Assembly: GCA_036491435.1 (NCBI GenBank)
Contig: DASXBZ010000012.1
Span: 3,819-67,818 of the forward strand
Length of the DNA stretch: 64,000 bases
Origin: Acidimicrobiales bacterium
GTDB lineage: Bacteria > Actinomycetota > Acidimicrobiia > Acidimicrobiales > RAAP-2
Reading direction: 5' to 3'
Shown in pieces: positions 1-64,000 of the stretch. The notes below the pieces were generated by a model. It made no database searches. It saw nothing but the letters and a program-made list of their open reading frames with translations, and had not been told where the DNA came from. Positions within the stretch are counted from its first letter, which is position 1; every line of letters starts with the position of its first letter. The translations under genes and the position numbers were made by a program.

Positions 1-251
1 ACAACCCGCCGAACTACGGCATCGTGACGCCCATCGCTCCCGGCATCGGCGGCGGCGTCAGCGCCAGCCAGGACGGCACGTCGTTCCTGACGTTCTACGT
101 CAATACCGACGACCTGCAGGCCAGCCTGGACAAGGCCGTTGCCCTGGGCGGCACGAAGGTGATGGACCCCACCGACATCCCTGGCGGCCCTTCCATCGCC
201 ATGTTCACCGACCCCCAGGGCAACACCGTGGGTCTCGTCAAGGGGATGTAG
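1..251 (+). CDS. VOC/glyoxalase-family protein, C-terminal part (5' end outside window)
   Basis: Frame is open to the window edge (NPPNYGIVTPIAPG...). The tail LDKAVALGGTKVMDPTDIPGGPSIAMFTDPQGNTVGLVKG resembles the glyoxalase/bleomycin-resistance fold C-terminus. TAG stop at 249-251. Confidence 0.6.
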   Translation, partial: NPPNYGIVTPIAPGIGGGVSASQDGTSFLTFYVNTDDLQASLDKAVALGGTKVMDPTDIPGGPSIAMFTDPQGNTVGLVKGM

Positions 252-260
252 CGCCTCCCG

Positions 261-286
261 CCGGGCGAACACCCGTTTGCCCCCGG
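261..286 (+). terminator. possible GC-rich hairpin terminator after the VOC gene
   Basis: GGGCGAAC (263-270), loop ACCC, GTTTGCCC (275-282): 8 pairs including one G-U. No U-tract follows. Confidence 0.3.
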
Positions 287-308
287 AGCACCGCTGAACG
301 ATTCGTCC

Positions 309-318
309 AGGTCTTGTG
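309..318. promoter_or_regulatory. single copy of decamer AGGTCTTGTG upstream of the kinase operon
   Basis: Identical to the core of the tandem array at 23481-23490. Lies in the 251-453 intergenic region, about 135 nt before the kinase start. Confidence 0.3.
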
Positions 319-452
319 GAAGAATGTCTACCGGAGAGACTCGTAGCGGGGAGCGGCTACGACCGTCTTTGGGGGAAATCCATGAAACTGGCCCCACCCG
401 CTGAGAACGCGGCGAGTGACTTGGCCCAGGGCGAAGGGCGGTTCGCCGACAG

Positions 453-2048
453 GTGCGCGCAATGGACGCTGTCGTGAAACACCGCTGGCGCCCGTCCTGG
501 ATCGCCCTCCTGATCGGGGCGATCCTCGTCCTGCTGAGCATCGGCGGTTACTTCTTCCTCCAGCACAGCCTCGACCAGCAGGAGAACGCGCTGCTCACCA
601 GCAACACCACCGACGCCGCGGAGACGGCGTCGTCGGTGTTCGGGGGCATCATCACCGGCCTCTCGAGCGACGCCGCGGCGGTGAAGACATTCACCCACGA
701 CGATCCGGTCGCATTCGTCAATTTCGTGAACCCTGACGGCAAGACCAGTCAGGCTGTGGACAATGTCCTGATCCGCAAGGAGGGGGACCGCTACGTCGTG
801 CTGGCCACTTCTGGCAGCGGCCTCCAGCCCGGCGAGACGCTGAGCGGCGCCGCCCTCGCGACCGTCCAAAGAGCCAAAGGCACGGACGTCATCAGCGGAC
901 CGGTCACGTCGAACGGCAAGACGAGCGTCGCGCGCTTCGCCGTTCCGGCCTCGAACGGGCTCTACGTGTACGAGCAGTTCATGATCCCGGTGCACATCAA
1001 CATCGCGACGGCGATCGGTCCCGCCTTCAGTAGCCTCAACGTCGCGTTGTACGGACCTGGGCCGCCCATGTCCTCCAACTTGCTCATCGCCTCGACCAAG
1101 GCGATCCCGCTGGCCCAGCCGTCGGCGAGCGCGCCGGTACACATCGGTGCCTCGAAATGGACCGTCGTGGCGAACGCCCGCACCCCGTTCGTCTCGGGCC
1201 TCGCGTCCTCGGGACCGTGGATCCTGCTCATCATGGGCCTGCTCATCGCACTCGTCGTCACCGTCACGATCGAAACCGTCCAACGACGCCACCGCTACGC
1301 CCGAGCCGTCGTCGAGGAGCGCACCGCTGACCTGAACGCGTCGCTCCACGAGCTCAAGACGACGCAGGACGCGCTCGTCCAGCAAGAGCGGCTCTCCGCG
1401 GTCGGTGAGATGGCCTCGGTGATCGGCCATGAGCTCCGCAACCCCCTGGCGGCGGTCACCAACGCGCTGTTCATCGTCCGTGGCGATCTCGGTGAGGAAC
1501 TGTCGCCGACCGCAGAGAAGTACCTGTCGATGGCGGAGCGTGAGACCTCCAAGGCTGCCGTGCTGGCCGACGACCTGACCGCCTTCGTCCGTCCCCGTGA
1601 GATGGTCGTGAGCGAGATCGACGTGCCCGACCTGGTCGACGAGGTCCTCTCTGCGACACCTCACCCCGAACACGTCCAGGTCGACTTGGAGGTCACGCCG
1701 TGCTCGGTGGTCGGCGACCGCGGCCAACTGGCCGAGGTGCTCACGAATCTGGTCACCAACGCGTACCAGGCCATGCCCGACGGTGGGACCGTCCGTCTCG
1801 GGGCGTCCTGCACCGACGGCCATGCGACAATCGTCGTCGAGGACAGCGGGAACGGGATTCAAGACACCACCATGCAGCGGATCTTCGAACCCTTCTTCAC
1901 CACCAAGGACAGCGGGACCGGACTGGGCCTGGCCATCGTGCAGCGGCTCGTCCAGGCCCACGGCGGCGAGATCTCGCTCGAGAACGCGGCGACCGGAGGG
2001 GTGCGGGCGACCGTGGTCCTGCCCGTCAAGGAAATGGCGTCGAAGTGA
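453..2048 (+). CDS. membrane sensor histidine kinase (two TM helices flanking a ~230-aa extracytoplasmic domain; HisKA + HATPase_c)
   Basis: H-box SVIGHELRNPLAAV, N-box LTNLVTNAYQAM, G-boxes EDSGNGI and GTGLGLAIVQRLV. TM segments WIALLIGAILVLLSIGGYFF and PWILLIMGLLIALVVTVTI. Start is GTG 453 or ATG 462. Confidence 0.9.
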   Translation: MRAMDAVVKHRWRPSWIALLIGAILVLLSIGGYFFLQHSLDQQENALLTSNTTDAAETASSVFGGIITGLSSDAAAVKTFTHDDPVAFVNFVNPDGKTSQAVDNVLIRKEGDRYVVLATSGSGLQPGETLSGAALATVQRAKGTDVISGPVTSNGKTSVARFAVPASNGLYVYEQFMIPVHINIATAIGPAFSSLNVALYGPGPPMSSNLLIASTKAIPLAQPSASAPVHIGASKWTVVANARTPFVSGLASSGPWILLIMGLLIALVVTVTIETVQRRHRYARAVVEERTADLNASLHELKTTQDALVQQERLSAVGEMASVIGHELRNPLAAVTNALFIVRGDLGEELSPTAEKYLSMAERETSKAAVLADDLTAFVRPREMVVSEIDVPDLVDEVLSATPHPEHVQVDLEVTPCSVVGDRGQLAEVLTNLVTNAYQAMPDGGTVRLGASCTDGHATIVVEDSGNGIQDTTMQRIFEPFFTTKDSGTGLGLAIVQRLVQAHGGEISLENAATGGVRATVVLPVKEMASK

Positions 2049-2419
2049 ACAGCGTCCTCCTGGCCGACGTGCTCGTCGTGGACGACGAAGAGCCCGTCCG
2101 CACCTCTGTGGTGCAGATCCTGCGCTCCGCCGGCTACTCCGTCGCCGAGGCGGTCGACGGTCAGGACGCACTCGACATGTTGGAATCGGGCAGCGTGACG
2201 GTCCTGCTTCTCGACATCCGCATGCCCCGGCGGACCGGCATCGAGGTCCTCCAGGCCCTTGATTCACCACCGAACGTAATCCTGATGTCCGCGTACCGGT
2301 TCGAAGGCGAAGACAAGCGGAGTGTCGGACACAAGGTCTTCTCCCACTTGATGAAGCCCGTTGCGCCCCGGCAGTTGCTCGACGAGGTCAGAGCTGCGAT
2401 CGACGACGAGGGCGCATGA
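2045..2419 (+). CDS. stand-alone response-regulator receiver domain (no output domain)
   Basis: GTG 2045 overlaps the kinase stop (GTGA). Receiver signature VLVVDDEEP, LLLDIRMP, LMSAY, LMKPV. The longer ORF from 1700 was trimmed. Confidence 0.85.
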   Translation: MNSVLLADVLVVDDEEPVRTSVVQILRSAGYSVAEAVDGQDALDMLESGSVTVLLLDIRMPRRTGIEVLQALDSPPNVILMSAYRFEGEDKRSVGHKVFSHLMKPVAPRQLLDEVRAAIDDEGA

Positions 2420-4188
2420 CAGACCTCTACGGCGCACCTGACCAGACGGAGACCGTCCTGATCGTCGACGATGACGAGCAGATCCGCGACACGCTGGTCG
2501 AGGTCCTCCGCATGGAGGGGATCGAGACGATCACCGCAGGGCGGGTCGACGAGGGGCGGAAACTGGTCGCGATCCACACGCCGGCCGTGGTCGTCGTCGA
2601 CTACCAGTTGCCCGACGGCACCGGCATAGACCTCGCCCAGGACGTCAAGGCCCACGATCCCGAGATCCCCGTTCTTTTGTTGACGGGTTACGCCACGCTC
2701 GACACCGCGATCGCGGCGGTGGGACAGCTCGACGCCTACCTCATCAAGCCGGTCGCGCCGAAGCAGTTTCAAAAGAGCGTCGCCGACGCCCTGACGCGAC
2801 GCCGCCTGTTCAAGCAGAACCGGGACCTTGTCCACCGGTTGAAGCAGATCAACGCGTACCAGGCGATGTACGACCCGTTGACGGGCCTGCTCAACCGGGC
2901 CCTGCTCGACGACCGTCTCGAACAGAGTCTGGCGCTCAGTCATCGCAGCGGACGCTCCGTGGCGCTGTACTTCCTCGATCTCGACCGCTTCAAGGTGGTC
3001 AACGACCTCTTCGGCCATCAGGTCGGCGACCGGGTGCTGCAGGAAGTCGCCCACCGCCTGAGCGCATCGTGCCGGAAGACGGACAGCGTCGCTCGCTTCG
3101 GCGGCGACGAGTTCGTCGTCATCTGCCCGGATGTCAGGGGTTCCAACGAGGCCTGCGCCATTGCCCAGCACCTCCTCGACACCTTCCAAAAACCGATCGA
3201 GATCGACGGGTCCGACTACGGGATCAGCGCGAGCGTGGGCATCGCCATGACCGTGCCGGGACTCCGGCGCCACTCGGCCGAGACGTTGCTGCGCAACGCG
3301 GACACCGCGATGTACCGCGCCAAAGAGGGCGGGCGGGGACGTTGGGAGCTCTTCGACGATGAGATGCGCGCCCAGGTCAGGGAACGCTTCGAGATCGAAC
3401 GTGAGCTCCCCGTTGCACTGGCGTCCGGCGCCTTGCTGCTGCTGTACCAAGGGATCGTCGACCCGTTGACGGAGGACGTCGTGGCGGCCGAGGCGCTGCT
3501 GCGATGGGATCGTCCGGGTCACGGGCGGGTCCTTCCCGAGAAGTTCTTGCCCGTTGCCGAGGACAGCGGGCTCATCACTCCGATCGGCACCTGGGTGTTG
3601 GAGCAGGCGACGAGGGATCTTGCACGGTGGCGGGAAGAGGACAAGCTTTCGGGTCCCTTCCGTCTCTGGGTCAACGTGTCCCCGCAACAACTCGCCGATC
3701 CGGGCTTTCCTGCGTTGGTGGTCGACGTGCTGACGCGCACCGGCCTTCCCCCGGAGCTCCTCGGCTTCGAGATCCTCGAGGAGGCCTTGCTCGACGTGGG
3801 AGTCGCCGAAGTGGTCATGCGATCGCTCCGGGACCTGGGTGTGTGCCTCAGCCTGGACGACTTCGGGGCGGGCTACTCCAACTTCTCATGGCTCCAAGAC
3901 CTGCCGATCACGGGGATCAAGATCGACCGCCGCTTCGTCTCGACGCTCGATTCCGACGACTGTCGGAGCGCGGCCATCGTGCAGGGTTTGGTCAACCTGG
4001 GGCACTCGCTGAATCTGTCCGTGGTCGCCGAGGGTGTGGAGACGGCGGAACAGGCCGGTGCGCTCCAGGCGATCGGCTGCGAGTCGGTGCAGGGGTTCTT
4101 CTACGGGCACCCCGTCCCTGCCGATGAGCTCTGGGACACGTTCGGCTCGATCCGGACGGACGCGTTGCACGGCACCACCCAGAAGTAG
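2416..4188 (+). CDS. response regulator with GGDEF and EAL domains (c-di-GMP synthase/phosphodiesterase)
   Basis: ATGA overlap with the preceding gene. Receiver motifs LIVDDDEQ, VVVDYQLPD, LIKPV. GGDEF motif ARFGGDEFVV with an RxxD I-site (RKTD) five residues upstream. EAL motif AAEALLRWDRP, plus DDFGAGYS and QGFFYG. Confidence 0.9.
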   Translation: MTDLYGAPDQTETVLIVDDDEQIRDTLVEVLRMEGIETITAGRVDEGRKLVAIHTPAVVVVDYQLPDGTGIDLAQDVKAHDPEIPVLLLTGYATLDTAIAAVGQLDAYLIKPVAPKQFQKSVADALTRRRLFKQNRDLVHRLKQINAYQAMYDPLTGLLNRALLDDRLEQSLALSHRSGRSVALYFLDLDRFKVVNDLFGHQVGDRVLQEVAHRLSASCRKTDSVARFGGDEFVVICPDVRGSNEACAIAQHLLDTFQKPIEIDGSDYGISASVGIAMTVPGLRRHSAETLLRNADTAMYRAKEGGRGRWELFDDEMRAQVRERFEIERELPVALASGALLLLYQGIVDPLTEDVVAAEALLRWDRPGHGRVLPEKFLPVAEDSGLITPIGTWVLEQATRDLARWREEDKLSGPFRLWVNVSPQQLADPGFPALVVDVLTRTGLPPELLGFEILEEALLDVGVAEVVMRSLRDLGVCLSLDDFGAGYSNFSWLQDLPITGIKIDRRFVSTLDSDDCRSAAIVQGLVNLGHSLNLSVVAEGVETAEQAGALQAIGCESVQGFFYGHPVPADELWDTFGSIRTDALHGTTQK

Positions 4189-4203
4189 CTCCGGCGTCCC
4201 CGA

Positions 4204-5982
4204 TCAGGCCGGCGGCGGTGTAGCCATGCCCCCGCCCAAGAGCGCCGGCAGCGCGGTCGCTCGCATCCGGGCCAACACCCGGTCCGTGACGAGGACGGCG
4301 TCCGGGTGGACTCCACCGTTGCGTTCGACTTCCTCCCGCCAGGACGCAGCCCGCGCCTCGAGCAAGCCCGGCTCGTCGAGCTGTGCGCAGTCGATGCGGT
4401 CGTTCGTGACGTCGATCACGATGGTGTCACCCTGCTCGACGAGCGCGATGGGCCCGCCGAGGAAGGCTTCCGGCGCGACGTGGCCGATCACCAGTCCGAC
4501 CGATCCACCGGAGAACCGCGCGTCGGTCATCAGCGCGATGGTGATGTCGCGTTCGCGGCACAACGCGGTGATCCGCGACGTGGGGTCGAGCAGCTCCGGC
4601 ATGCCCGGCGCACCCCGGGGGCCTTCGTAGCGGATCACCACCATGTCATTGTCCTGAAAGCTGTCCGGCTGCTGGTCGAGAGCCTCGACGAGGGCGCGCT
4701 CGCTGTTGAACACGCGGGCCTTTCCGGTGAACACGCCGTCCTGCACGCCTCGTTCGACACCGGCAACCTTGAGGATCGCGCCACCCTCCGGCGCAAGGTT
4801 CCCCCGAAGCAGGCGGAGCCCGCCCGTCTCCTTGAAGGGCTTGTCGACCGAGTAGATGACGTCCTGGTCCGGTGACGGCGGGTCGAGCCGACGAACCTGT
4901 TCGGCCAGTGTCTCGCCGGTGCACGTGAGGGCCTCGCCGTCGAGGAAGCCGGCGTCGAGGAGCTCCTTGACGATGACCTGCAGCCCGCCCTTGGCGTCGA
5001 CGTCCACCATGGAGTAATCGCCGAACGGCCGCATGTTGACCAGCACCGGCAAGCGGCGAGCCAGGTCGTTGAACTCGGCCTGGCTGAGCACCTCGGCCCA
5101 CAGGTCGATCCCCGCGGCCCGGGCGATCTCGACGCTATGCAACGCGACGTTGGTGGAGCCGCCCATGGCGATGGCCACGGTCAACGCATTGCGGAGCGCG
5201 GAAGGCGTGACGATGGCACGGGGCGTGATACTCCGACCGCGCATGGCCAACAGGCAGTCGACGAGCTCGTCGGGGAACTCGGCCAGCCGACGCGGGTCGT
5301 CGGACGGCGGGGCGACCATGTGCAGCGGCTCGAGCCCGAGCACCGCGATGAACGTTTGCATCGTGTTGTACGTGAACATGCCGCCACAGCTGCCTTGGCC
5401 TGGACAGGCGTGCAGTGCATAACGGGCGCGGACGGCCTCATCCTGGTCGGCGACCTGGAAGGCAGCGACGATGTCGATCGGCGCTCCGGTCTCCGGGTCG
5501 ATCCCGGGCCGGATCGGCCCGTCCGAGAGGATGACGGCGGGGGTGTCGTTCTCGAGGATGGCGGCGAGCGTGCCGACGGGCGGCTTGTCGCACGCGACGA
5601 CGGCGACGAGCCCGGCGACTTTGTTCGCGACGAGGTGCACGTCGGCGACGTCGTGGACGAGCTCCCGTCCGACGAGGGAGAAGCGCATCTCCGGCGTGCC
5701 GTTGAGCTGGCCGTCCGAGACGCCCAGGGTGAACGCCGGTGGAATCAGCCGGACCGCGAGGTCGTCCTCCGCAATGCGCCGCGACAGCGCGGACTGGATG
5801 ATCTGCACCTTCTCGGGGACGCCGAGGTAGCACTGGCTGTCGCCGAGGTTCCCGATGACCGCCCACACGGGATCGTGGATCTTCTGGACGTCCTCACCGA
5901 GGAATTCGGCGGTGCCGACCCGCTGCACGTCGCGCCCCGGGTTCAACGAGACGAACGTGGACACCGGTTGTTCGCTGCTCAT
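4204..5982 (-). CDS. IlvD/Edd-family dehydratase (dihydroxy-acid or sugar-acid dehydratase)
   Basis: Motifs GVSDGQLNGTPEMRFSLVGRE, ACDKPPVG, CPGQGSCGGMFTYNTM, TDARFSGGS. Start set at ATG 5982 (MSSEQPV) because the 766-aa ORF would overlap mmpL. Confidence 0.85.
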   Translation of the reverse strand: MSSEQPVSTFVSLNPGRDVQRVGTAEFLGEDVQKIHDPVWAVIGNLGDSQCYLGVPEKVQIIQSALSRRIAEDDLAVRLIPPAFTLGVSDGQLNGTPEMRFSLVGRELVHDVADVHLVANKVAGLVAVVACDKPPVGTLAAILENDTPAVILSDGPIRPGIDPETGAPIDIVAAFQVADQDEAVRARYALHACPGQGSCGGMFTYNTMQTFIAVLGLEPLHMVAPPSDDPRRLAEFPDELVDCLLAMRGRSITPRAIVTPSALRNALTVAIAMGGSTNVALHSVEIARAAGIDLWAEVLSQAEFNDLARRLPVLVNMRPFGDYSMVDVDAKGGLQVIVKELLDAGFLDGEALTCTGETLAEQVRRLDPPSPDQDVIYSVDKPFKETGGLRLLRGNLAPEGGAILKVAGVERGVQDGVFTGKARVFNSERALVEALDQQPDSFQDNDMVVIRYEGPRGAPGMPELLDPTSRITALCRERDITIALMTDARFSGGSVGLVIGHVAPEAFLGGPIALVEQGDTIVIDVTNDRIDCAQLDEPGLLEARAASWREEVERNGGVHPDAVLVTDRVLARMRATALPALLGGGMATPPPA

Positions 5983-6014
5983 GGGGCGCAAGCATACGGC
6001 CGCCCATGTGCAGG

Positions 6015-8243
6015 TCAGGCGGGCGTGGGCACCGGCGTCGATGCCGGAGTAGGAGTGGGGGTCGGGGTCGGTGTGACCTCGATCCCAAGTTTGGGCATCG
6101 AGCGGTCCATCCAGCGGGGCAGCCACCAGTTGACAGGCCCGAGCACCTCCATGATCGACGGGACGAGCACCATGCGGACCAGGGTGGCGTCGATCAGCAC
6201 CGCTGTCGCCAGCCCGAGACCGAACACCTTGAGGATGTGGAGCGGGTCCTTGATGATGAACGAGCCGAAGACGCAGAACATGATCGCCGCCGCGGCCGTG
6301 ATGATGCGGCCGGTGACGGCCAGGCCGTCCGCCACTGCGGTCGAGTTCTCGCCCGTGCGCAGCCACTCCTCGCGGATGCGCGAGAGCAGGAAGACCTCGT
6401 AGTCCATGGAGAGGCCGAAGAGGACGACGAACATCGCCACGGGGATCCAGGGGTCGATCGGCCCCTTCTCGCCGATGCCGATCACGCTCCCCGCCCAGCC
6501 CCACTGGAACACGGCCACCATCACCCCGTAGGCCGCACCGACGCTCAGCAGGTTCATGATCACCGCCTTGAGCGGAAGGACCAGCGAGCGGAAGACGACC
6601 ATGAGGAGCAGGAAAGACAGGATCAGCACCGCGGCGATCACGATGTAGAGGCGGTGGCCGAGGAAGTTGGCGGCGTCGATCGACGCCGCGGTCTCCCCGC
6701 CGACCTGCGCGTTCACGCCGGTCCCGTCGGCGATGGGCGGGATCACGTCGGAACGCAGACGGTTCACGAGGTCGACGGTCTGCGACGCCTGCGGCGAGGT
6801 CGTCGGGATGACCGGGATGAGGGCACCCGTGTCGCTCGCGTTGAACTGCGCCGGAGCCGTGAAGGCGACGCCCGGCACCCCGGAGGAGAGGGCGCGCTCG
6901 AGGTGCCGCACCGTCGGCACGTCCGAAGGCCCGTTCATGGCGACCGCGACGATGAGCGGACCGTTGAACCCGGGGCCGAATCCCTGGCCCAGGAGGTCGT
7001 AGGCCTGGCGCGTGGTCAGACTCGAAGGGTCGTTGCCGGCGTCGGTGAACTGGAGCCGCATGCTGAACAGCGGGAGTGCAAGCGCCACAAGGACGAGGAC
7101 CGCCGCGATGCCGGTGAACCAGGCCCGTCTCTGGATGAACCGGCTCCAGCGATGCCAGAACCCGTTCTCCGGCGGGGGCCCGCCGCTCTGGAGCAGCCCA
7201 GGGATGTGCAGCTTGTCGATCACGTTGCCGGCGAACCCGAGCATCGCCGGGAGGAGCGTCAGCGCCGCCAAGAGCACCATCAGCACAGCCGCGATGCAGG
7301 CGGTGGCGAGCCCGATCATGTAGGGCTGCTGAATGAGGTACAGCCCGAACAGGGAGATCACGACCGTCGTGCCAGCGAACATGACCGACCGCCCTGCGGT
7401 CATATGGGACGTCATCACCGCGTCGCGCGGCGTCCGGCCCTCGAAGATGCCTTGTCGGTACCGAGTCACGATGAAGAGCGCGTAGTCGATGCCGACGCCG
7501 AGGCCGATCATGATCGCCATCTCGGGTGAGAAGGTGGGCACCGTCAACACGTGGGTGAGCAGTTCCAGCAGGGCGATGCCGATGCCGAGCCCAGCCAGGG
7601 CGGTTATCACCGGGAGCCCCATCGCCACCACCGAGCCGAACGCCAGCAGCATGATCAGCAGCGCTGCCGTGATGCCGATGCCCTCGCTCGGTCCCGGCGC
7701 TGCGGTGGCGGCGGCGGAGATCGGACTTCCGCCCAACTCCACCTTCACCCCCTGGGTCGCCGTGCCCTGCGCCTTGGAGATGACCGTCTTCACTGCGCCA
7801 GTCGGGATGTCGGCGGTGTCCGTCGTGAACTGGATCTCGGCGTAAGCGATGTCACCTCTTGGCGCGATCTGGTGTGCTCCCTGCGCCGAGAACGGGCTGG
7901 TAATGGCCTGGACATAGGGAAGCGGTCGCACTTTGTCGATGACGCCGGTGATCGCCGCCTGGTTGGCGGCGATCGGCGTCGACGTGCGGAACACGATGTC
8001 GGCGGTGTCGCCCGACTTCGACGGGAAGCGCTCTTGGAGGATGTTCTGCGCCTGCTGCGACGGGGTGTTGCCGGCGGTGAATTTGTTCTTGAACGTGGTG
8101 CCCACCGTCACCGAGATGACCGTGATGCCGATGATTGCGCCGATCCACAGCACGAGCACGAGCCGGCGGTGGTCGTAGCACCGGCCCGCCAGGCGACCGA
8201 GCGCCGTGACCCTGGTCTCGGGGCTGATGTCCGTGCCGCTCAC
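6015..8243 (-). CDS. MMPL-family (RND superfamily) membrane transporter
   Basis: 742 aa with two six-helix hydrophobic blocks and two soluble loops, the typical MmpL layout. GTG start at 8243. C-terminal low-complexity tail VTPTPTPTPTPASTPVPTPA. Confidence 0.9.
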   Translation of the reverse strand: MSGTDISPETRVTALGRLAGRCYDHRRLVLVLWIGAIIGITVISVTVGTTFKNKFTAGNTPSQQAQNILQERFPSKSGDTADIVFRTSTPIAANQAAITGVIDKVRPLPYVQAITSPFSAQGAHQIAPRGDIAYAEIQFTTDTADIPTGAVKTVISKAQGTATQGVKVELGGSPISAAATAAPGPSEGIGITAALLIMLLAFGSVVAMGLPVITALAGLGIGIALLELLTHVLTVPTFSPEMAIMIGLGVGIDYALFIVTRYRQGIFEGRTPRDAVMTSHMTAGRSVMFAGTTVVISLFGLYLIQQPYMIGLATACIAAVLMVLLAALTLLPAMLGFAGNVIDKLHIPGLLQSGGPPPENGFWHRWSRFIQRRAWFTGIAAVLVLVALALPLFSMRLQFTDAGNDPSSLTTRQAYDLLGQGFGPGFNGPLIVAVAMNGPSDVPTVRHLERALSSGVPGVAFTAPAQFNASDTGALIPVIPTTSPQASQTVDLVNRLRSDVIPPIADGTGVNAQVGGETAASIDAANFLGHRLYIVIAAVLILSFLLLMVVFRSLVLPLKAVIMNLLSVGAAYGVMVAVFQWGWAGSVIGIGEKGPIDPWIPVAMFVVLFGLSMDYEVFLLSRIREEWLRTGENSTAVADGLAVTGRIITAAAAIMFCVFGSFIIKDPLHILKVFGLGLATAVLIDATLVRMVLVPSIMEVLGPVNWWLPRWMDRSMPKLGIEVTPTPTPTPTPASTPVPTPA

Positions 8244-8262
8244 CCGTTCACCGTCCTATGAT

Positions 8263-8275
8263 TCATCACTGATGA
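8263..8275. promoter_or_regulatory. candidate TetR operator palindrome TCATCA-C-TGATGA
   Basis: Perfect 6+1+6 dyad in the 96-bp divergent mmpL/tetR intergenic region, 20-32 nt upstream of the mmpL start. Confidence 0.4.
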
Positions 8276-8339
8276 GTTCTAACACAGAATTCCCCGCTGG
8301 TGAATACCTGTTGACCCGGCAATTCGCGGCGCCACGGCG

Positions 8340-8933
8340 GTGAGTGCCGTCGGGCGCCGGCCGGGCAACGCGGACACCAGGGGTGAGATCGTCGAGGCGG
8401 CCAAGCGCGTCTTCGCCGACAAAGGCTATGACGGCGCCAGCCTGCGCGGCGTCGCCCGCGAAGCCGGTGTCGACCCTGCGCTGGTCCACCACTATTTCGA
8501 CGGGAAGGCCAGCCTGTTCGTGGCCGCCATGGCGCTGCCCTTCGACCCGAGGCAGGTGAAGGAGCACGCCGCCGGAGCTGAGTACTCGGGCTCCCGCACC
8601 ATCGAGGGCTTCCTCACCATGTGGGACCTCGCCGAGGGCACCGGGTCGTCGTTCGCCTCGTGTCTCTCCGCCATGGCCGCCTCGACCAAGGTGGCCGATG
8701 CCATGCGCGAATTCGTCAACGAGCGCGTATGGAGCGTCCTGCGGCACAACGACGACGAAACCGAGACGGTGCGGCGGCGTCGCACCGCCATGGTCTCGTC
8801 ACAGCTGATGGGGCTGGCCTTTGCCCGCTACATCCTGCGCGTGCCACCGATGTCAACGGCATCGCCCAAGCAGATCGGGCGCTGGGTCGGACCGACGCTC
8901 GACCGCTACGTGAAGGAGCCGCTCGCGTCCTAG
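8340..8933 (+). CDS. TetR/AcrR-family transcriptional regulator
   Basis: N-terminal HTH EIVEAAKRVFADKGYDGASLRGVAREAGVDPALVHHYFDGKASLF. Divergent from mmpL. Confidence 0.9.
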   Translation: MSAVGRRPGNADTRGEIVEAAKRVFADKGYDGASLRGVAREAGVDPALVHHYFDGKASLFVAAMALPFDPRQVKEHAAGAEYSGSRTIEGFLTMWDLAEGTGSSFASCLSAMAASTKVADAMREFVNERVWSVLRHNDDETETVRRRRTAMVSSQLMGLAFARYILRVPPMSTASPKQIGRWVGPTLDRYVKEPLAS

Positions 8934-10369
8934 CCGCGGCGGCGACGGAGCTCGGCGGCGACCTCTTTGCCGTTGGCGTTGCCCGACGTCGCCTTCATCA
9001 CCTTGCCGGTGAAGAACCCCATGAGCTTGTCGTCACCATCGAGGAAACGCGCCCACTCGTCGGGGTTCGCCGCGACGACGTCGTCGACAACTGCGGCCAA
9101 CGAGTCAGCGCCCATGGCTTCGAAGCCCATTTCCTTCGCCACCGCGGCCGGGTCGCCGCCGCCCTGTTCGAGGAGGGCGGCCAGCACGGCCTTGGACTGG
9201 GTGGCCGACAGCTGCCCGCCGGACTCGAGGGCCAGCAGTGACGCAAACGAACCCGAGTCGAGACGCAACCCGGCCTCGCTTTGCGCCGCGACCTCGTTGG
9301 CGGCGCGCACCAGCGCGAGCGCCGGAGGCGCTCCCTTGTCTGACGCTGCGTTGACCAGCCCGTCGAGGCCCAGGTCGACGACCGCGTTGATCTGGTCGAG
9401 CTCGGCTGCGCTGGGGTCACCGCCGAGCGCGGTCACCAGCGCGGCACGCCGGTCGGCCGGCATGGCCCCCAGCGAGCCCCGCACCCGGTCGCGCCACGGG
9501 GCGTCGGGTGCCAACGGCACCAGATCGGGCTCGGGGAAATAGCGGTAGTCGTTCGCCTCTTCCTTCGACCGCAGCGCGTCCGTACGCCCCGCCGACTCGT
9601 CCCAATGGCGGGTCTCCTGAACGACCACGCCGCCTCCCTCGAGGAGCGCGATCTGGCGGGCCACCTCGTAGTCGATCGCACGACCGAGCGAGGAAAACGA
9701 GTTGAGGTTCTTGATCTCGCAGCGGGTGCCGAACTCGAGGCTGCCGGTCGGACGGACAGAGACGTTGGCGTCGACCCGCATGGACCCCTCCTCCATCCGG
9801 CCGTCTGACGCCCCCGTCGCCACGAGGATCCAGCGCAACTCCGATGCATACGCCCGAGCCTGTGCCGACGTGCGCATGTCGGGCTCGCTGACGATCTCGA
9901 CCAGCGGCACGCCCGAGCGGTTGTAGTCGACCAGCGCGTGCTCAGCCGCGTTGATACGGCCACTCGCGCCCACATGGGTGAGCTTGCCGGTGTCCTCCTC
10001 CATGTGCGCCCGCGTCACGCCCACCCGGAAGCCGTCGGGCAGATCCAACCACCCGTCGACGTTCAGGGGCAGGTCGTACTGGCTGATCTGATAGTCCTTG
10101 GCCTGGTCGGGATAGAAGTAGTTCTTGCGGGCGAATTCGGACGGTCGGATCTCGCAGTGGAGCGCCGTACCGATCCGCATGGCCAGCTCGACGGCCTGCT
10201 CGTTGAGAACCGGCAGTGAGCCCGGGAGCCCGATGCAGGTCGGGCAGATGTTGACGTTGGGCTCGTCGCCGAACGCATTGCGGCACCCGCAGAACAACTT
10301 GGTCTTCGTCGCGAGCTCGCTGTGCACCTCGAGCCCGATCACGGTCTCCCACTCGCTCATGGCGCGCAC
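8930..10369 (-). CDS. gatB: Asp-tRNA(Asn)/Glu-tRNA(Gln) amidotransferase subunit B
   Basis: [24 protein letters not shown]..., a full-length GatB-like sequence. Alternative ATG at 10360 directly abuts the gatA stop. Confidence 0.95.
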
Positions 10370-11778
10370 GCCTCCACGACACGGGCGACCCGGAACAACA
10401 TGGCTTCGCCCAGCGCCGGCGCCAGCACCTGCACGCCGACGGGCAAGCCGTCGTCGCCCGTGCCGAAGGGCACCGAGATCGCAGGATGCCCCGAGAGATT
10501 GGAGGGGATCGTGCAGACGTCGTTCATGTACATCGCCATGGGGTCATCCACCTTGGCCCCCAGGTCGAACGCCGTCGTCGGCGCCGTCGCCCCGAGAAGG
10601 ACGTCGTAGGACTCGTAGGCACGGTCGAAGGCCCGCATGACGAGCGTCCGCACCCGCTGCGCCTGCGCGTAATAGGCGTCGTAGTACCCGGCGGACAGGG
10701 CGTAGGTCCCGAGCATGACCCGGCGCTTCACCTCCGCCCCGAACCCGGCCGTCCGAGTGGCCGTGTTCATCGCCTCGACGTCGTCACCGTCCACCCGAAG
10801 CCCGTACCGCACGCCGTCGTAGCGGGCAAGGTTCGAGGACGCCTCGGCCGGCGCGATGAGGTAGTACGCCGAGAGGCCGTAGGAGAACTCGGGCACCGAG
10901 ACCTCCTCGACCTTCGCGCCCGCGCTCGCCAGTGCGTCGGCCGCCTCCTGCACCCGTGCGGCCACGTCCGCCGCGCACCCGTCGACCAGGTCGCGGCACA
11001 AACCGATCCGGATCCCCTCGACGCCGTCGCCGAGGCCGGGCGACGTCGGTTCCGGTGTCGACGGCAACGACGTGCTGTCCATCGGGTCGTGCCCGGCGAT
11101 GACGTCGAAAAGGAGCGCGGCGTCCTCGACCGTGGTGGAGAAGGGCCCGATCTGGTCGAGCGAGCTTGCGAAGGCCACCAGCCCATAGCGAGACACCCGG
11201 CCGTACGTCGGCTTCATCCCGACGACACCACAGAGGGCGGCGGGCTGCCGAATCGAGCCGCCGGTATCCGAGCCGAGGGCGAGCGGCGCGAAGCCGGCGG
11301 CGACCGCAGCCGCCGATCCGCCGCTGCTGCCGCCGGGGACCTTCTCGGTGGAACGAGGATTCCTCGTCGGGCCGAAGGCGGAGTTCTCGGTCGACGAACC
11401 CATGGCGAACTCGTCCATGTTCGTCTTGCCTAGCGCGACCGCACCGGCGCGCCGCAGCGCCTCGACGACCGTGGCGTCGTAGGGCGGTCGCCATCCTTCG
11501 AGGATCCGAGACCCGCAGGTCGTCGCGAACCCGCGCGTGCACAGGTTGTCCTTCAGGGCGACGGGCACCCCGGCCAGCGGGCCCGGGTCCTCTCCCGCGG
11601 CCACTGCGGCGTCGACCGCATCGGCCTGCGCCCGAGCCGCATCCTCCATCACGTCGAGGAACGTGTGGAAGCGGGCATCATCGGTCGCGACTGCGGCCAG
11701 CGCCTCATCGGTGACCTCGCGGGCCGAACGAACGCCCGAGCGCACCTCCGCGGCCAGCGACACCGCCGAAGAGGTCAC
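10357..11778 (-). CDS. gatA: Asp-tRNA(Asn)/Glu-tRNA(Gln) amidotransferase subunit A
   Basis: Amidase signature [36 protein letters not shown] overlap with gatC. Confidence 0.95.
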
Positions 11779-12092
11779 GGTGCCTGACCGCCGATGCGCG
11801 GCACCCGGAAGCGGTGATCCTCCACCGCAGGCGCGGCCGCCAGGACCTCGTCGCGGTCGAGGCTGGGACGAGGCTCGTCCCTGCGCAGCACGTTCTCGAG
11901 CGCGATGGGGTGCGACGACGGCTCCAAGTGCGAGAGGTCGAGCGACGCGACGTCCGCCGCGTGGTCCAGCACGGTGCGGAGCTGGGCCGTGAAGAGCTCG
12001 ACTTCGTCTTCGGTCAGGTCCAGGCGGGCCAGGTGCGCGACGTGGATGACGTCGTCGCGGCTGAGCGAGCTGGTGACCCGCTCGTCGCTCAC
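11775..12092 (-). CDS. gatC: Asp-tRNA(Asn)/Glu-tRNA(Gln) amidotransferase subunit C
   Basis: About 105 aa: [42 protein letters not shown] 12092 overlaps the upstream stop (GTGA). The long 274-aa ORF was trimmed. Confidence 0.85.
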
Positions 12093-12853
12093 GGACTCAC
12101 GGCGGCCAGCACGCCGCTGAGGAACTCGACCGTGCGTGCCTCGATCTCGTCCTTGTCGTAGTCGAGCGTCGCGACGTGGTAGCTCCGTTCGAGAACGACC
12201 TGCTCGATCGGCCCCTTCACCCGCTCCAGGAGCACGTCGCTCGACGTGGGGTCGACCACGTGGTCCTGCTTGCTGGTGAACACCAACACGGGACAGGCCA
12301 CCGAGCCGAGCTTCGCCTCGACCTCCTCGACGCCCTCGAAGAGAGACAACGCCGCCCGTAGCGGCAATTCGGGGTACGCGGACTCGACCGAGCCCTCCAT
12401 GGCGATGTCCGAGCCGATGCCCGGCGCGATCTCGTCGCCGCCCTCGATCATGGCCTCGATGAACCCTGTCGTAGCCGTGTCGGGTGGGGTCACCAGGGGG
12501 TTCACCACCGCCAACGCCGCCACCTCGGGATGATGCTCCGCCAACCAGACGGCGAGGCTCCCGCCCATCGACAGCCCGACCACCGCCACCGCGTCGCAAC
12601 GGGCCGCCAACGCGGTGAACGCGTCGTCGGCCGCCTCACACCATTCGGGCCACCGGGTCGGCACCATGTCGGAGATGTCGGTGCCGTGGCCGGGAAGCAG
12701 TGGCAGCTCCACCGTGAAACCGGCGTCCGCCAGCGCGAGGGCCAACCCGCGCATCGACTGGGGGTTGCCGGTGAACCCGTGGAGGACGAGTGCGCCGCGC
12801 GCGTCGCCGGTGGCCGAATAGGGCTCTGCACCGGGGATGATGGGGTGGGTCAC
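12089..12853 (-). CDS. alpha/beta hydrolase (carboxylesterase/lysophospholipase-like)
   Basis: [13 protein letters not shown], nucleophile elbow GLSMGGS, C-terminal [10 protein letters not shown]. Start taken at GTG 12853 (VTHPIIPG). Confidence 0.8.
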
Positions 12854-12966
12854 GAATCGGCAGCCTACTGGCGAGGGGAGTAGGGTTCCGGCGGCCAGAA
12901 GGCTCCGGGCGGGGCGACAGAGGCGCACCAAACGAGCGAGACCGAAGACGAAGGAGCACAAACGAA

Positions 12967-13380
12967 ATGGCGTCGTACCCGTTCCTCAGCGACGAATGGC
13001 TGGATCAGGCGCGCAAGATCCGCGCCGAGTACGAGGGCAAGACGGCGCCGATCCCCCACGTCGTCCGCATGAACCTCGTCGTGACCGCGGTCCCCTTCTC
13101 GGAGGAGGACATCCTCGCCCACATGGACACCTCGAGCGGTGAGTTGGTCCTCGACACGGGCCACCTCGAGACCCAGGACCTCAAGGTGACGGTCGACTAC
13201 GACACCGCCAAGGCGATCCTGATCGAGGGAAACCCCCAGGCAGGCATGCAGGCCTTCATGGCCGGCAAGGTGCGCGTCGAGGGCGACATGGCGAAGCTGA
13301 TGGCGCTCCAGGCCGCCCCGGCGGCGACCGACCCGACGGCAGCCGAGTTGGCCGGCCGCATCCGCGACATCACCGAGTAA
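12967..13380 (+). CDS. SCP2 sterol-binding-domain protein
   Basis: 137 aa. AAGGAG RBS upstream. C-terminal QAGMQAFMAGKVRVEGDMAKLMALQ is typical of SCP2. Confidence 0.75.
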   Translation: MASYPFLSDEWLDQARKIRAEYEGKTAPIPHVVRMNLVVTAVPFSEEDILAHMDTSSGELVLDTGHLETQDLKVTVDYDTAKAILIEGNPQAGMQAFMAGKVRVEGDMAKLMALQAAPAATDPTAAELAGRIRDITE

Positions 13381-13387
13381 CGAGCAG

Positions 13388-15055
13388 TCAGGCGGGGTCG
13401 ACAAGCAGTTGAGCGGCCCGCGCCGAGCGCGGCAACGGGCGAATGAAGAGCGCACAGACCACGGCCAGTGCGGCCACGAACGTGCCCACCCAGAACGGCA
13501 CGCTGAAACTGTGGAGCAGCGCGGTGCTGTGGTGCACGTTGCCCAGCCCCGAGTTCTTCGCGATCGTCTCCTGGATCGTCAGCACGAGCTGGATGCCGGC
13601 CACCTCTCCCACTTGCGCGGCCAGCAACTGCGCCGCGCTCATGACGCCGTACTCGGACTCCGCGAGCTCGTTCGACATCGTCGACGAGGTCGCCGGCATG
13701 GACACCCCCATCCCGAGTCCCGAGAGAGCCAGCGCCACCACGACCACGATGATCGCCGACGAGGCCCCGAGCGTCGCGAAGATCACCATGGAGAGCAGGA
13801 GCGACACCGTCCCGAAGAGCGTCGCCGTCCGCTCCCCCGTCCGCACGGTCATGTACCCGGCGATGGGCGCGCTGATCGCGAATACCAAGGGCCGCGCCAC
13901 GGACAGGAACCCGACCTGCGACACGCTGTATCCGTAGACCTGTTCCATGAGCAACGGGAACAGGAAGAACGCGCCGAAGTAGGCGAAGCTGGTGCAGAAC
14001 TTCGTGCCCATTGGGAACATGAAGTTGCGTCGTCGCCAATAGGTCGTCGGTATGAGCGGCGTGGCGAAGGTCGCCTCCCTCCATACGAAGATGACACCCA
14101 ACGTCACCGCGACGGCGCCCGACACGACGACACCAACCGAGGTCCAGCCTGCGATCGGCCCGATGCTCAGCACGAGCATGGCGGCGGTCACGCCACCGGC
14201 CAGACTCCAGCTCCCGACCCAGTCCATGCCCGCCCAGACGCTGGGCTTCTTCCCATTGGCCTCGACCGCCTCGTCGACGGCCGGCGGCGCCTTCGTCCGT
14301 CGTCGGGTCGGCAACAGGGTCGCCACCACGACCGAGGCGATCACCAGCAGCACCAGTTGGCCCCAGAAGAGGGTCCGCCAACCGAAGTACTGGATCACCG
14401 GTGACCCCAGCGTCACCCCGAGGACCGGCCCGCCGGCCCCCACCAGCGACCACCAACCCAGGGCCTTCACCCGATCCTGGGGCGCGAAGAGCTCGAGGAT
14501 GATGGCCATCGACGCCGTTCCTGTCGCTGCGCCCTGGACGCCGTCGAGGACGCGGGCGAACAGCAGCATCCCTACGTCCGGCGCGGTGGCGGTGAGGACC
14601 GCACTGACCATGGCCCCGAGCAGTCCGAACTGATAGAGCCGGCGGTGGCCGAACAGGTCGCCCGCCTTGCCGAAGAACGGCGCCGCCACGCCGAATGCCA
14701 GCAGTGGTCCCGTCGAGGCCCAGGCGAGCACCGAGAAGTTGGTGTGGAATTCCGCCTTGACCGTGGGGAGCGCCACGACGAAGACGGTGAACGTGATGTT
14801 GAGGGCCAGCAGCCCGGACAAGAGGGCCACCAGCGCCCACCACTGGTAGCGGGGGCTCCGGACCGCCCGGTCCGTGACGCGGCGGCGCAGCAGGACGAAC
14901 CAGTTGGTGTTGACCGACCCGTCCCCCAGGGTCCCCATGGCCGCTCCGCCTGGATCCGCCACCGGGTCGAGGAGCGCGTCAGATCGCTCGACCGGTGATC
15001 CGTCCATCTGGGACACCCTACCGGGGGCCAATTTCCCGATTTCCTGCGCCGCCAA
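13388..15055 (-). CDS. MFS transporter (DHA2/EmrB-like, about 14 TM)
   Basis: Repeated hydrophobic helices. Motif FGKAGDLFGHRRLY, which resembles MFS motif A. Exact start uncertain. Confidence 0.85.
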   Translation of the reverse strand: MAAQEIGKLAPGRVSQMDGSPVERSDALLDPVADPGGAAMGTLGDGSVNTNWFVLLRRRVTDRAVRSPRYQWWALVALLSGLLALNITFTVFVVALPTVKAEFHTNFSVLAWASTGPLLAFGVAAPFFGKAGDLFGHRRLYQFGLLGAMVSAVLTATAPDVGMLLFARVLDGVQGAATGTASMAIILELFAPQDRVKALGWWSLVGAGGPVLGVTLGSPVIQYFGWRTLFWGQLVLLVIASVVVATLLPTRRRTKAPPAVDEAVEANGKKPSVWAGMDWVGSWSLAGGVTAAMLVLSIGPIAGWTSVGVVVSGAVAVTLGVIFVWREATFATPLIPTTYWRRRNFMFPMGTKFCTSFAYFGAFFLFPLLMEQVYGYSVSQVGFLSVARPLVFAISAPIAGYMTVRTGERTATLFGTVSLLLSMVIFATLGASSAIIVVVVALALSGLGMGVSMPATSSTMSNELAESEYGVMSAAQLLAAQVGEVAGIQLVLTIQETIAKNSGLGNVHHSTALLHSFSVPFWVGTFVAALAVVCALFIRPLPRSARAAQLLVDPA

Positions 15056-15096
15056 CCCGCCCGGTGCGGCTCGTACCCGCCCTCAGCGAACGGTCG

Positions 15097-15411
15097 TCAC
15101 CGCATGCCGCGCAGCCGGAACCACCAGTTCGGGTCCCGTCCGTGCGCGTGGAAGTGGTTCGGGATCTGGCGCATCACGCGGTCCACCGACCACTCGCCCG
15201 GCCCGAAACGCGCGTCGGCCACCCGCGTCAGCTGGCCCAGCATGTGGTCGACGGCGTCGTCGGGCGGGACCGGCCCGTGCTGCTTCCAGACGACCATGGG
15301 CACGCCGCATACCTCGCAGTCGGCCACCCAACACACGTCGTCCTCGTGGTGCCACTCCGACAGACGTGCCGCCTCGCACAGATCACAGCTCGGGTCGAAC
15401 GGGAGGGCCAC
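15097..15411 (-). CDS. small conserved-looking hypothetical protein with CxxC pairs and a histidine-triad-like HFHAH motif
   Basis: 104 aa. Contains CDLCEA, CWVADCEVC and NHFHAHGR. Sits 26 nt downstream of the kinase gene on the same strand. Confidence 0.5.
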   Translation of the reverse strand: MALPFDPSCDLCEAARLSEWHHEDDVCWVADCEVCGVPMVVWKQHGPVPPDDAVDHMLGQLTRVADARFGPGEWSVDRVMRQIPNHFHAHGRDPNWWFRLRGMR

Positions 15412-15437
15412 GGGAGACGGAAAGGTAGGTCAGTCGC

Positions 15438-17495
15438 TCAGTGCGTGAAGAGCTGGACGGCCGAACCGGTCGGCACCGTCGATCCGATGGAGGGCTGCGT
15501 GCCGCTCACGTTGTTCGACGGGTTGCCCGACACACCCGACGGCGTCAGCCCGGCTTGTTGCAACGCGGCGTCCGCCTGCTGGACGGAGTCACCCTTGACG
15601 TCGGGCACGGTCGTCGTCGGCGGTCCGGTCGACACGTTGACGGTCACGGCCGAGCCGTAGGGCGCCTGCGCCCCGCTCGCCGGCACCGTCGACACCACGT
15701 CCCCGTTCGGCACGGTCGGGTCCGACTGGTTGTGCTGGGTCGCCGTGAGCCCGACCGCCTGCAGCGCGGCCTGCGCCTGGGCGAAGGAGTACGTCTGCGG
15801 GATCTGCGGGACGGTCGCCGGCTCGTGCCCCAGCGACGGCACGAGCGTGATGGTCGCCCCGTACGGCGCCTTGGTCGGGTTCTGCGTCGAGCCGATCGTC
15901 CAGATGTCGAGCACCCCCGCCTGCACGTTGTTGTTGTAGGCCCCCGGCGCGCACACCGACTTGAAGTGCGCCGCCGTCAGCGCGGTCGACGCCTGGGCGC
16001 ACGTCATGCCTGCAAGGCTCGGCACGGTCACGTTGGGCGGCCCGTCCGAGACGACGACCGTGACCGTCGTCCCCTCCTTGACCGACACGCCGGCCTTCGG
16101 CTCCTGCGACACGATGTCCCCGGACCCCACCGTGATCGACTTGATCGGCCGGCCCTCGGCCAGGGTCATGTGCACCTTCGCCAGCGTCGTCCGGGCCTCG
16201 GGGACCGTCATGTTCGCCAACGTCGGCGTCGGGTGCGACGGCGTGAACACGTTCGTCCCGAACGCCACCGCGAGGCCGGCCGCCAGCAGCACGAGCGCCA
16301 GGGCGACCCCGGCGATCACCCAGGTCCGGCGACCACCGAGCCCGTGACGCTGCCACCAGTGCTGACGCTTCGGCGTCGGCATCGGCGCCCCTCCGCCTCC
16401 ACCGGATCCCCTCGAGCGGCCGAAGGCCTCGGCGTCGAAGACCTCGCCCGGCCCGGCCTTCGTTCCGACGGGGGCACCTGCCATGCCGGCCACCATCGTC
16501 CCCCCCGCCGCGACGGCCGTCGCGCCCGCGGCCGCGGCCGCACCCGCACCCGCAGCGCCCACCGCAGCGGTCTTGGTATCGGTCAGCTCGCCCACCCCCG
16601 GCGCCTGGAACGCCGTGATCGGGGCCGACTTCTCGAGATGCGGGAACACCAGCGGCAGCGGTGCCGGCGACGGCAAGGCCGCCGCCAACGCACCCAGCCG
16701 GGCAGACAACCCCGCCGCGTCCAGACGAGCCGACACATCCGGCGCCGCCGCACGCGCCAACACGTCGTCCAACGGCCCGAGAGCCGGGTCGTGCGGCAAC
16801 GGCTGGCCGATGCGGGCCGCCAGCGTCCCCATCGTCGTGTCCGTCACGAACGGGACCGTCCCCGTCACCGCCTCGTACAAGACCAAGGACAAGGAGTAGA
16901 CGTCGGCGCGCCCGTCGACCGGCTTGCCCTCCGCCGCCTCCGGCGAGATGTACCGGGCCGTCCCCACCATCGCCCCCGCGGGCTCCGTCCACGCGGCCTC
17001 CGCCAGCGCACGGGCCACGCCGAAGTCGGCGATCCGCACCCGCCCCTCCTCGTCGAACAAGAGGTTCGCCGGCTTCACGTCCCGGTGGACGAGTCCCCGC
17101 ACGTGCGCATAGGCGAGCCCCTGCGCCACGTCGGCCCCCAACGCGGCGGCCTGCGCATGCGAGAGCCGCACGCCGCGGTCCAACAGATCACGCAACGACC
17201 CCCCACCCAGGTACTCGAGCACGAGATACGGCTCGTCGTTGTCCTCGCCCCAGTCGAAGACCCGCAACACGTGTGGATGGTTCAAAGACGCGACCGACCG
17301 CGCCTCGGCCCGGAAACGCTTCAAGAACGCCTCGTCCGCGGCCAGGCCCGGCTGGAGCACCTTGACCGCGACATGGCGCTGCAACGACACGTCCTCGGCC
17401 AGATACACGTGAGCGGAAGCGCCGGTGCCCAGAGCGGAGAGCAGCCGGTACCGCTTCCCAAGGACCCGGCCGATGGAATCAGATATCAGGGGCAT
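15438..17495 (-). CDS. Ser/Thr protein kinase with TM helix and four C-terminal PASTA repeats (PknB-like)
   Basis: GTGASAHVY...VAVKVL, HRDVKPANLL, DFGVARAL. Ala-rich linker, TM WVIAGVALALVLLAAGLAVAF, then four roughly 65-aa PASTA-like repeats. Confidence 0.9.
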   Translation of the reverse strand: MPLISDSIGRVLGKRYRLLSALGTGASAHVYLAEDVSLQRHVAVKVLQPGLAADEAFLKRFRAEARSVASLNHPHVLRVFDWGEDNDEPYLVLEYLGGGSLRDLLDRGVRLSHAQAAALGADVAQGLAYAHVRGLVHRDVKPANLLFDEEGRVRIADFGVARALAEAAWTEPAGAMVGTARYISPEAAEGKPVDGRADVYSLSLVLYEAVTGTVPFVTDTTMGTLAARIGQPLPHDPALGPLDDVLARAAAPDVSARLDAAGLSARLGALAAALPSPAPLPLVFPHLEKSAPITAFQAPGVGELTDTKTAAVGAAGAGAAAAAGATAVAAGGTMVAGMAGAPVGTKAGPGEVFDAEAFGRSRGSGGGGGAPMPTPKRQHWWQRHGLGGRRTWVIAGVALALVLLAAGLAVAFGTNVFTPSHPTPTLANMTVPEARTTLAKVHMTLAEGRPIKSITVGSGDIVSQEPKAGVSVKEGTTVTVVVSDGPPNVTVPSLAGMTCAQASTALTAAHFKSVCAPGAYNNNVQAGVLDIWTIGSTQNPTKAPYGATITLVPSLGHEPATVPQIPQTYSFAQAQAALQAVGLTATQHNQSDPTVPNGDVVSTVPASGAQAPYGSAVTVNVSTGPPTTTVPDVKGDSVQQADAALQQAGLTPSGVSGNPSNNVSGTQPSIGSTVPTGSAVQLFTH

Positions 17496-17588
17496 CGGGC
17501 GGTTTTCAGGCTACCGACATCGCGCCCCGCTGCGGTGGACACCCCCCTACCAGCACGCCCATTGCCATACGGCCGCGCCCGGAACGCA

Positions 17589-20784
<3,196 letters not shown>

Positions 20785-20799
20785 AGTGTGCCAAACGGC

Positions 20800-21966
20800 T
20801 CAGACGGCCCGGCGCAGCGCGGCCGCCACCCTGGGCACCTCGGCGAGCGCGCGGTCGACGTCTTCGTCGGTCGTGTCGTGGCCCAGGGAGAATCGCACGG
20901 CCCCGACGGCCCAATCCCGGTCCACCCCCATGGCGGCGAGCACGTGGCTGGGCTCGAGGGCGCCGCTCGCACAGGACGAGCCGCCGGACACACAGATCCC
21001 ATTGCCGCCGAGGGCCACGAGCAACTCCTCCCGGTCCACGTCCGGCAGGCAGAGATGCAGATGCCCGGGCAGAACCGAGCTGCCGACGGGCACGGTGCGA
21101 TGGGCCCAGGGCATCGCGGCCAGCAACCCTTCGGCCAGGCGGTCCCGCAACTTTGAAACATGGCTGACCGCGGCCGCCCGTTCCTTGCTGACGAGTTGGA
21201 GCGCGGCGGCCATCCCGACGGCGCCGGCGACGTCGGGCGTCCCGCTGCGGCGCTCGCGCTCTTGTCCCCCGCCGTAGATGCGGGGCGACAGCGTCACGCG
21301 GGAGCTCACGGCCAAGGCGCCGGTGCCGACCGGGCCGCCGAACTTGTGCGCGCTCAGGCCCACCATGTCGACGCCGGCGGCAACGTCGGCGAGGTCGAGG
21401 TACGGCGCGGCCTGGACGGCGTCGGTGAACACGTAGGCGGCCGGTGCGCGTCGCCGCACCGAATCGACGACGTCGGCCAACGGCTGGATGACGCCGGTCT
21501 CGTTGTTGGCCGTCATGACGGCGACCACCGTGCAGCGCGGGGAGAGGGTGCTGTCGAGCGCGTCGCGATCGATCAGCCCGGCGCGATCGACCGGCAGCTC
21601 GCGCACGTCGACGCCCATCTGGCCGGCCGCCTTCGCCGACTCGCGCACGGCGGGGTGCTCGACGGCCGACGCCAGCACGACGGCCTCGCCTCGGGTACGG
21701 AAGGCGGCCTCGGCGGTGCCGAGGACGGCGAGGTTGGCCGCCTCTGTCCCACCGGAGGTGAAGACGATCTCGCCGGGGTCGCGGCCGAGAAACGCCGCGA
21801 CCTCGTCCCGGGCGTCCTCCAGGAGGGCGCGGGCGCGCTGCGCCGGCGGGTGGCTCCCGGTGGGGTTGCCGAGCTGGCGCTCGTGCACCGACGCCATGGC
21901 CGCGGCGACCTCCGGCCGCAGCGGGGTGGTCGCCGCGTGGTCGAGGTAGGTGATCGGGCTGCTCAT
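20800..21966 (-). CDS. iscS: cysteine desulfurase (class V aminotransferase)
   Basis: PLP-lysine region LSAHKFGGPVGTG, active-site SGGSSCASG. Upstream of mnmA, as in other Actinomycetota. Confidence 0.9.
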   Translation of the reverse strand: MSSPITYLDHAATTPLRPEVAAAMASVHERQLGNPTGSHPPAQRARALLEDARDEVAAFLGRDPGEIVFTSGGTEAANLAVLGTAEAAFRTRGEAVVLASAVEHPAVRESAKAAGQMGVDVRELPVDRAGLIDRDALDSTLSPRCTVVAVMTANNETGVIQPLADVVDSVRRRAPAAYVFTDAVQAAPYLDLADVAAGVDMVGLSAHKFGGPVGTGALAVSSRVTLSPRIYGGGQERERRSGTPDVAGAVGMAAALQLVSKERAAAVSHVSKLRDRLAEGLLAAMPWAHRTVPVGSSVLPGHLHLCLPDVDREELLVALGGNGICVSGGSSCASGALEPSHVLAAMGVDRDWAVGAVRFSLGHDTTDEDVDRALAEVPRVAAALRRAV

Positions 21967-22006
21967 CGGGGCCCCGCCGGAGGGAGTCCGGCGGTCGGGG
22001 GCGGTG

Positions 22007-23371
22007 TCAGCCGATCCATACCGTCTTTTGATTCGTGAACTCTTTCAGGCCGAGCTCGGACAGCTCACGGCCGTAGCCCGACCGCTTCACGCCGCCGAAC
22101 GGCATTTCGGGCGCGGAGACGACCATGGCGTTCACGAACACCTGACCGGCCTCGATCTCCTCGATGCAGCGCGCGATGTCGTCGGCGTCGTTGGCCCACA
22201 CGCTCGAGCCGAGACCGAAGGTGGTGGCGTTGGCGGCGGCGATGGCGGCATCGAGGTCGGGAACGCGCAGCACGAGCGCCACAGGGCCGAAGATCTCCTC
22301 CTGCGCGATTGGCATGTCGGTGGTCACTCCGGAGAGAACGGTCGGGGCGAACCACCAGCCGTCGCCTGTCGGGATCTTGTCGCCGGCGTGCACCGTCGCG
22401 CCCTGCGCCCGCGCGTCCTCCACCTGCCGGACGAGCTCGTCGCGCTGGGTCTCGGTCACGATCGGCCCCACGTCCGTGCTCGGTTCGAACGGGTCGCCGA
22501 CCACGAGCGTGTCCATCCCCTCGACGAAGCGCGCCAGGAACTCGTCGGCGACGTCTTCGTGGACGATGAAGCGCTTGGCCGCGATGCACGACTGCCCGTT
22601 GTTCTGCACGCGTGCGGTGACGGCGGTGCGCACAGCGGCATCGAGGTCGGCCGACGGCAGGACGATGAAGGGGTCCGAACCTCCGAGCTCGAGCACGCTC
22701 TTCTTGAGCGCGTGGCCGGCGGCCGACGCCACGGACATGCCGGCGCGCTCGCTGCCGGTGATGGTGACGGCCTTGATGCGCGGGTCGTTGATCAGATCGG
22801 CGACGTCCTTGGACTCGACGAACAGGTTGGTGAAGGCGCCTTGAGGGAGGCCGGCCCGGCGGAAGAGGTCCTCGATCGCCAAGGCGGTCTGCGGGACGTT
22901 GGAGGCGTGCTTGAGGAGGCCGACGTTGCCGACCATGAGCGCGGGCGCGGCGAAGCGCATCACCTGCCACATGGGGAAGTTCCACGGCATGACGGCGAGG
23001 ACGGGGCCGATGGGCTGGTAGTGGACGTACGACTTCTTGGCCGAGGTCGGGATGACCTGGTCGGCGAGCAGGCGTTCGCTGTTGTCGGCGAACCAGCGCA
23101 GCGACATGGCGCATTTGGCCACCTCCGCCTTGGCGGCGGCAAACGTCTTGCCCATCTCGGTGGTCAGGATCGTGGCGACGTCGGGGATCTCGCCCTCGAG
23201 GAGTTCGGCGGCGGTGATCAGGTGACGGGCACGCTCGGCGTAGGTGGTGTGCCGGTACTCGGCGAAGGCCTTGACGGCCTGGTCCAGGAGTGCGTCGACC
23301 TCGGCCGAGGTCATGGTCGGGAATTCCTTCTCGACCTTCCCGGTGGTTGGGTTGGTGGTGGCGAAAGGCAT
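22007..23371 (-). CDS. NAD(P)-dependent aldehyde dehydrogenase (succinate-semialdehyde dehydrogenase-like)
   Basis: LELGGSDPFIV and NNGQSCIAAKRFIV catalytic Glu/Cys motifs. 454 aa. Confidence 0.9.
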   Translation of the reverse strand: MPFATTNPTTGKVEKEFPTMTSAEVDALLDQAVKAFAEYRHTTYAERARHLITAAELLEGEIPDVATILTTEMGKTFAAAKAEVAKCAMSLRWFADNSERLLADQVIPTSAKKSYVHYQPIGPVLAVMPWNFPMWQVMRFAAPALMVGNVGLLKHASNVPQTALAIEDLFRRAGLPQGAFTNLFVESKDVADLINDPRIKAVTITGSERAGMSVASAAGHALKKSVLELGGSDPFIVLPSADLDAAVRTAVTARVQNNGQSCIAAKRFIVHEDVADEFLARFVEGMDTLVVGDPFEPSTDVGPIVTETQRDELVRQVEDARAQGATVHAGDKIPTGDGWWFAPTVLSGVTTDMPIAQEEIFGPVALVLRVPDLDAAIAAANATTFGLGSSVWANDADDIARCIEEIEAGQVFVNAMVVSAPEMPFGGVKRSGYGRELSELGLKEFTNQKTVWIG

Positions 23372-23400
23372 GGTCCCAGTTTTACCCGCCGACGGTGGCT

Positions 23401-23434
23401 GGCGAGCCGGCGAGCCCCGGGAGTCCCGGGAGTC
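23401..23434. repeat. two back-to-back short tandem duplications (GGCGAGCC x2, CCGGGAGTC x2)
   Basis: Read directly: 23401-23416 and 23417-23434. Confidence 0.85.
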
Positions 23435-23457
23435 CCGGCCTTGGAGGTGGGAGCCGG

Positions 23458-23507
23458 GTCAGGACGTGTCAGGACTTGTGAGGTCTTGTGAGGTCTTGTC
23501 AGGTCTT
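23458..23507. repeat. five tandem 10-bp direct repeats, consensus GTSAGGWCKT
   Basis: GTCAGGACGT GTCAGGACTT GTGAGGTCTT GTGAGGTCTT GTCAGGTCTT, followed by a degenerate GTTGGGCCAG. Lies 87-136 nt upstream of the aldehyde dehydrogenase start. Confidence 0.9.
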
Positions 23508-23598
23508 GTTGGGCCAGCCAGCCGCAGAGCGTGTACTTGAACCAGGTCCCCGCCAAGTACCCCGAGGCCATGCAGCTCAACGTCACCACGGCGGCTAA

Positions 23599-23706
23599 CT
23601 ACGACAAGAACGGCGGTGCTGCGGAGACGCTTGTGGCTGCGGTCGCCGAGAAGGTGACGACGGTCAGCACGGCTGCCAGCAAGCCACGGTGAGTGTTCCC
23701 GCCCAT
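23599..23706 (-). CDS. candidate 35-aa signal-peptide-like small ORF (MGGNTHRGLLAAVLTVVTFSATAATSVSAAPPFLS)
   Basis: GGGAG RBS 6 nt before ATG 23706. CATAAT -10-like hexamer at 23729-23734 (minus strand). n/h/c signal-peptide layout. High GC3, but the third positions are shared with a plus-strand frame. Too short for the ORF track. Confidence 0.3.
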   Translation of the reverse strand: MGGNTHRGLLAAVLTVVTFSATAATSVSAAPPFLS

Positions 23707-23795
23707 AGATCTCTCCCTCTTGCCGCACATTATGGATGCTGCCGGCCCAAAAGGCGGGTCAAACAGATGCCATAGGGGGTGCCCGACAACTGCTT

Positions 23796-23807
23796 GTTCG
23801 TACGAAC
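23796..23807. promoter_or_regulatory. perfect 12-bp palindrome GTTCGTACGAAC
   Basis: Read directly. Sits 44-55 nt downstream of the acyl-CoA synthetase stop, flanked by an imperfect CAAC...GTTG dyad. Confidence 0.3.
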
Positions 23808-23850
23808 TGTTGGCCGTGATGAACGCCGGGCACGCGTCAGCGGCGACTCG

Positions 23851-25278
23851 CTACGTTTCGAGGCCGAGGTGGCCGGGCACGCTGCGTCGGATCAGTTTGC
23901 CGGTGGCGGTGTGCGGCAGTTCCGTCGTCGCGAAGTATGCCTTGGGTCGTTTATAGGGCGCGAGACGGGACGATGCGGCGGCTCGGAGCGCCTCTTCCGC
24001 GGACGTACTGCCGCGGCTTGAGTCGGGCACATAGGCCACGCAGACCCTTTGGCCCCATTGCTCGTCCTGCAGGGCGAAGACAGCGACCTCCCGGACGCCG
24101 GGCACGGCGGAGAGCGCGTTCTCCACCTCGGCGGGATACACGTTGACGCCACCGCTGATGATGAGGTCGTGGCGGCGCCCCGTCAGAAAGAGGAATCCGT
24201 CGAGATCGAGGCGGCCGAGGTCACCGACAGTGCACGCCGACCCGCGCCAGGCGTGGGCGGTCGCTTCGGGGTTGCGCCAGTAGGTGAATCGAGCGAAGGA
24301 CGGCTGGTCGCACCAGATGGCGCCTTCGCCGTCGTCGACAAGTGCAAGTTCGGTGGGGGCCTCGTCTACAAGGTCGTCGCCGTCGATCGAGGCGATGGCG
24401 AGCCGCCGTCCGGGTCGGGCCTTTCCGACGCTGCCGGGGTGCTCGAGCCAGTCGTCGGGCGAACAGACCGTGTACTGCGCCTCGGTCGAACCGTAGAACT
24501 CCCAGACCACGCCGGGACGGGCGCGTGCCATCGTCGCCCGCTTGACGGTCTCAGGGCACGGCGCGCCGGCGTGGGCGAGCAACCGCAACGAGTCGAACGT
24601 CTCGTCCACACTGAGACCCGGGTGTTGGAGGATGCGCTGCAGGTGGGTCGGGACCAGGAAGGCGGTCGTCGGTCGGAGGCGGCGCAACGTGTCCAACGCG
24701 GTGCCCGCGTCGAAACGGCTCAAGATGGCGAGCGAGCCCCCGGCCAGCAGCGTGTTGGTCGAGAAGCGGATCGACACCGTGTGGTACATCGGCGAGCAGA
24801 CCATGTGCAGGTCGGCCGGGTCGAAGTGCCAGACGCCAGCCTCGTCCTCGTAGACGGCACGGGCGGTCGGTTCGTCCCACAGCCCCGTCGTGACGCCTTT
24901 TGGTCGCCCCGTCGTCCCCGACGTGTAGTGCATCGGACGGGTGAGCGGGTAAGGGGCGAGCTCGACGGAGGCGCCGTCGTCGGCCATCAACGCGGCCAGG
25001 GCACCGTCGTCAAAAACACGTACGACCGGTTCGGCATCGTCCGCCAGCGCGTCGCGCTCGACCGACGTCAACGTCGCGTTCAACAAGACCGGGATGAGGC
25101 CGACACGGGCGGCACCGAGGACCGCACAGATCAGGTCGGCCGACGAGCCCAGGGCAAAGGCGACACGGTCACCCTCCGTGCAACCCCGGGCCAGCAGCGC
25201 CGCCGCCGCACGCCGTTGGCGCACCTCGGCGTCGGGCGCGTGTAGCACTTCGACCTTGACAGGCCCGGGACTGGGCAT
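23851..25278 (-). CDS. AMP-dependent acyl-CoA synthetase/ligase
   Basis: AMP-binding motif MHYTSGTTGRPKGV, TVGDLGRLDLDGFLFLTGR, C-terminal LPHTATGKLIRR. Start set at ATG 25278 (MPSPGPV). Confidence 0.85.
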   Translation of the reverse strand: MPSPGPVKVEVLHAPDAEVRQRRAAAALLARGCTEGDRVAFALGSSADLICAVLGAARVGLIPVLLNATLTSVERDALADDAEPVVRVFDDGALAALMADDGASVELAPYPLTRPMHYTSGTTGRPKGVTTGLWDEPTARAVYEDEAGVWHFDPADLHMVCSPMYHTVSIRFSTNTLLAGGSLAILSRFDAGTALDTLRRLRPTTAFLVPTHLQRILQHPGLSVDETFDSLRLLAHAGAPCPETVKRATMARARPGVVWEFYGSTEAQYTVCSPDDWLEHPGSVGKARPGRRLAIASIDGDDLVDEAPTELALVDDGEGAIWCDQPSFARFTYWRNPEATAHAWRGSACTVGDLGRLDLDGFLFLTGRRHDLIISGGVNVYPAEVENALSAVPGVREVAVFALQDEQWGQRVCVAYVPDSSRGSTSAEEALRAAASSRLAPYKRPKAYFATTELPHTATGKLIRRSVPGHLGLET

Positions 25279-25318
25279 CGGGGCAGCGTACGCCGGTACC
25301 CCGTGCAACCATGGCCCC

Positions 25319-26125
25319 GTGGACGAGAGCGAACTGGAGACGTCCGAGCCCGAGCTCGCCCGTGGCCGTGCCCTCATTGAGAAGGCACGGCGCATCGTCG
25401 TCCTGACGGGCGCGGGGATCTCGACGGAGTCGGGCATCCAGGACTTCCGCGGGCCGAACGGGTTGTGGACCAAGAACCCCGAAGCCGAGAAGACGATGAC
25501 GCTGCAGACTTACATGGCCGACCCCGAACACCGCCAGCGCGCGTGGCAGAACCGCCTCACATCGACGTTGTGGGACGCCGAGCCCAACGCAGGTCACCGC
25601 GCGCTCGTCGAGCTCGAGCGCAGCGGTCGCCTCGACACGTTGGTGACGCAAAACATCGACGGTCTGCACCAAAAGGCTGGCACCGACCCGGCCCGCGTCG
25701 TCGAGATACACGGGACGACCCGCGACGTCATGTGCCTCACTTGCGGCGACCGCCAGCCGAGCGAGCCCGTCCACGAGCGGGTGCGCGGTGGCGAGACCGA
25801 CCCGACCTGCCTTGTCGAGGCCGCCGACGGCACCGTCTGCGGCGGCATCTTGAAGCCCGCGACCATCAGCTTCGGCCAGAGCCTGGTGCCCGAGGACCTG
25901 TTGCGAGCCGAATCGGCCGCCAGCGCCTGCGACCTCCTCCTCGCCGTGGGCTCCACGCTCGGGGTGTTCCCCGCCGCCGGCCTGGTCCCTGTCGCCGTCC
26001 AGCATGGCGCGGTGGTCGTGATCCTCAACGGCGGGCCGACCGAAATGGACTCCCTCGCCGACGTCGTCGTCTACGGGCGCATCGGGGAGTGTCTTCCGAA
26101 GATGGTCGAGGGGCTGCCGGCCTGA
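25319..26125 (+). CDS. cobB: NAD-dependent protein deacylase (Sir2 family)
   Basis: GAGISTESGIQDFRGPNGLW, QNIDGLH, Zn cysteines CLTCG...C...CGG. GTG 25319 start. Divergent from the acyl-CoA synthetase. Confidence 0.9.
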   Translation: MDESELETSEPELARGRALIEKARRIVVLTGAGISTESGIQDFRGPNGLWTKNPEAEKTMTLQTYMADPEHRQRAWQNRLTSTLWDAEPNAGHRALVELERSGRLDTLVTQNIDGLHQKAGTDPARVVEIHGTTRDVMCLTCGDRQPSEPVHERVRGGETDPTCLVEAADGTVCGGILKPATISFGQSLVPEDLLRAESAASACDLLLAVGSTLGVFPAAGLVPVAVQHGAVVVILNGGPTEMDSLADVVVYGRIGECLPKMVEGLPA

Positions 26126-26149
26126 CCCGGCCGACCGCCTGACGTCGTC

Positions 26150-26305
26150 CTACTGCTTGCCGTTGCCGTTGGCGCTGCCGCCACCGCCGCCCTTGGCCTG
26201 CCGTCGTGGCTTCAGGGCGAACCACCAGATGCTGGCGATCGTCCCCAGCGTCACGGCGGCGGCCGCCACCGGCTTCACGACTTTGCGGGCACCGCTCTTC
26301 GGCAT
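26150..26305 (-). CDS. candidate 51-aa single-TM small protein (MPKSGARKVVKPVAAAAVTLGTIASIWWFALKPRRQAKGGGGGSANGNGKQ)
   Basis: ATG lies 11 nt after the SDR stop on the same strand. High GC3, a basic N-terminus, one TM helix and a Gly-rich tail. No clear RBS. Too short for the ORF track. Confidence 0.4.
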   Translation of the reverse strand: MPKSGARKVVKPVAAAAVTLGTIASIWWFALKPRRQAKGGGGGSANGNGKQ

Positions 26306-26316
26306 GGGGGCAGACA

Positions 26317-27138
26317 CTATCGGGCCGGCCCCGATCGGGAAGGTGCGGCGGTCGAGGACCCGGTCGGCTGGTCAGGGATGCGCAGCGTCACCGACTCGGG
26401 CCTTTCGGGCCCGAACGCCAACCCCAAGATGTGGTCGCCCACCCATCCCGGCGAGTTGAACCGCTGCAGCTCGGCCACCCGCCGGAACCGTTCGCGCTCG
26501 GGGAACCAGGCCGGGTCGGCTGCCCGGATCGCCGTCTGCATGTCGGTGTCGACTAGCCCCGGCGAGACTGCGTACGCACTCAGATCGTGGCGCGCCTCTT
26601 CCAACGCGACCACCCGGGTCAGTTGGTCCACCGCCGCCTTCGAGGCGCAGTAGGCCGCCCAACCCTCGTACGCCTTCGTCGCCGCCCCCGACGACATGTT
26701 GACCAAGACGCCGCGTCCGGGCCTCTCCCGTACGTGTGCCGCGAACACCGACGAGCCGTTCGCCACACCGACGACGTTGACCTCGATCGCCTGGGCCACC
26801 TCCGCCCCGTCCGCCAGCGCCAGCGGGGCGATGGGCCCGAGCAGGCCGGCGTTGTTCACCCACAGGTCGATGCGACCGAATCGTTCGACGACGGCGTCCG
26901 CAAAATCGGCCAACGCCGCGCGGTCGGTGACGTCGACCGCCGACAGCAGCGGCGCCTCGGACGAGACGATGTGGCCGCCTTGCGCCGTGGGTCTGGTCCT
27001 CGCCACGAGTCGCGGTCGGTGCCGTGCGCACAAGCCGAGATGCATGCCCGACGCCGCAAAGTGCACCGCCAACCCCGCCCCCAATCCCCGGCTCGCCCCG
27101 GTCACGACGGCGACCCGCCCCGTGACGTTGGGGTTCAT
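26317..27138 (-). CDS. SDR-family oxidoreductase
   Basis: VAVVTGASRGLG cofactor motif, NNAG, YCASKAAV catalytic Tyr/Lys. ATGA overlap with the upstream gene. The 404-aa ORF was trimmed to MNPNVTG. Confidence 0.85.
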   Translation of the reverse strand: MNPNVTGRVAVVTGASRGLGAGLAVHFAASGMHLGLCARHRPRLVARTRPTAQGGHIVSSEAPLLSAVDVTDRAALADFADAVVERFGRIDLWVNNAGLLGPIAPLALADGAEVAQAIEVNVVGVANGSSVFAAHVRERPGRGVLVNMSSGAATKAYEGWAAYCASKAAVDQLTRVVALEEARHDLSAYAVSPGLVDTDMQTAIRAADPAWFPERERFRRVAELQRFNSPGWVGDHILGLAFGPERPESVTLRIPDQPTGSSTAAPSRSGPAR

Positions 27139-27887
27139 GCGCTCCGACGCACCGAGCGCTCCTCGGCGTACCGTTGCGCAGCCCGTACGAGCGCGTCGAA
27201 CGGTCGCCGGTCCCCCTGCTCTTCCGGGTGCCATTGCACGCCCAGAACGAAACGTGCACCTGGGAGCTCGACCGCCTCGGTGACGCCATCGTCGGTCGCA
27301 GCGGTCGGGACCAGTCCCCGCCCGATCTCGGCGATCGCCTGATGGTGCGAGCACTTGACCACGGGCTTCGGACCGAACACCGCGGCCGCCAGCGACCCGG
27401 GCACTGTCTTGACGTCGACGTCGCCGAACACGAAGGGCGCACTGCGGTGCGCCGCGTGCCCGATCACGTCGGGCAGGTGCTGATGCAACGTGCCGCCCAG
27501 CTCCACGTTCAGGACCTGGCAGCCGCGGCAAATGGCGAGCACCGGCAGCTCCGCCGCCAACGCGGCTGCCAGGAGCGCGCGCTCGCTGGCGTCCCGGACG
27601 GGGTCGACGCCGCCGGTCTCGACGTCGGTCGGCGCGGCATAGGCCCCCGGGTCAACGTCACCACCCCCGGTAAGCACCAGGCCGTCGAGCACGGCGACCA
27701 CCTCGGCAGCACCGGACGCCGGGCCATCCGGCGCGGTGCTCGGCGGCGGCACCAACAAGGGTCTGCCACCGGCGGCGGCGGTCAGCTCGAAATAGGACTG
27801 GGGCAGCACGCCCGAACGCCGTTCCCACGATCCCCATCGAACGTCCGCCACGTAGGTCGTGAGGCCGATCAGCGGTAACGCCGGCAT
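27135..27887 (-). CDS. class I glutamine amidotransferase-like gamma-glutamyl hydrolase (PuuD/peptidase C26-like)
   Basis: Nucleophile ICRGCQVLNV, SHHQA, GVQWHPE. Confidence 0.85.
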   Translation of the reverse strand: MPALPLIGLTTYVADVRWGSWERRSGVLPQSYFELTAAAGGRPLLVPPPSTAPDGPASGAAEVVAVLDGLVLTGGGDVDPGAYAAPTDVETGGVDPVRDASERALLAAALAAELPVLAICRGCQVLNVELGGTLHQHLPDVIGHAAHRSAPFVFGDVDVKTVPGSLAAAVFGPKPVVKCSHHQAIAEIGRGLVPTAATDDGVTEAVELPGARFVLGVQWHPEEQGDRRPFDALVRAAQRYAEERSVRRSA

Positions 27888-27937
27888 CGGCCCAGAGTAC
27901 CCATGGGCTGGACGACCGCCACCGGCGCAGCCAACAT

Positions 27938-29302
27938 GTGGAAATGCCTGGTCGCGAGCTGATCGATGCCGGGGTCGCCGACGGATCGATCGACACGGTC
28001 GTCATCGCGTTCCCTGACGTGCATGGGCGGCCGGTCGGCAAGCGTGTGACGGCCGACTACTTCGCCACGCACGTCGCCGAGCACGGGATCGAGTGCTGCG
28101 AGTACGTACTGGCGGTCGACGTCGACATGACACCGCTGCCGGGCTACCGCTTCGCCAATTGGGACACCGGCTACGGCGACGTGGTCTGCCGCCCGGACTT
28201 CGCGACGGCCCGGCGCATCCCGTGGCTCGAGGGCACGGCGTGGGTGATCGCCGACCTCACCGACGGGTCCGGCGCGCCGGTCGAGGTGTCACCCCGGCAG
28301 ATACTGCGGCGACAGCTTGAGCGGGCGGCCGAGCGGGGGCTTCGCGTGCTGGCGGCGACCGAGCTCGAGTTCTATCTGTTCCGTGACTCCTACGAGCAGG
28401 CGGCGGCGAAGGGGTGGCAGGGGCTCGTGCCGCATACCTCGACGATCGAGGACTACCAATTGCTGCAGACGTCGCGGGAGGAATACATCTTGCGGCGGAT
28501 ACGCAACGAGATGATCGGTGCCGGCATCCCGGTCGAGTTCTCCAAGGGCGAGGCGGGGCGGGGACAGCACGAAGTGAACGTCACGTATGACGAGGCGTTG
28601 ACGGCGGCAGACCGGCACTTGGTGTTCAAGAACGGGATCAAGGAGATCGCCGCCCAGGAGGGGCGGGCCGCGACGTTCATGGCGAAGTGGACGATGGACG
28701 ACACCGGATCGTCATGTCACGTCCACACGTCGCTGTGGGACGCGGAGAGCGGCGAGCCGTTGATGGCGGACGCGTCGCATCCGACGGGCTTGTCGGAGTT
28801 GGGGCGCCGTTGGTTGGCGGGGCAGCTCGCGGCGGCGCGGGAGCTGTCGTGGTGCGCCGCGCCGACGGTGAACTCCTACCGTCGCTACGTGCCGGGGAGT
28901 TGGGCGCCGACGGCGGTCGTGTGGGGCCAGGACAACCGGACGTGCGGGTTCCGTGTGGTGGGTACCGGGGCGGGCCGACGGGTCGAGTCACGGATACCGG
29001 GGGCCGACGTGAATCCGTACCTGGTGTTGGCGGCGGCGATAGCGGCGGGCCTGTACGGGATCGACCACGAGCTTGAGCTGGGTCCTCCCTACCCGCGCAA
29101 CGCGTACGAGGCCGACGACGTCCCCCGGATCCCGACCACCTTGGTGGAGGCGATCGACGAGCTGCGGGGGTCGAAGGTCGCCGTGGAGGCGTTCGGGCCG
29201 GACGTGCACCACCACTTGTTGAACACCGCCGTGCAGGAGTGGGAGGCGTCGAACCGCCATGTGTCGGACTGGGAGCTGGCCCGGTACTTCGAGCGGATGT
29301 AG
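27938..29302 (+). CDS. glutamine synthetase-family gamma-glutamyl-amine ligase (GlnA3/PuuA-like)
   Basis: 454 aa. GS beta-grasp and catalytic-domain pattern (EFYLF, GEAGRGQHEVN, SSCHVHTSLW, NSYRRY, NRTCGFRV, PGADVNPYL). Divergent from the PuuD-like gene. Confidence 0.9.
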   Translation: MEMPGRELIDAGVADGSIDTVVIAFPDVHGRPVGKRVTADYFATHVAEHGIECCEYVLAVDVDMTPLPGYRFANWDTGYGDVVCRPDFATARRIPWLEGTAWVIADLTDGSGAPVEVSPRQILRRQLERAAERGLRVLAATELEFYLFRDSYEQAAAKGWQGLVPHTSTIEDYQLLQTSREEYILRRIRNEMIGAGIPVEFSKGEAGRGQHEVNVTYDEALTAADRHLVFKNGIKEIAAQEGRAATFMAKWTMDDTGSSCHVHTSLWDAESGEPLMADASHPTGLSELGRRWLAGQLAAARELSWCAAPTVNSYRRYVPGSWAPTAVVWGQDNRTCGFRVVGTGAGRRVESRIPGADVNPYLVLAAAIAAGLYGIDHELELGPPYPRNAYEADDVPRIPTTLVEAIDELRGSKVAVEAFGPDVHHHLLNTAVQEWEASNRHVSDWELARYFERM

Positions 29303-29351
29303 TTCGTCGTCCCTGGCCAGCGCCTCTTCGCCGGGCGGGCGGCCCGTTACG

Positions 29352-30992
29352 ATGCGCGCCGTGTCGACGTCGCTCGCCGGGGCCGCCTCGGGCTCCGACT
29401 CAGACCTGCTCGACGAGGATTCGCCGTCTGCGTCATCGCCGGCTGCCGGCACCGTCCTCACTGGTCCGATGCGGATCGCCTGGTACGTGGGGCTGGCCGT
29501 GTTCGTCGTCCAGTTCATCCTGTTGGTCATCCACAGCGCCTACCTGTGGGACCACTTCGACCTGACGGCCGACTTCGGCCAGTACAGCCAAGCCTGGCAA
29601 CAGATCGCGACGGGGCACCTGAACCCGTACGACACGACGTACGCCTGGAACTACCCGCACTACGGCTATCCGTTCTACCAAGCCGACCTCGAGCTGATCA
29701 TGTGGCCGTTGTCGTTGCTGTACTGGATCTGGCACAGCGCGTTCGACCTGTTGCTCGTGCAGGACGCGGCACTGGCTGGCGCGGGCCTCGTCGCGTACCG
29801 CTGGGTGCTCGAGCATCTGGAGAACCACGCGCCTGACCGGCGCTTCGCCCTGATCGTCGGCGGGTCCGTCCTCGCCGTCCTGGTGCTGCAGCCATGGACG
29901 TACTGGGCCGGTTCGTACGACTATCACTCCGAGCCTTTGGCCACGTTCTTCTTGGTCTTGGCGGGGCGCGACCTGTGGTCGGGCCGACGACGAGGTTGGA
30001 TCTGGATCGGCTGTGTGCTCCTGTGCGGGAACGTCGCGACGTCGTACGTGGCCGCCTTGGGTGTCGCCGCTCTGATCAGCGGCCGGCACCGCTGGCGCAT
30101 GGGCCTGTTGCTGATCGGCGTCGGCGTGGTCTGGCTCGCGTTCGTCGGGCTCGTGCACTCGGGGAAGGGGGCCGCCCTGGAGGCCTACGCATACCTCGAC
30201 AACAAGACGACCGTGAACGACTCGGTCGGCGGGATCTTCACGATCGTGAAGGGGATGGTCGTCCATCCGAACATCACCGGACATGTGATCCGGAGTCGAT
30301 TCGGTGACGTCTACAATTTCGTCGGCGGGGCGGGGACGGTCGGCATCTTCTCGGCCGTCGGCGGTGCGCTGTCCGTCGCCGTCCTATTGCCGAGCGTCCT
30401 CAACTCGTCGCCCTCGTTCATCTCGGACATCGGCGGCTCCCAGAATTTCATGGCGGTGGTCGCGTGCGCGATCGGCATCGCCATGCTGGCGACCTGGCTG
30501 GCTCGCCAGGGTTCGGGCCGCGCGCCACGCTGGCGCACCGGCCTGGCTGTCTTCGCGATCGTCCTGGCCATCGGGTCCGTCGTGGAGACGGCCCTTTTCA
30601 GCGCGCACTTCACTCCCCTGTCGGGACAGACCTTCGCCAAGGTCGACGACGCGACTGCCGCACAATTGTCGGCAGTCAGCGCCAAGATCCCCAACGGGGC
30701 CGAGACCATCGTCTCCCAGGGCGTGGTCGGCCGTTTCGCCGAACGGCACGTCTTCTATCCCTACTTCGACGTGTTCGCGGACGGCCAGACGGTGCCGGTC
30801 TACGGGCGGACGGTCTACGTGGTGCTGGTGCCGCGACAGGGGATCGAGCAGGCGTCGGTGGCGGGTACCGAGGCCGCCATCGCGATGATGCGACGCCTGC
30901 ACGCTCACCCGCTGAGCGCCCGTGACGGCGTCTACGCGTTCGCCTGGGACGTGCCGAAGGGGCAGCACACCATCGTGTTCCCGCCGGGCTGA
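29352..30992 (+). CDS. polytopic membrane protein, DUF2079-like
   Basis: About 12 hydrophobic segments. N-terminal FDLTADFGQYSQAWQQIATGHLNPY matches my recollection of DUF2079. ATG 29352 chosen. Confidence 0.65.
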   Translation: MRAVSTSLAGAASGSDSDLLDEDSPSASSPAAGTVLTGPMRIAWYVGLAVFVVQFILLVIHSAYLWDHFDLTADFGQYSQAWQQIATGHLNPYDTTYAWNYPHYGYPFYQADLELIMWPLSLLYWIWHSAFDLLLVQDAALAGAGLVAYRWVLEHLENHAPDRRFALIVGGSVLAVLVLQPWTYWAGSYDYHSEPLATFFLVLAGRDLWSGRRRGWIWIGCVLLCGNVATSYVAALGVAALISGRHRWRMGLLLIGVGVVWLAFVGLVHSGKGAALEAYAYLDNKTTVNDSVGGIFTIVKGMVVHPNITGHVIRSRFGDVYNFVGGAGTVGIFSAVGGALSVAVLLPSVLNSSPSFISDIGGSQNFMAVVACAIGIAMLATWLARQGSGRAPRWRTGLAVFAIVLAIGSVVETALFSAHFTPLSGQTFAKVDDATAAQLSAVSAKIPNGAETIVSQGVVGRFAERHVFYPYFDVFADGQTVPVYGRTVYVVLVPRQGIEQASVAGTEAAIAMMRRLHAHPLSARDGVYAFAWDVPKGQHTIVFPPG

Positions 30993-31026
30993 CCACCCGG
31001 CGTCGCTCGGCGTGGGGCGTTCGGGC

Positions 31027-32673
31027 TCAGCCGGAGTGCAGCCTGCGGCCGTTCAGCCGTTTGTGGATGCCCTTCGTCTCCTTGTAGAGGTTGACGAACT
31101 CCTTGAGGAGTTCCGCGTAGACGGCCGCCGTCGTCGGATCAGGCTCGTACGTCGCCTTGATGCGCACGGTGCCCGGGATGTCACCGAGCGTGATGTGTCC
31201 CAAGGCAAGAAGTGTGAGCAAGCCGGCGCCCCGCACGTTTGCGAGGACGGGGTCCTCGGTCTGGCGGATCGTACGGCTAAGAGCGTCAGCGTGGATCTGG
31301 CACCACAGGTCGGAGTTCGCACCTCCCCCGATGAAGGCGAGCGACTCGAACCGCTTCTTGCAGAACTTCTCGACCGGGTCGAGCAACCAGGCGGAGTTAA
31401 GAGCCACGCCTTCGAAGACGGCGCGGACCATATCGGCCCGGGTGGAGGACAGCGAGAGATTGTGGAACCCGCCCCGGATGGTGTGGTCGTCGACGGGCGT
31501 CCGCTCGCCGTTGAGCCAGGGCGTGAAAAGAGCGCCGTGAGCGCCCGGCGGGACGCACGCTGCAACGTCGTTTAGGAGAGGGAAGAAGTTGTCGGGGGCC
31601 GCGACGTCACCCAGCGCGTCGTGGGGAAACGCCATGGCGTCTCGGAACCACGTCAGGCACGCTCCGCCGGTCTCGTGCTCGTCCGCCACCACGTAGCGGC
31701 CCGGCAAGCCGGACGGAATGGAGGCGACGTTGGTGAGCGCGTCCGTCTTCTTGAACGGCACGTGGCAGCTGATCCAGCTCGACGTGCCGATGTAGAGGTG
31801 CGCGTCGAAGTCCCCGACCGCGCCGGATCCCACAGCCGCCGAGTGCAGGTCGCCCGTACCCGCGACAACCGGGGTGCCGGGCAGCAGGCCGAGCTCATCC
31901 GCCGCCGTAGCCGACAACCCCCCGAGGACGCTGCCGGTCGGCACGAGGTCGGGCAGTTTCGCCCGCTCGAGACCAGCGAGCTCGATCAAACCCTCGTCGT
32001 AGTGGATGTCGTTGATGTCGCGGTTGTCGGTGACCCAGTGCGCGGTGATGGAGTCGTGCGACGCTCGCGCCAACCCGGTGAGACGCAGATTCAGATAGTC
32101 GACGGGCTCGAGGAACACCGCCGTGGCCCGGTAGACGTCGGGTCGTTGGTCATGCAGGAAGTGGATGTGACCGACCGGGTCCTTGCCCGACAGGCTGGGG
32201 ATGGCGCCGGTCTTTCGCACCCAGCGGGCCAACTTCGAGGCCGAGTACCCCTGGATGTTGAGCGCTCCCCGGACCTTCTCGCGGACCGCATGGGCCCCCC
32301 GCGAATCCATCCAGATGATCGCCGGCTCGATTGCGGCACCGTCCTTGTCGACGGGAACCGTACCGAGCCATTGCGAGGTGCAACCGATCCCGACGATTCG
32401 CTCGGGCGCAACGTCGCTCTCCTGCAGTGCCGCCCGAGCCGACGCGACGACTGCGGCCCACCACTCCTGTGGGGATTGCTCGGCGCCGCCGTCCTCGGTG
32501 AGATGGATCCCTACCGCCTGAAAGGCGTGGGCGGCGACACGTCCGGTCGCCGAAAGGATTGCCGCCTTCGGGCCGCCCGTCCCCAGGTCGACGGCGAGGA
32601 CGTACGTCGATTCCGCCGGCCCCGGTTCGATAGGTCGGAGCTCGGTCGGACCCGTCGCGGACATGGCGGGCAA
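31027..32673 (-). CDS. FGGY-family carbohydrate kinase (xylulokinase-like)
   Basis: YVLAVDLGTGGPKAAI, GTSSWISCH, IGGGANSDLWCQIHADAL. Confidence 0.85.
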   Translation of the reverse strand: MPAMSATGPTELRPIEPGPAESTYVLAVDLGTGGPKAAILSATGRVAAHAFQAVGIHLTEDGGAEQSPQEWWAAVVASARAALQESDVAPERIVGIGCTSQWLGTVPVDKDGAAIEPAIIWMDSRGAHAVREKVRGALNIQGYSASKLARWVRKTGAIPSLSGKDPVGHIHFLHDQRPDVYRATAVFLEPVDYLNLRLTGLARASHDSITAHWVTDNRDINDIHYDEGLIELAGLERAKLPDLVPTGSVLGGLSATAADELGLLPGTPVVAGTGDLHSAAVGSGAVGDFDAHLYIGTSSWISCHVPFKKTDALTNVASIPSGLPGRYVVADEHETGGACLTWFRDAMAFPHDALGDVAAPDNFFPLLNDVAACVPPGAHGALFTPWLNGERTPVDDHTIRGGFHNLSLSSTRADMVRAVFEGVALNSAWLLDPVEKFCKKRFESLAFIGGGANSDLWCQIHADALSRTIRQTEDPVLANVRGAGLLTLLALGHITLGDIPGTVRIKATYEPDPTTAAVYAELLKEFVNLYKETKGIHKRLNGRRLHSG

Positions 32674-32776
32674 GCGTACCCAGCGGTGCCCCGGACCTCC
32701 CGATTAAGGGAAGCCGTGGTACCGCCGGGTCGCTCCGCCCCACCGACCAGCGACCAGCGGACTGGTCGGCGATCGG

Positions 32777-33340
32777 TCAGTCAGCCAGCGAGGCCTCGAC
32801 TTCGAGCTCGATGACGACCTTGTTCCCGACCACGACGCTGCCGTCGAGCAGCGAGTGGTTGAAGCTGACGCCGAAGTCGCGCCGGTCGATCTCAGCGGTC
32901 GCCTCGAACGCCACGACGGTCTTGCCCTCCTGCATGGATGGGCCCTCGCCCAGGTACTCAATGTGGAAGTCCACCGGCTTGGTGACGCCACGGATGGTCA
33001 GTTCACCCGTCATCACCCAGTGGGCGTCGTCCTCCCGCCGCAGGCCCACGCTTGTCAGGCTCAGGGTCGGGTAGTTCGGGACGTCCAGGAAGTCGTTGGT
33101 GCGCAGGTGGTCGTCACGCATCGAGTTGCCCGTGTTGATGCTCGAGGCCTCTACCTCGGCCTTCAGCGTGGACTCTTCGGGGTTCTCGGCCACCGTGAAG
33201 GTGCCGGACACCTCGGTGAAGCGGCCACGTACCTTGGTCCCGACCAGGTGCCGGGAGATGAAGCCGACCTCGGTGTGGGCCGGGTCGATCACGTAGGTCC
33301 CTGTCCGGGGAAGGGTGGAAATTGTGCTCTGGCTGGTCAT
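32777..33340 (-). CDS. YceI-family periplasmic/lipid-binding protein
   Basis: YVIDPAHTEVGFISRHLVGTKVRGRF...GELTIRGVTKPV. ATG 33340 preferred because a GGAGG lies 8 nt upstream. The longest ORF starts at 33355. Confidence 0.85.
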   Translation of the reverse strand: MTSQSTISTLPRTGTYVIDPAHTEVGFISRHLVGTKVRGRFTEVSGTFTVAENPEESTLKAEVEASSINTGNSMRDDHLRTNDFLDVPNYPTLSLTSVGLRREDDAHWVMTGELTIRGVTKPVDFHIEYLGEGPSMQEGKTVVAFEATAEIDRRDFGVSFNHSLLDGSVVVGNKVVIELEVEASLAD

Positions 33341-33357
33341 TTCTGTTGCCTCCATGT

Positions 33358-33414
33358 TTGATTGAACGACTACTGATGTTATAATATCTGAGTAAACAGA
33401 TACTTGTCAATCAA
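33358..33414. promoter_or_regulatory. AT-rich divergent promoter/operator region with nested dyads
   Basis: TTGATTGA (33358-33365) and TCAATCAA (33407-33414) form an inverted repeat. Inner near-palindrome GATGTTATAATATC (33375-33388) contains TATAAT (33380-33385). Confidence 0.5.
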
Positions 33415-33525
33415 CCATACTCAGAGACGAGACATTCCCGAACCGCCTCCCGAGCACACATTCCAGGGCCCGCCTCAAGGAAAGTGCAGCAAGGCGGGTG
33501 GTTTTCGGGAGAGACTGGATAGGCA

Positions 33526-34065
33526 ATGGCGACAACCACGGCGACAAGCCAAGGCGGCGAGCACAACGGCGTCGACGACCAGGGCCCGGCCGAGGCCGGC
33601 GGAGGCAACTCCTGTGGCGTCCTCGGTCAGATCGACGACGAGCGTCTCCACCTCATGGGTCTCATCATCCGCTCGCACCGCCTCCTCACCGACCGGCTCG
33701 GGCGGGAGCTGGAGCAGGACGTCGGGATCCCCCTGGTCTTCTTCGACGTCCTGATCAACGTCGGCGCCGCGCCGGACGGCCGCGTCACCATGAGCCGCCT
33801 CAGCAACGACATCGCACTCACGACGGGCGGCGTCACCCGCCTCGTCGACCGCATGGCCGAGGCCGGCCTCGTCGAGCGCCAGGCCTGTCCGAACGACCGC
33901 CGAAGCATCCACGTGATCCTCACGCCGGAGGGCCGCGCTGTCCTCGACCGGGCCGTTGCTGCGCACATGGAGGGCATCGACCGCCACCTCATGGCGCACC
34001 TCAGCGACAAGGACCGCGCCAACCTCGCCACGGCCCTCACGAAGATCCTTACGGGCGGCGCCTGA
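33526..34065 (+). CDS. MarR-family transcriptional regulator
   Basis: Winged HTH MSRLSNDIALTTGGVTRLVDRMAEAGLVERQACPNDRRSIHVILTPEG. Confidence 0.9.
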   Translation: MATTTATSQGGEHNGVDDQGPAEAGGGNSCGVLGQIDDERLHLMGLIIRSHRLLTDRLGRELEQDVGIPLVFFDVLINVGAAPDGRVTMSRLSNDIALTTGGVTRLVDRMAEAGLVERQACPNDRRSIHVILTPEGRAVLDRAVAAHMEGIDRHLMAHLSDKDRANLATALTKILTGGA

Positions 34066-35353
34066 CCCCTCGCTGCACCGACGCAGCACCGCTCCCCCGC
34101 CGGACCTTCTGCTCCGACTTTCGCGGCGCCGTCACGCGTGTCCACAGGGGCGAGGGCCGCGAGGTCATGACCCGGCCGCTCGGCGCGACGAAGGTGAGCT
34201 CACCGTTTCCGTTCCCGGACAGCTGCCAGCTCTTGGAGTGGATCAGATGGTGGTGGTGCTCGCAGAGCAGCGCAAGGTTGTCCAGATCCGTGCGGCCGTG
34301 GTCGCGTCTCCACCATTTGATGTGGTGCGGATTGACGAAGATGGCGTTGGGGCAACTGGGGAAACGGCAGTGACGGTCACGGCGCCAGAGTTCGCGGCGC
34401 TGGGTCGGGGTCGGATCTCGTCGGGCCCGCCCCTCGTACATCGTGTGCCCGACGTCGTCGTCGAGTGCGACCACGAGGGTGGCGTCGCACGCCAACCGCC
34501 GGGCGACCTCAGCGTCGATGAGGCCCCGGTGCTCGAGCTCGCCGCACAGGGCGCTGTCCTCATCGGTGAGTGAAGCGAGCGGCACGTGGGCCACGACGAG
34601 GTAGGGGCTGGGCGCCGGCTCCAGTGATGCGGCGTCGACGTTGTCGGCCTTTCGAGGCCCGGAACGGCGCCTGCGTCCACTACCGCCGCCGGCACGTAGG
34701 AGCGACACGAGCGCGTCGGCGAGGCGCTGGTCCCAACGGGTCTCGCCGTCGGAGGCGATGCCCCGTGCAGTCGCTTCGAGGCCGGCGCGCACCTCGGCGT
34801 ACGAGGCTTCGGGCAGCTGGGCGGTCATCGTGCGAGATGCGTCGTTGAAGCGCACGGAACGCGCCGCGTGTTCGCTCGCCGCCTTGGAGCCATCGGACGT
34901 GGCCGAGGCCGAGACATCGGCGTCGGCCTTCGCCAGCTCGGCGAGCTGGCGTACGGAGCACTCGGACGCCTGCGCCACGTAGGCGTGCTCCGATTCGGGG
35001 GTGGCCGCGTCGACGACGGCGCGCACCTGGTCGAAGCTGAGCGCACCGGCGCAGAGGCCGCCGGCGAGCTTCGGCAGGTTGGAAAGACGGGTGCCGACGT
35101 GCGACCAGGCTCGGGCGGTGGCCGCCGACACGTTGCAGCGTTCCGACAGCCAGGCCTCGAGGCTGGTGGCACCCTCAGCGCGCCAGCCTTCACGGCGATC
35201 GAGCTCCGCGGCCAGCAAGACGATGCGCCCCGCCAGGGAGGCCAGGTGTCGGGAGGCCTCGGCCGCCTCTTCCATCAGTTCGTTAGTGGAGAGCTTGGCG
35301 ATCGCCGCGACGACGGAAGCCGGGGAGGTCGGAGGAGCGCTGACGTTCGACAC
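34049..35353 (-). CDS. DUF222 + HNH endonuclease-domain protein (13E12-repeat-like family)
   Basis: N-terminal DUF222-like region (AELDRREGWRAEGATSLEAWL). C-terminal HNH CRFPSC...NPHHIKWW...DNLALLCEHHHHLIH. Confidence 0.85.
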   Translation of the reverse strand: MSNVSAPPTSPASVVAAIAKLSTNELMEEAAEASRHLASLAGRIVLLAAELDRREGWRAEGATSLEAWLSERCNVSAATARAWSHVGTRLSNLPKLAGGLCAGALSFDQVRAVVDAATPESEHAYVAQASECSVRQLAELAKADADVSASATSDGSKAASEHAARSVRFNDASRTMTAQLPEASYAEVRAGLEATARGIASDGETRWDQRLADALVSLLRAGGGSGRRRRSGPRKADNVDAASLEPAPSPYLVVAHVPLASLTDEDSALCGELEHRGLIDAEVARRLACDATLVVALDDDVGHTMYEGRARRDPTPTQRRELWRRDRHCRFPSCPNAIFVNPHHIKWWRRDHGRTDLDNLALLCEHHHHLIHSKSWQLSGNGNGELTFVAPSGRVMTSRPSPLWTRVTAPRKSEQKVRRGSGAASVQRGVRRRP

Positions 35354-35422
35354 CGACGGCGAACGGTCGCAGCGGCGGACGATGATCGTGCGGCGGGCAA
35401 GAAATCCGCTACGGGATGTTGC

Positions 35423-38400
35423 TCAGCCCTCGGTCTGGGTCTCGTCCTTCTGCAGCCAGACCCGGGCGGGCACCGAGCCGTCGAGGTCCTCGAGTTCGAG
35501 GACGGTCCCGTCACCGGGGCCGGGCTCGGTGAGGATCTCGGTGGCCAACACCTCGCGGGCGATGAAGTCGAAGTGCTCGGCGATGATGTCGAGCCCGACC
35601 AGGCGCAGCGTGATGCGATCGGAGACCTCGAGGCCGCTGGTCTTGCGCAGGTCCTGCACCAGGCGGACGACCTCCCGGGCCAGGCCGCGCTTGCGGAGGG
35701 ATTCGTTCATGGTGAGGTCGAGCGCGACGACTTCGCCGCTCTCCCGGGAGACGGCAAAGCCTTCCTGGCCGCGGACCCGGAGCTGCACGTCCTCAGGCGA
35801 GAGGGTGATGGGCTCGCCGGCGAGCGTCACCGTGATGGAGCGGCCGGCCTCCAGCTCCTCCGCGGCGACGGCCCCGTCGAGCGCCACCAGCGCCGCCTTG
35901 AGGTCCTTCGCCCGCTCACCGAGGCGAGGGCCGAGGGTGCGGAAGTTCGGGGCGAGGTCGAACTGGATGACGTCGCTGAGTTCGTCGCCGGTGTCGATCT
36001 CGTCGACGTTCAGCTCGTCGGCGACGATGTCGCGGAGGATCTCGGGCGCGTCGGCCGGCAGGAACACCAGTGCGCGGGCGAGCGGCTGGCGCACCTTGAC
36101 GCCGGCCTCGCTTCGGGCGGCACGACCGAGCGACGTGAGGCGACGGGCCAGCGCCATCTGCGCCTCGAGGTCCGGGTCGATCAGCGCCGAGTTCGCGGTC
36201 GGCCAGTCCTCGAGGTGCACCGACTGCGTCTCGTCGGCGCCGGTGAGGTGACGCCACAACGTGTCCGCCACGAAGGGGCACAGCGGCGCCAGCAACAACG
36301 ACAATTCGGTCAGGACGGTGTGCAGCGTCGCCTGGGCGGCGAGCGTGTCGCCGGGCGGCGCGTCCGGGTCGGTGCGCCAGAAGCGACGCCGGCTGCGTCG
36401 GACGTACCAATTGGAGAGGTCGTCGACCAGGGAGCCGAGGGCGGTGGCGGCATCGAGCGGCTCGTAGCCCCGCAGGGCGTCGGTCACCTGGGCCGTCGTG
36501 CTGGCGAGGCGGGACAGGACCCAACGGTCGAGCGGTCCACGGTCAGCGGCGGCGGGGATCGACGCGTCGGCGGGATCGAAGTCGTTGAGCGACGCGTACG
36601 TCGAGAAGAAGCTGAAGGTGTTCCAGAGCGTGAGCAGCATGTCGCGCATCGCCGTGTCGATGGCGGCCATGGAGGCGCGCGTCGGCGTCCACGGAGAGCC
36701 CTGGCTGAACATCCACCAGCGCATGGCGTCGGCGCCGCGGGTGTCGAGGATCTTCCAGGGATCGATGATGTTGCCCAACGACTTGGACATCTTGCGACCG
36801 TCGGCGTCGATGATGTGCCCCAGGCAGACCACGTGGCGGTAGGGGCTCTCGCCGAAGACCAGCACGTTGACGGCCAGCAGCGAATAGAACCACCCGCGGG
36901 TCTGGTCGATCGCCTCCGAGATGAAGTCGGCCGGGAACGTGAAGGCCTCCGCCGACGACGGCGTGTGGGGATAGCCCACCTGGGCCGCCGGCATCGAGCC
37001 CGAATCGAACCAGGCGTCGATCACCGGCTCCACCCGCCGGGACACGGCGAGCTCGTCGTCAAAGCCCTCGGCGGCGCAGGACGCGCACGCGAACGTGACC
37101 TCGTCGATGGTCGGCCGGTGCGGATCGATCCCGGTCACGTCCCGCCCGGTTAGGTCCGACAACTCGGCCAGCGAGCCCACGCAGCGGAGGTGACCACGGC
37201 CGCACCGCCAGATCGGCAGCGGCGTGCCCCAGAAGCGGTCGCGCGACAACGCCCAGTCGACGTTGTTCGCCAGCCACTCGCCGAAGCGGCCGTCCTTGAT
37301 GTAGCCGGGATGCCAGTCGACCGTCTGGTTCGCGGCCAGGAGGTCGTCCTTGCGCGTCGACGTCGCGATGTACCAGCTGGGCTTGCCCCAGTAGATGAGC
37401 GGGGTCCGGCACCGCCAGCAGTGCGGGTACGAGTGCACGTAGGGGAAGCGGCGGATGAGGAACCCGGTCTCTTCGAGCCGGTCGTTGATGTCGTGGTTGG
37501 CCTCGCGCACGTCGCGTCCCGCCAGCCACCCGATCTCCGCGGTGAAGCGCCCGTCGGGCCCGACCGGGTTGAGGGTGGGCAACCCGTTCTCGCGCCCGAT
37601 CTGGCGGTCGACCTCACCGAAGGCCGGGGCGAGGTGCACGAGCCCGGTGCCTTCCTCGGTCGTCACATACGCAGCGGGCACGACCCGCCAGCCGTCGGCA
37701 CCGGCACCGTGCGGCGCATCGAGGTCGTCGAACGGGCGCACGTAATGCATCCCCACCAGCGACGAGCCCGGCAGACGCGTCGTCACGCGGGCGCTGGCGC
37801 CGTCGCCCATCACGGCGTCGACCAGCTCGTCCGCCACCACCACCTGGTCGACGACCGCGTACGTCAGGTCGGGATTGACCGCCACGCCGGTGTTGGACAA
37901 GAGGGTCCAGGGCGTGGTCGTCCAGACCGCGAGCCACCGTGCGTCGCCGACGACCCCGGGGTCGGGGTCGACCAGGGGAAGGCGCACGTAGGCGGACTCG
38001 TCCTCCTCGTCGCGGTAGACGTCCTCCTGGCCGAGCTCGTGACTGGACAGCGCCGTGCCGCAGCGGGGGCAGTACGGCACCACCTTGAGGTCCTCGTAGA
38101 GCAGCCCCTGGTCGAAGAGCTTCTGGAGATGCCACCAGACCGACTCGATGTAGGACGGGTTCAGCGTCCAGTAGGCGTCACCCATGTCGACCCAGTAGCC
38201 GATGCGGGTGGTGAGGCGCTCGAACTCGTCGACGTAGGAATAGACCGACTCACGGCAGAGGCGCGTGAACTCGGCGATGCCCACCTGTTCTTCGATCTGT
38301 TGCTTGCCCGTGATCCCGAGCTGTTTCTCCACCTCGACCTCGACCGGGAGCCCGTGGGTGTCCCAGCCGGCGCGACGGGCCACGTACGAGCCGTCCATCG

Positions 38401-38686
38401 TCCGGAAGCGGCAGAAGAGGTCCTTGTAGACCCTCGCCCAGACGTGGTGGAGGCCCGGGATGCCGTTGGCCGTCGGAGGCCCCTCGTAGAAGACCCACGG
38501 CGGTGCCCCCTTCCGCTGCTCCATCGACCGCTCGAAGACGCGCTGGGTGGCCCAACGGGCCAATTCGGCCTGTTCGAGGCCTACGAAGTCGATGTCGGGG
38601 GGTACGGGCGAGAACACGGAAGGGGTGGCGATCGGGGGTTCAGGAACGAACGCCCCGGCGTCTCGGAAAGGATAGAGGGTATGCAT
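35423..38686 (-). CDS. ileS: isoleucine--tRNA ligase
   Basis: HIGH-type PTANGIPGLHHVW, KMSKSLGN, CP1 editing region. Actinobacterial-type length of 1087 aa. Start uncertain: ATG 38686 or GTG 38617. Confidence 0.95.
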   Translation of the reverse strand: MHTLYPFRDAGAFVPEPPIATPSVFSPVPPDIDFVGLEQAELARWATQRVFERSMEQRKGAPPWVFYEGPPTANGIPGLHHVWARVYKDLFCRFRTMDGSYVARRAGWDTHGLPVEVEVEKQLGITGKQQIEEQVGIAEFTRLCRESVYSYVDEFERLTTRIGYWVDMGDAYWTLNPSYIESVWWHLQKLFDQGLLYEDLKVVPYCPRCGTALSSHELGQEDVYRDEEDESAYVRLPLVDPDPGVVGDARWLAVWTTTPWTLLSNTGVAVNPDLTYAVVDQVVVADELVDAVMGDGASARVTTRLPGSSLVGMHYVRPFDDLDAPHGAGADGWRVVPAAYVTTEEGTGLVHLAPAFGEVDRQIGRENGLPTLNPVGPDGRFTAEIGWLAGRDVREANHDINDRLEETGFLIRRFPYVHSYPHCWRCRTPLIYWGKPSWYIATSTRKDDLLAANQTVDWHPGYIKDGRFGEWLANNVDWALSRDRFWGTPLPIWRCGRGHLRCVGSLAELSDLTGRDVTGIDPHRPTIDEVTFACASCAAEGFDDELAVSRRVEPVIDAWFDSGSMPAAQVGYPHTPSSAEAFTFPADFISEAIDQTRGWFYSLLAVNVLVFGESPYRHVVCLGHIIDADGRKMSKSLGNIIDPWKILDTRGADAMRWWMFSQGSPWTPTRASMAAIDTAMRDMLLTLWNTFSFFSTYASLNDFDPADASIPAAADRGPLDRWVLSRLASTTAQVTDALRGYEPLDAATALGSLVDDLSNWYVRRSRRRFWRTDPDAPPGDTLAAQATLHTVLTELSLLLAPLCPFVADTLWRHLTGADETQSVHLEDWPTANSALIDPDLEAQMALARRLTSLGRAARSEAGVKVRQPLARALVFLPADAPEILRDIVADELNVDEIDTGDELSDVIQFDLAPNFRTLGPRLGERAKDLKAALVALDGAVAAEELEAGRSITVTLAGEPITLSPEDVQLRVRGQEGFAVSRESGEVVALDLTMNESLRKRGLAREVVRLVQDLRKTSGLEVSDRITLRLVGLDIIAEHFDFIAREVLATEILTEPGPGDGTVLELEDLDGSVPARVWLQKDETQTEG

Positions 38687-39172
38687 CCCTCTGCTTTCGC
38701 CATCTCGTTGCGGGCGGAGCCCTACGGGTCGGAGGGTCCACGCTGGGTCGTGGCACAGGCCGAGGCGGAGCTCGTGGCGCGCTACGGCGGACTGGACGAC
38801 GGGGAGCGCGGACTGACCGCCGCCATGTTCGACCCCCCGACGGGCGTCTTCCTCGTCGCCCGCACGGAGAGCCGATCAGAACCGGTCGGCGGTGTCGGGC
38901 TCCGCACCGTGGCCACAGGAACGGGAGAGGTCCGCCGTCTGTGGGTCGACCCCGCGTGGCGAGGACGGGGCATCGGACGGGACCTGATGGCGGGCCTCGA
39001 AGAGGCGGCGGCACGTGACCTCGCCCTCCCTGTCCTGCGGCTCGCAACCGGTGACCGCCAGCCCGAGGCGGTGGCGCTCTACCAGGCCACGGGGTGGGAG
39101 CGCGTCTTCGTCACGCCCGAGGGAGCGCCGCTCCCGGCCGGTTGGATCCGGTTCAGAAAGGTCGTCGACTGA
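38681..39172 (+). CDS. GNAT-family N-acetyltransferase
   Basis: RRLWVDPAWRGRGIGRDLMAGLEEAA acetyl-CoA motif. AAGGA RBS 9 nt upstream of ATG 38681. Confidence 0.85.
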   Translation: MHPSAFAISLRAEPYGSEGPRWVVAQAEAELVARYGGLDDGERGLTAAMFDPPTGVFLVARTESRSEPVGGVGLRTVATGTGEVRRLWVDPAWRGRGIGRDLMAGLEEAAARDLALPVLRLATGDRQPEAVALYQATGWERVFVTPEGAPLPAGWIRFRKVVD

Positions 39173-39177
39173 CATAC

Positions 39178-39948
39178 ATGCGCGCCGCCTTCGAAGTCAT
39201 CTGCGAGATCGAACCGGCGACCACCCCGGACCTCAAGCGGGTCCGGCACCAGATCGGTGTCCTGAGCCCCATCGCCAGCGCGTTCCTCATCCCCGACAAT
39301 CACATCGGACGGGCGACGGTATCGAGCGTCGCGGTAGCCCACGAGGTGCAGGCGATGGGCGGTCGCTCGATCGCCTGCCTCAACGCCCGCGACCGCAACC
39401 TCCTCGGCTTCCGCCGGGACCTGCTCACGGCGGCCGCCTACGGCGTCGACGAGTTCCTCTTCGTCTACGGCGACGATCCCCGGGTCGGCAGGCGCACGAG
39501 TGAGCTGACCGTGCGGACCATGATCGACGAGGGACGGCGGTACGCAAAGTCGCTGGAACCCGGCACGACGATGCGCTTCGGCGCGGCAACGGGACTGCGG
39601 GCCGTGCCGGAATGGAAGCGAACGGCCGATTTCCTCTTCGTCCAGATCGGGTTCTCCCTCGACGAACTGTTGCGCTGGCGCTCGCAGGTGGACTTGTCGA
39701 TCCCCGTGTATGCGGGCGTGATCGTCCTGCCGAGCGCGACCATGGCGCGCCGCCTGAGCAACGACATCCCCGGCCTCATCGTGCCGAGCGATCTCATCGA
39801 ACGGTTGGAGCAGGACCGCAACGCAGGCGTGGATGCGGCGTGCGAGCTGGTCGAGAGGATCCGCGGGTCGGGGGCCCTCGACGGCGTCCACCTCATCCCT
39901 GTGACCCGCTACCGGGAGGTCACGGCCCGGCTGGAACGACGGGGCTAA
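39178..39948 (+). CDS. methylenetetrahydrofolate reductase-like (MetF fold) protein
   Basis: Pattern EIEP...LIPDN...LNARDRN...GVDEFLFVYGDDP...GVIVL resembles the MTHFR TIM barrel. 256 aa, shorter than classical MetF. Confidence 0.65.
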   Translation: MRAAFEVICEIEPATTPDLKRVRHQIGVLSPIASAFLIPDNHIGRATVSSVAVAHEVQAMGGRSIACLNARDRNLLGFRRDLLTAAAYGVDEFLFVYGDDPRVGRRTSELTVRTMIDEGRRYAKSLEPGTTMRFGAATGLRAVPEWKRTADFLFVQIGFSLDELLRWRSQVDLSIPVYAGVIVLPSATMARRLSNDIPGLIVPSDLIERLEQDRNAGVDAACELVERIRGSGALDGVHLIPVTRYREVTARLERRG

Positions 39949-40679
39949 GAGTCCGAACCCGGGCTTGGACCTGGACCCAAAGCGAAGTGCCGACGAGCAA
40001 CCTCGTCCAGAGAAGCGTCATCGACCTCCTCCAAGGAATCGACGACGAGATCGGCCAGCCCGTAGGCGGGATGCGTCCCCTCTCCCGGTTCGGGCACCGC
40101 GATGCACGCCATCGACGCCGCCTTCGCCGCCAGCACCCCGGCCGGCGCGTCCTCCCACACGAGGCAGCGCTTCGGCGGGGCACCGAGCTTCGACGCCGCC
40201 GTGAGGAACACGCCGGGATGGGGCTTGCCGTACTCCTCGTCCTCGGCGGAGTGGATGAGCGCGAAGCGGTCGCGCAGACCGAAGTGCTCGAGCGCGGCGT
40301 CGATCAAGCGGTACTCCGACGACGACGCCACAGCCAGGGGCCACCCGCGAGCGGCGCACAGGTCGATGGCGTGCACGGCGCCCGGCTTGAGCGAGCCCTT
40401 GGTCAACGTCAGGTCGATCACCCGGTCGACGATCGAGACGGCGACGTCGGCCGGGGACGGGCCGGGCCACGGGTGCAGCCCGTACCAGTGCTCGGTCACC
40501 TCATGGACGAACATCCCCTTGGTCGTCCGGAAGCCGTCGCGCTCGAGGGGGACGCCGAGGCGGTCACCGAGTATCTCGAGCTCGGCCTCGTGCCACAGCA
40601 CCTCCGAGTCGATGAGCAGACCGTCCATGTCGAAGATGGACGCATGGAACCCCGCCGGGACGGGGTCGGGCGGGATCAA
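39945..40679 (-). CDS. HAD-IA family phosphatase
   Basis: IFDMDGLLIDSE (DxD), ASSS, GKPHP, WEDAPAG. Only a TTG at 40679 (TTGA overlap with the gpx stop) precedes motif I. Confidence 0.8.
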   Translation of the reverse strand: MIPPDPVPAGFHASIFDMDGLLIDSEVLWHEAELEILGDRLGVPLERDGFRTTKGMFVHEVTEHWYGLHPWPGPSPADVAVSIVDRVIDLTLTKGSLKPGAVHAIDLCAARGWPLAVASSSEYRLIDAALEHFGLRDRFALIHSAEDEEYGKPHPGVFLTAASKLGAPPKRCLVWEDAPAGVLAAKAASMACIAVPEPGEGTHPAYGLADLVVDSLEEVDDASLDEVARRHFALGPGPSPGSDS

Positions 40680-41164
40680 GCGGCGAGCTGCGCCTCGATA
40701 TCGCCCACGATGGCCGCGTCCTCCGGCTCCACCTGCGGCCGGTAGCGCGCCACGATCTCGCCCTCCGGCGAGAGGAGGAACTTCTCGAAGTTCCACGTGA
40801 TGTCGCCCGCGTTGCCTTCGGCGTCGGTCTTCTCGGTCAGCTCGGCGTAGATCGGGTGCCGGTCGTCGCCGTTCACGTCGATCTTCTCCATCAGCGGGAA
40901 CGTCACCCCGTAGGTCGTCGAGCAGAACTGCTCGATCTCCTCGGCCGTGCCCGGCTCCTGCCCGAGGAACTGGTTGGACGGGAAGCCGATGACGCTGAAG
41001 CCGCGGTCGCCGTAGGTCTTCTGCAGGCGCTCGAGCCCTTCGTACTGCGGGGTGAGGCCGCACTTCGAGGCGACGTTGACGAGCAGCAGCGTCTTGCCGG
41101 CGTAGTCGCCGAGCTTGGCGTCGGCACCTTGGAGGGTGTGGATGGGGATGTCGTAGAGAGCCAT
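40676..41164 (-). CDS. glutathione peroxidase-family protein (Cys type)
   Basis: LLVNVASKCGLTPQYEGL with a TGC Cys codon, plus FPSNQFLGQEPG and WNFEKFL. Confidence 0.9.
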   Translation of the reverse strand: MALYDIPIHTLQGADAKLGDYAGKTLLLVNVASKCGLTPQYEGLERLQKTYGDRGFSVIGFPSNQFLGQEPGTAEEIEQFCSTTYGVTFPLMEKIDVNGDDRHPIYAELTEKTDAEGNAGDITWNFEKFLLSPEGEIVARYRPQVEPEDAAIVGDIEAQLAA

Positions 41165-41221
41165 GTCTCGACCCTATCGGCCACCGGCTGGTGCCCGCTC
41201 GGGCCGTCCTAGGGTGGCCCG

Positions 41222-42163
41222 GTGCACGCCAACATCATCCGAAACGACGAACTGCAGTGGGACGAGCACGACGATCCGGTCCCGGGCGACACTGAGCTGC
41301 TTGTCGCCGTGAAGGCGGCCGGGATCAACTCCGCAGACCTGGTGCAGCGGGTCGGCCTCTATCCCGCCCCACCAGGCTGGCCCTCCGACATCCCGGGCAT
41401 GGAGATGGCAGGCGAGGTCGTCGCGGCCGGACGAGAAGTGACGCTGTTCGCTCCCGGGGACCGCGTGATGGCGCTGGTCGGTGGCGGCGCCCAGGCCGAG
41501 CTGGCGTTCGTCGACGAGATGCACGCGCTGGCGGTGCCCGATGGCCTCGACTGGCCGGAGGCGGGCGGGTTCTGCGAGGCCTTCGCGACGGCCTATGACG
41601 CGCTGTTCACCCAAGCCGGTTTGCAGATGGGCGAACGCGTGCTGGTCAGCGGCGCGGCGGGCGGCGTCGGGACGGCCGGGGTGCAGCTGGCCGCGGCGGC
41701 GGGCGCCCGCGTGACGGCGACGGTGCGCAACCCCGACCACCACGACGCGGTGCGCGAGCTCGGGGCGGACGTCGTGATCGAGCCCGGCCAGGAGGGCGAC
41801 CACGGTCCCTACGACGTGGTGCTCGAGTTGGTCGGACAGGCGAGCCTCAACGCGGTCCTCCCGTACATGGCGCCGTGGTCCCGCATCGTGGTGATCGGGG
41901 TCGGCTCGGGGGGCAAGGTGGAGATCGAGCTCATGCAGCTGATGATGCAGCGCATCAGCATCGCCGGCTCGACACTGCGCTCGCGCACCCGCCAGGAGAA
42001 GGCCGACGTGGTGACGGCGATGCGGACGCATGTGATCCCGCTGCTCGTCGCCGGACGACTGCGGGTGCCGGTGGCCGACACCTTCCCTCTGGCGGAGGCG
42101 AACGCGGCATACGACCGGTTCGCGGCGGGCGGCAAGTTGGGCAAGGTGGTGCTCGTCGCCTGA
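41222..42163 (+). CDS. NADPH:quinone oxidoreductase / zeta-crystallin-type MDR
   Basis: VKAAGINSADL, GMEMAGEV, VSGAAGGVGTAGVQLA. Confidence 0.85.
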   Translation: MHANIIRNDELQWDEHDDPVPGDTELLVAVKAAGINSADLVQRVGLYPAPPGWPSDIPGMEMAGEVVAAGREVTLFAPGDRVMALVGGGAQAELAFVDEMHALAVPDGLDWPEAGGFCEAFATAYDALFTQAGLQMGERVLVSGAAGGVGTAGVQLAAAAGARVTATVRNPDHHDAVRELGADVVIEPGQEGDHGPYDVVLELVGQASLNAVLPYMAPWSRIVVIGVGSGGKVEIELMQLMMQRISIAGSTLRSRTRQEKADVVTAMRTHVIPLLVAGRLRVPVADTFPLAEANAAYDRFAAGGKLGKVVLVA

Positions 42164-42176
42164 TGCGCTCGACGCG

Positions 42177-42926
42177 TTGGTGATCGAGGCCGTCCTCTTC
42201 GACGGGGACCAGACGCTGTGGGACTTCGAACGGGTGATGCGCGAGGCACTGACGGCGATCGTGGACGACCTCCGGGTGGCGCGGCCGGGCCCGTTTGCGG
42301 ATGCGCTGGGTTGGGAGGACCTCGAGCGGGATCGGGCGAAGGTCGGTGAGGAATGGGAGGGGATCGAGTACAACCTGGCGCGGTTACGGGTGCTGGGTTT
42401 CGCCCGGACGCTGCAGAGACTGCGGGCGGCCGAAGGAGGCGACGACGCGGCGGACGAGGCGCTGACCCTCGAGCTGAGCGACTCGTACTTCGCCCAGCGA
42501 GACCGTGACCCGGCGCTCTTCCCGGACACGGTGCCGTGCCTCGACGCGCTCCGCTCGCGCTATCGGCTGGGTCTGTTGTCGAACGGCAGCCGGTTGCCCG
42601 AGAAGGTGGGTCTCGACGGGTACTTCGAGTCGGTCGTGTTCGCGCAGGACCACCGGGTGGCCAAGCCCGAGAAGGGCATCTTCGAGATCGTCGAGCGACA
42701 GTTGGACGTGACGGCCGGCGGTTGCGTGCTGGTCGGCGACCACCCGATCAACGACGTGGTGGGCGCGAAGAGGGCCGGCTGGTCCGCGGTGTGGATCGAC
42801 CGCGACGGCGACGGGTCCCCAGGGGAGGCGTTCGTAGAGATGGAAGCCCAACCCGACGTCGTGGTGCGGTCACTCGCAGAGCTGCCCGGGGCGCTCCAGA
42901 TGATGGACCGCTCCCTCAGCGGGTGA
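42177..42926 (+). CDS. HAD-family hydrolase
   Basis: AVLFDGDQTLWD (DxDxT), LLSNG, KPEKGIF, VGDHPINDV. Confidence 0.8.
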   Translation: MVIEAVLFDGDQTLWDFERVMREALTAIVDDLRVARPGPFADALGWEDLERDRAKVGEEWEGIEYNLARLRVLGFARTLQRLRAAEGGDDAADEALTLELSDSYFAQRDRDPALFPDTVPCLDALRSRYRLGLLSNGSRLPEKVGLDGYFESVVFAQDHRVAKPEKGIFEIVERQLDVTAGGCVLVGDHPINDVVGAKRAGWSAVWIDRDGDGSPGEAFVEMEAQPDVVVRSLAELPGALQMMDRSLSG

Positions 42927-44064
42927 GGATGACCACGCCGGCGTTGGCTCCCCGGCCCACGGTGTGGGAGAGCGCGGTGCGGGCGCCTTCGACCTGACGG
43001 GGCCCGCATTCGCCGCGCAGCTGGCGCACCAGCTCGACGATCTGGCCCAGTGCCGAGGCGCCGAGGGGCTCGCCCTTCGAGAGCAGGCCGCCGCTCGGGT
43101 TGACGGGGAGACGGCCGCCGAGCTCGGTGGCGCCCGAGTCGAGGAGCGCCGCCGAGCCGCCGGGCTCGCAGAGCCCGAGCTCCTCGCACGAGCCGAGCTC
43201 GCGGGCGGCGTCGGTGTCCTGGCACTCGACGACGTCGAGGTCGGCGGGACCGAGACCGGCCTCCTCGTAGGCATCGGTGGCGGCGAGGGTCGTGGGCGCG
43301 GGCACCGAGTCGTCGATGAGGCCCGAGAGCGGGGTCGACTCGCTGAGGACCGGACCGGGGATGTGCGAGCGCAGGACGGCGGAGGCGAGCGTGACCGGGG
43401 CGCCGCCCGGCGGGGCCAGGTCGGCCCGGCGCAGGACGAGGGCGGCGGCGCCCTCGTTGGGCGAGCAGAGCATGAAGAGGTGGAGCGGCTCGCAGACCAC
43501 GCGCGAGGCGAGGACCTCCTCGACGGACGTCTCCTTCTGGAACATGGCGTCGGGGTTGGCGGCGCCGTGGCGGCGGTTCTTCACCACCACGCGGGCGAGA
43601 TGGTCCTTGGTGACGCCGGAAGTCTGGGCGAGGCGCTGGGCGCGCAGGGCGAAGAAGGCGGGGGTGGCGGCGAGGCCGGCTTCCTCCTGCCACGGCTCGA
43701 AGAAAGAGGAGCGGATGATGCCCTTGGGCATCTTCTCGGTGCCGAAGACGAGGACGGTGTCGTACTGGCCGGCGCGGATGGCGGCGGCAGCGAGCATGAG
43801 GGCGGCACCGCCGCTCGCGCATCCAGCCTCGATGTCGACGATGGGCATGCCCGTCATGCCGAGACGGCTCAGGACCTTGTGGCCGGTGGCGACGCCCCCG
43901 TAGGCCGTCCCGCAGAACGCGGCCTGGAAGCCGCCCTTCCCGACGCCCGCCTCCTTAAGGGCGGACCGGACCGCGACCACCCCCATGTCGGTCGTGGACG
44001 CGTCGAAACGACCGAAGGGGTGCATGCCGACGCCGGCGACGACGACCGAGGAGGACGCGCTCAT
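42916..44064 (-). CDS. thiolase-like lipid-transfer protein (SCP-x/Ltp type)
   Basis: VVVAGVGMHPFGRF, IEAGCASGGAAL (active-site Cys), GEPLGASAL. ATGA overlap with the upstream DUF35 gene. Confidence 0.85.
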   Translation of the reverse strand: MSASSSVVVAGVGMHPFGRFDASTTDMGVVAVRSALKEAGVGKGGFQAAFCGTAYGGVATGHKVLSRLGMTGMPIVDIEAGCASGGAALMLAAAAIRAGQYDTVLVFGTEKMPKGIIRSSFFEPWQEEAGLAATPAFFALRAQRLAQTSGVTKDHLARVVVKNRRHGAANPDAMFQKETSVEEVLASRVVCEPLHLFMLCSPNEGAAALVLRRADLAPPGGAPVTLASAVLRSHIPGPVLSESTPLSGLIDDSVPAPTTLAATDAYEEAGLGPADLDVVECQDTDAARELGSCEELGLCEPGGSAALLDSGATELGGRLPVNPSGGLLSKGEPLGASALGQIVELVRQLRGECGPRQVEGARTALSHTVGRGANAGVVILTR

Positions 44065-44462
44065 GTGTCCGCCACGGGTGCGAAGGCGTAGGTCACGACG
44101 TCGTTGCCCTCGGCGTCGGCGTGGAGGGTGACGACGCGGCATTCCATCGACTGGCCGGCCTGCAGCGCGGCCGGGTCGCTCTCGGTGAGGCGGGTGATGA
44201 CCCGGACGCCCTCGGGCAACTCGACGATGCCGATGCCGAAGGGGACCTCACCCTGGTAGCCGGGCGGCGGTGCGGTGACCGCGGTCCACGACCAGAGTGT
44301 GCCGTGACGGGAGAGCTCGACCGGCGCGGGGTCCTCGGTGGCGCAATAGGTGCAGGAGTCGGCGCGGGGGAAGAGCGTCGACCCGCAGTTGGAGCACTTG
44401 CTACCGAGCAGCGCACCGTCCTCGGAGAAGAGCCCCTCGCGGACCATGACGGAACTTGCCAT
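44061..44462 (-). CDS. DUF35 OB-fold/Zn-ribbon acyl-CoA-associated protein
   Basis: Rubredoxin-like CSNCGSTLFPRADSCTYC followed by an OB-fold segment GIGIVELPEGVRVITRL. Confidence 0.85.
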   Translation of the reverse strand: MASSVMVREGLFSEDGALLGSKCSNCGSTLFPRADSCTYCATEDPAPVELSRHGTLWSWTAVTAPPPGYQGEVPFGIGIVELPEGVRVITRLTESDPAALQAGQSMECRVVTLHADAEGNDVVTYAFAPVADT

Positions 44463-44476
44463 GAACGGCGTCCGGC

Positions 44477-44914
44477 TCAGCCCTCGAGCTCGACGAGCTC
44501 GACGAGCTCGAGGGCGTCGAACTCCCAGTAGGCGCGGAGGGCGGCGATCTTGTTGGCACCGTTGGAGCGGTACGTCATGACGACGTGGACGACTGCGCAG
44601 TGCGTGCCGCCGGCGAGAGTCGTGCGGATGACCCCGACGTCGGCGACCTCGTCGCCGCAGAGGTAGGACTCGAAGATCTCGAAGTCGATCGCTTCGCTGG
44701 GGGCGATGACGTTGTCGTAGAACGCTGCGATGGCCTTCTTGCCGTAGTGGCCCTTGCCCTCGGGGTCGAAGGGCGAGGGGCCGATGGGATCTTGCACGAG
44801 GGCGTCGTCGGCGAAGAGGTCGAGCCAGCCGTCACGGTCCCGGGCGTGGACGGCGGCGCGGGAGCGGATGCCGAGCTCGCGCGCGGTGAGGATGTCGTTG
44901 GCGGTGTCGGTCAT
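44477..44914 (-). CDS. SnoaL/NTF2-like (ketosteroid-isomerase-fold) protein
   Basis: 145 aa. GGAGGGAGG RBS. Contains DRDGWLDLFADDALVQDP. The tail ALELVELVELEG is encoded by a 9-bp triple repeat. Confidence 0.7.
   Translation of the reverse strand: MTDTANDILTARELGIRSRAAVHARDRDGWLDLFADDALVQDPIGPSPFDPEGKGHYGKKAIAAFYDNVIAPSEAIDFEIFESYLCGDEVADVGVIRTTLAGGTHCAVVHVVMTYRSNGANKIAALRAYWEFDALELVELVELEG
44483..44512. repeat. 30-nt near-perfect palindrome built from three 9-bp tandem units (GAGCTCGAC x2, GAGCTCGAG)
   Basis: CTCGAGCTCGACGAGCTCGACGAGCTCGAG: 14 of 15 positions are self-complementary. Lies inside the last 12 codons of the SnoaL-like gene. Confidence 0.9.
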
Positions 44915-44940
44915 GGTGAGGCCTCCCTCCTGATCACTGA

Positions 44941-45813
44941 TCAGACGTTGGCGATGACGGTGTCGGCGAAGCGGCGCAGGTTGTCGATCTTCGTCTCCAG
45001 CGGCTCGGTGTCCTGCTCGACCCCGTAGGGCCAACGGAAGCCGACGATGACGTCGGTGATGCCGAGCTCCTCGAGGCGGCGGACGCCGTCAGGCGTGTAG
45101 GCGTCGACGGAGATCACGTGGACCTCGAAAGGCTTGTCCTCAGTGCCGTGCTCCTTGCGGAGGTTGGCGAGACGCTCCAGAAGGCCGGGCAGATCGGCGG
45201 GGTCGCCGCCGCCGTGCAGCCAGCCGTCGCCGTCGACGGCGGCCCGCTTGAGCGCGGCTTCGTGGTGGCCGCCGATGAGGATGGGCACGGGACGGCGCGG
45301 CGTGGGGCACATCTTGATCGACGGGACGTCGAAGATCTCGCCGTGGAACTCGAAGAAGCCGCCGGCCGTGAGGCCGCGCATCACGGTGATCATCTCGTCC
45401 ATGCGCCTGCCGCGGCGGGCCCAAGGGACGTCGGTGATCTCGTAGTCCTCAGGCCACGGGCTCGTGCCGACGCCGAGGACGAGGCGGTCGTCGGTGAGGA
45501 CGGCCGTCGAGGTCATCTGCTTGGCGACGAGGACGGGGTGGCGGATGGGGAGCTTGACGACGAAGGTGACGAAACGGATGCGCTCGGTGACGGCGCCCAT
45601 GGCCGGGATGATCGAGAAGGGCTCGAGGAACGGCTTGTCCTCGAGGAACTCGCGGCTGCCGTCGGGGTTGAACGGGTACGTGGTGTCGGAGACCTCGGGG
45701 TAGCAGATGGAGTCGGGGACGACGAAGGAGTCGTATCCGGCATCTTCGGCCGCCCGGGCCAGGGGCAGGTAATACGAGGGGTCGACCATCGACTCCGCAT
45801 ACGAGAACCGCAC
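44941..45813 (-). CDS. LLM-class (luciferase-like) F420-dependent oxidoreductase
   Basis: 290 aa. Contains DAGYDSFVVPDS, LGVGTSPW, PILIGGH. GGAGG RBS before GTG 45813. Confidence 0.85.
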   Translation of the reverse strand: MRFSYAESMVDPSYYLPLARAAEDAGYDSFVVPDSICYPEVSDTTYPFNPDGSREFLEDKPFLEPFSIIPAMGAVTERIRFVTFVVKLPIRHPVLVAKQMTSTAVLTDDRLVLGVGTSPWPEDYEITDVPWARRGRRMDEMITVMRGLTAGGFFEFHGEIFDVPSIKMCPTPRRPVPILIGGHHEAALKRAAVDGDGWLHGGGDPADLPGLLERLANLRKEHGTEDKPFEVHVISVDAYTPDGVRRLEELGITDVIVGFRWPYGVEQDTEPLETKIDNLRRFADTVIANV

Positions 45814-45854
45814 GACACCTCCGTTCTGGGCTCGTCTACGAGGTCGGTCGGATA

Positions 45855-45866
45855 GGTCGGCCGACC
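45855..45866. promoter_or_regulatory. 12-bp palindrome GGTCGGCCGACC in a divergent intergenic region
   Basis: Read directly. Preceded by a direct AGGTCGG repeat (45841-45847 and 45854-45860). Confidence 0.3.
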
Positions 45867-45989
45867 CCGGCGCCGCCTACCATGCGGCAGGTGCCTGCTC
45901 ATCCTGCCAGGACGGACGCGACGGGACCTAACCCGGGCGACGACGAGGCCGAGACCGAGGCGGCGTTGCGGCTGGCGCAGTCGGCGCCG

Positions 45990-47078
45990 ATGGTGACCGA
46001 CCTCTCCCTGGAGGAGCTGGAGCGGGAGGCCCGGCACGTCATCGGAGAGATGGCGTACGCCTACTACGCGGGCGGGGCCGACGACGAGCGGCTGCTCAGC
46101 GGGAACGTCGAGGCCTGGAGCCGCTGGCAGCTCCACCCCCGGGTCCTGGCCGGGGTGTCGTCGGTGTCGACCGCGACCACGGTGTTGGGGTCTCCGGTGG
46201 CGTCGCCGGTGGGGATCGCCCCGACGGCGATCCAGGGCCTGGCGCACCCCGAGGGCGAGGTGGCGACGGCCCGGGGGGCGGCGACGGCCGGGGCGCTGTT
46301 GATCCTGTCGTCGCTGGCGACCTGCCCCTTGGAGGACGTGGCGGCGGCCGCACCGGACGCGGTGCGCTGGATGCAGATCTACGTGCTGCGGGACCGCGGC
46401 CGGACGGCCGAGCTGGTGGGACGGACGGTGGCGGCCGGGTACCGGGCCCTGGTGCTGACAGTGGACGCGCCGGTCTCGGGGCTGCGCCTGCGGGAGTGGC
46501 GGACCGGTGTCCATCTCCCGGACGATCTCGCGTTGCCGAACCTGGCCGGGGACTCCACGTCGAGCGCCCGGGAGGGTGGGTTCATGGCGGTGGTGACCAA
46601 CGAGTTCGAGCCGGCGCTGACGCCGGACGACATCGGGTGGCTGGGCGGGCTCAGCGACCTGCCGGTGGTGGTGAAGGGGGTGCAGCGGGCGGACGACGCG
46701 CTGCGCTGCGTCGACGCCGGGGCGGCCGCCGTCGTCGTGTCGAACCACGGGGCCCGCCAACTGGCCGACGCGCCCGCAACGGCCGACATCCTCGCCGAGG
46801 TCGTCGACTCGGTCGGCGGGCGGGCCGAGGTGTACGTGGACGGCGGGCTGCGACGGGCGCCCGACGTCGTGAAGGCGTTGGCGCTCGGGGCCCGGGCGAC
46901 GTTGGTCGGTCGGCCGTCGCTGTGGGCCCTGGCGACGGGCGGTGCGGACGGTGTGGCCGCGCTGCTGGGCTGGTTCGAGGCGGAGCTGCGGCGCGCCATG
47001 GCGTTGTGCGGCGCGGCGACGGTCGACGGACTGGACCGGAGCCTGGTGGGGCGCACGCCGGGAGGGGGTTTCGGATGA
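45990..47078 (+). CDS. FMN-dependent alpha-hydroxy-acid dehydrogenase/oxidase (LldD/glycolate-oxidase family)
   Basis: YAYYAGGADDE, LHPRVL, LVLTVDAP, VVVKGV, VVVSNHGARQLD, VDGGLRRAPDVVKALALGA. ATG 45990 preferred over 45882. Confidence 0.85.
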   Translation: MVTDLSLEELEREARHVIGEMAYAYYAGGADDERLLSGNVEAWSRWQLHPRVLAGVSSVSTATTVLGSPVASPVGIAPTAIQGLAHPEGEVATARGAATAGALLILSSLATCPLEDVAAAAPDAVRWMQIYVLRDRGRTAELVGRTVAAGYRALVLTVDAPVSGLRLREWRTGVHLPDDLALPNLAGDSTSSAREGGFMAVVTNEFEPALTPDDIGWLGGLSDLPVVVKGVQRADDALRCVDAGAAAVVVSNHGARQLADAPATADILAEVVDSVGGRAEVYVDGGLRRAPDVVKALALGARATLVGRPSLWALATGGADGVAALLGWFEAELRRAMALCGAATVDGLDRSLVGRTPGGGFG

Positions 47079-48763
47079 CGTCGGTGGCGACGATGATCGC
47101 GGCACGGGCCGACGACGACCGCACGGGCGTGATGGACGTCGGCGGCGGGCGTTGGACCTGGCGCGAGGCGGTGGCGGAAGGGGCGACCCGGGGGGCGCTG
47201 GCCCGCTCGCTCATGGGATCCGCGCTGCCGCATGTCGGGGTCCTCCTGCCCAACGGCCCCGAGTACCTGTTCTGGCTCAACGGCGCGGCGTTGGCGGGCG
47301 CGGCGATCGTGGGGATCAACCCGACCCGCCGGGGTGAGGCGCTCGCGGCGGACGTCCGCGCCACGGACTGCGCCATGATCGTCACCGACGACGAGGGGGC
47401 GGCCCTGCTGGCGGGGCTCGACCTCGGCGTCGACCCGGACAAAGTCCTGGTGATCGGGACACCCAGATACACGGCCCTGCTAAGAGAGTTCGCCGGCGGT
47501 CCGGCGGCGCAAGCGCTGATCGACCACGCGGGCGACGTCGACCGGGAGTCGTTGTACCTGTTGATCTTCACGTCGGGGACGACCGGGGTGCCCAAGGCGG
47601 TGCGCTGCACCCAGGGCCGGCTGGCCGACATCGCGGAGGTGGCGGCCCCCGGATACGGCTACACGCCCGACGAAGTCTGCTACTGCCCGATGCCCTTGTT
47701 CCACGGCAACGCACTCATGGCGCTGTGGGGACCGTCGGTGATGGTGGGCGCGGCGATCGCGGTGCGCCCCCGCTTCAGCGCGTCGGCCTTCCTCGACGAC
47801 GTCCGGACGTTCGGCGCCACCAAGTTCAGCTACGTGGGCAAGGCGATCGCCTACATCCTGGCCACGCCCGAACGGCCCGACGACGCCGACAACACGCTGA
47901 CGAGCGCATTCGGCACGGAGGCCTCGGTGCGGGACCGCAGCCGGTTCCGGAAGCGGTTCGGCTGCTTCCTGATCGAGGGGTACGGGCAGAGCGAGGGCGG
48001 CGCCGCGATGAACCCGGTGCCGGGGATGCCGAAGGGGGCGATCGGTAAGCCGGTCGATCGCGTCGACCTGGCCGTGATCAGCCCCGAGACCGGCGAGGAG
48101 TGTGCGCGCGCGGAGTTCGACGACGACGGCCGGCTGCTGAACGCGGGCCAAGCCATAGGCGAGATCGTCAACCGCAGCGGGCGCGGCAAGTTCGAGGGGT
48201 ACTACCGGCGTGAGGACGCCGAAAAGGAGCGGCTCCGCGGCGGGTGGTACTGGACGGGCGACCTGGGCTACGTCGACAAGGACGGCTTCTTCTACTTCGC
48301 GGGGCGCAGCGGCGACTGGCTGCGCGTCGACTCGGAGAACTTCGCGGCGGGCCCGGTCGAAGCCATCCTGTCGCGCAACCCAGACCTGGCGGTCGTCGCG
48401 GTGTACCCGGTGCCCGACACGGCGTCGGGCGCGGGTGACCAGGTGATGCTTGCGGTGGAGACCGTGCCCGGTCGGCCGTTCGATGCGGACGCGTTCGGCG
48501 CCTGGCTGCTGGCGCAGCCGGACCTCGGGTCGAAGTGGATCCCGCGCTACGTGCGGATCTCGGAGTCGCTACCGCAGACCGCGACCGGCAAGGTGACCAA
48601 GGTCGGCCTGCGCGAGGAAGCCTGGGTCTGCGACGAACCGGTGTGGTGGCGGCCGCTCGACAGTGCGGAGGTCCGATTCGAGCCGTTGACCGACGACGAC
48701 CGCGACAAGCTCGCCGTGGGACTGGCCGAGAACGGCCGCCCGCCCGTCGGCCCGCTCAGCTGA
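47075..48763 (+). CDS. AMP-dependent acyl-CoA synthetase (FadD-like)
   Basis: LIFTSGTTGVPKAV, YGQSEGG, WYWTGDLGYVDKDGFFYFAGR, LPQTATGKV. ATGA overlap with the preceding gene. Confidence 0.85.
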   Translation: MTSVATMIAARADDDRTGVMDVGGGRWTWREAVAEGATRGALARSLMGSALPHVGVLLPNGPEYLFWLNGAALAGAAIVGINPTRRGEALAADVRATDCAMIVTDDEGAALLAGLDLGVDPDKVLVIGTPRYTALLREFAGGPAAQALIDHAGDVDRESLYLLIFTSGTTGVPKAVRCTQGRLADIAEVAAPGYGYTPDEVCYCPMPLFHGNALMALWGPSVMVGAAIAVRPRFSASAFLDDVRTFGATKFSYVGKAIAYILATPERPDDADNTLTSAFGTEASVRDRSRFRKRFGCFLIEGYGQSEGGAAMNPVPGMPKGAIGKPVDRVDLAVISPETGEECARAEFDDDGRLLNAGQAIGEIVNRSGRGKFEGYYRREDAEKERLRGGWYWTGDLGYVDKDGFFYFAGRSGDWLRVDSENFAAGPVEAILSRNPDLAVVAVYPVPDTASGAGDQVMLAVETVPGRPFDADAFGAWLLAQPDLGSKWIPRYVRISESLPQTATGKVTKVGLREEAWVCDEPVWWRPLDSAEVRFEPLTDDDRDKLAVGLAENGRPPVGPLS

Positions 48764-49469
48764 CGGACGCGCCCACGACGCCGGCGATCGGCAGCACGCC
48801 GGTCAACTCGGCGACGCGGTGGTCGCCCGGTTCGAGCACCGGCGCGTCCTGGCCGGCACGCTCCTCCGCGCGCCACACGTGGACGGCGGTCATGCCGAGC
48901 CGACGCGGTCCGCGCACGTCGGGCTCCCAGGAGTCGCCGACGAAGAGGGCCTCCGTCGGGTCGATGCCCAGTGCCTGCGTCGCACGGGCGTAGATGCCCG
49001 GATGGGGTTTGCGTGATCCGGCGCGCGCCGAGGTGACGGCTGAGTCGACCAGGTCCAACAGGCCGATCTGGTCGAGGTACGCATCGAGCTCCCAGCCCCA
49101 GTTCGAGCAGACACCGACGGCAATCCCCGCTTGCCGCAGTGAGCGGAGGGTGGCCGCGGCCTCGGGATAGGCGAGCATCGGGCTCCGGTCGAGGTCGCGG
49201 AGCGCGTCGACGACGGCGTCCCTGTGCTCGTCCCTCACGCCGCACGCCCTCGAGAGCTCCCCGAGCCGCCAGCGGACCCAGCCCTCGTAGGCCTCCTCGT
49301 TGACCGAGTGCTCGGCGTGGTCGACGCCGTCGTAGCGCGAGAAATAGCCGTCGAGGACGGAGGGGGCCGGCTCGTAGCCGAACGAGGAGAAGACCGTGGT
49401 GTAGCTGTCCGCCGACTCGGCCCAGTGGGCCAGGGTTCCGTAGAAGTCGAAGATGACGGCCTCGGGCAC
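48756..49469 (-). CDS. HAD-superfamily hydrolase with DxYGT motif I (2-haloacid-dehalogenase-like subtype)
   Basis: VIFDFYGTL, CSNWG, SRKPHPGIY, VGDSWEPDVRG. Confidence 0.75.
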   Translation of the reverse strand: MPEAVIFDFYGTLAHWAESADSYTTVFSSFGYEPAPSVLDGYFSRYDGVDHAEHSVNEEAYEGWVRWRLGELSRACGVRDEHRDAVVDALRDLDRSPMLAYPEAAATLRSLRQAGIAVGVCSNWGWELDAYLDQIGLLDLVDSAVTSARAGSRKPHPGIYARATQALGIDPTEALFVGDSWEPDVRGPRRLGMTAVHVWRAEERAGQDAPVLEPGDHRVAELTGVLPIAGVVGASVS

Positions 49470-49558
49470 GGCGCAATTGTGGCCCAGGGGCGTGACATGG
49501 CCGTTCGGGGTGCTGCGACCCGGGGCCGCCCGCCGGGCGGGTAATACTGCTCAGCGCG

Positions 49559-50206
49559 ATGGACGGCGACGAAGACCAGGGCGACGCCGTCCCTCCGGGG
49601 GACAGCCCGGCGCCCGACGCAGCGCCTGAAGCGGCGCCAGAGCGGAAGTCCAACCGCTGGATCATCGAGCTGGTCGGGGTCGTGGCGGTGGCACTGGTCG
49701 TGGCCCTCCTCCTCCGCACCTACGTCATCGCCACCTACTCCATCCCGTCGGGCTCGATGGAACCGACCCTCCAGGTGGGCGACCGCATCGTCGTGAACAA
49801 GTTGAGCTACCACCTGCACGGAATCGACCGGAGCGACATCATCGTGTTCTCGACGCCTCCCAACGAGGACTGCGCGGGGCCTCCGGTCGCCGACCTCGTC
49901 AAGCGGGTGATCGGCCTGCCCGGAGAGACCATCGCTCTCTCGGGGGGCAACGTGGTTCTCGATGGCAGAGTCCTCCGCGAGCCGTGGCTGCCCGCGTCGG
50001 AACGGGGCCGGACGTATCCGGGTCCCTCGCCGGCGCCCTACTCCCTCCACCACCCGTTCCGCATTCCGGAGGGCGATGTCTACGTGATGGGCGACAACCG
50101 GACCCTTTCGTGTGACAGCCGCTATTGGGGCCCCATCAAGAAGTCCACCATCGTGGGGAAGGTCGACCTGCGGATCTGGCCGCTTTCCCGCTTGGGCATC
50201 TTTTAA
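49559..50206 (+). CDS. lepB: signal peptidase I
   Basis: TM VGVVAVALVVALLL, catalytic IPSGSMEPTL, KRVIGLPGE, GDNRTLSCDSRYWGP. Confidence 0.9.
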   Translation: MDGDEDQGDAVPPGDSPAPDAAPEAAPERKSNRWIIELVGVVAVALVVALLLRTYVIATYSIPSGSMEPTLQVGDRIVVNKLSYHLHGIDRSDIIVFSTPPNEDCAGPPVADLVKRVIGLPGETIALSGGNVVLDGRVLREPWLPASERGRTYPGPSPAPYSLHHPFRIPEGDVYVMGDNRTLSCDSRYWGPIKKSTIVGKVDLRIWPLSRLGIF

Positions 50207-50210
50207 CGAG

Positions 50211-50609
50211 TCAACCTCGTCGCTCGCGTCGCCAGACGACGCGCATGCCCGTCCAGGTCTCGTCGATGGCGCAGACCTTGTTGTCGACCAGGCCGAGTGG
50301 CAACGCCACCTCGCGCAGCGCGCCCTCGTGCATGTCCGTCTCGACTCCCGAGGCGCGTTTGGGCCACGCCACCCAGAGGCCGCCGGCTGGGAAGATCATC
50401 TTGGCCAACGACCCGATGCGGCGTTCGAAATCCTTGCGACGGGTGAAGAACGCGACGACGACGTCCGCCGTGCCTCGGGCCTGGCGCTTGACCGTGACGC
50501 CGGACGGTAATCCGCCGACGACGCCGGGCGGCGCGTCGATCAACGCAACCGACGAGCCCTCTGCGATGCCGAGCTTCTTGGGCAGCGGCGTGCCGCTGTA
50601 ACCGGCCAC
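50211..50609 (-). CDS. DUF3052-like conserved hypothetical protein
   Basis: GYSGTPLPKKLGI...GGLWVAWPKRASGV matches my recollection of DUF3052. 132 aa. Confidence 0.65.
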   Translation of the reverse strand: MAGYSGTPLPKKLGIAEGSSVALIDAPPGVVGGLPSGVTVKRQARGTADVVVAFFTRRKDFERRIGSLAKMIFPAGGLWVAWPKRASGVETDMHEGALREVALPLGLVDNKVCAIDETWTGMRVVWRRERRG

Positions 50610-50614
50610 CCTTG

Positions 50615-51424
50615 CTACGAGGCCCGCGCCTCGTAGACCATGAACGCCAAGGGGTACTCGTAGACGTCCCCGCCGACGGCGAACTGGGCGACGTGCGCAT
50701 CGACGAGCGCCTTCGCCTCGGCCTCGTCCTCGGGAGCCACGCCCATGAACGAGTGGAGGGAGTGATCGACGACGGCGCTGGCCGGTGCCCGCACGCTCGT
50801 CTCGTGTGCCGTGCTGCTGACGTCGACGTAGCCCGCCGCTTCGAGCAACTCACGGACGTACTCGTCGTCACCGAACGCAAACGGCCCGACCGGGCTCTTC
50901 CCCGGTTCGGGGGTCCGCGGCGGCGGGAGCAGCTTGCGCAGCGTCGGGCCGGTATGCCACGGATTGTGCTCGACGCCTTGCCAGCTCACGAACACGAAGC
51001 GTCCGCTCGGGACCAAACCGCCACGGATTCGGGCGAACGCCGCGGTGGGCTCGTCGAAGAACATCACGCCGAACTGGCTGACCGCGAGGTCGAACGGTGG
51101 CCCTTCCAGGCCGCTGACCTGGACATCTGCCTCCACAAAGCGGACGTTGGGCACCCCGGCGTCCGCGGCGCGTCGACGGGCCAGTTCGAGCAACGAGGCC
51201 GACAGGTCGAACCCGACCGCCTCGCCGTCGGGCGCGACCAGTCCGGCCAGCGTGATGGTCAGGCCGCCACCGCCGCAGCCGATGTCGCAGACCTGCTGGC
51301 CCGACTGCACGCCGGCGGCGTCGAGCAGATACGGGGTCACCGCATCGGTCAACCGTTCGCGCTGTGGCCAGGCGGCCGTCCAACGCTCGTCGTTCCACCG
51401 CCGGAGCTCTGCTTCGTTGGCCAC
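50615..51424 (-). CDS. class I SAM-dependent methyltransferase
   Basis: Motif I VCDIGCGGGGLT, with post-I and motif II regions. GTG 51424 chosen (the 450-aa ORF is a spurious extension). Confidence 0.8.
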   Translation of the reverse strand: MANEAELRRWNDERWTAAWPQRERLTDAVTPYLLDAAGVQSGQQVCDIGCGGGGLTITLAGLVAPDGEAVGFDLSASLLELARRRAADAGVPNVRFVEADVQVSGLEGPPFDLAVSQFGVMFFDEPTAAFARIRGGLVPSGRFVFVSWQGVEHNPWHTGPTLRKLLPPPRTPEPGKSPVGPFAFGDDEYVRELLEAAGYVDVSSTAHETSVRAPASAVVDHSLHSFMGVAPEDEAEAKALVDAHVAQFAVGGDVYEYPLAFMVYEARAS

Positions 51425-51511
51425 GGCGACAACGTACAGCGCAGACGCCCGGAACCCCGAAGCGCGCGCATCACCCGCACCCGCCGGACCGGTCCGATTA
51501 GCGTCGTCGCC

Positions 51512-52396
51512 GTGCGGATCGGCCTCGTGATCCTCCCCACCGACCCCTGGCAGACCGCGCGCCGCCAATGGCAGTGGGCGGACGACGCCGGCTTCGCCAC
51601 GACGTGGACCTATGACCACATCCGCTGGGGCGGCATGCCCGACGGCCCTTGGTACGGGACCGCCATTCCGGTCCTCGCGGCCGCCGCAGCGGTCACCAGC
51701 CAGAGCCGCCTCGGCACCCTGGTCGCCACGCCGAACTTCCGCCATCCGGTGACCCTCGCGCGGGATGCCCTGACGCTCGACGACCTCAGCAACGGCCGCC
51801 TCGACCTCGGGCTCGGGCCGGGCAGCCAGGGACTCGACGCCACGGCAGTCGGCCAAGAGCCGTGGACACCGTCGGAGCGCCTCTCCCACTTCGAAGAGTT
51901 CTTGCAGGTCCTCACCCCGATGATCGAGGGCGCGCCCGACACCCGCACCACGCTCCGCACCGCGCACTACGCGGCGGTCGAAGCGCCGAGCACACCGGGC
52001 AGCGTGCAGCAGCCGCTACCGCTCACGATCGCGGCCGGCGGCAACAGAGGGCTGAAACTCGCCGCCCGCTACGGGCGCAACTGGGTCACGGTCGGACCGA
52101 CCAGCGGGGTACCCCACACACCCGAAACGGTGCTCGGGGCAGCCCGGCACCAAGTCCCGCTCCTGGAGGCCGCCTGCGAAGCCGTCGGCCGCGACCCGAC
52201 GACCATCGGCCGGGTCCTGCTCTGGATGCCCTACGAGCCCCTGATCACCTCAGCCGACCAGTTCGAAGAGCTCGCGGCGCCCTATCTCGAGCTCGGCTTC
52301 GACCAGTTCGTCCTGCACCACCCCGACCAGACGGGACCGTTCGGCGGCGACGTCAAAGCGTTCGAGGAGATCGCCGCCCGTCACGCGACACCCTGA
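51512..52396 (+). CDS. LLM-class (luciferase-like) F420-dependent oxidoreductase
   Basis: GLVILPTDPW, LGTLVATPNFRHP, RLDLGLGPG. GTG 51512 chosen (the 594-aa ORF was trimmed). Confidence 0.8.
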   Translation: MRIGLVILPTDPWQTARRQWQWADDAGFATTWTYDHIRWGGMPDGPWYGTAIPVLAAAAAVTSQSRLGTLVATPNFRHPVTLARDALTLDDLSNGRLDLGLGPGSQGLDATAVGQEPWTPSERLSHFEEFLQVLTPMIEGAPDTRTTLRTAHYAAVEAPSTPGSVQQPLPLTIAAGGNRGLKLAARYGRNWVTVGPTSGVPHTPETVLGAARHQVPLLEAACEAVGRDPTTIGRVLLWMPYEPLITSADQFEELAAPYLELGFDQFVLHHPDQTGPFGGDVKAFEEIAARHATP

Positions 52397-52425
52397 AGAG
52401 AGTGCGCGGCGGGAGACGCAACGTT

Positions 52426-54012
52426 TCACCCACCCGCCGTCGCGGGCGGCGTGGTCGTGCACCCCACACAGGGGCCCATGCCGGTGAAGTACGAAGGAAT
52501 GGACGCTGAGTCCGTCGGCGGATTCGTCGGCAGGAGCACCGGTGGCCGGGGCGCCTGGGTGAAATCGAAGTCGTTGGCCAGGTTGCCCAGGATCGTCACG
52601 TCCTCGCGCACGGTGGGCCGCGGGTCCGGTCGGAAGTCGGTCGTCGGGTTGAGACGGGCGCCACCGAGGAAGTCGTCCTCGATGAACTTGAGGTACGCGT
52701 CGCTGCTCAGCGTCTGGTGGTCGACATAGCCGGACTTGGCGTAGGGCGAGATCACAATGCCCGGCACCCGTAGGCCGTAGCCGTTCTCGTCGACCGTCGG
52801 GGGCTGCACGTGGTCGTAGAAGCCACCCCAGTCGTCCCATTGCACGAAGATGGCCGTCGAGTCCCAGTCGGGGCTCTTCATCGCCGCGTTGATGATGGCG
52901 GTGACGTACGCCTGGCCCCGGTGGACGCTGGCCGGCGGGTGCTCGCTGTCGGCCTGCGAGGGAGTGACCCACGACACCGCCGGCAGGTCCCCGGCCTTGG
53001 CCGCTGCGAAGTAGTCGTCCAACGGCTGGATGTTGCGGATCTGGTGGTCCTTCTGCACGTCCTCGAAGATCGGCAACGGGTTCCAGATCCCCGGCGTCAG
53101 GTAGTTCTGCTTCACCGGCGGGCAGGCCACGTCGCCGTCGTTCGCGCAGTCGGGTTGGGTCCCGGTCTGGACGTAGTAGGCCCACGGGACGTGATGGTTG
53201 TAGAGCAACCAGGTGATGTCCGTCCATGCGTCGGTGACGTCGGCTGTGCCCGTCTTGAGCGCCTGGTCCACGTACTGCTGCATCTGCGCGGGCGTGTAGG
53301 GGCCGCGGATCTCGTTCTTGCAGCTCGACGGGTCCGGGTTCGAGCAGATCGCCGACCAGCCCGACACGAGGTAGAGGTGATCGGGCAACGACCACGAGCG
53401 CACGGGCTCGAACATATGGTCGTCGAGGACGAAGTCCTTGGCGTAGCTCCAATAGTTCGGGATCTCCGCCGACGTGTGGTACCCCATCACGTCAGGAGTC
53501 GCGCCGTTCGCGCACTGCGGGTTGTCGACGGTGCTCGTGCCGGCCCCGCACCCCTTCTTGTCACCGGTGGCGGCCGTCACGAACCCGTTCATCTGGCCTC
53601 CGTTGACGTCCTTCTTATCGGCCGGCACGTTGTGAGGACCACCGCCGTTGACGTCGGCCTTGTCGTGATAGGGCGCCTGGCATCCGCCGCCCGGTACGGA
53701 GGAGCAGACCGTGGGCACACCGTTGTGCATGGGGATCCCGTCCGCACCCGGATACGTCCCGAAGTAGCTGTCGAAGGAACGGTTCTCCTGCTCGATGATG
53801 ATCACGTGCTTGATCTTGTGGATCCCTTCAGCGACGAGGTAGTGGCCGGTTGCTCCTCCGCTGACGCGCTGGCCCTGCGGGGCCGGCGGCGGCGAGGTCC
53901 TGCTGCCGCACCCCGCCAGGGCCAGCGAGAGCACGGCGGTACCCAGCACAACGGGGACGATCACTCGGCGTCGCCATCTCCTGGAGGCCGTCGACCTCAG
54001 GCTTGTGTGCAC
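52426..54012 (-). CDS. phosphoesterase-family protein (non-haemolytic phospholipase C/acid phosphatase type), Tat-lipoprotein-like leader
   Basis: IIIEQENRSFDSYFGTYPG. Leader SRRWRRRVIV...LALAGCGS (twin-Arg plus lipobox). AAGGAG RBS before GTG 54012. Confidence 0.85.
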   Translation of the reverse strand: MHTSLRSTASRRWRRRVIVPVVLGTAVLSLALAGCGSRTSPPPAPQGQRVSGGATGHYLVAEGIHKIKHVIIIEQENRSFDSYFGTYPGADGIPMHNGVPTVCSSVPGGGCQAPYHDKADVNGGGPHNVPADKKDVNGGQMNGFVTAATGDKKGCGAGTSTVDNPQCANGATPDVMGYHTSAEIPNYWSYAKDFVLDDHMFEPVRSWSLPDHLYLVSGWSAICSNPDPSSCKNEIRGPYTPAQMQQYVDQALKTGTADVTDAWTDITWLLYNHHVPWAYYVQTGTQPDCANDGDVACPPVKQNYLTPGIWNPLPIFEDVQKDHQIRNIQPLDDYFAAAKAGDLPAVSWVTPSQADSEHPPASVHRGQAYVTAIINAAMKSPDWDSTAIFVQWDDWGGFYDHVQPPTVDENGYGLRVPGIVISPYAKSGYVDHQTLSSDAYLKFIEDDFLGGARLNPTTDFRPDPRPTVREDVTILGNLANDFDFTQAPRPPVLLPTNPPTDSASIPSYFTGMGPCVGCTTTPPATAGG

Positions 54013-54172
54013 TCGGGAATTCTCCTTCGTCGGACTCTGAGCCTTGCCCCTGGGCCGCTCACCGATCGTGCAGCCGCCAGCTCCTCAGCAGAAGGCATTT
54101 GAACAGACAGGTGTGAGGAATGTGTGGGGCTCTGGTGCGGCTTGTCTTCACCCGCCCCACCCTCGGTCGACG

Positions 54173-55384
54173 TCACCTCCGTATGCCGAGCAGGCCCACC
54201 AACTCCCGGCGCGCCGCCTCAGGCTCGACCCGTCCGAGGGAGACGCTCGTACATCCGACCCACGAGGCGGCCTGGAGCGTCGCCCGCGCCACATGCTCCA
54301 ACGCCTTCGCCTTCTGCTTCGTCTTCGTCAACGCCGTCGACTTGGACTCGACGTCCAGCACCGTGACCTGTTTCGCCACGAAGACATCGCCTTCCCGGCC
54401 CGGGTCCACCAACCCGACCAACCGAGTGCCACCCAGCACGGGCATGGCGAAGTAACCGAACTGGCGCTTCTCCTTGGGCGTATAGGCCTCTAACCGGTGT
54501 CGCACACCGAAGAGGCGTTCGACCCGTTCTCGATACCAGATGAGCGAGTCGAAGGGTGAGAGCAACACGCTCCGGCCCGAGGCGCGTGCACCCAACGCAC
54601 CCAGGGCGACCGGATCCGCGTACGCCTGCCGGTCCCACCCCGCGACCGACACCTCGGTCAGCGCGCTCGAGTCCAGCGCCGCCCGAACGAGCGGGCGCGG
54701 CAGCCCGTGATAGGTGGCGATGTCGGCCTCCGTGCCGACACCCAGCGCGCGCCCGGCGGCGGCCACCAGGTACCGGGCGCACGCTTCGTCGCTCCAGTCC
54801 TGCCCGCGCAGGTCGTCCGGGATCGCCCGTTCCGCCAGGTCGTAGACCCGCTGGAAGCCCCGCCGCTCGCGGCAGACCACCTCTCCGATGTCCAGCAGCC
54901 ACTCGGCCGCGATCTTCGTCTCGGACCAGTCCCACCATGGGCCGCCCTTCTTGGCACCGCCCAATTGGTTCGCCGTGAGAGGGCCCTCAGACCGCAGCCG
55001 GGCCAGGACCTCGTCGGTTGCGCTTCCCCGGCTCTCGACGGAGTGCCAGCGCTTGCCCCTCGCCAGCCAGTGCCTGCGCTTGAACGCGTAGGCCGGCCAG
55101 TCCTCGAGCGGGACGACGCAGGCGGCGTGGGACCAGTACTCGAAGGTAGCGCTCCCCTTTCCCCAATACGCCCGCTCGATCCGGCTCCGGCCGATGGCGC
55201 CGAGCCGTGCATAGGCCACGAGCTCGTGGGACCGGGCCAACACCGAGATCGTGTCCAACTGCACCGCCCCCAGCCGGCGCAGCAGGGCGGGCACGCCACC
55301 ACCCGAGGGCCGGGGCCCGCGCAGCCCCTGCGCGCTCAGCGCGACTCGCCGCGCCTCCTCGATGCTCAGCGAGTCTGCCCCCAT
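54173..55384 (-). CDS. winged-helix DNA glycosylase-like protein (YcaQ/AlkZ, DUF1006 family)
   Basis: LSIEEARRVALSAQGL..., QLDTISVLARSHELV, FGYFAMPVL pattern as I recall for the YcaQ family. Confidence 0.75.
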   Translation of the reverse strand: MGADSLSIEEARRVALSAQGLRGPRPSGGGVPALLRRLGAVQLDTISVLARSHELVAYARLGAIGRSRIERAYWGKGSATFEYWSHAACVVPLEDWPAYAFKRRHWLARGKRWHSVESRGSATDEVLARLRSEGPLTANQLGGAKKGGPWWDWSETKIAAEWLLDIGEVVCRERRGFQRVYDLAERAIPDDLRGQDWSDEACARYLVAAAGRALGVGTEADIATYHGLPRPLVRAALDSSALTEVSVAGWDRQAYADPVALGALGARASGRSVLLSPFDSLIWYRERVERLFGVRHRLEAYTPKEKRQFGYFAMPVLGGTRLVGLVDPGREGDVFVAKQVTVLDVESKSTALTKTKQKAKALEHVARATLQAASWVGCTSVSLGRVEPEAARRELVGLLGIRR

Positions 55385-55479
55385 TCCCGGGGCAATCTAC
55401 CGACCAGCTGCTCACGATTCTTCTGGACAACTCGCCTCGCGTCACCGCCCACGCCCCGCCCGAGGCCCTGCGAGAGCCG

Positions 55480-56610
55480 TCAGTCCAACAGCGCCGCCGC
55501 CACCGAGTCCTCGAGCACCCTGTCGTTGGCCCACATCAGCTGCTGCACCTTGGCCCGCCTGAAGTACAGCTGGATGTCGAAGTCCAGCGTGAACCCGATA
55601 CCACCGAAGATCTGCTGGGCCATCGCGGTGATGTCCCGGAACGTGGAGCAGGCGAACAGCTTCGCCATCGGTGCCAATGACGACAGGGACCGCCCGGTTG
55701 CCCCCGCCCAGGCCGCTTCGTGCACCAACTGCTCCGCCCCGTCCAACGCGGTGACGGCGTCGGCGAGATAGTGCGCCAACGCCTGGAACGCGCCCAGCGG
55801 CTTGTTGAACTGCTGGCGGTCCTTCGCGTACTGCGTGGTGATATCCAGTGCGTACCGCGCCCCGCCCACCGCCTGTGCGGCCAACAGCACCAGCGCAGGC
55901 TCGAGGACGCTCTGCCAGGTGTCCCAACCACTCCGCGGAGCACCGATGCGGTCAGCCTCGGTGAGGGCGACGTCGGAGAAGGCGACCTCGTACTGCGTGT
56001 CGGAGGCGAGACTGAACTGTTGGCGCAAGGTCACGCCAGGCGACGAAGGGTCGACGACAAAGAGGTCGACGTCTTCGTCCGCGTCGCCGGTCCGGGCGAG
56101 CACGACTAGCCGGTCCGCCGACGAGGCGAACGCCACGTGGCGCTTGAGTCCTGACAGCGAGAACCCGCCCGACCCGGAGGCCGTCGCCCGGACCTCGACT
56201 CCACGGGCAGTGAACCCGTTCTCCGGCTCCAACCACGCTGGCGTCAACACGGCGTCGCCCGTCGCAACCGGGCGCAGCCAACGGTCCTTCTGCTCGGCGC
56301 TCCCCGCCGCGGCCAAGACGCCGCCACTCACGACAGCGCTCACGAAATGCGGCACCGGCGCCAGCGCCCGTCCGAGCTCCTCGTACAACGCCACGCCCTC
56401 GATCAACGACATCCCCGACCCGCCGTACTCCTCGGGCAACAACAGCCCGATGAGGTCGAGCTGACCCAGCTGCGACCACAGCTCGGGCGGATAGCCCACC
56501 GGGTCGTCCTCCATGGAACGCACGACGTCCAACGGACAGTGCCGCTCCAGGACGTCGCGCACCGTCTGGCGGAGGAGCTCCTGCTCCTGGTCGAATTCAA
56601 GATCGAGCAC
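55480..56610 (-). CDS. acyl-CoA dehydrogenase-family protein
   Basis: N-terminal alpha, middle beta and C-terminal alpha domain pattern. Contains YAKDRQQFNKPLGAFQAL. Lacks an MCAD-type C-terminal YEG Glu. Confidence 0.85.
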   Translation of the reverse strand: MLDLEFDQEQELLRQTVRDVLERHCPLDVVRSMEDDPVGYPPELWSQLGQLDLIGLLLPEEYGGSGMSLIEGVALYEELGRALAPVPHFVSAVVSGGVLAAAGSAEQKDRWLRPVATGDAVLTPAWLEPENGFTARGVEVRATASGSGGFSLSGLKRHVAFASSADRLVVLARTGDADEDVDLFVVDPSSPGVTLRQQFSLASDTQYEVAFSDVALTEADRIGAPRSGWDTWQSVLEPALVLLAAQAVGGARYALDITTQYAKDRQQFNKPLGAFQALAHYLADAVTALDGAEQLVHEAAWAGATGRSLSSLAPMAKLFACSTFRDITAMAQQIFGGIGFTLDFDIQLYFRRAKVQQLMWANDRVLEDSVAAALLD

Positions 56611-56655
56611 GCCGCATTCCCTTCATGTTCACGAACCAACCAAGACCGAGCCGCG

Positions 56656-57159
56656 TCACGACGCCGGCGGCGCCGGCCGCCAGTCGTCCCCCCGCCGCTC
56701 CCACGGGTTGTCGGACGCGTCGACCGGCAGCGCCACCCGCGCCGTGCAGGTCGTCTTCACGTCGCCGTCCACCGACAACGACACGTCGATCGTGACGAAC
56801 CCGCAGCCGACCGGATCAACGGACAACTCAGTGACAACACCCGACAACGTCATGGTGTCCCCGGGGAACACCGACCCCTTCATCCGGAAGCGGACCCACC
56901 CCAAACGCCCGTAGGGGCCAGTCCAATCCGTCAAGAAACGCTCGAACCACGCGGCCTGGTTAGGGGTGTTCAAGAAGATGTCCTGCGTCCCGTTGCGATG
57001 CACGGCAAAGTCCTTGTCATGGTGCATGGGACGCCAGTCGCGGGTGGCCAAAGCCCCCAGGACGACCGTGGTCGCCGAGACTGTGTAATTAAGAGGACTC
57101 AGAGCTTCCCCAACGGACACATCCCCCAACAGGCGTTGGGGCGACACCGCCACCGTCAC
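56656..57159 (-). CDS. MaoC-like (R)-specific enoyl-CoA hydratase subunit
   Basis: Hydratase-2-like motif ATRDWRPMHHD. Hot-dog fold length (167 aa). 4-nt overlap with the upstream gene. Confidence 0.8.
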   Translation of the reverse strand: MTVAVSPQRLLGDVSVGEALSPLNYTVSATTVVLGALATRDWRPMHHDKDFAVHRNGTQDIFLNTPNQAAWFERFLTDWTGPYGRLGWVRFRMKGSVFPGDTMTLSGVVTELSVDPVGCGFVTIDVSLSVDGDVKTTCTARVALPVDASDNPWERRGDDWRPAPPAS

Positions 57160-57734
57160 GACGCCACCGCCCGGGACGCTCCGGACCCCTCGGACGCCCC
57201 GGAGCCCCCGGACCGCCGGTACCCAAACCCCGTATACGACTCCAGCGCCACGAGATCCCCGTCCTGGTTCGTGTAGACGACGTCGATCACCCAGAACCGC
57301 CCGGTACCCAACTTGGTCGTCTTCTCACCGCTCACCGATCGCAGCACCTGATGCGTCCGCAGCACGTCGCCCACCCGCACTGGCGTATGGAACTCGATCG
57401 TGTTGTCGGTCATCACGGCCTCGGGCAGCCCGAGATGCTCCTTCAGGTCGAAGTGCACCTGCAGCGGCAGCGCCTGCTCGGCGCGCCCCGGCGCCCAGTG
57501 GTGCGGGCGGAACCACACCGACACCATGGTGGGCGGCGCCACCGGCCCCCTGGTGATCGACTCCGCCACCGAGTCGTCCCAGAACAACGGGTTCCCGTTC
57601 TCCACCGAGGCGCACGACGTCCAGATGTAGCCACGCTCGACCGGGAACTCCCCGACCTCGTGGTACTGCTCCATTCCGATGACGTCGCGCACCGCGGCCG
57701 GCAGATCGGCGGCGGACGAGTCGGTCGCCGTCAC
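57156..57734 (-). CDS. MaoC N-terminal-type (HadA/ChsH1-like) hot-dog subunit
   Basis: GYIWTSCASVENGNPLFWDD...RFWVIDVVYTNQDG. GTG 57734 overlaps the upstream stop (GTGA). Confidence 0.75.
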   Translation of the reverse strand: MTATDSSAADLPAAVRDVIGMEQYHEVGEFPVERGYIWTSCASVENGNPLFWDDSVAESITRGPVAPPTMVSVWFRPHHWAPGRAEQALPLQVHFDLKEHLGLPEAVMTDNTIEFHTPVRVGDVLRTHQVLRSVSGEKTTKLGTGRFWVIDVVYTNQDGDLVALESYTGFGYRRSGGSGASEGSGASRAVAS

Positions 57735-58912
57735 GCCACCACCCCCTGGGCCACCCATCGCGCCACCGTCTCACCGTCCACGCCCGCCTCCTTCAACAGG
57801 TGCTGGGTGTCGCTCTGCCCCGTATCAGGCAAAGCGACCACCCCGTCGGGACGCGGCATACCCGCCAACAAGGGTGCGAGCTGTCGGAGCTCGCCATGCT
57901 CCGGATGCGAGGCGGCCCCGACCACCCGCCGGGCCGAAAACTGGGGGTCGGCGACCACTTCGCTCACCTCGAGCACCGGCGCCACACAAGTGTCGGCACC
58001 GGCCAGCGCGGCCACCCACTCGTCGCGCGTCCGATCGGCGAACGCCTCCGCCAACGCCGCCCGCACCCGACCCTGCGCCTCGTCGTCGTACTGCAGCACC
58101 GCCAGCTCGCCGCACCCGAGCGCCTGGCACAGGTTGGCGAAGAACTTGCCCTCGATCGCCCCCACGGCCACCCACTTGCCGTCCGACGTTCCGTAAACCC
58201 CGTAGCAGGCGTAGCGGCCCGACAACACGTCGTGTCCGGGCCGCACATCAACACCCAACGCAAGCTGCTCGTCGATGGCGAGTGACATCAACCACAGCAC
58301 CCCGTCCGCCACCGACACATCGAGATACGCGCCCCGCCCGCTCGACGCTCGCCCCGCCAGCGCGGCGGTGACCGCCAACGCGGCGTGCATCCCGCCCGCC
58401 GCGGCATCAGCGATGGTCGCGCCCGGGATCGGCGGCGCGCCGTCCTCTCCCGGTCCGCTCATTGCCAGGTACCCGCCGACCGCCAGGTAGTCGAGGTCGT
58501 GTCCCGCCCACTGGGCGTGCGGCCCGTCCTGGCCGTAGCCGCTCGTCGAGCAGTAGACGATCCCGGGATTCCGAGCCGAGACCGCCTCGTAGCCCAAGCC
58601 CAACCGTTCCATCACCCCGGGCCGGAAGCTCTCCACCACGACATCGGACACCGCGGCCAATGCCAGGAACGCCTCCTTCCCCTCCGAGGCCTTCAGGTCG
58701 AACATCGCACGACGCATGCCGCGGTGGCCGCTGTAGGAAAAGAAGGGCGGCACGATCGGTTCGGCACCGGCCGCCGGTACCGGTCCCACCTTCACCACGT
58801 CCGCGCCGTAGCCGGCCAACAGGTGCGTGCACCGCGAAGCGGGCCCGACTGTCGACAGGTCGAGCACGGTGACCCCGGCCAGAGGCCCGGCGGCGGCAGC
58901 TGCAGCGGCCAT
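57731..58912 (-). CDS. class III (CaiB/BaiF-family) CoA-transferase
   Basis: LAGVTVLDLSTVGPASRCTHLLAGYGADVVKV, DVVVESFRPGV, catalytic-region GHDLDYLA. ATG 58912. Confidence 0.85.
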   Translation of the reverse strand: MAAAAAAAGPLAGVTVLDLSTVGPASRCTHLLAGYGADVVKVGPVPAAGAEPIVPPFFSYSGHRGMRRAMFDLKASEGKEAFLALAAVSDVVVESFRPGVMERLGLGYEAVSARNPGIVYCSTSGYGQDGPHAQWAGHDLDYLAVGGYLAMSGPGEDGAPPIPGATIADAAAGGMHAALAVTAALAGRASSGRGAYLDVSVADGVLWLMSLAIDEQLALGVDVRPGHDVLSGRYACYGVYGTSDGKWVAVGAIEGKFFANLCQALGCGELAVLQYDDEAQGRVRAALAEAFADRTRDEWVAALAGADTCVAPVLEVSEVVADPQFSARRVVGAASHPEHGELRQLAPLLAGMPRPDGVVALPDTGQSDTQHLLKEAGVDGETVARWVAQGVVA

Positions 58913-58916
58913 GACG

Positions 58917-60098
58917 TCAGAAGTTCTTGGGAAGCCCGAGCTTGCGCCGGGCGATGATGTTCTTCTGGATCTCGGAGGCACCGCCGCCGATGGTGTCGAT
59001 CACCGTGTAGCGGTAGGTCGACTCGGACCGTCCCGCCAAAGGCGCGTCTGGTGTCTTCACCCGCAGTTGCGAACCGGGTCCCGCGATGTCCATCGACGCG
59101 TTCGCCAAGCGCTTGGACAGCTCGGTCGCGAAGAGCTTGTACTCCGATGCCCACGCTGTCGGCGCCGCCCCGCCCTTCGCCGACTCGAACACGAAGCGCA
59201 GCCCGATCGTCCGCGCCACTTCGAGCTGTGTGGCCAACTGCGCCAAGCGCTGGCGCACCACCGGGTCGTCCTTCAACGGCTTCCCATCCCGCACGGTCGT
59301 CTTCACATATTCGACGAGCAACTCGAAGCGCTGCTGGATGGGCGAGATGGTGAACATCGTGAAGCGCTCGAGGTCGAGCGCCTCCGAGATGTACTGGAAG
59401 CCGTGGTTCACCTCGCCGACCACGTAGTCGTCCGGAACGAAGACGTCGTTGAGGAACACCTCGTTGGTGCGTTCGTCACCCATGGTCCAGATGGCGTTGA
59501 TCGTGATGCCGGGTTGGTCGAGCGGCACCAGGAAGAGCGTGATGCCGGCGTGCTTCGGCGCCTCGGGGTCGGTGCGGGCGCCCACCCAGTACCACTCGGC
59601 GAAGTGGGCGGAGGTCGTCCAGGTCTTCTGGCCGTTGAGTCGCCAGCCACCGTCGACCTTGGTCGCCTTCAGCTGCATGGAGGCAGCGTCGCTCCCGGCG
59701 TTGGGCTCGGAGTAGCCGACGGCGAACTCCACCTCGTTGCGCAGGATCTTGGGGAGGAACTCCTCCTTCAGCGTCTCGTTGCCGTGCCGGATGATGGTCT
59801 TGCCGACGATGCCGACGCCCTTGCCGATCTGGGGGCCGCCCCGGCCGGCCAGCTGCTCGTTGAGCAGGTACTCGTAGACGCCCTCGCCCTCGGAGCCCCC
59901 GTATTCCTTGGGCCAGGTCATGCCCAGCCACCCCTTCTGTCCGAGCGAGGCCATGAACCTCCGCCGCTTCGGGGTGTCGACGATCTGGGCCATGTTCTCC
60001 CGGGTCGGGTCGAAGACGTCGGGGTCGTCGTTGGCGTCGATGAAGGACTCGACCTCCTTCACGAAGGCCAGCTGCTCCGGTGCGAATTCGAAGTCCAC
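58917..60098 (-). CDS. acyl-CoA dehydrogenase
   Basis: GYSEPNAGSDAAS, KTWTTSAH, ALDLERF (helix-G Glu as in the IVD type), TIGGGASEIQKNIIA. GGAGGG RBS before GTG 60098. Confidence 0.9.
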   Translation of the reverse strand: MDFEFAPEQLAFVKEVESFIDANDDPDVFDPTRENMAQIVDTPKRRRFMASLGQKGWLGMTWPKEYGGSEGEGVYEYLLNEQLAGRGGPQIGKGVGIVGKTIIRHGNETLKEEFLPKILRNEVEFAVGYSEPNAGSDAASMQLKATKVDGGWRLNGQKTWTTSAHFAEWYWVGARTDPEAPKHAGITLFLVPLDQPGITINAIWTMGDERTNEVFLNDVFVPDDYVVGEVNHGFQYISEALDLERFTMFTISPIQQRFELLVEYVKTTVRDGKPLKDDPVVRQRLAQLATQLEVARTIGLRFVFESAKGGAAPTAWASEYKLFATELSKRLANASMDIAGPGSQLRVKTPDAPLAGRSESTYRYTVIDTIGGGASEIQKNIIARRKLGLPKNF

Positions 60099-60130
60099 TC
60101 CCTGCCCTCCAGATGCCCGGCCGGTTTCCG

Positions 60131-60151
60131 AATCTGACGGGTCGTCAGATT
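60131..60151. promoter_or_regulatory. perfect 9-3-9 inverted repeat AATCTGACG-GGT-CGTCAGATT
   Basis: Read directly. Sits 33-53 nt upstream of the ACAD operon start, in the 140-bp region divergent from the sortase gene. Confidence 0.45.
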
Positions 60152-60238
60152 TCCAGCAGCATCATAGGGCACTGCCTCGTCGGCCCTCTCTGAGCCTTTC
60201 CCGAGGCCGGCGACCCCCTGCCTCCCTGCTCATCCAGG

Positions 60239-61195
60239 TTGCGAGCGGCCTCCTACACTCGCCCCGTGGGACGGGGGGCCAGGATCGTCGTGCGCATCGG
60301 CGCGGTCCTCGTCGCCCTCGGGCTGCTCCTCGTGGCCTTCGTGGCCTACCAGCTCTGGGGGACGGCCCTCTACGAGGCCCAGGCGCAGTCGCACCTCAAG
60401 TCGGAGCTGTCCCACGAGCTGCGTCGCCCCCTCCCCACGAAGCTGACGGCGTCCCAGCGTCTCGGACTTCCGGCGATCGCCACGGTGACGGCACCCACCC
60501 GACCCGACCCCGCGCTCGACCAGCCCGTCGGGCTGCTGTCCATCCCCAAGATCGGCCTTCTCGACGCCATCGTCGAGGGCGTCGGAGAGGCGCAGCTCGA
60601 GCAGGGCCCGGGCCACTACCCCGGCACATCGATGCCGGGACAAGCGGGGAACGTGGCCATCGCGGGGCATCGCACGACGTACGCCCACCCCTTCTACAAC
60701 CTCGATGCGCTCTCCCCCGGCGACGACATCTACATCCTCACGGCACAGGGCCTCTTCCACTACACGGTGAACGGAACCCAGATCGTCGCGCCGACCACCG
60801 TCGGCGTTCTGAACACCGTTCCGGGGAAGTCGACCCTCACCCTCACGACGTGTAACCCCCGCTACAGCGCTTCGCAGCGACTGGTGGTGACGGCCGCTCT
60901 CGATGCTCGCCCGGCCCCTCCGACGAGCACGATCACCTCCACGACGAGGCCCAAGGACGCGGAGCTGGCGGGCGAATCGACCTCGTCGCTCGGCGGTTCG
61001 AGCTCGCCATGGGCGTCCGTCATCGTCTGGGGGTTGGTCACGATGGCGCTCGTCGTAGGGGCCTATCTCTTGTGGCGATTCTTAAGGCAACGGATTCTGC
61101 GGCTGGTGGTGGTGCTCACCGCCGTCCCGCTGTTCTTGTTCTCGCTCCTCACGTGCTTCGAGCACGTGAGCCTGGCCCTGCCGGGGAGCTTCTGA
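60239..61195 (+). CDS. class E-like sortase with extra C-terminal TM pair
   Basis: N-terminal TM IGAVLVALGLLLVAFVAY, GNVAIAGHRTTYAHPF, TLTLTTCNPRYSASQRLVV. C-terminal WASVIVWGLVTMALVVGAYLLW and LVVVLTAVPLFLFSLL. Start ambiguous (TTG 60239, GTG 60266 or GTG 60290). Confidence 0.8.
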   Translation: MRAASYTRPVGRGARIVVRIGAVLVALGLLLVAFVAYQLWGTALYEAQAQSHLKSELSHELRRPLPTKLTASQRLGLPAIATVTAPTRPDPALDQPVGLLSIPKIGLLDAIVEGVGEAQLEQGPGHYPGTSMPGQAGNVAIAGHRTTYAHPFYNLDALSPGDDIYILTAQGLFHYTVNGTQIVAPTTVGVLNTVPGKSTLTLTTCNPRYSASQRLVVTAALDARPAPPTSTITSTTRPKDAELAGESTSSLGGSSSPWASVIVWGLVTMALVVGAYLLWRFLRQRILRLVVVLTAVPLFLFSLLTCFEHVSLALPGSF

Positions 61196-61205
61196 ACAGA
61201 AACCC

Positions 61206-62144
61206 TTAGACCGTCGTCACCTGTTGCGTCGGTGGCGATTCCACAACCGGCAGTTCACCCGTTATGGGTTCGGTCGGTGGCTCTGGGTGATTGCGCCCGT
61301 GACGGCGTCGCATGATGTTGCGTACGGCAAGCAGGATCATCTGGACGAGCACGATCGCCACGAGCAGCAGTCCAACCGGCCAGATCGTCACTGGCACCTT
61401 GAAAGATGCCTGCTGGCCATCTCCGATGAAGATGTGCCCGTTCAGATTCATGTTCCCGACGGAGAGCGCCGGGATCGTCACGGACACTTCGTACGTCTTC
61501 GTCTCGCCGGGGCCGACCGGCGGAAGGTGCGTGTTGAGGACGGGCGTCGAATCCAAATCAGCGATCAAGTGAAGCGACGTAGCCGGCGCTGCACCGGTGT
61601 TGGTGAGAGTGAGATCCAGGGTCCGGGTGGCGGGAAAGCCAAACCAGGCGGCGACGGGAGTCGAACCGGCTAACTCGCTCTTTGCGACAACGAGGTGGCT
61701 CAGCGGGACCGTAGGTGGTGAAGCCGGCGCTGGCGTCGTGCTTGCGCCCGGGATGGAGATCGGTGTCGTGACCGCCAACGCGGTCGTGACCGAGAAGGCT
61801 GCGACAACACAGGGGCAGGCAGTGGGGGGAACGACGACGGTAAGCGGCACGCTGAGATTGCCGCTGGTATCTGCTTCGATCGTCGCCGACGCGACGCCAG
61901 CACAATCGGCCGAACCGTGCGTAGCGTTCTGACCGCAGACCTGCACCTGGAAGAGCGATCGCGCCGGAAACCCCGAGCCGGAGACTTGGACCGTCTGGCC
62001 TGACGCCGCAGTTGCAGGGGCCAGCGAGAGGCTCGGTTTGGCCGATGCTGCGTCGACAGCTCCGGTCGGTACAACGACCAGGACGACCAGCGCCGTGAAG
62101 GTCGCCAACAATGACCTCCACGACAGCCGGAAGATCCCGGTCAT
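61206..62144 (-). CDS. secreted, C-terminally TM-anchored two-domain beta-sandwich protein (paralogue A)
   Basis: Signal peptide ...VVVPTGAVDAASA. 4-Cys domain (VQVCG, SADC, PPTACPCVV). CARDB-like second domain (TLDLTLTNTGAAP...GPGETKTYEVSV). Anchor TIWPVGLLLVAIVLVQMILLAV-RNIMRRRHG. Confidence 0.7.
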   Translation of the reverse strand: MTGIFRLSWRSLLATFTALVVLVVVPTGAVDAASAKPSLSLAPATAASGQTVQVSGSGFPARSLFQVQVCGQNATHGSADCAGVASATIEADTSGNLSVPLTVVVPPTACPCVVAAFSVTTALAVTTPISIPGASTTPAPASPPTVPLSHLVVAKSELAGSTPVAAWFGFPATRTLDLTLTNTGAAPATSLHLIADLDSTPVLNTHLPPVGPGETKTYEVSVTIPALSVGNMNLNGHIFIGDGQQASFKVPVTIWPVGLLLVAIVLVQMILLAVRNIMRRRHGRNHPEPPTEPITGELPVVESPPTQQVTTV

Positions 62145-62593
62145 GAGGCTGGTAGGTGATTACAAACGTGCTGCAGGCCCAGGTAGCCGCCGAGGGTGCC
62201 GAACACACGGGCGATGCCGCTTACGTTCGCTGCGCCCTTTGACTTCGATTTCGCGCTCTTGGGCGCGGTCGTTGTTGTCGTGGTTGCCGCTTGCGCGACT
62301 TCACCACCCTTCACCTCTTCCGCGTACTTCTTCAGGGGCAGGTAACTCGCCGAACCCGCCTGACTCGCAATCTGCTGCATGTCGGAGCGCCAAGACGTGA
62401 AGTCTTTGGCGTTGTACGCCGTGGTTGCTTTAGCCACCAACTGGCAAATGGCGACATCACCAGCTCCGGGAGGTGGCGACGTGGTGGCGGCACTGTTGTT
62501 GCTCGTCGGTGAGCTGCCACATGCCGTGAGCGCGGTTGCGCACGTGAGGGCGGCGACGGCCGTGGCCAACCGGACGCCGAAGCGGCGAGTCAT
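62141..62593 (-). CDS. putative lipoprotein
   Basis: Lipobox ALTACGSS, Thr run TTTTTT and KSAKSKSKG. ATGA overlaps at both ends (62141-62144 and 62590-62593). Confidence 0.65.
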   Translation of the reverse strand: MTRRFGVRLATAVAALTCATALTACGSSPTSNNSAATTSPPPGAGDVAICQLVAKATTAYNAKDFTSWRSDMQQIASQAGSASYLPLKKYAEEVKGGEVAQAATTTTTTAPKSAKSKSKGAANVSGIARVFGTLGGYLGLQHVCNHLPAS

Positions 62594-63531
62594 TGGGAAG
62601 CTCCTATCTGGCTAAGTTCCTGAGGGGCATCGTCGTGCTTCCATCCGGGATCTACGCCTTGATCCTGCTCGCCGTCCCGGCGGCGGTACTGCGCTCCGAT
62701 GATGACGGCAAGCGCGAGCAGGACGGCCACCGCTGCAAGCACTCCGAGCACATAGAGGGCCCATGGAGTCGTGCTCGTCGAACTGGCAAGCCTGACTTCG
62801 AAGCCTGCTCCAGAGACGTTCCCGACGACGGGAAACGTGCCATCGGAAAACGTGGACAAGTCAAATGGCGCCGTGATCTGTGTGCTCTGTCCCGCGCCGA
62901 GGATGCGAGCTTGCGGACTCGTGATGACGAAATGGTCGCCACCCTGCACCCAATGCGCCACGAGGAGCGGCCGAATTGCAGTCGAACCTGCATTGCGGAC
63001 GCTGACGATCAGTTGCCTCGATGCCGCCGCACCGAACCATGAGGTCCAAGTACTAGTGGAGACCACGCGAACATGAGATATCCGAACTATGGGGAGAACC
63101 GTAGGAGGCACTTCGACGGGCGCACTCGAGGAGCCCAAGATCGTGATCGGCAAACGCTCCACCTCGCTCGGATATGCCTGGGTCACCATCACGATGCATG
63201 GACACGGAACCGGTGGAATCGTCACCACAAGTGACGTCTGAACTCCGCCATTGTCGGCAGGACCGAAGGACACAGCATGCGTAAGGTCGCAATCCGAACT
63301 CACTGAAACGACGCCGCCACCGCAGACGGCCGCCTGTAGTTGCCGGTCTTTCGGCCAATGTGCGCCTTCGACCACGACCGTCGAGCCTGGCGTGACGACT
63401 GTCTTGTCCAGGCTGAGTGCTGGCGGACCGGCTGCTCCGGCCGGAGAAGGGATGTGCGTTCCACACGCGATGACGAGCACTGTGCCCAAGACCCTAAGGA
63501 CGACACCTACCGCGCGGTTACGTCGGCCCAT
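62590..63531 (-). CDS. secreted, C-terminally TM-anchored two-domain beta-sandwich protein (paralogue B)
   Basis: Same layout as 61206-62144: AAVCG, SSDC, PPVPCPCIV, then LIVSVRNAGSTA. Anchor TTPWALYVLGVLAAVAVLLALAVIIGAQY-RRRDG. Confidence 0.7.
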   Translation of the reverse strand: MGRRNRAVGVVLRVLGTVLVIACGTHIPSPAGAAGPPALSLDKTVVTPGSTVVVEGAHWPKDRQLQAAVCGGGVVSVSSDCDLTHAVSFGPADNGGVQTSLVVTIPPVPCPCIVMVTQAYPSEVERLPITILGSSSAPVEVPPTVLPIVRISHVRVVSTSTWTSWFGAAASRQLIVSVRNAGSTAIRPLLVAHWVQGGDHFVITSPQARILGAGQSTQITAPFDLSTFSDGTFPVVGNVSGAGFEVRLASSTSTTPWALYVLGVLAAVAVLLALAVIIGAQYRRRDGEQDQGVDPGWKHDDAPQELSQIGASQ

Positions 63532-63537
63532 ACTCGG

Positions 63538-64000
63538 TTAGACACTTGATGTAGCCAAGTTGGCGGGTTCAGTGTCGCCGTCCACCGCCCCTCCGCCTGC
63601 TGCTGCTGCCCGACGCTTACGTCGCCTCCGGTACCAGAAGAAGCCGATAATCAACACGATGATGGCGATCAAGATCCATGGGATGACCCAAGCCGTCGCG
63701 GTCGCGCTCGTCGTACCAGCGCCGGATGTCACAGTCAGGTTTGCCGTCAGGCGAAGGAAGGCCTCCTTGCTCGACAGATGATAGGTGACAGTCACCGAGT
63801 TATGCGGGAGCAGGGACGAATAGATCTTGGGGGGAATGTTGGTGCTCGAACCGAGCAGCGGAGAGACACTGAGCTTCGCGGTCGGATTCAAGATTTGGTT
63901 TCCGGTATTGGTCACGGTGTAGGAAACAGTGGAACGGACCGGGCCACCGGCGTAGCCCGCAAAGCCCGAGGTGCCGATCGAGAGCTTTGTGATCGACAAG
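63538..64000 (-). CDS. C-terminal part of a TM-anchored surface protein (5' end outside window)
   Basis: Frame open to the window edge. Beta-sandwich-like VSYTVTNTGNQILNP...LLPHNSVTVTYHL. Anchor AWVIPWILIAIIVLIIGFFWY-RRRRKRR. TAA stop at 63538-63540. Confidence 0.65.
   Translation of the reverse strand, partial: LSITKLSIGTSGFAGYAGGPVRSTVSYTVTNTGNQILNPTAKLSVSPLLGSSTNIPPKIYSSLLPHNSVTVTYHLSSKEAFLRLTANLTVTSGAGTTSATATAWVIPWILIAIIVLIIGFFWYRRRRKRRAAAAGGGAVDGDTEPANLATSSV

Follow-up and report, generated by a model that had tools for sequence, protein, structure and literature searches.

Known WxL-type clusters and the present locus

WxL-type surface display clusters are known from the Lactobacillales and Bacillales, including csc of L. 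plantarum, loci A to C of E. faecium, and elr of E. faecalis (Siezen 2006, PMC1534035; Hassan & Williamson, PMC9772566; Hassan et al. 2023, PMC10599100), and about 91% of WxL proteins are placed in the Firmicutes in the literature. The window analysed here, the whole 64,000-nucleotide stretch, ends within a run of four minus-strand genes, A to D, that is probably the downstream half of a WxL-type (Csc-like) surface display cluster in an uncultured member of the Acidimicrobiales (Acidimicrobiaceae), with B and D as probable WxLIP-derived platform subunits. As in the described clusters, the gene for a secreted protein ending in a WxL-type domain precedes that for a membrane-anchored DUF916 protein of about 340 aa with the WxLIP build of a signal peptide, two Ig-like domains, and a transmembrane (TM) helix; two WxL-like and two WxLIP genes lie no more than five genes apart, a wall-anchored LPxTG/LAxTG protein is encoded inside the locus, and there are no enzymes. 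In contrast to those clusters, the host phylum is Actinomycetota (Acidimicrobiia) and the WxL domain has diverged, with Y-x-V as its second motif, additional Cys pairs, and a sub-threshold PF13731 match; the small WxL protein typical of Firmicute clusters and a detectable DUF3324 signature are both absent, and the locus has two extra conserved components, the B/D family and a lipoprotein (C), with a class E sortase next to it.

Gene order and composition

Gene A is a partial ORF (63538 to 64000) that leaves the window at its edge, its apparent TTG start at 63999 being an artefact of that edge, and is followed on the same strand by genes B (313 aa, 62590 to 63531), C (150 aa, 62141 to 62593), and D (312 aa, 61206 to 62144). 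A 6-nt spacer (63532 to 63537) separates the A stop from the B start, the stop and start codons of B/C (62590 to 62593) and C/D (62141 to 62144) overlap as ATGA, and the C start at the B/C overlap is preceded, 9 nt upstream, by an AGGAG. D converges on a plus-strand class E sortase gene (60239 to 61195), with a gap of 10 nt between the two stop codons (61196 to 61205) and no terminator-like hairpin there; a terminator scan gave three matches against 2.1 +/- 1.6 expected, none of them at this junction. These spacings agree exactly with the sequence-only reading, which also held that the locus continues past 64000, as a public contig of 100% identity (L001) confirms.

That contig and two others (L005 and L006) represent one and the same DNA, and all extend the locus. 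The full layout starts with a giant adhesin-like protein of at least 1964 aa (its length is a lower bound) with a WxL-like C-terminus, then a 345-aa WxLIP, a divergently oriented 397-aa wall protein with a neocarzinostatin-like domain and a LAYTG sorting signal, and a 647-aa secreted protein with a WxL-like C-terminus; A directly follows this last protein, then come B, C, and D, and the class E sortase in the opposite orientation after D.

The region from 61206 to 64000 has a GC content of 0.622 compared with a window mean of 0.69 and is the lowest-GC 2.8-kb stretch of the window (z = -4.2, against 21 non-overlapping windows), with the largest tetranucleotide distance (z = 3.7) and a GC3 of 0.65 to 0.74, versus 0.84 to 0.93 in the sortase and two neighboring genes. 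The proposed compositional shift is therefore real, but its contrast had been overstated because the 73 to 77% baseline came from local peaks.

Searches of A, B, C, and D against Pfam and NCBIfam gave no match to an enzymatic family, in keeping with the earlier view of a compact module whose genes run in one direction and whose products are membrane-anchored and extracytoplasmic, without a catalytic domain or motif. The apparent signal peptides at the N-termini of B and D and the C lipobox were read by eye. A, B, and D have the C-terminal anchor originally noted (a W/P patch, about 20 hydrophobic residues, then RRR or RRRRKRR), and profile-profile comparison indicates that the pattern is homologous and not convergent among the three. 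None of the three carries an LPxTG/LAxTG motif before the TM helix; instead, they have long cytoplasmic tails of 25 to 40 residues after it.

Gene A and its putative, divergent WxL partners

The window holds the 3' part of A (the last 153 codons and the stop), including a second beta-rich domain, the TM helix (63631 to 63690), and the RRRRKRR tail (63610 to 63630); its signal peptide and DUF916/PGBD domain are encoded past 64000. The full-length protein recovered from L001 (341 aa) scores 30.5 bits on PF06030 (cut-off, 27.3), is named a "DUF916 domain-containing protein" by NCBI, and has homologues with DUF916 names in Streptomyces, Micromonospora, and Kitasatospora, although no DUF3324/HBD Pfam match is detectable in it. 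The top PDB match of its family profile (A7) is EfmWxLIP1 (9i25_C; E = 1.8e-5), which A resembles in length, domain order, DUF916 match, and TM helix with basic tail (PDB 9i1y and 9i25; DUF916-DUF3324-TMH). By these matches A is a bona fide WxLIP. The initial hunch of a DUF916/DUF3324 (CscA-type) protein was right for the cluster but had been attached to D, which has only the second domain and anchor in common with WxLIP; the true DUF916 protein is the edge ORF A.

The 647-aa and giant proteins have a common C-terminal domain whose sole Pfam match is a sub-threshold one to PF13731 WxL (E = 0.11; 13 bits in this genome, cut-off 25), and which has Y-L-V or Y-T-V in place of the second Trp-x-Leu motif. 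Distant members of the WxL-like family score above the cut-off (P0212 at 29.7), and genes upstream of WxLIP reach it in two loci (27.6 in L014 and 25.0 in L042). The domain aligns with C-terminal domains encoded upstream of WxLIP in other Actinomycetota (hhalign 98.6%, E = 1e-15), the comparison using alignment A6 being partly circular, since A6 holds three proteins found via the A2 profile. Profiles A1 and A6 gave no match to the WxL chain of PDB 9i25, and the AF2 model of the domain is of poor quality. We take the C-terminal domain of the 647-aa protein to be a divergent WxL domain, on its profile relationships.

Genes B, D, and C

B and D are 25% identical over their full length (E = 1e-20) and are paralogues. 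B has a neocarzinostatin-like Ig domain (about 63139 to 63438) containing a C-x10-C (63289 to 63324) and a CPC (63196 to 63204), a WxLIP-type second domain (about 62782 to 63099), a TM helix (62686 to 62766), and RRR (62668 to 62685) with a short cytoplasmic tail beyond it. The corresponding features of D are at 61794 to 62024 (Ig domain), 61902 to 61937 (C-x10-C), 61809 to 61817 (CPC), 61383 to 61706 (second domain), 61323 to 61385 (TM helix), and 61293 to 61310 (RRR, followed by a cytoplasmic tail). Certain Cys, Pro, and Gly residues are invariant in 14/14 members of the family. The Cys-x10-Cys loop resembles the first disulfide of the neocarzinostatin, macromomycin, and C-1027 apoproteins.

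The B/D and WxLIP families match by hhalign (97.2%, E = 4e-11), indicating that the C-terminal halves of B and D, second domain and anchor together, are homologous to that of WxLIP. Where WxLIP has DUF916, B and D carry an Ig domain of the neocarzinostatin fold in which four Cys residues are invariant; consequently, the portion from which WxLIP is proposed to insert a strand into WxL is missing from both. The N-terminal domain of D, and more weakly those of B and the LAYTG protein, matches the first 70 to 80 residues of PF00960 apoproteins; D scores 27.0 bits on PF00960 (cut-off, 25), and the top PDB match of its family profile is macromomycin (E = 0.002). The AF2 model of D (pLDDT 72) has two beta-sandwiches and a helix at residues 257 to 285, and a fold search with it recovers generic tandem Ig domains, with EfmWxLIP ranking only 45 to 46 (TM about 0.25).

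NCBI and JGI call B merely as a 158-aa fragment, and the public name of D is "neocarzinostatin apoprotein domain-containing protein," with B and C each listed as a "hypothetical protein." The description of the module as uncharacterised is fair for B, C, and D, but the cluster type is already known. C has a lipobox (LTAC, 62519 to 62530), which is kept in one relative (L004), and a small domain with two further Cys residues and a Thr/Lys-rich linker; it has no match in Pfam, NCBIfam, or PDB, and its orthologues are confined to the Acidimicrobiaceae versions of the locus (L003 to L012). By this distribution C is a lineage-specific lipoprotein.

Association of the B/D family with WxLIP

Thirty-two loci from Actinomycetota outside the Acidimicrobiaceae were retrieved using D alone, and in 30 of them a WxLIP gene lies directly upstream of the B/D-like gene; in at least 10, the start and stop codons overlap by 4 nt. 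One locus (L013) has an in-frame WxLIP-D fusion, which could be a sequencing error because all of the Acidimicrobiia comparison loci are metagenome-assembled genomes (MAGs), and in another (L042) a D-like gene comes right after a WxL gene without a WxLIP. B/D constitutes a membrane-anchor family that had not been described before and that accompanies WxLIP across Actinomycetota.

It is conceivable, although we think it rather unlikely, that B, C, and D act independently, as adhesins or receptors that merely share an operon with WxL/WxLIP genes, with neocarzinostatin-like domains that recognize a neighboring cell or an environmental ligand, tails that may signal, and no physical link to WxLIP or WxL. 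The tandem Ig architecture is indeed generic, the 25- to 40-residue tails would suit such a role, and a B/D-WxLIP interaction is a prediction; moreover, the upstream partner in Streptomyces is a small LPQTG protein in place of a WxL protein, so the WxL link is not universal. The frequency of WxLIP adjacency, the gene overlaps, the fusion, and the second domain and anchor common to WxLIP argue against this interpretation and in favor of a joint function.

Inheritance of the locus

The sequence-only reading favored horizontal acquisition, and an imported island whose genes specify a new surface complex without kinship to any known system would account for the drop in GC, GC3, and tetranucleotide similarity, and for the small size of the families (D has 18 matches and the WxL-like domain 21, with 108 representative clusters among 1.84 billion). 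We consider this quite improbable, because the whole locus sits between the same sortase, acyl-CoA dehydrogenase, and CoA-transferase genes in five other Acidimicrobiaceae MAGs, with D proteins 50 to 76% identical (L011, a sixth MAG with both cluster and sortase, is not in that flank count), and the GC dip is common to the relatives examined: in L003 and L004 the locus is marked by a fall in sliding-window GC, and a gene-by-gene measurement, made in L004, shows the dip in GC3 as well. The tRNA scan of the window and the Rfam searches of the window and L005 were negative, and no integrase or transposase family is listed among Pfam-annotated called genes of related loci; A being a WxLIP, with homologous gene pairs across Actinomycetota, also argues against an unrelated system. 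Recent transfer is largely refuted, although the locus may have been transferred anciently, before the family diverged. Identity is 39 to 69% inside the locus versus 75 to 96% in the metabolic flanks, and low GC and GC3 with rapid divergence suggest a vertically inherited, fast-evolving surface locus.

The adjacent sortase

The sortase matches PF04203 (E = 2e-33) and passes the class E model (NF033747; 176.8 bits, cut-off 160), but scores 86.2 on the class C model (cut-off, 160) and is likewise under the cut-offs of the class D and F models. Class E sortases recognize LAxTG, and the 397-aa divergent protein ends in LAYTG, a hydrophobic stretch, and R, as in actinobacterial class E housekeeping anchoring; the sortase is likely the transpeptidase for this protein, encoded upstream of the operon and outside the window. 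That it polymerizes or anchors the operon products as a pilus or wall-anchored fiber is highly improbable: its position is constant in the Acidimicrobiaceae relatives and LAxTG proteins are nearby, but it is not of the pilus-polymerizing class C, A to D are not sortase substrates (A, B, and D have long tails and no sorting motif before the TM helix), no ORF with a sorting signal was found in the window, and a sortase lies within 10 kb in just 4/32 loci outside the Acidimicrobiaceae.

Sequestration or presentation of a reactive metabolite at the membrane by B and D is scarcely probable, since the PF00960 score, the NF040680 match of D (E = 1e-10), and top PDB sequence matches to the macromomycin, C-1027, and neocarzinostatin apoproteins are set against an NF040680 score (41.6 bits) far under the equivalog cut-off of 86, a multidomain, membrane-anchored protein whose second Cys pair is CPC and whose domain is fused to a WxLIP-type anchor and WxLIP-linked in many non-producers, the absence of polyketide or enediyne families among Pfam-annotated called genes within 10 kb in related loci, and a CoA-transferase and an acyl-CoA dehydrogenase as the two window genes adjoining the sortase.

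Proposed mechanism

In the WxL-type display system that we favor, secreted WxL-like proteins would be held non-covalently at the surface, with the membrane-anchored WxLIP (A) binding the WxL-like C-terminal domain via DUF916, by homology to the solved E. faecium WxLIP1-long-WxL complex. B and D would be WxLIP derivatives that kept the second Ig-like domain, TM helix, and basic stop-transfer tail and had DUF916 replaced by a disulfide-stabilised neocarzinostatin-fold Ig domain; they are predicted to join A as additional subunits of one membrane platform, and coupled translation would make them in a fixed ratio with the WxLIP. The sortase-anchored 397-aa wall protein bears the same kind of Ig domain, and B and D may serve either to display a broader set of partners or to make a connection with this wall protein, with C as a putative lineage-specific lipoprotein accessory. 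WxL-type clusters have so far been described almost only in lactic acid bacteria and their relatives, and this one probably extends them to the Acidimicrobiales.

Organization and extent of the locus

The minus-strand genes at the end of the window form a tightly packed chain, in which gene A (63538 to 64000, open at the window end) is followed after a 6-nt spacer (63532 to 63537) by gene B (62590 to 63531), and gene C (62141 to 62593) has ATGA overlaps at both ends, with B at 62590 to 62593 and with gene D (61206 to 62144) at 62141 to 62144. D converges on a plus-strand sortase gene (60239 to 61195), with 10 nt between the two stops. This arrangement is as a sequence-only reading had described it, and the continuation past 64000 that it had claimed is also seen: an exact-protein look-up led to the public contigs L001 and L002, and then L005 and L006, which are 100% identical to the window across 3.9 kb and run on upstream. 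The full order in L005 is a gene for a giant protein (at least 1,964 aa), one for a 345-aa protein, an oppositely oriented gene for a 397-aa protein, one for a 647-aa protein, A (341 aa), B, C, D, and the opposing sortase gene. The closest GTDB genomes are uncultured Acidimicrobiaceae. A consensus scan places no terminator at the convergent D/sortase junction, with no more sites in the window than in shuffled sequence, and no promoters or terminators above chance level are seen in the window.

The flanks of the locus (window 57731 to 60098, and in L004 and L005) carry catabolic genes of lipid/steroid-side-chain type, coding for a family III CoA-transferase, acyl-CoA dehydrogenases, and a MaoC-like hydratase. 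The related locus L004 adds a thiolase and a ChsH2-type OB-fold protein; its thiolase gene directly abuts an LAxTG gene, and the giant-protein/WxLIP pair of the window genome is missing there. We note that ORF starts are uncertain in high-GC DNA, and that public gene calls shorten both B (window 62590 to 63531), to 158 aa in NCBI (VGF51_01140) and JGI versus 313 aa, and the 397-aa protein (L001:709-1902), to 159 to 168 aa. The long forms of both are backed by orthologue alignments, and gene finders may be misled by the atypical codon composition of the locus.

Gene A codes for a predicted WxL-interacting protein

Full-length A matches PF06030 (WxLIP_PGBD, formerly DUF916) at 30.5 bits (cutoff, 27.3; E 4e-7), and a profile of the A family has as its top and only significant matches in PDB two chains of Enterococcus faecium WxLIP1 (EfmWxLIP1), 9i25_C and 9i1y_A (E about 2e-5). 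NCBI names A a 'DUF916 domain-containing protein', a name also carried by relatives in Streptomyces, Micromonospora, and Kitasatospora. WxL-interacting proteins (WxLIPs) are described as having a signal peptide, 337 to 365 aa, and a single C-terminal transmembrane (TM) helix (Hassan et al. 2023, PMC10599100), and A fits this description in its length, in a hydrophobic leader judged by eye to end ASA with A as the next residue, in its two-domain body, and in the TM segment WVIPWILIAIIVLIIGFFWY followed by RRRRKRR. The second domain is beta-rich and correctly placed, with a weak DUF7507 match. DUF3324/HBD, which we take to be PF11797, has no Pfam match at E <= 1 in A, nor is it listed among the domains precomputed for 74 relatives of A. 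A is a WxLIP and a new member of a known family, given that actinobacterial DUF916 proteins are already labeled in databases. The 345-aa upstream protein is a paralogue of A.

A divergent WxL-like domain in the upstream proteins

The 647-aa and giant proteins have a common C-terminal domain with extra Cys pairs and the motifs TLDGLEQ, IYISDNRG...W-S/T-L, and a terminal AG-Y-G-SVQY-x-V. PF13731 (WxL) is the sole Pfam match of the 647-aa C terminus, at 13 bits and far below the gathering score of 25, and 3 of 14 members of the WxL-like family match it, at E >= 0.04. Whereas the C-terminal WxL domain (PF13731) is 160 to 190 aa long and contains two Trp-x-Leu motifs, the domain here spans about 220 aa and keeps the first motif (GQWSLTA, the Trp nearly invariant), with the second replaced by Y-L-V, Y-T-V, or Y-L-A. 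Our reading is that this is probably a divergent WxL domain, whose second Trp-x-Leu has turned into Y/L-x-V/L. When the family profile was run with HMMER against all 1.84 billion representatives, only 108 clusters came back. Among distant matches, P0212 passes PF13731 (29.7 versus 25), and P0203, P0209, and P0195 are subthreshold.

Genes directly upstream of WxLIP in other Actinomycetota, collected independently, end in the same '...G-Y-T-G-T-L-T-L-T-L' motif; that of Actinomadura flavalba (L014) scores 27.6 bits on PF13731, those of Nocardiopsis and Catenulispora give subthreshold matches, and a WxL gene directly before a D-like gene in a related Actinomadura (L042) lies at the cutoff of 25, with 25.0 bits. 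The alignments of the WxL-like domain (A1) and of these upstream genes (A6) match in hhalign with a probability of 98.6% (E 1e-15). A6 includes L014, and the comparison is partly circular in that three A6 rows came from the search with A2, another WxL-like domain profile. In sequence searches of the PDB, neither A1 nor A6 picked up the WxL chain of 9i25. An AF2 model from an 18-sequence alignment (A4) has a mean pLDDT of 59.7, with the WxL-like domain mostly below 70 (mean about 54), and Foldseek on this poor model gives only generic Ig matches, to the domain preceding the WxL-like one. The N-terminal two-thirds of the 647-aa protein has no match in Pfam or NCBIfam.

A WxL gene cluster has been defined as at least one WxLIP and at least two WxL genes within four genes (Hassan et al. 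2023, PMC10599100). L005 holds such a cluster (giant WxL-like, WxLIP, LAYTG protein, 647-aa WxL-like, WxLIP [A]) only if the divergent domain counts as WxL, and no small WxL protein, in which the mature protein is the WxL domain alone, is present in L001 or L005; short matches to the WxL-like domain are pieces of longer genes. A third WxL-like gene (L010:12094-14163; 689 aa, profile E 1e-99) is found in the complete Acidimicrobiaceae chromosome OY969891.1, where it lies beyond the sortase gene and separates it from that of the acyl-CoA dehydrogenase, and the locus boundary is thus not fixed.

Genes B and D code for proteins that share the C-terminal half of WxLIPs

B and D are full-length paralogues (25% identity, E 1e-20), and a membrane anchor pointed out in the sequence-only reading (W/P patch, hydrophobic stretch, RRR) is indeed found in A, B, and D. 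The B/D C-terminal half (second beta-sandwich, W/P patch, TM, and RRR) is homologous to the matching part of WxLIP by BLASTP (E 8e-4) and by hhalign (97.2%, E 4e-11, 119 columns). Because neither protein matches PF06030 and only the second domain and TM align (residues 147 to 268 in D), we regard B and D as WxLIP-derived and not as WxLIPs; they keep the stalk and anchor, with a different head in place of DUF916. An AF2 model of D (pLDDT 72) has two beta-sandwiches and one long helix, and Foldseek with it finds only generic tandem Ig folds (transglutaminase barrels, RbmA), with EfmWxLIP at rank 45 to 46, a result that is consistent with a WxLIP derivative but not diagnostic.

Four Cys are invariant in the N-terminal domain (C-x10-C and PPxxCPC), which in D scores 27.0 on PF00960 (cutoff, 25), B has no PF00960 match, and the top PDB matches of the B/D family profile are the macromomycin, C-1027, and neocarzinostatin apoproteins. 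These matches indicate a putative neocarzinostatin-fold Ig domain, related at the fold level and not part of an enediyne chromoprotein. An enediyne chromoprotein is rejected by the equivalog NF040680 (cutoff, 86), on which D scores 41.6 and B 15.5 bits, and no family of enediyne or polyketide type is represented in the annotated genes on either side of the locus.

The B leader (window 63456 to 63470, residues 21 to 25) contains a lipobox-like V-I-A-C. Since the orthologues in L004 and L010 lack its Cys, we take the leader as an ordinary signal peptide, and B is probably not a lipoprotein.

Gene C, the sortase, and LAxTG proteins

C is a 150-aa putative lipoprotein with the lipobox LTAC, judged, like the signal peptides, from sequence only; its relatives are detected only in Acidimicrobiaceae loci, and Pfam and NCBIfam return nothing for it. 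The sortase is class E (NF033747, 176.8 versus 160), with the remaining class models under their cutoffs (class C, 86.2 versus 160), and A, B, C, and D all lack a sorting signal. A sortase-assembled pilus is rejected on these two grounds, and an S-layer because no S-layer family matched and the proteins are TM-anchored. Apart from its N-terminal membrane segment, the sortase (window 60239 to 61195) is extended at the C terminus (residues about 249 to 310) by a region that contains two more hydrophobic segments, WASVIVWGLVTMALVVGAYLLW and LVVVLTAVPLFLFSLLTCF, and its L004 orthologue shares this extension.

The 397-aa protein, whose gene is divergently transcribed, combines a neocarzinostatin-like N-domain with a C terminus of LAYTG, a hydrophobic stretch, and R, an ending that is predicted to be a sorting signal of the class E type. 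L004 carries two such proteins, ending in LAFTG and LAYTG.

Conservation across Actinomycetota

A scan with the D-family alignment over GTDB, each species represented by one genome, gave 38 loci, mostly from MAGs, which were annotated with our own profiles; the genome scan used two peptide patterns, and the 38 loci are no census. The whole cluster lies at the same site in five other Acidimicrobiaceae MAGs, by the sortase, acyl-CoA dehydrogenase, and family III CoA-transferase genes, and a sixth (L011), compared for the cluster and the sortase, has both. A WxLIP gene is directly upstream of a single B/D-like gene in 30 of the 32 other loci, which come from Ilumatobacteraceae, Microthrixaceae, Streptomyces, Actinomadura, Nocardiopsis, Nocardioides, Catenulispora, and others, and at least 10 loci show a 4-nt overlap between the WxLIP stop and the B/D start. 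As the loci were fetched through D alone, the neighboring WxLIP gene was observed independently. Two loci depart from this pattern, L029, at a contig edge, and L042, in which the D-like gene directly follows a WxL gene without a WxLIP. The gene order in the compared loci therefore appears to reflect an ancestral unit of displayed protein, WxLIP, and B/D-like protein, with B-C-D in the window genome appearing as a lineage-specific duplication with an inserted lipoprotein.

At L042 (8391-11002; Actinomadura sp. 9N407), the gene for a 484-aa WxL protein (25.0 bits) is followed after 153 nt by the B/D-like gene. WxLIP is missing both from this interval and from the DNA just upstream, and the B/D-like protein may substitute for WxLIP. 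In an Ilumatobacter sp. MAG (L013:414-3467, DATMEY010000009.1), WxLIP and a B/D-like protein share one uninterrupted reading frame, in the order WxLIP TM and RRR, linker, second hydrophobic segment, neocarzinostatin-like domain with CPC, last TM, and RRRR. The single frame is either a natural fusion or a MAG sequencing error, and the topology predicted for a fusion would still put both ectodomains outside.

In Streptomyces, a small LPQTG-anchored protein, and no WxL protein, precedes WxLIP (L016, L018, L019, L021, L023, L024, L028, L030, L035, and L036, at about 8000 to 9000). This partner is about 220 to 280 aa, Gly/Ser-rich, and ends in LPQTG, LPKTG, or LPRTG, a TM, and RRR, such that it would be covalently anchored in place of WxL. 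The Streptomyces WxLIP homologues are far more divergent (E 1e-10 to 1e-29).

Composition and origin of the locus

The GC content of 61206 to 64000 is 0.622 versus 0.69 +/- 0.017 in 21 non-overlapping windows (z = -4.2), making it the lowest-GC 2.8-kb stretch anywhere in the window, and the tetranucleotide distance from the window profile is also at its maximum there (z = 3.7). The GC drop noticed in the sequence-only reading holds in direction, but its 73-77% baseline was taken at local peaks and overstated the contrast. GC3 carries the shift, with 0.65 to 0.74 in the locus versus 0.84 to 0.93 in the sortase and two neighboring genes. Sliding-window GC drops over the locus in L003 and L004 as well, and in L004, the one relative measured per gene, GC3 is 0.72 to 0.88 inside versus 0.96 to 0.98 outside.

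Recent horizontal transfer is not supported, as the locus is syntenic among genomes whose D proteins are only 50 to 76% identical, the GC dip recurs in the relatives measured, and the window has no tRNA. No Rfam family is found in the window or L005, and integrase and transposase families are absent from the Pfam-annotated called genes of related loci. Acquisition in the distant past, prior to divergence of the family, may have occurred. For the same genome pairs, identities are 39 to 69% for locus proteins, 59 to 85% for the sortase, and 75 to 96% for flanking metabolic enzymes, and the simplest reading would be that this surface locus is inherited vertically, evolves fast, and is only weakly adapted in its codon use.

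Proposed mechanism and implications

The domain identities and the linkage between genes are direct observations. The Firmicute system offers a parallel in PDB 9i25, 'WxLIP bound to long WxL', and by homology with it (PMC10599100, PDB 9i25) WxLIP, anchored in the membrane, would keep the secreted WxL-like proteins at the surface, where their variable Ig-like N-terminal parts would be the displayed moiety, presumably adhesive. From this analogy we infer that A binds the WxL-like domain. The roles of B, C, and D are speculative: because gene coupling to WxLIP is near-universal, we propose that B and D could be co-subunits of the same membrane platform, with heads that might bind either the displayed protein or, in Acidimicrobiaceae, the LAYTG protein anchored by the sortase, through its related Ig domain.

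Proteins of the B/D type combine three parts: an Ig domain of neocarzinostatin fold, in which the C-x10-C and PPxxCPC motifs are invariant; a second domain like that of WxLIP; and an anchor made of a TM segment and RRR. It is conceivable, though we hold it rather doubtful, that proteins of this type are an unrecognized Actinomycetota-wide class of WxLIP-derived membrane anchors and obligate WxLIP partners, a partnership suggested by coupled translation and occasional fusion. High-GC Gram-positives would then have a surface-display system of their own, non-covalent, built from three components, and separate from the WxL system of Firmicutes; in Acidimicrobiaceae it might be tied to wall proteins anchored by sortase E, via like-with-like contacts of the shared Ig domain.

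WxL clusters have been described as a specialty of Lactobacillales and Bacillales, linked with gut colonization and virulence. Published surveys place WxL proteins almost entirely in these two orders, with 91% in Firmicutes (PMC9772566, PMC10599100), and our literature search turned up no article that treats WxL clusters of actinobacteria. What is new here is a WxL domain of divergent type, a B/D family tightly linked to WxLIP, and an elaboration in Acidimicrobiaceae with B-C-D, LAxTG proteins, and sortase E. If our reading is true, the canonical second Trp-x-Leu motif would be dispensable, and the Pfam WxL model would for this reason under-detect the family. A conserved family annotated as 'hypothetical' or 'neocarzinostatin apoprotein domain' would gain a name and context, plus a testable interaction hypothesis. 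A divergent, recognizable version of WxL would be present in Acidimicrobiia, Streptomyces, Actinomadura, Nocardiopsis, Nocardioides, and Catenulispora, such that the WxL system would span a second monoderm phylum of mainly soil and water dwellers, and its function would be broader than host binding, for example, in attachment to particles or polymers.
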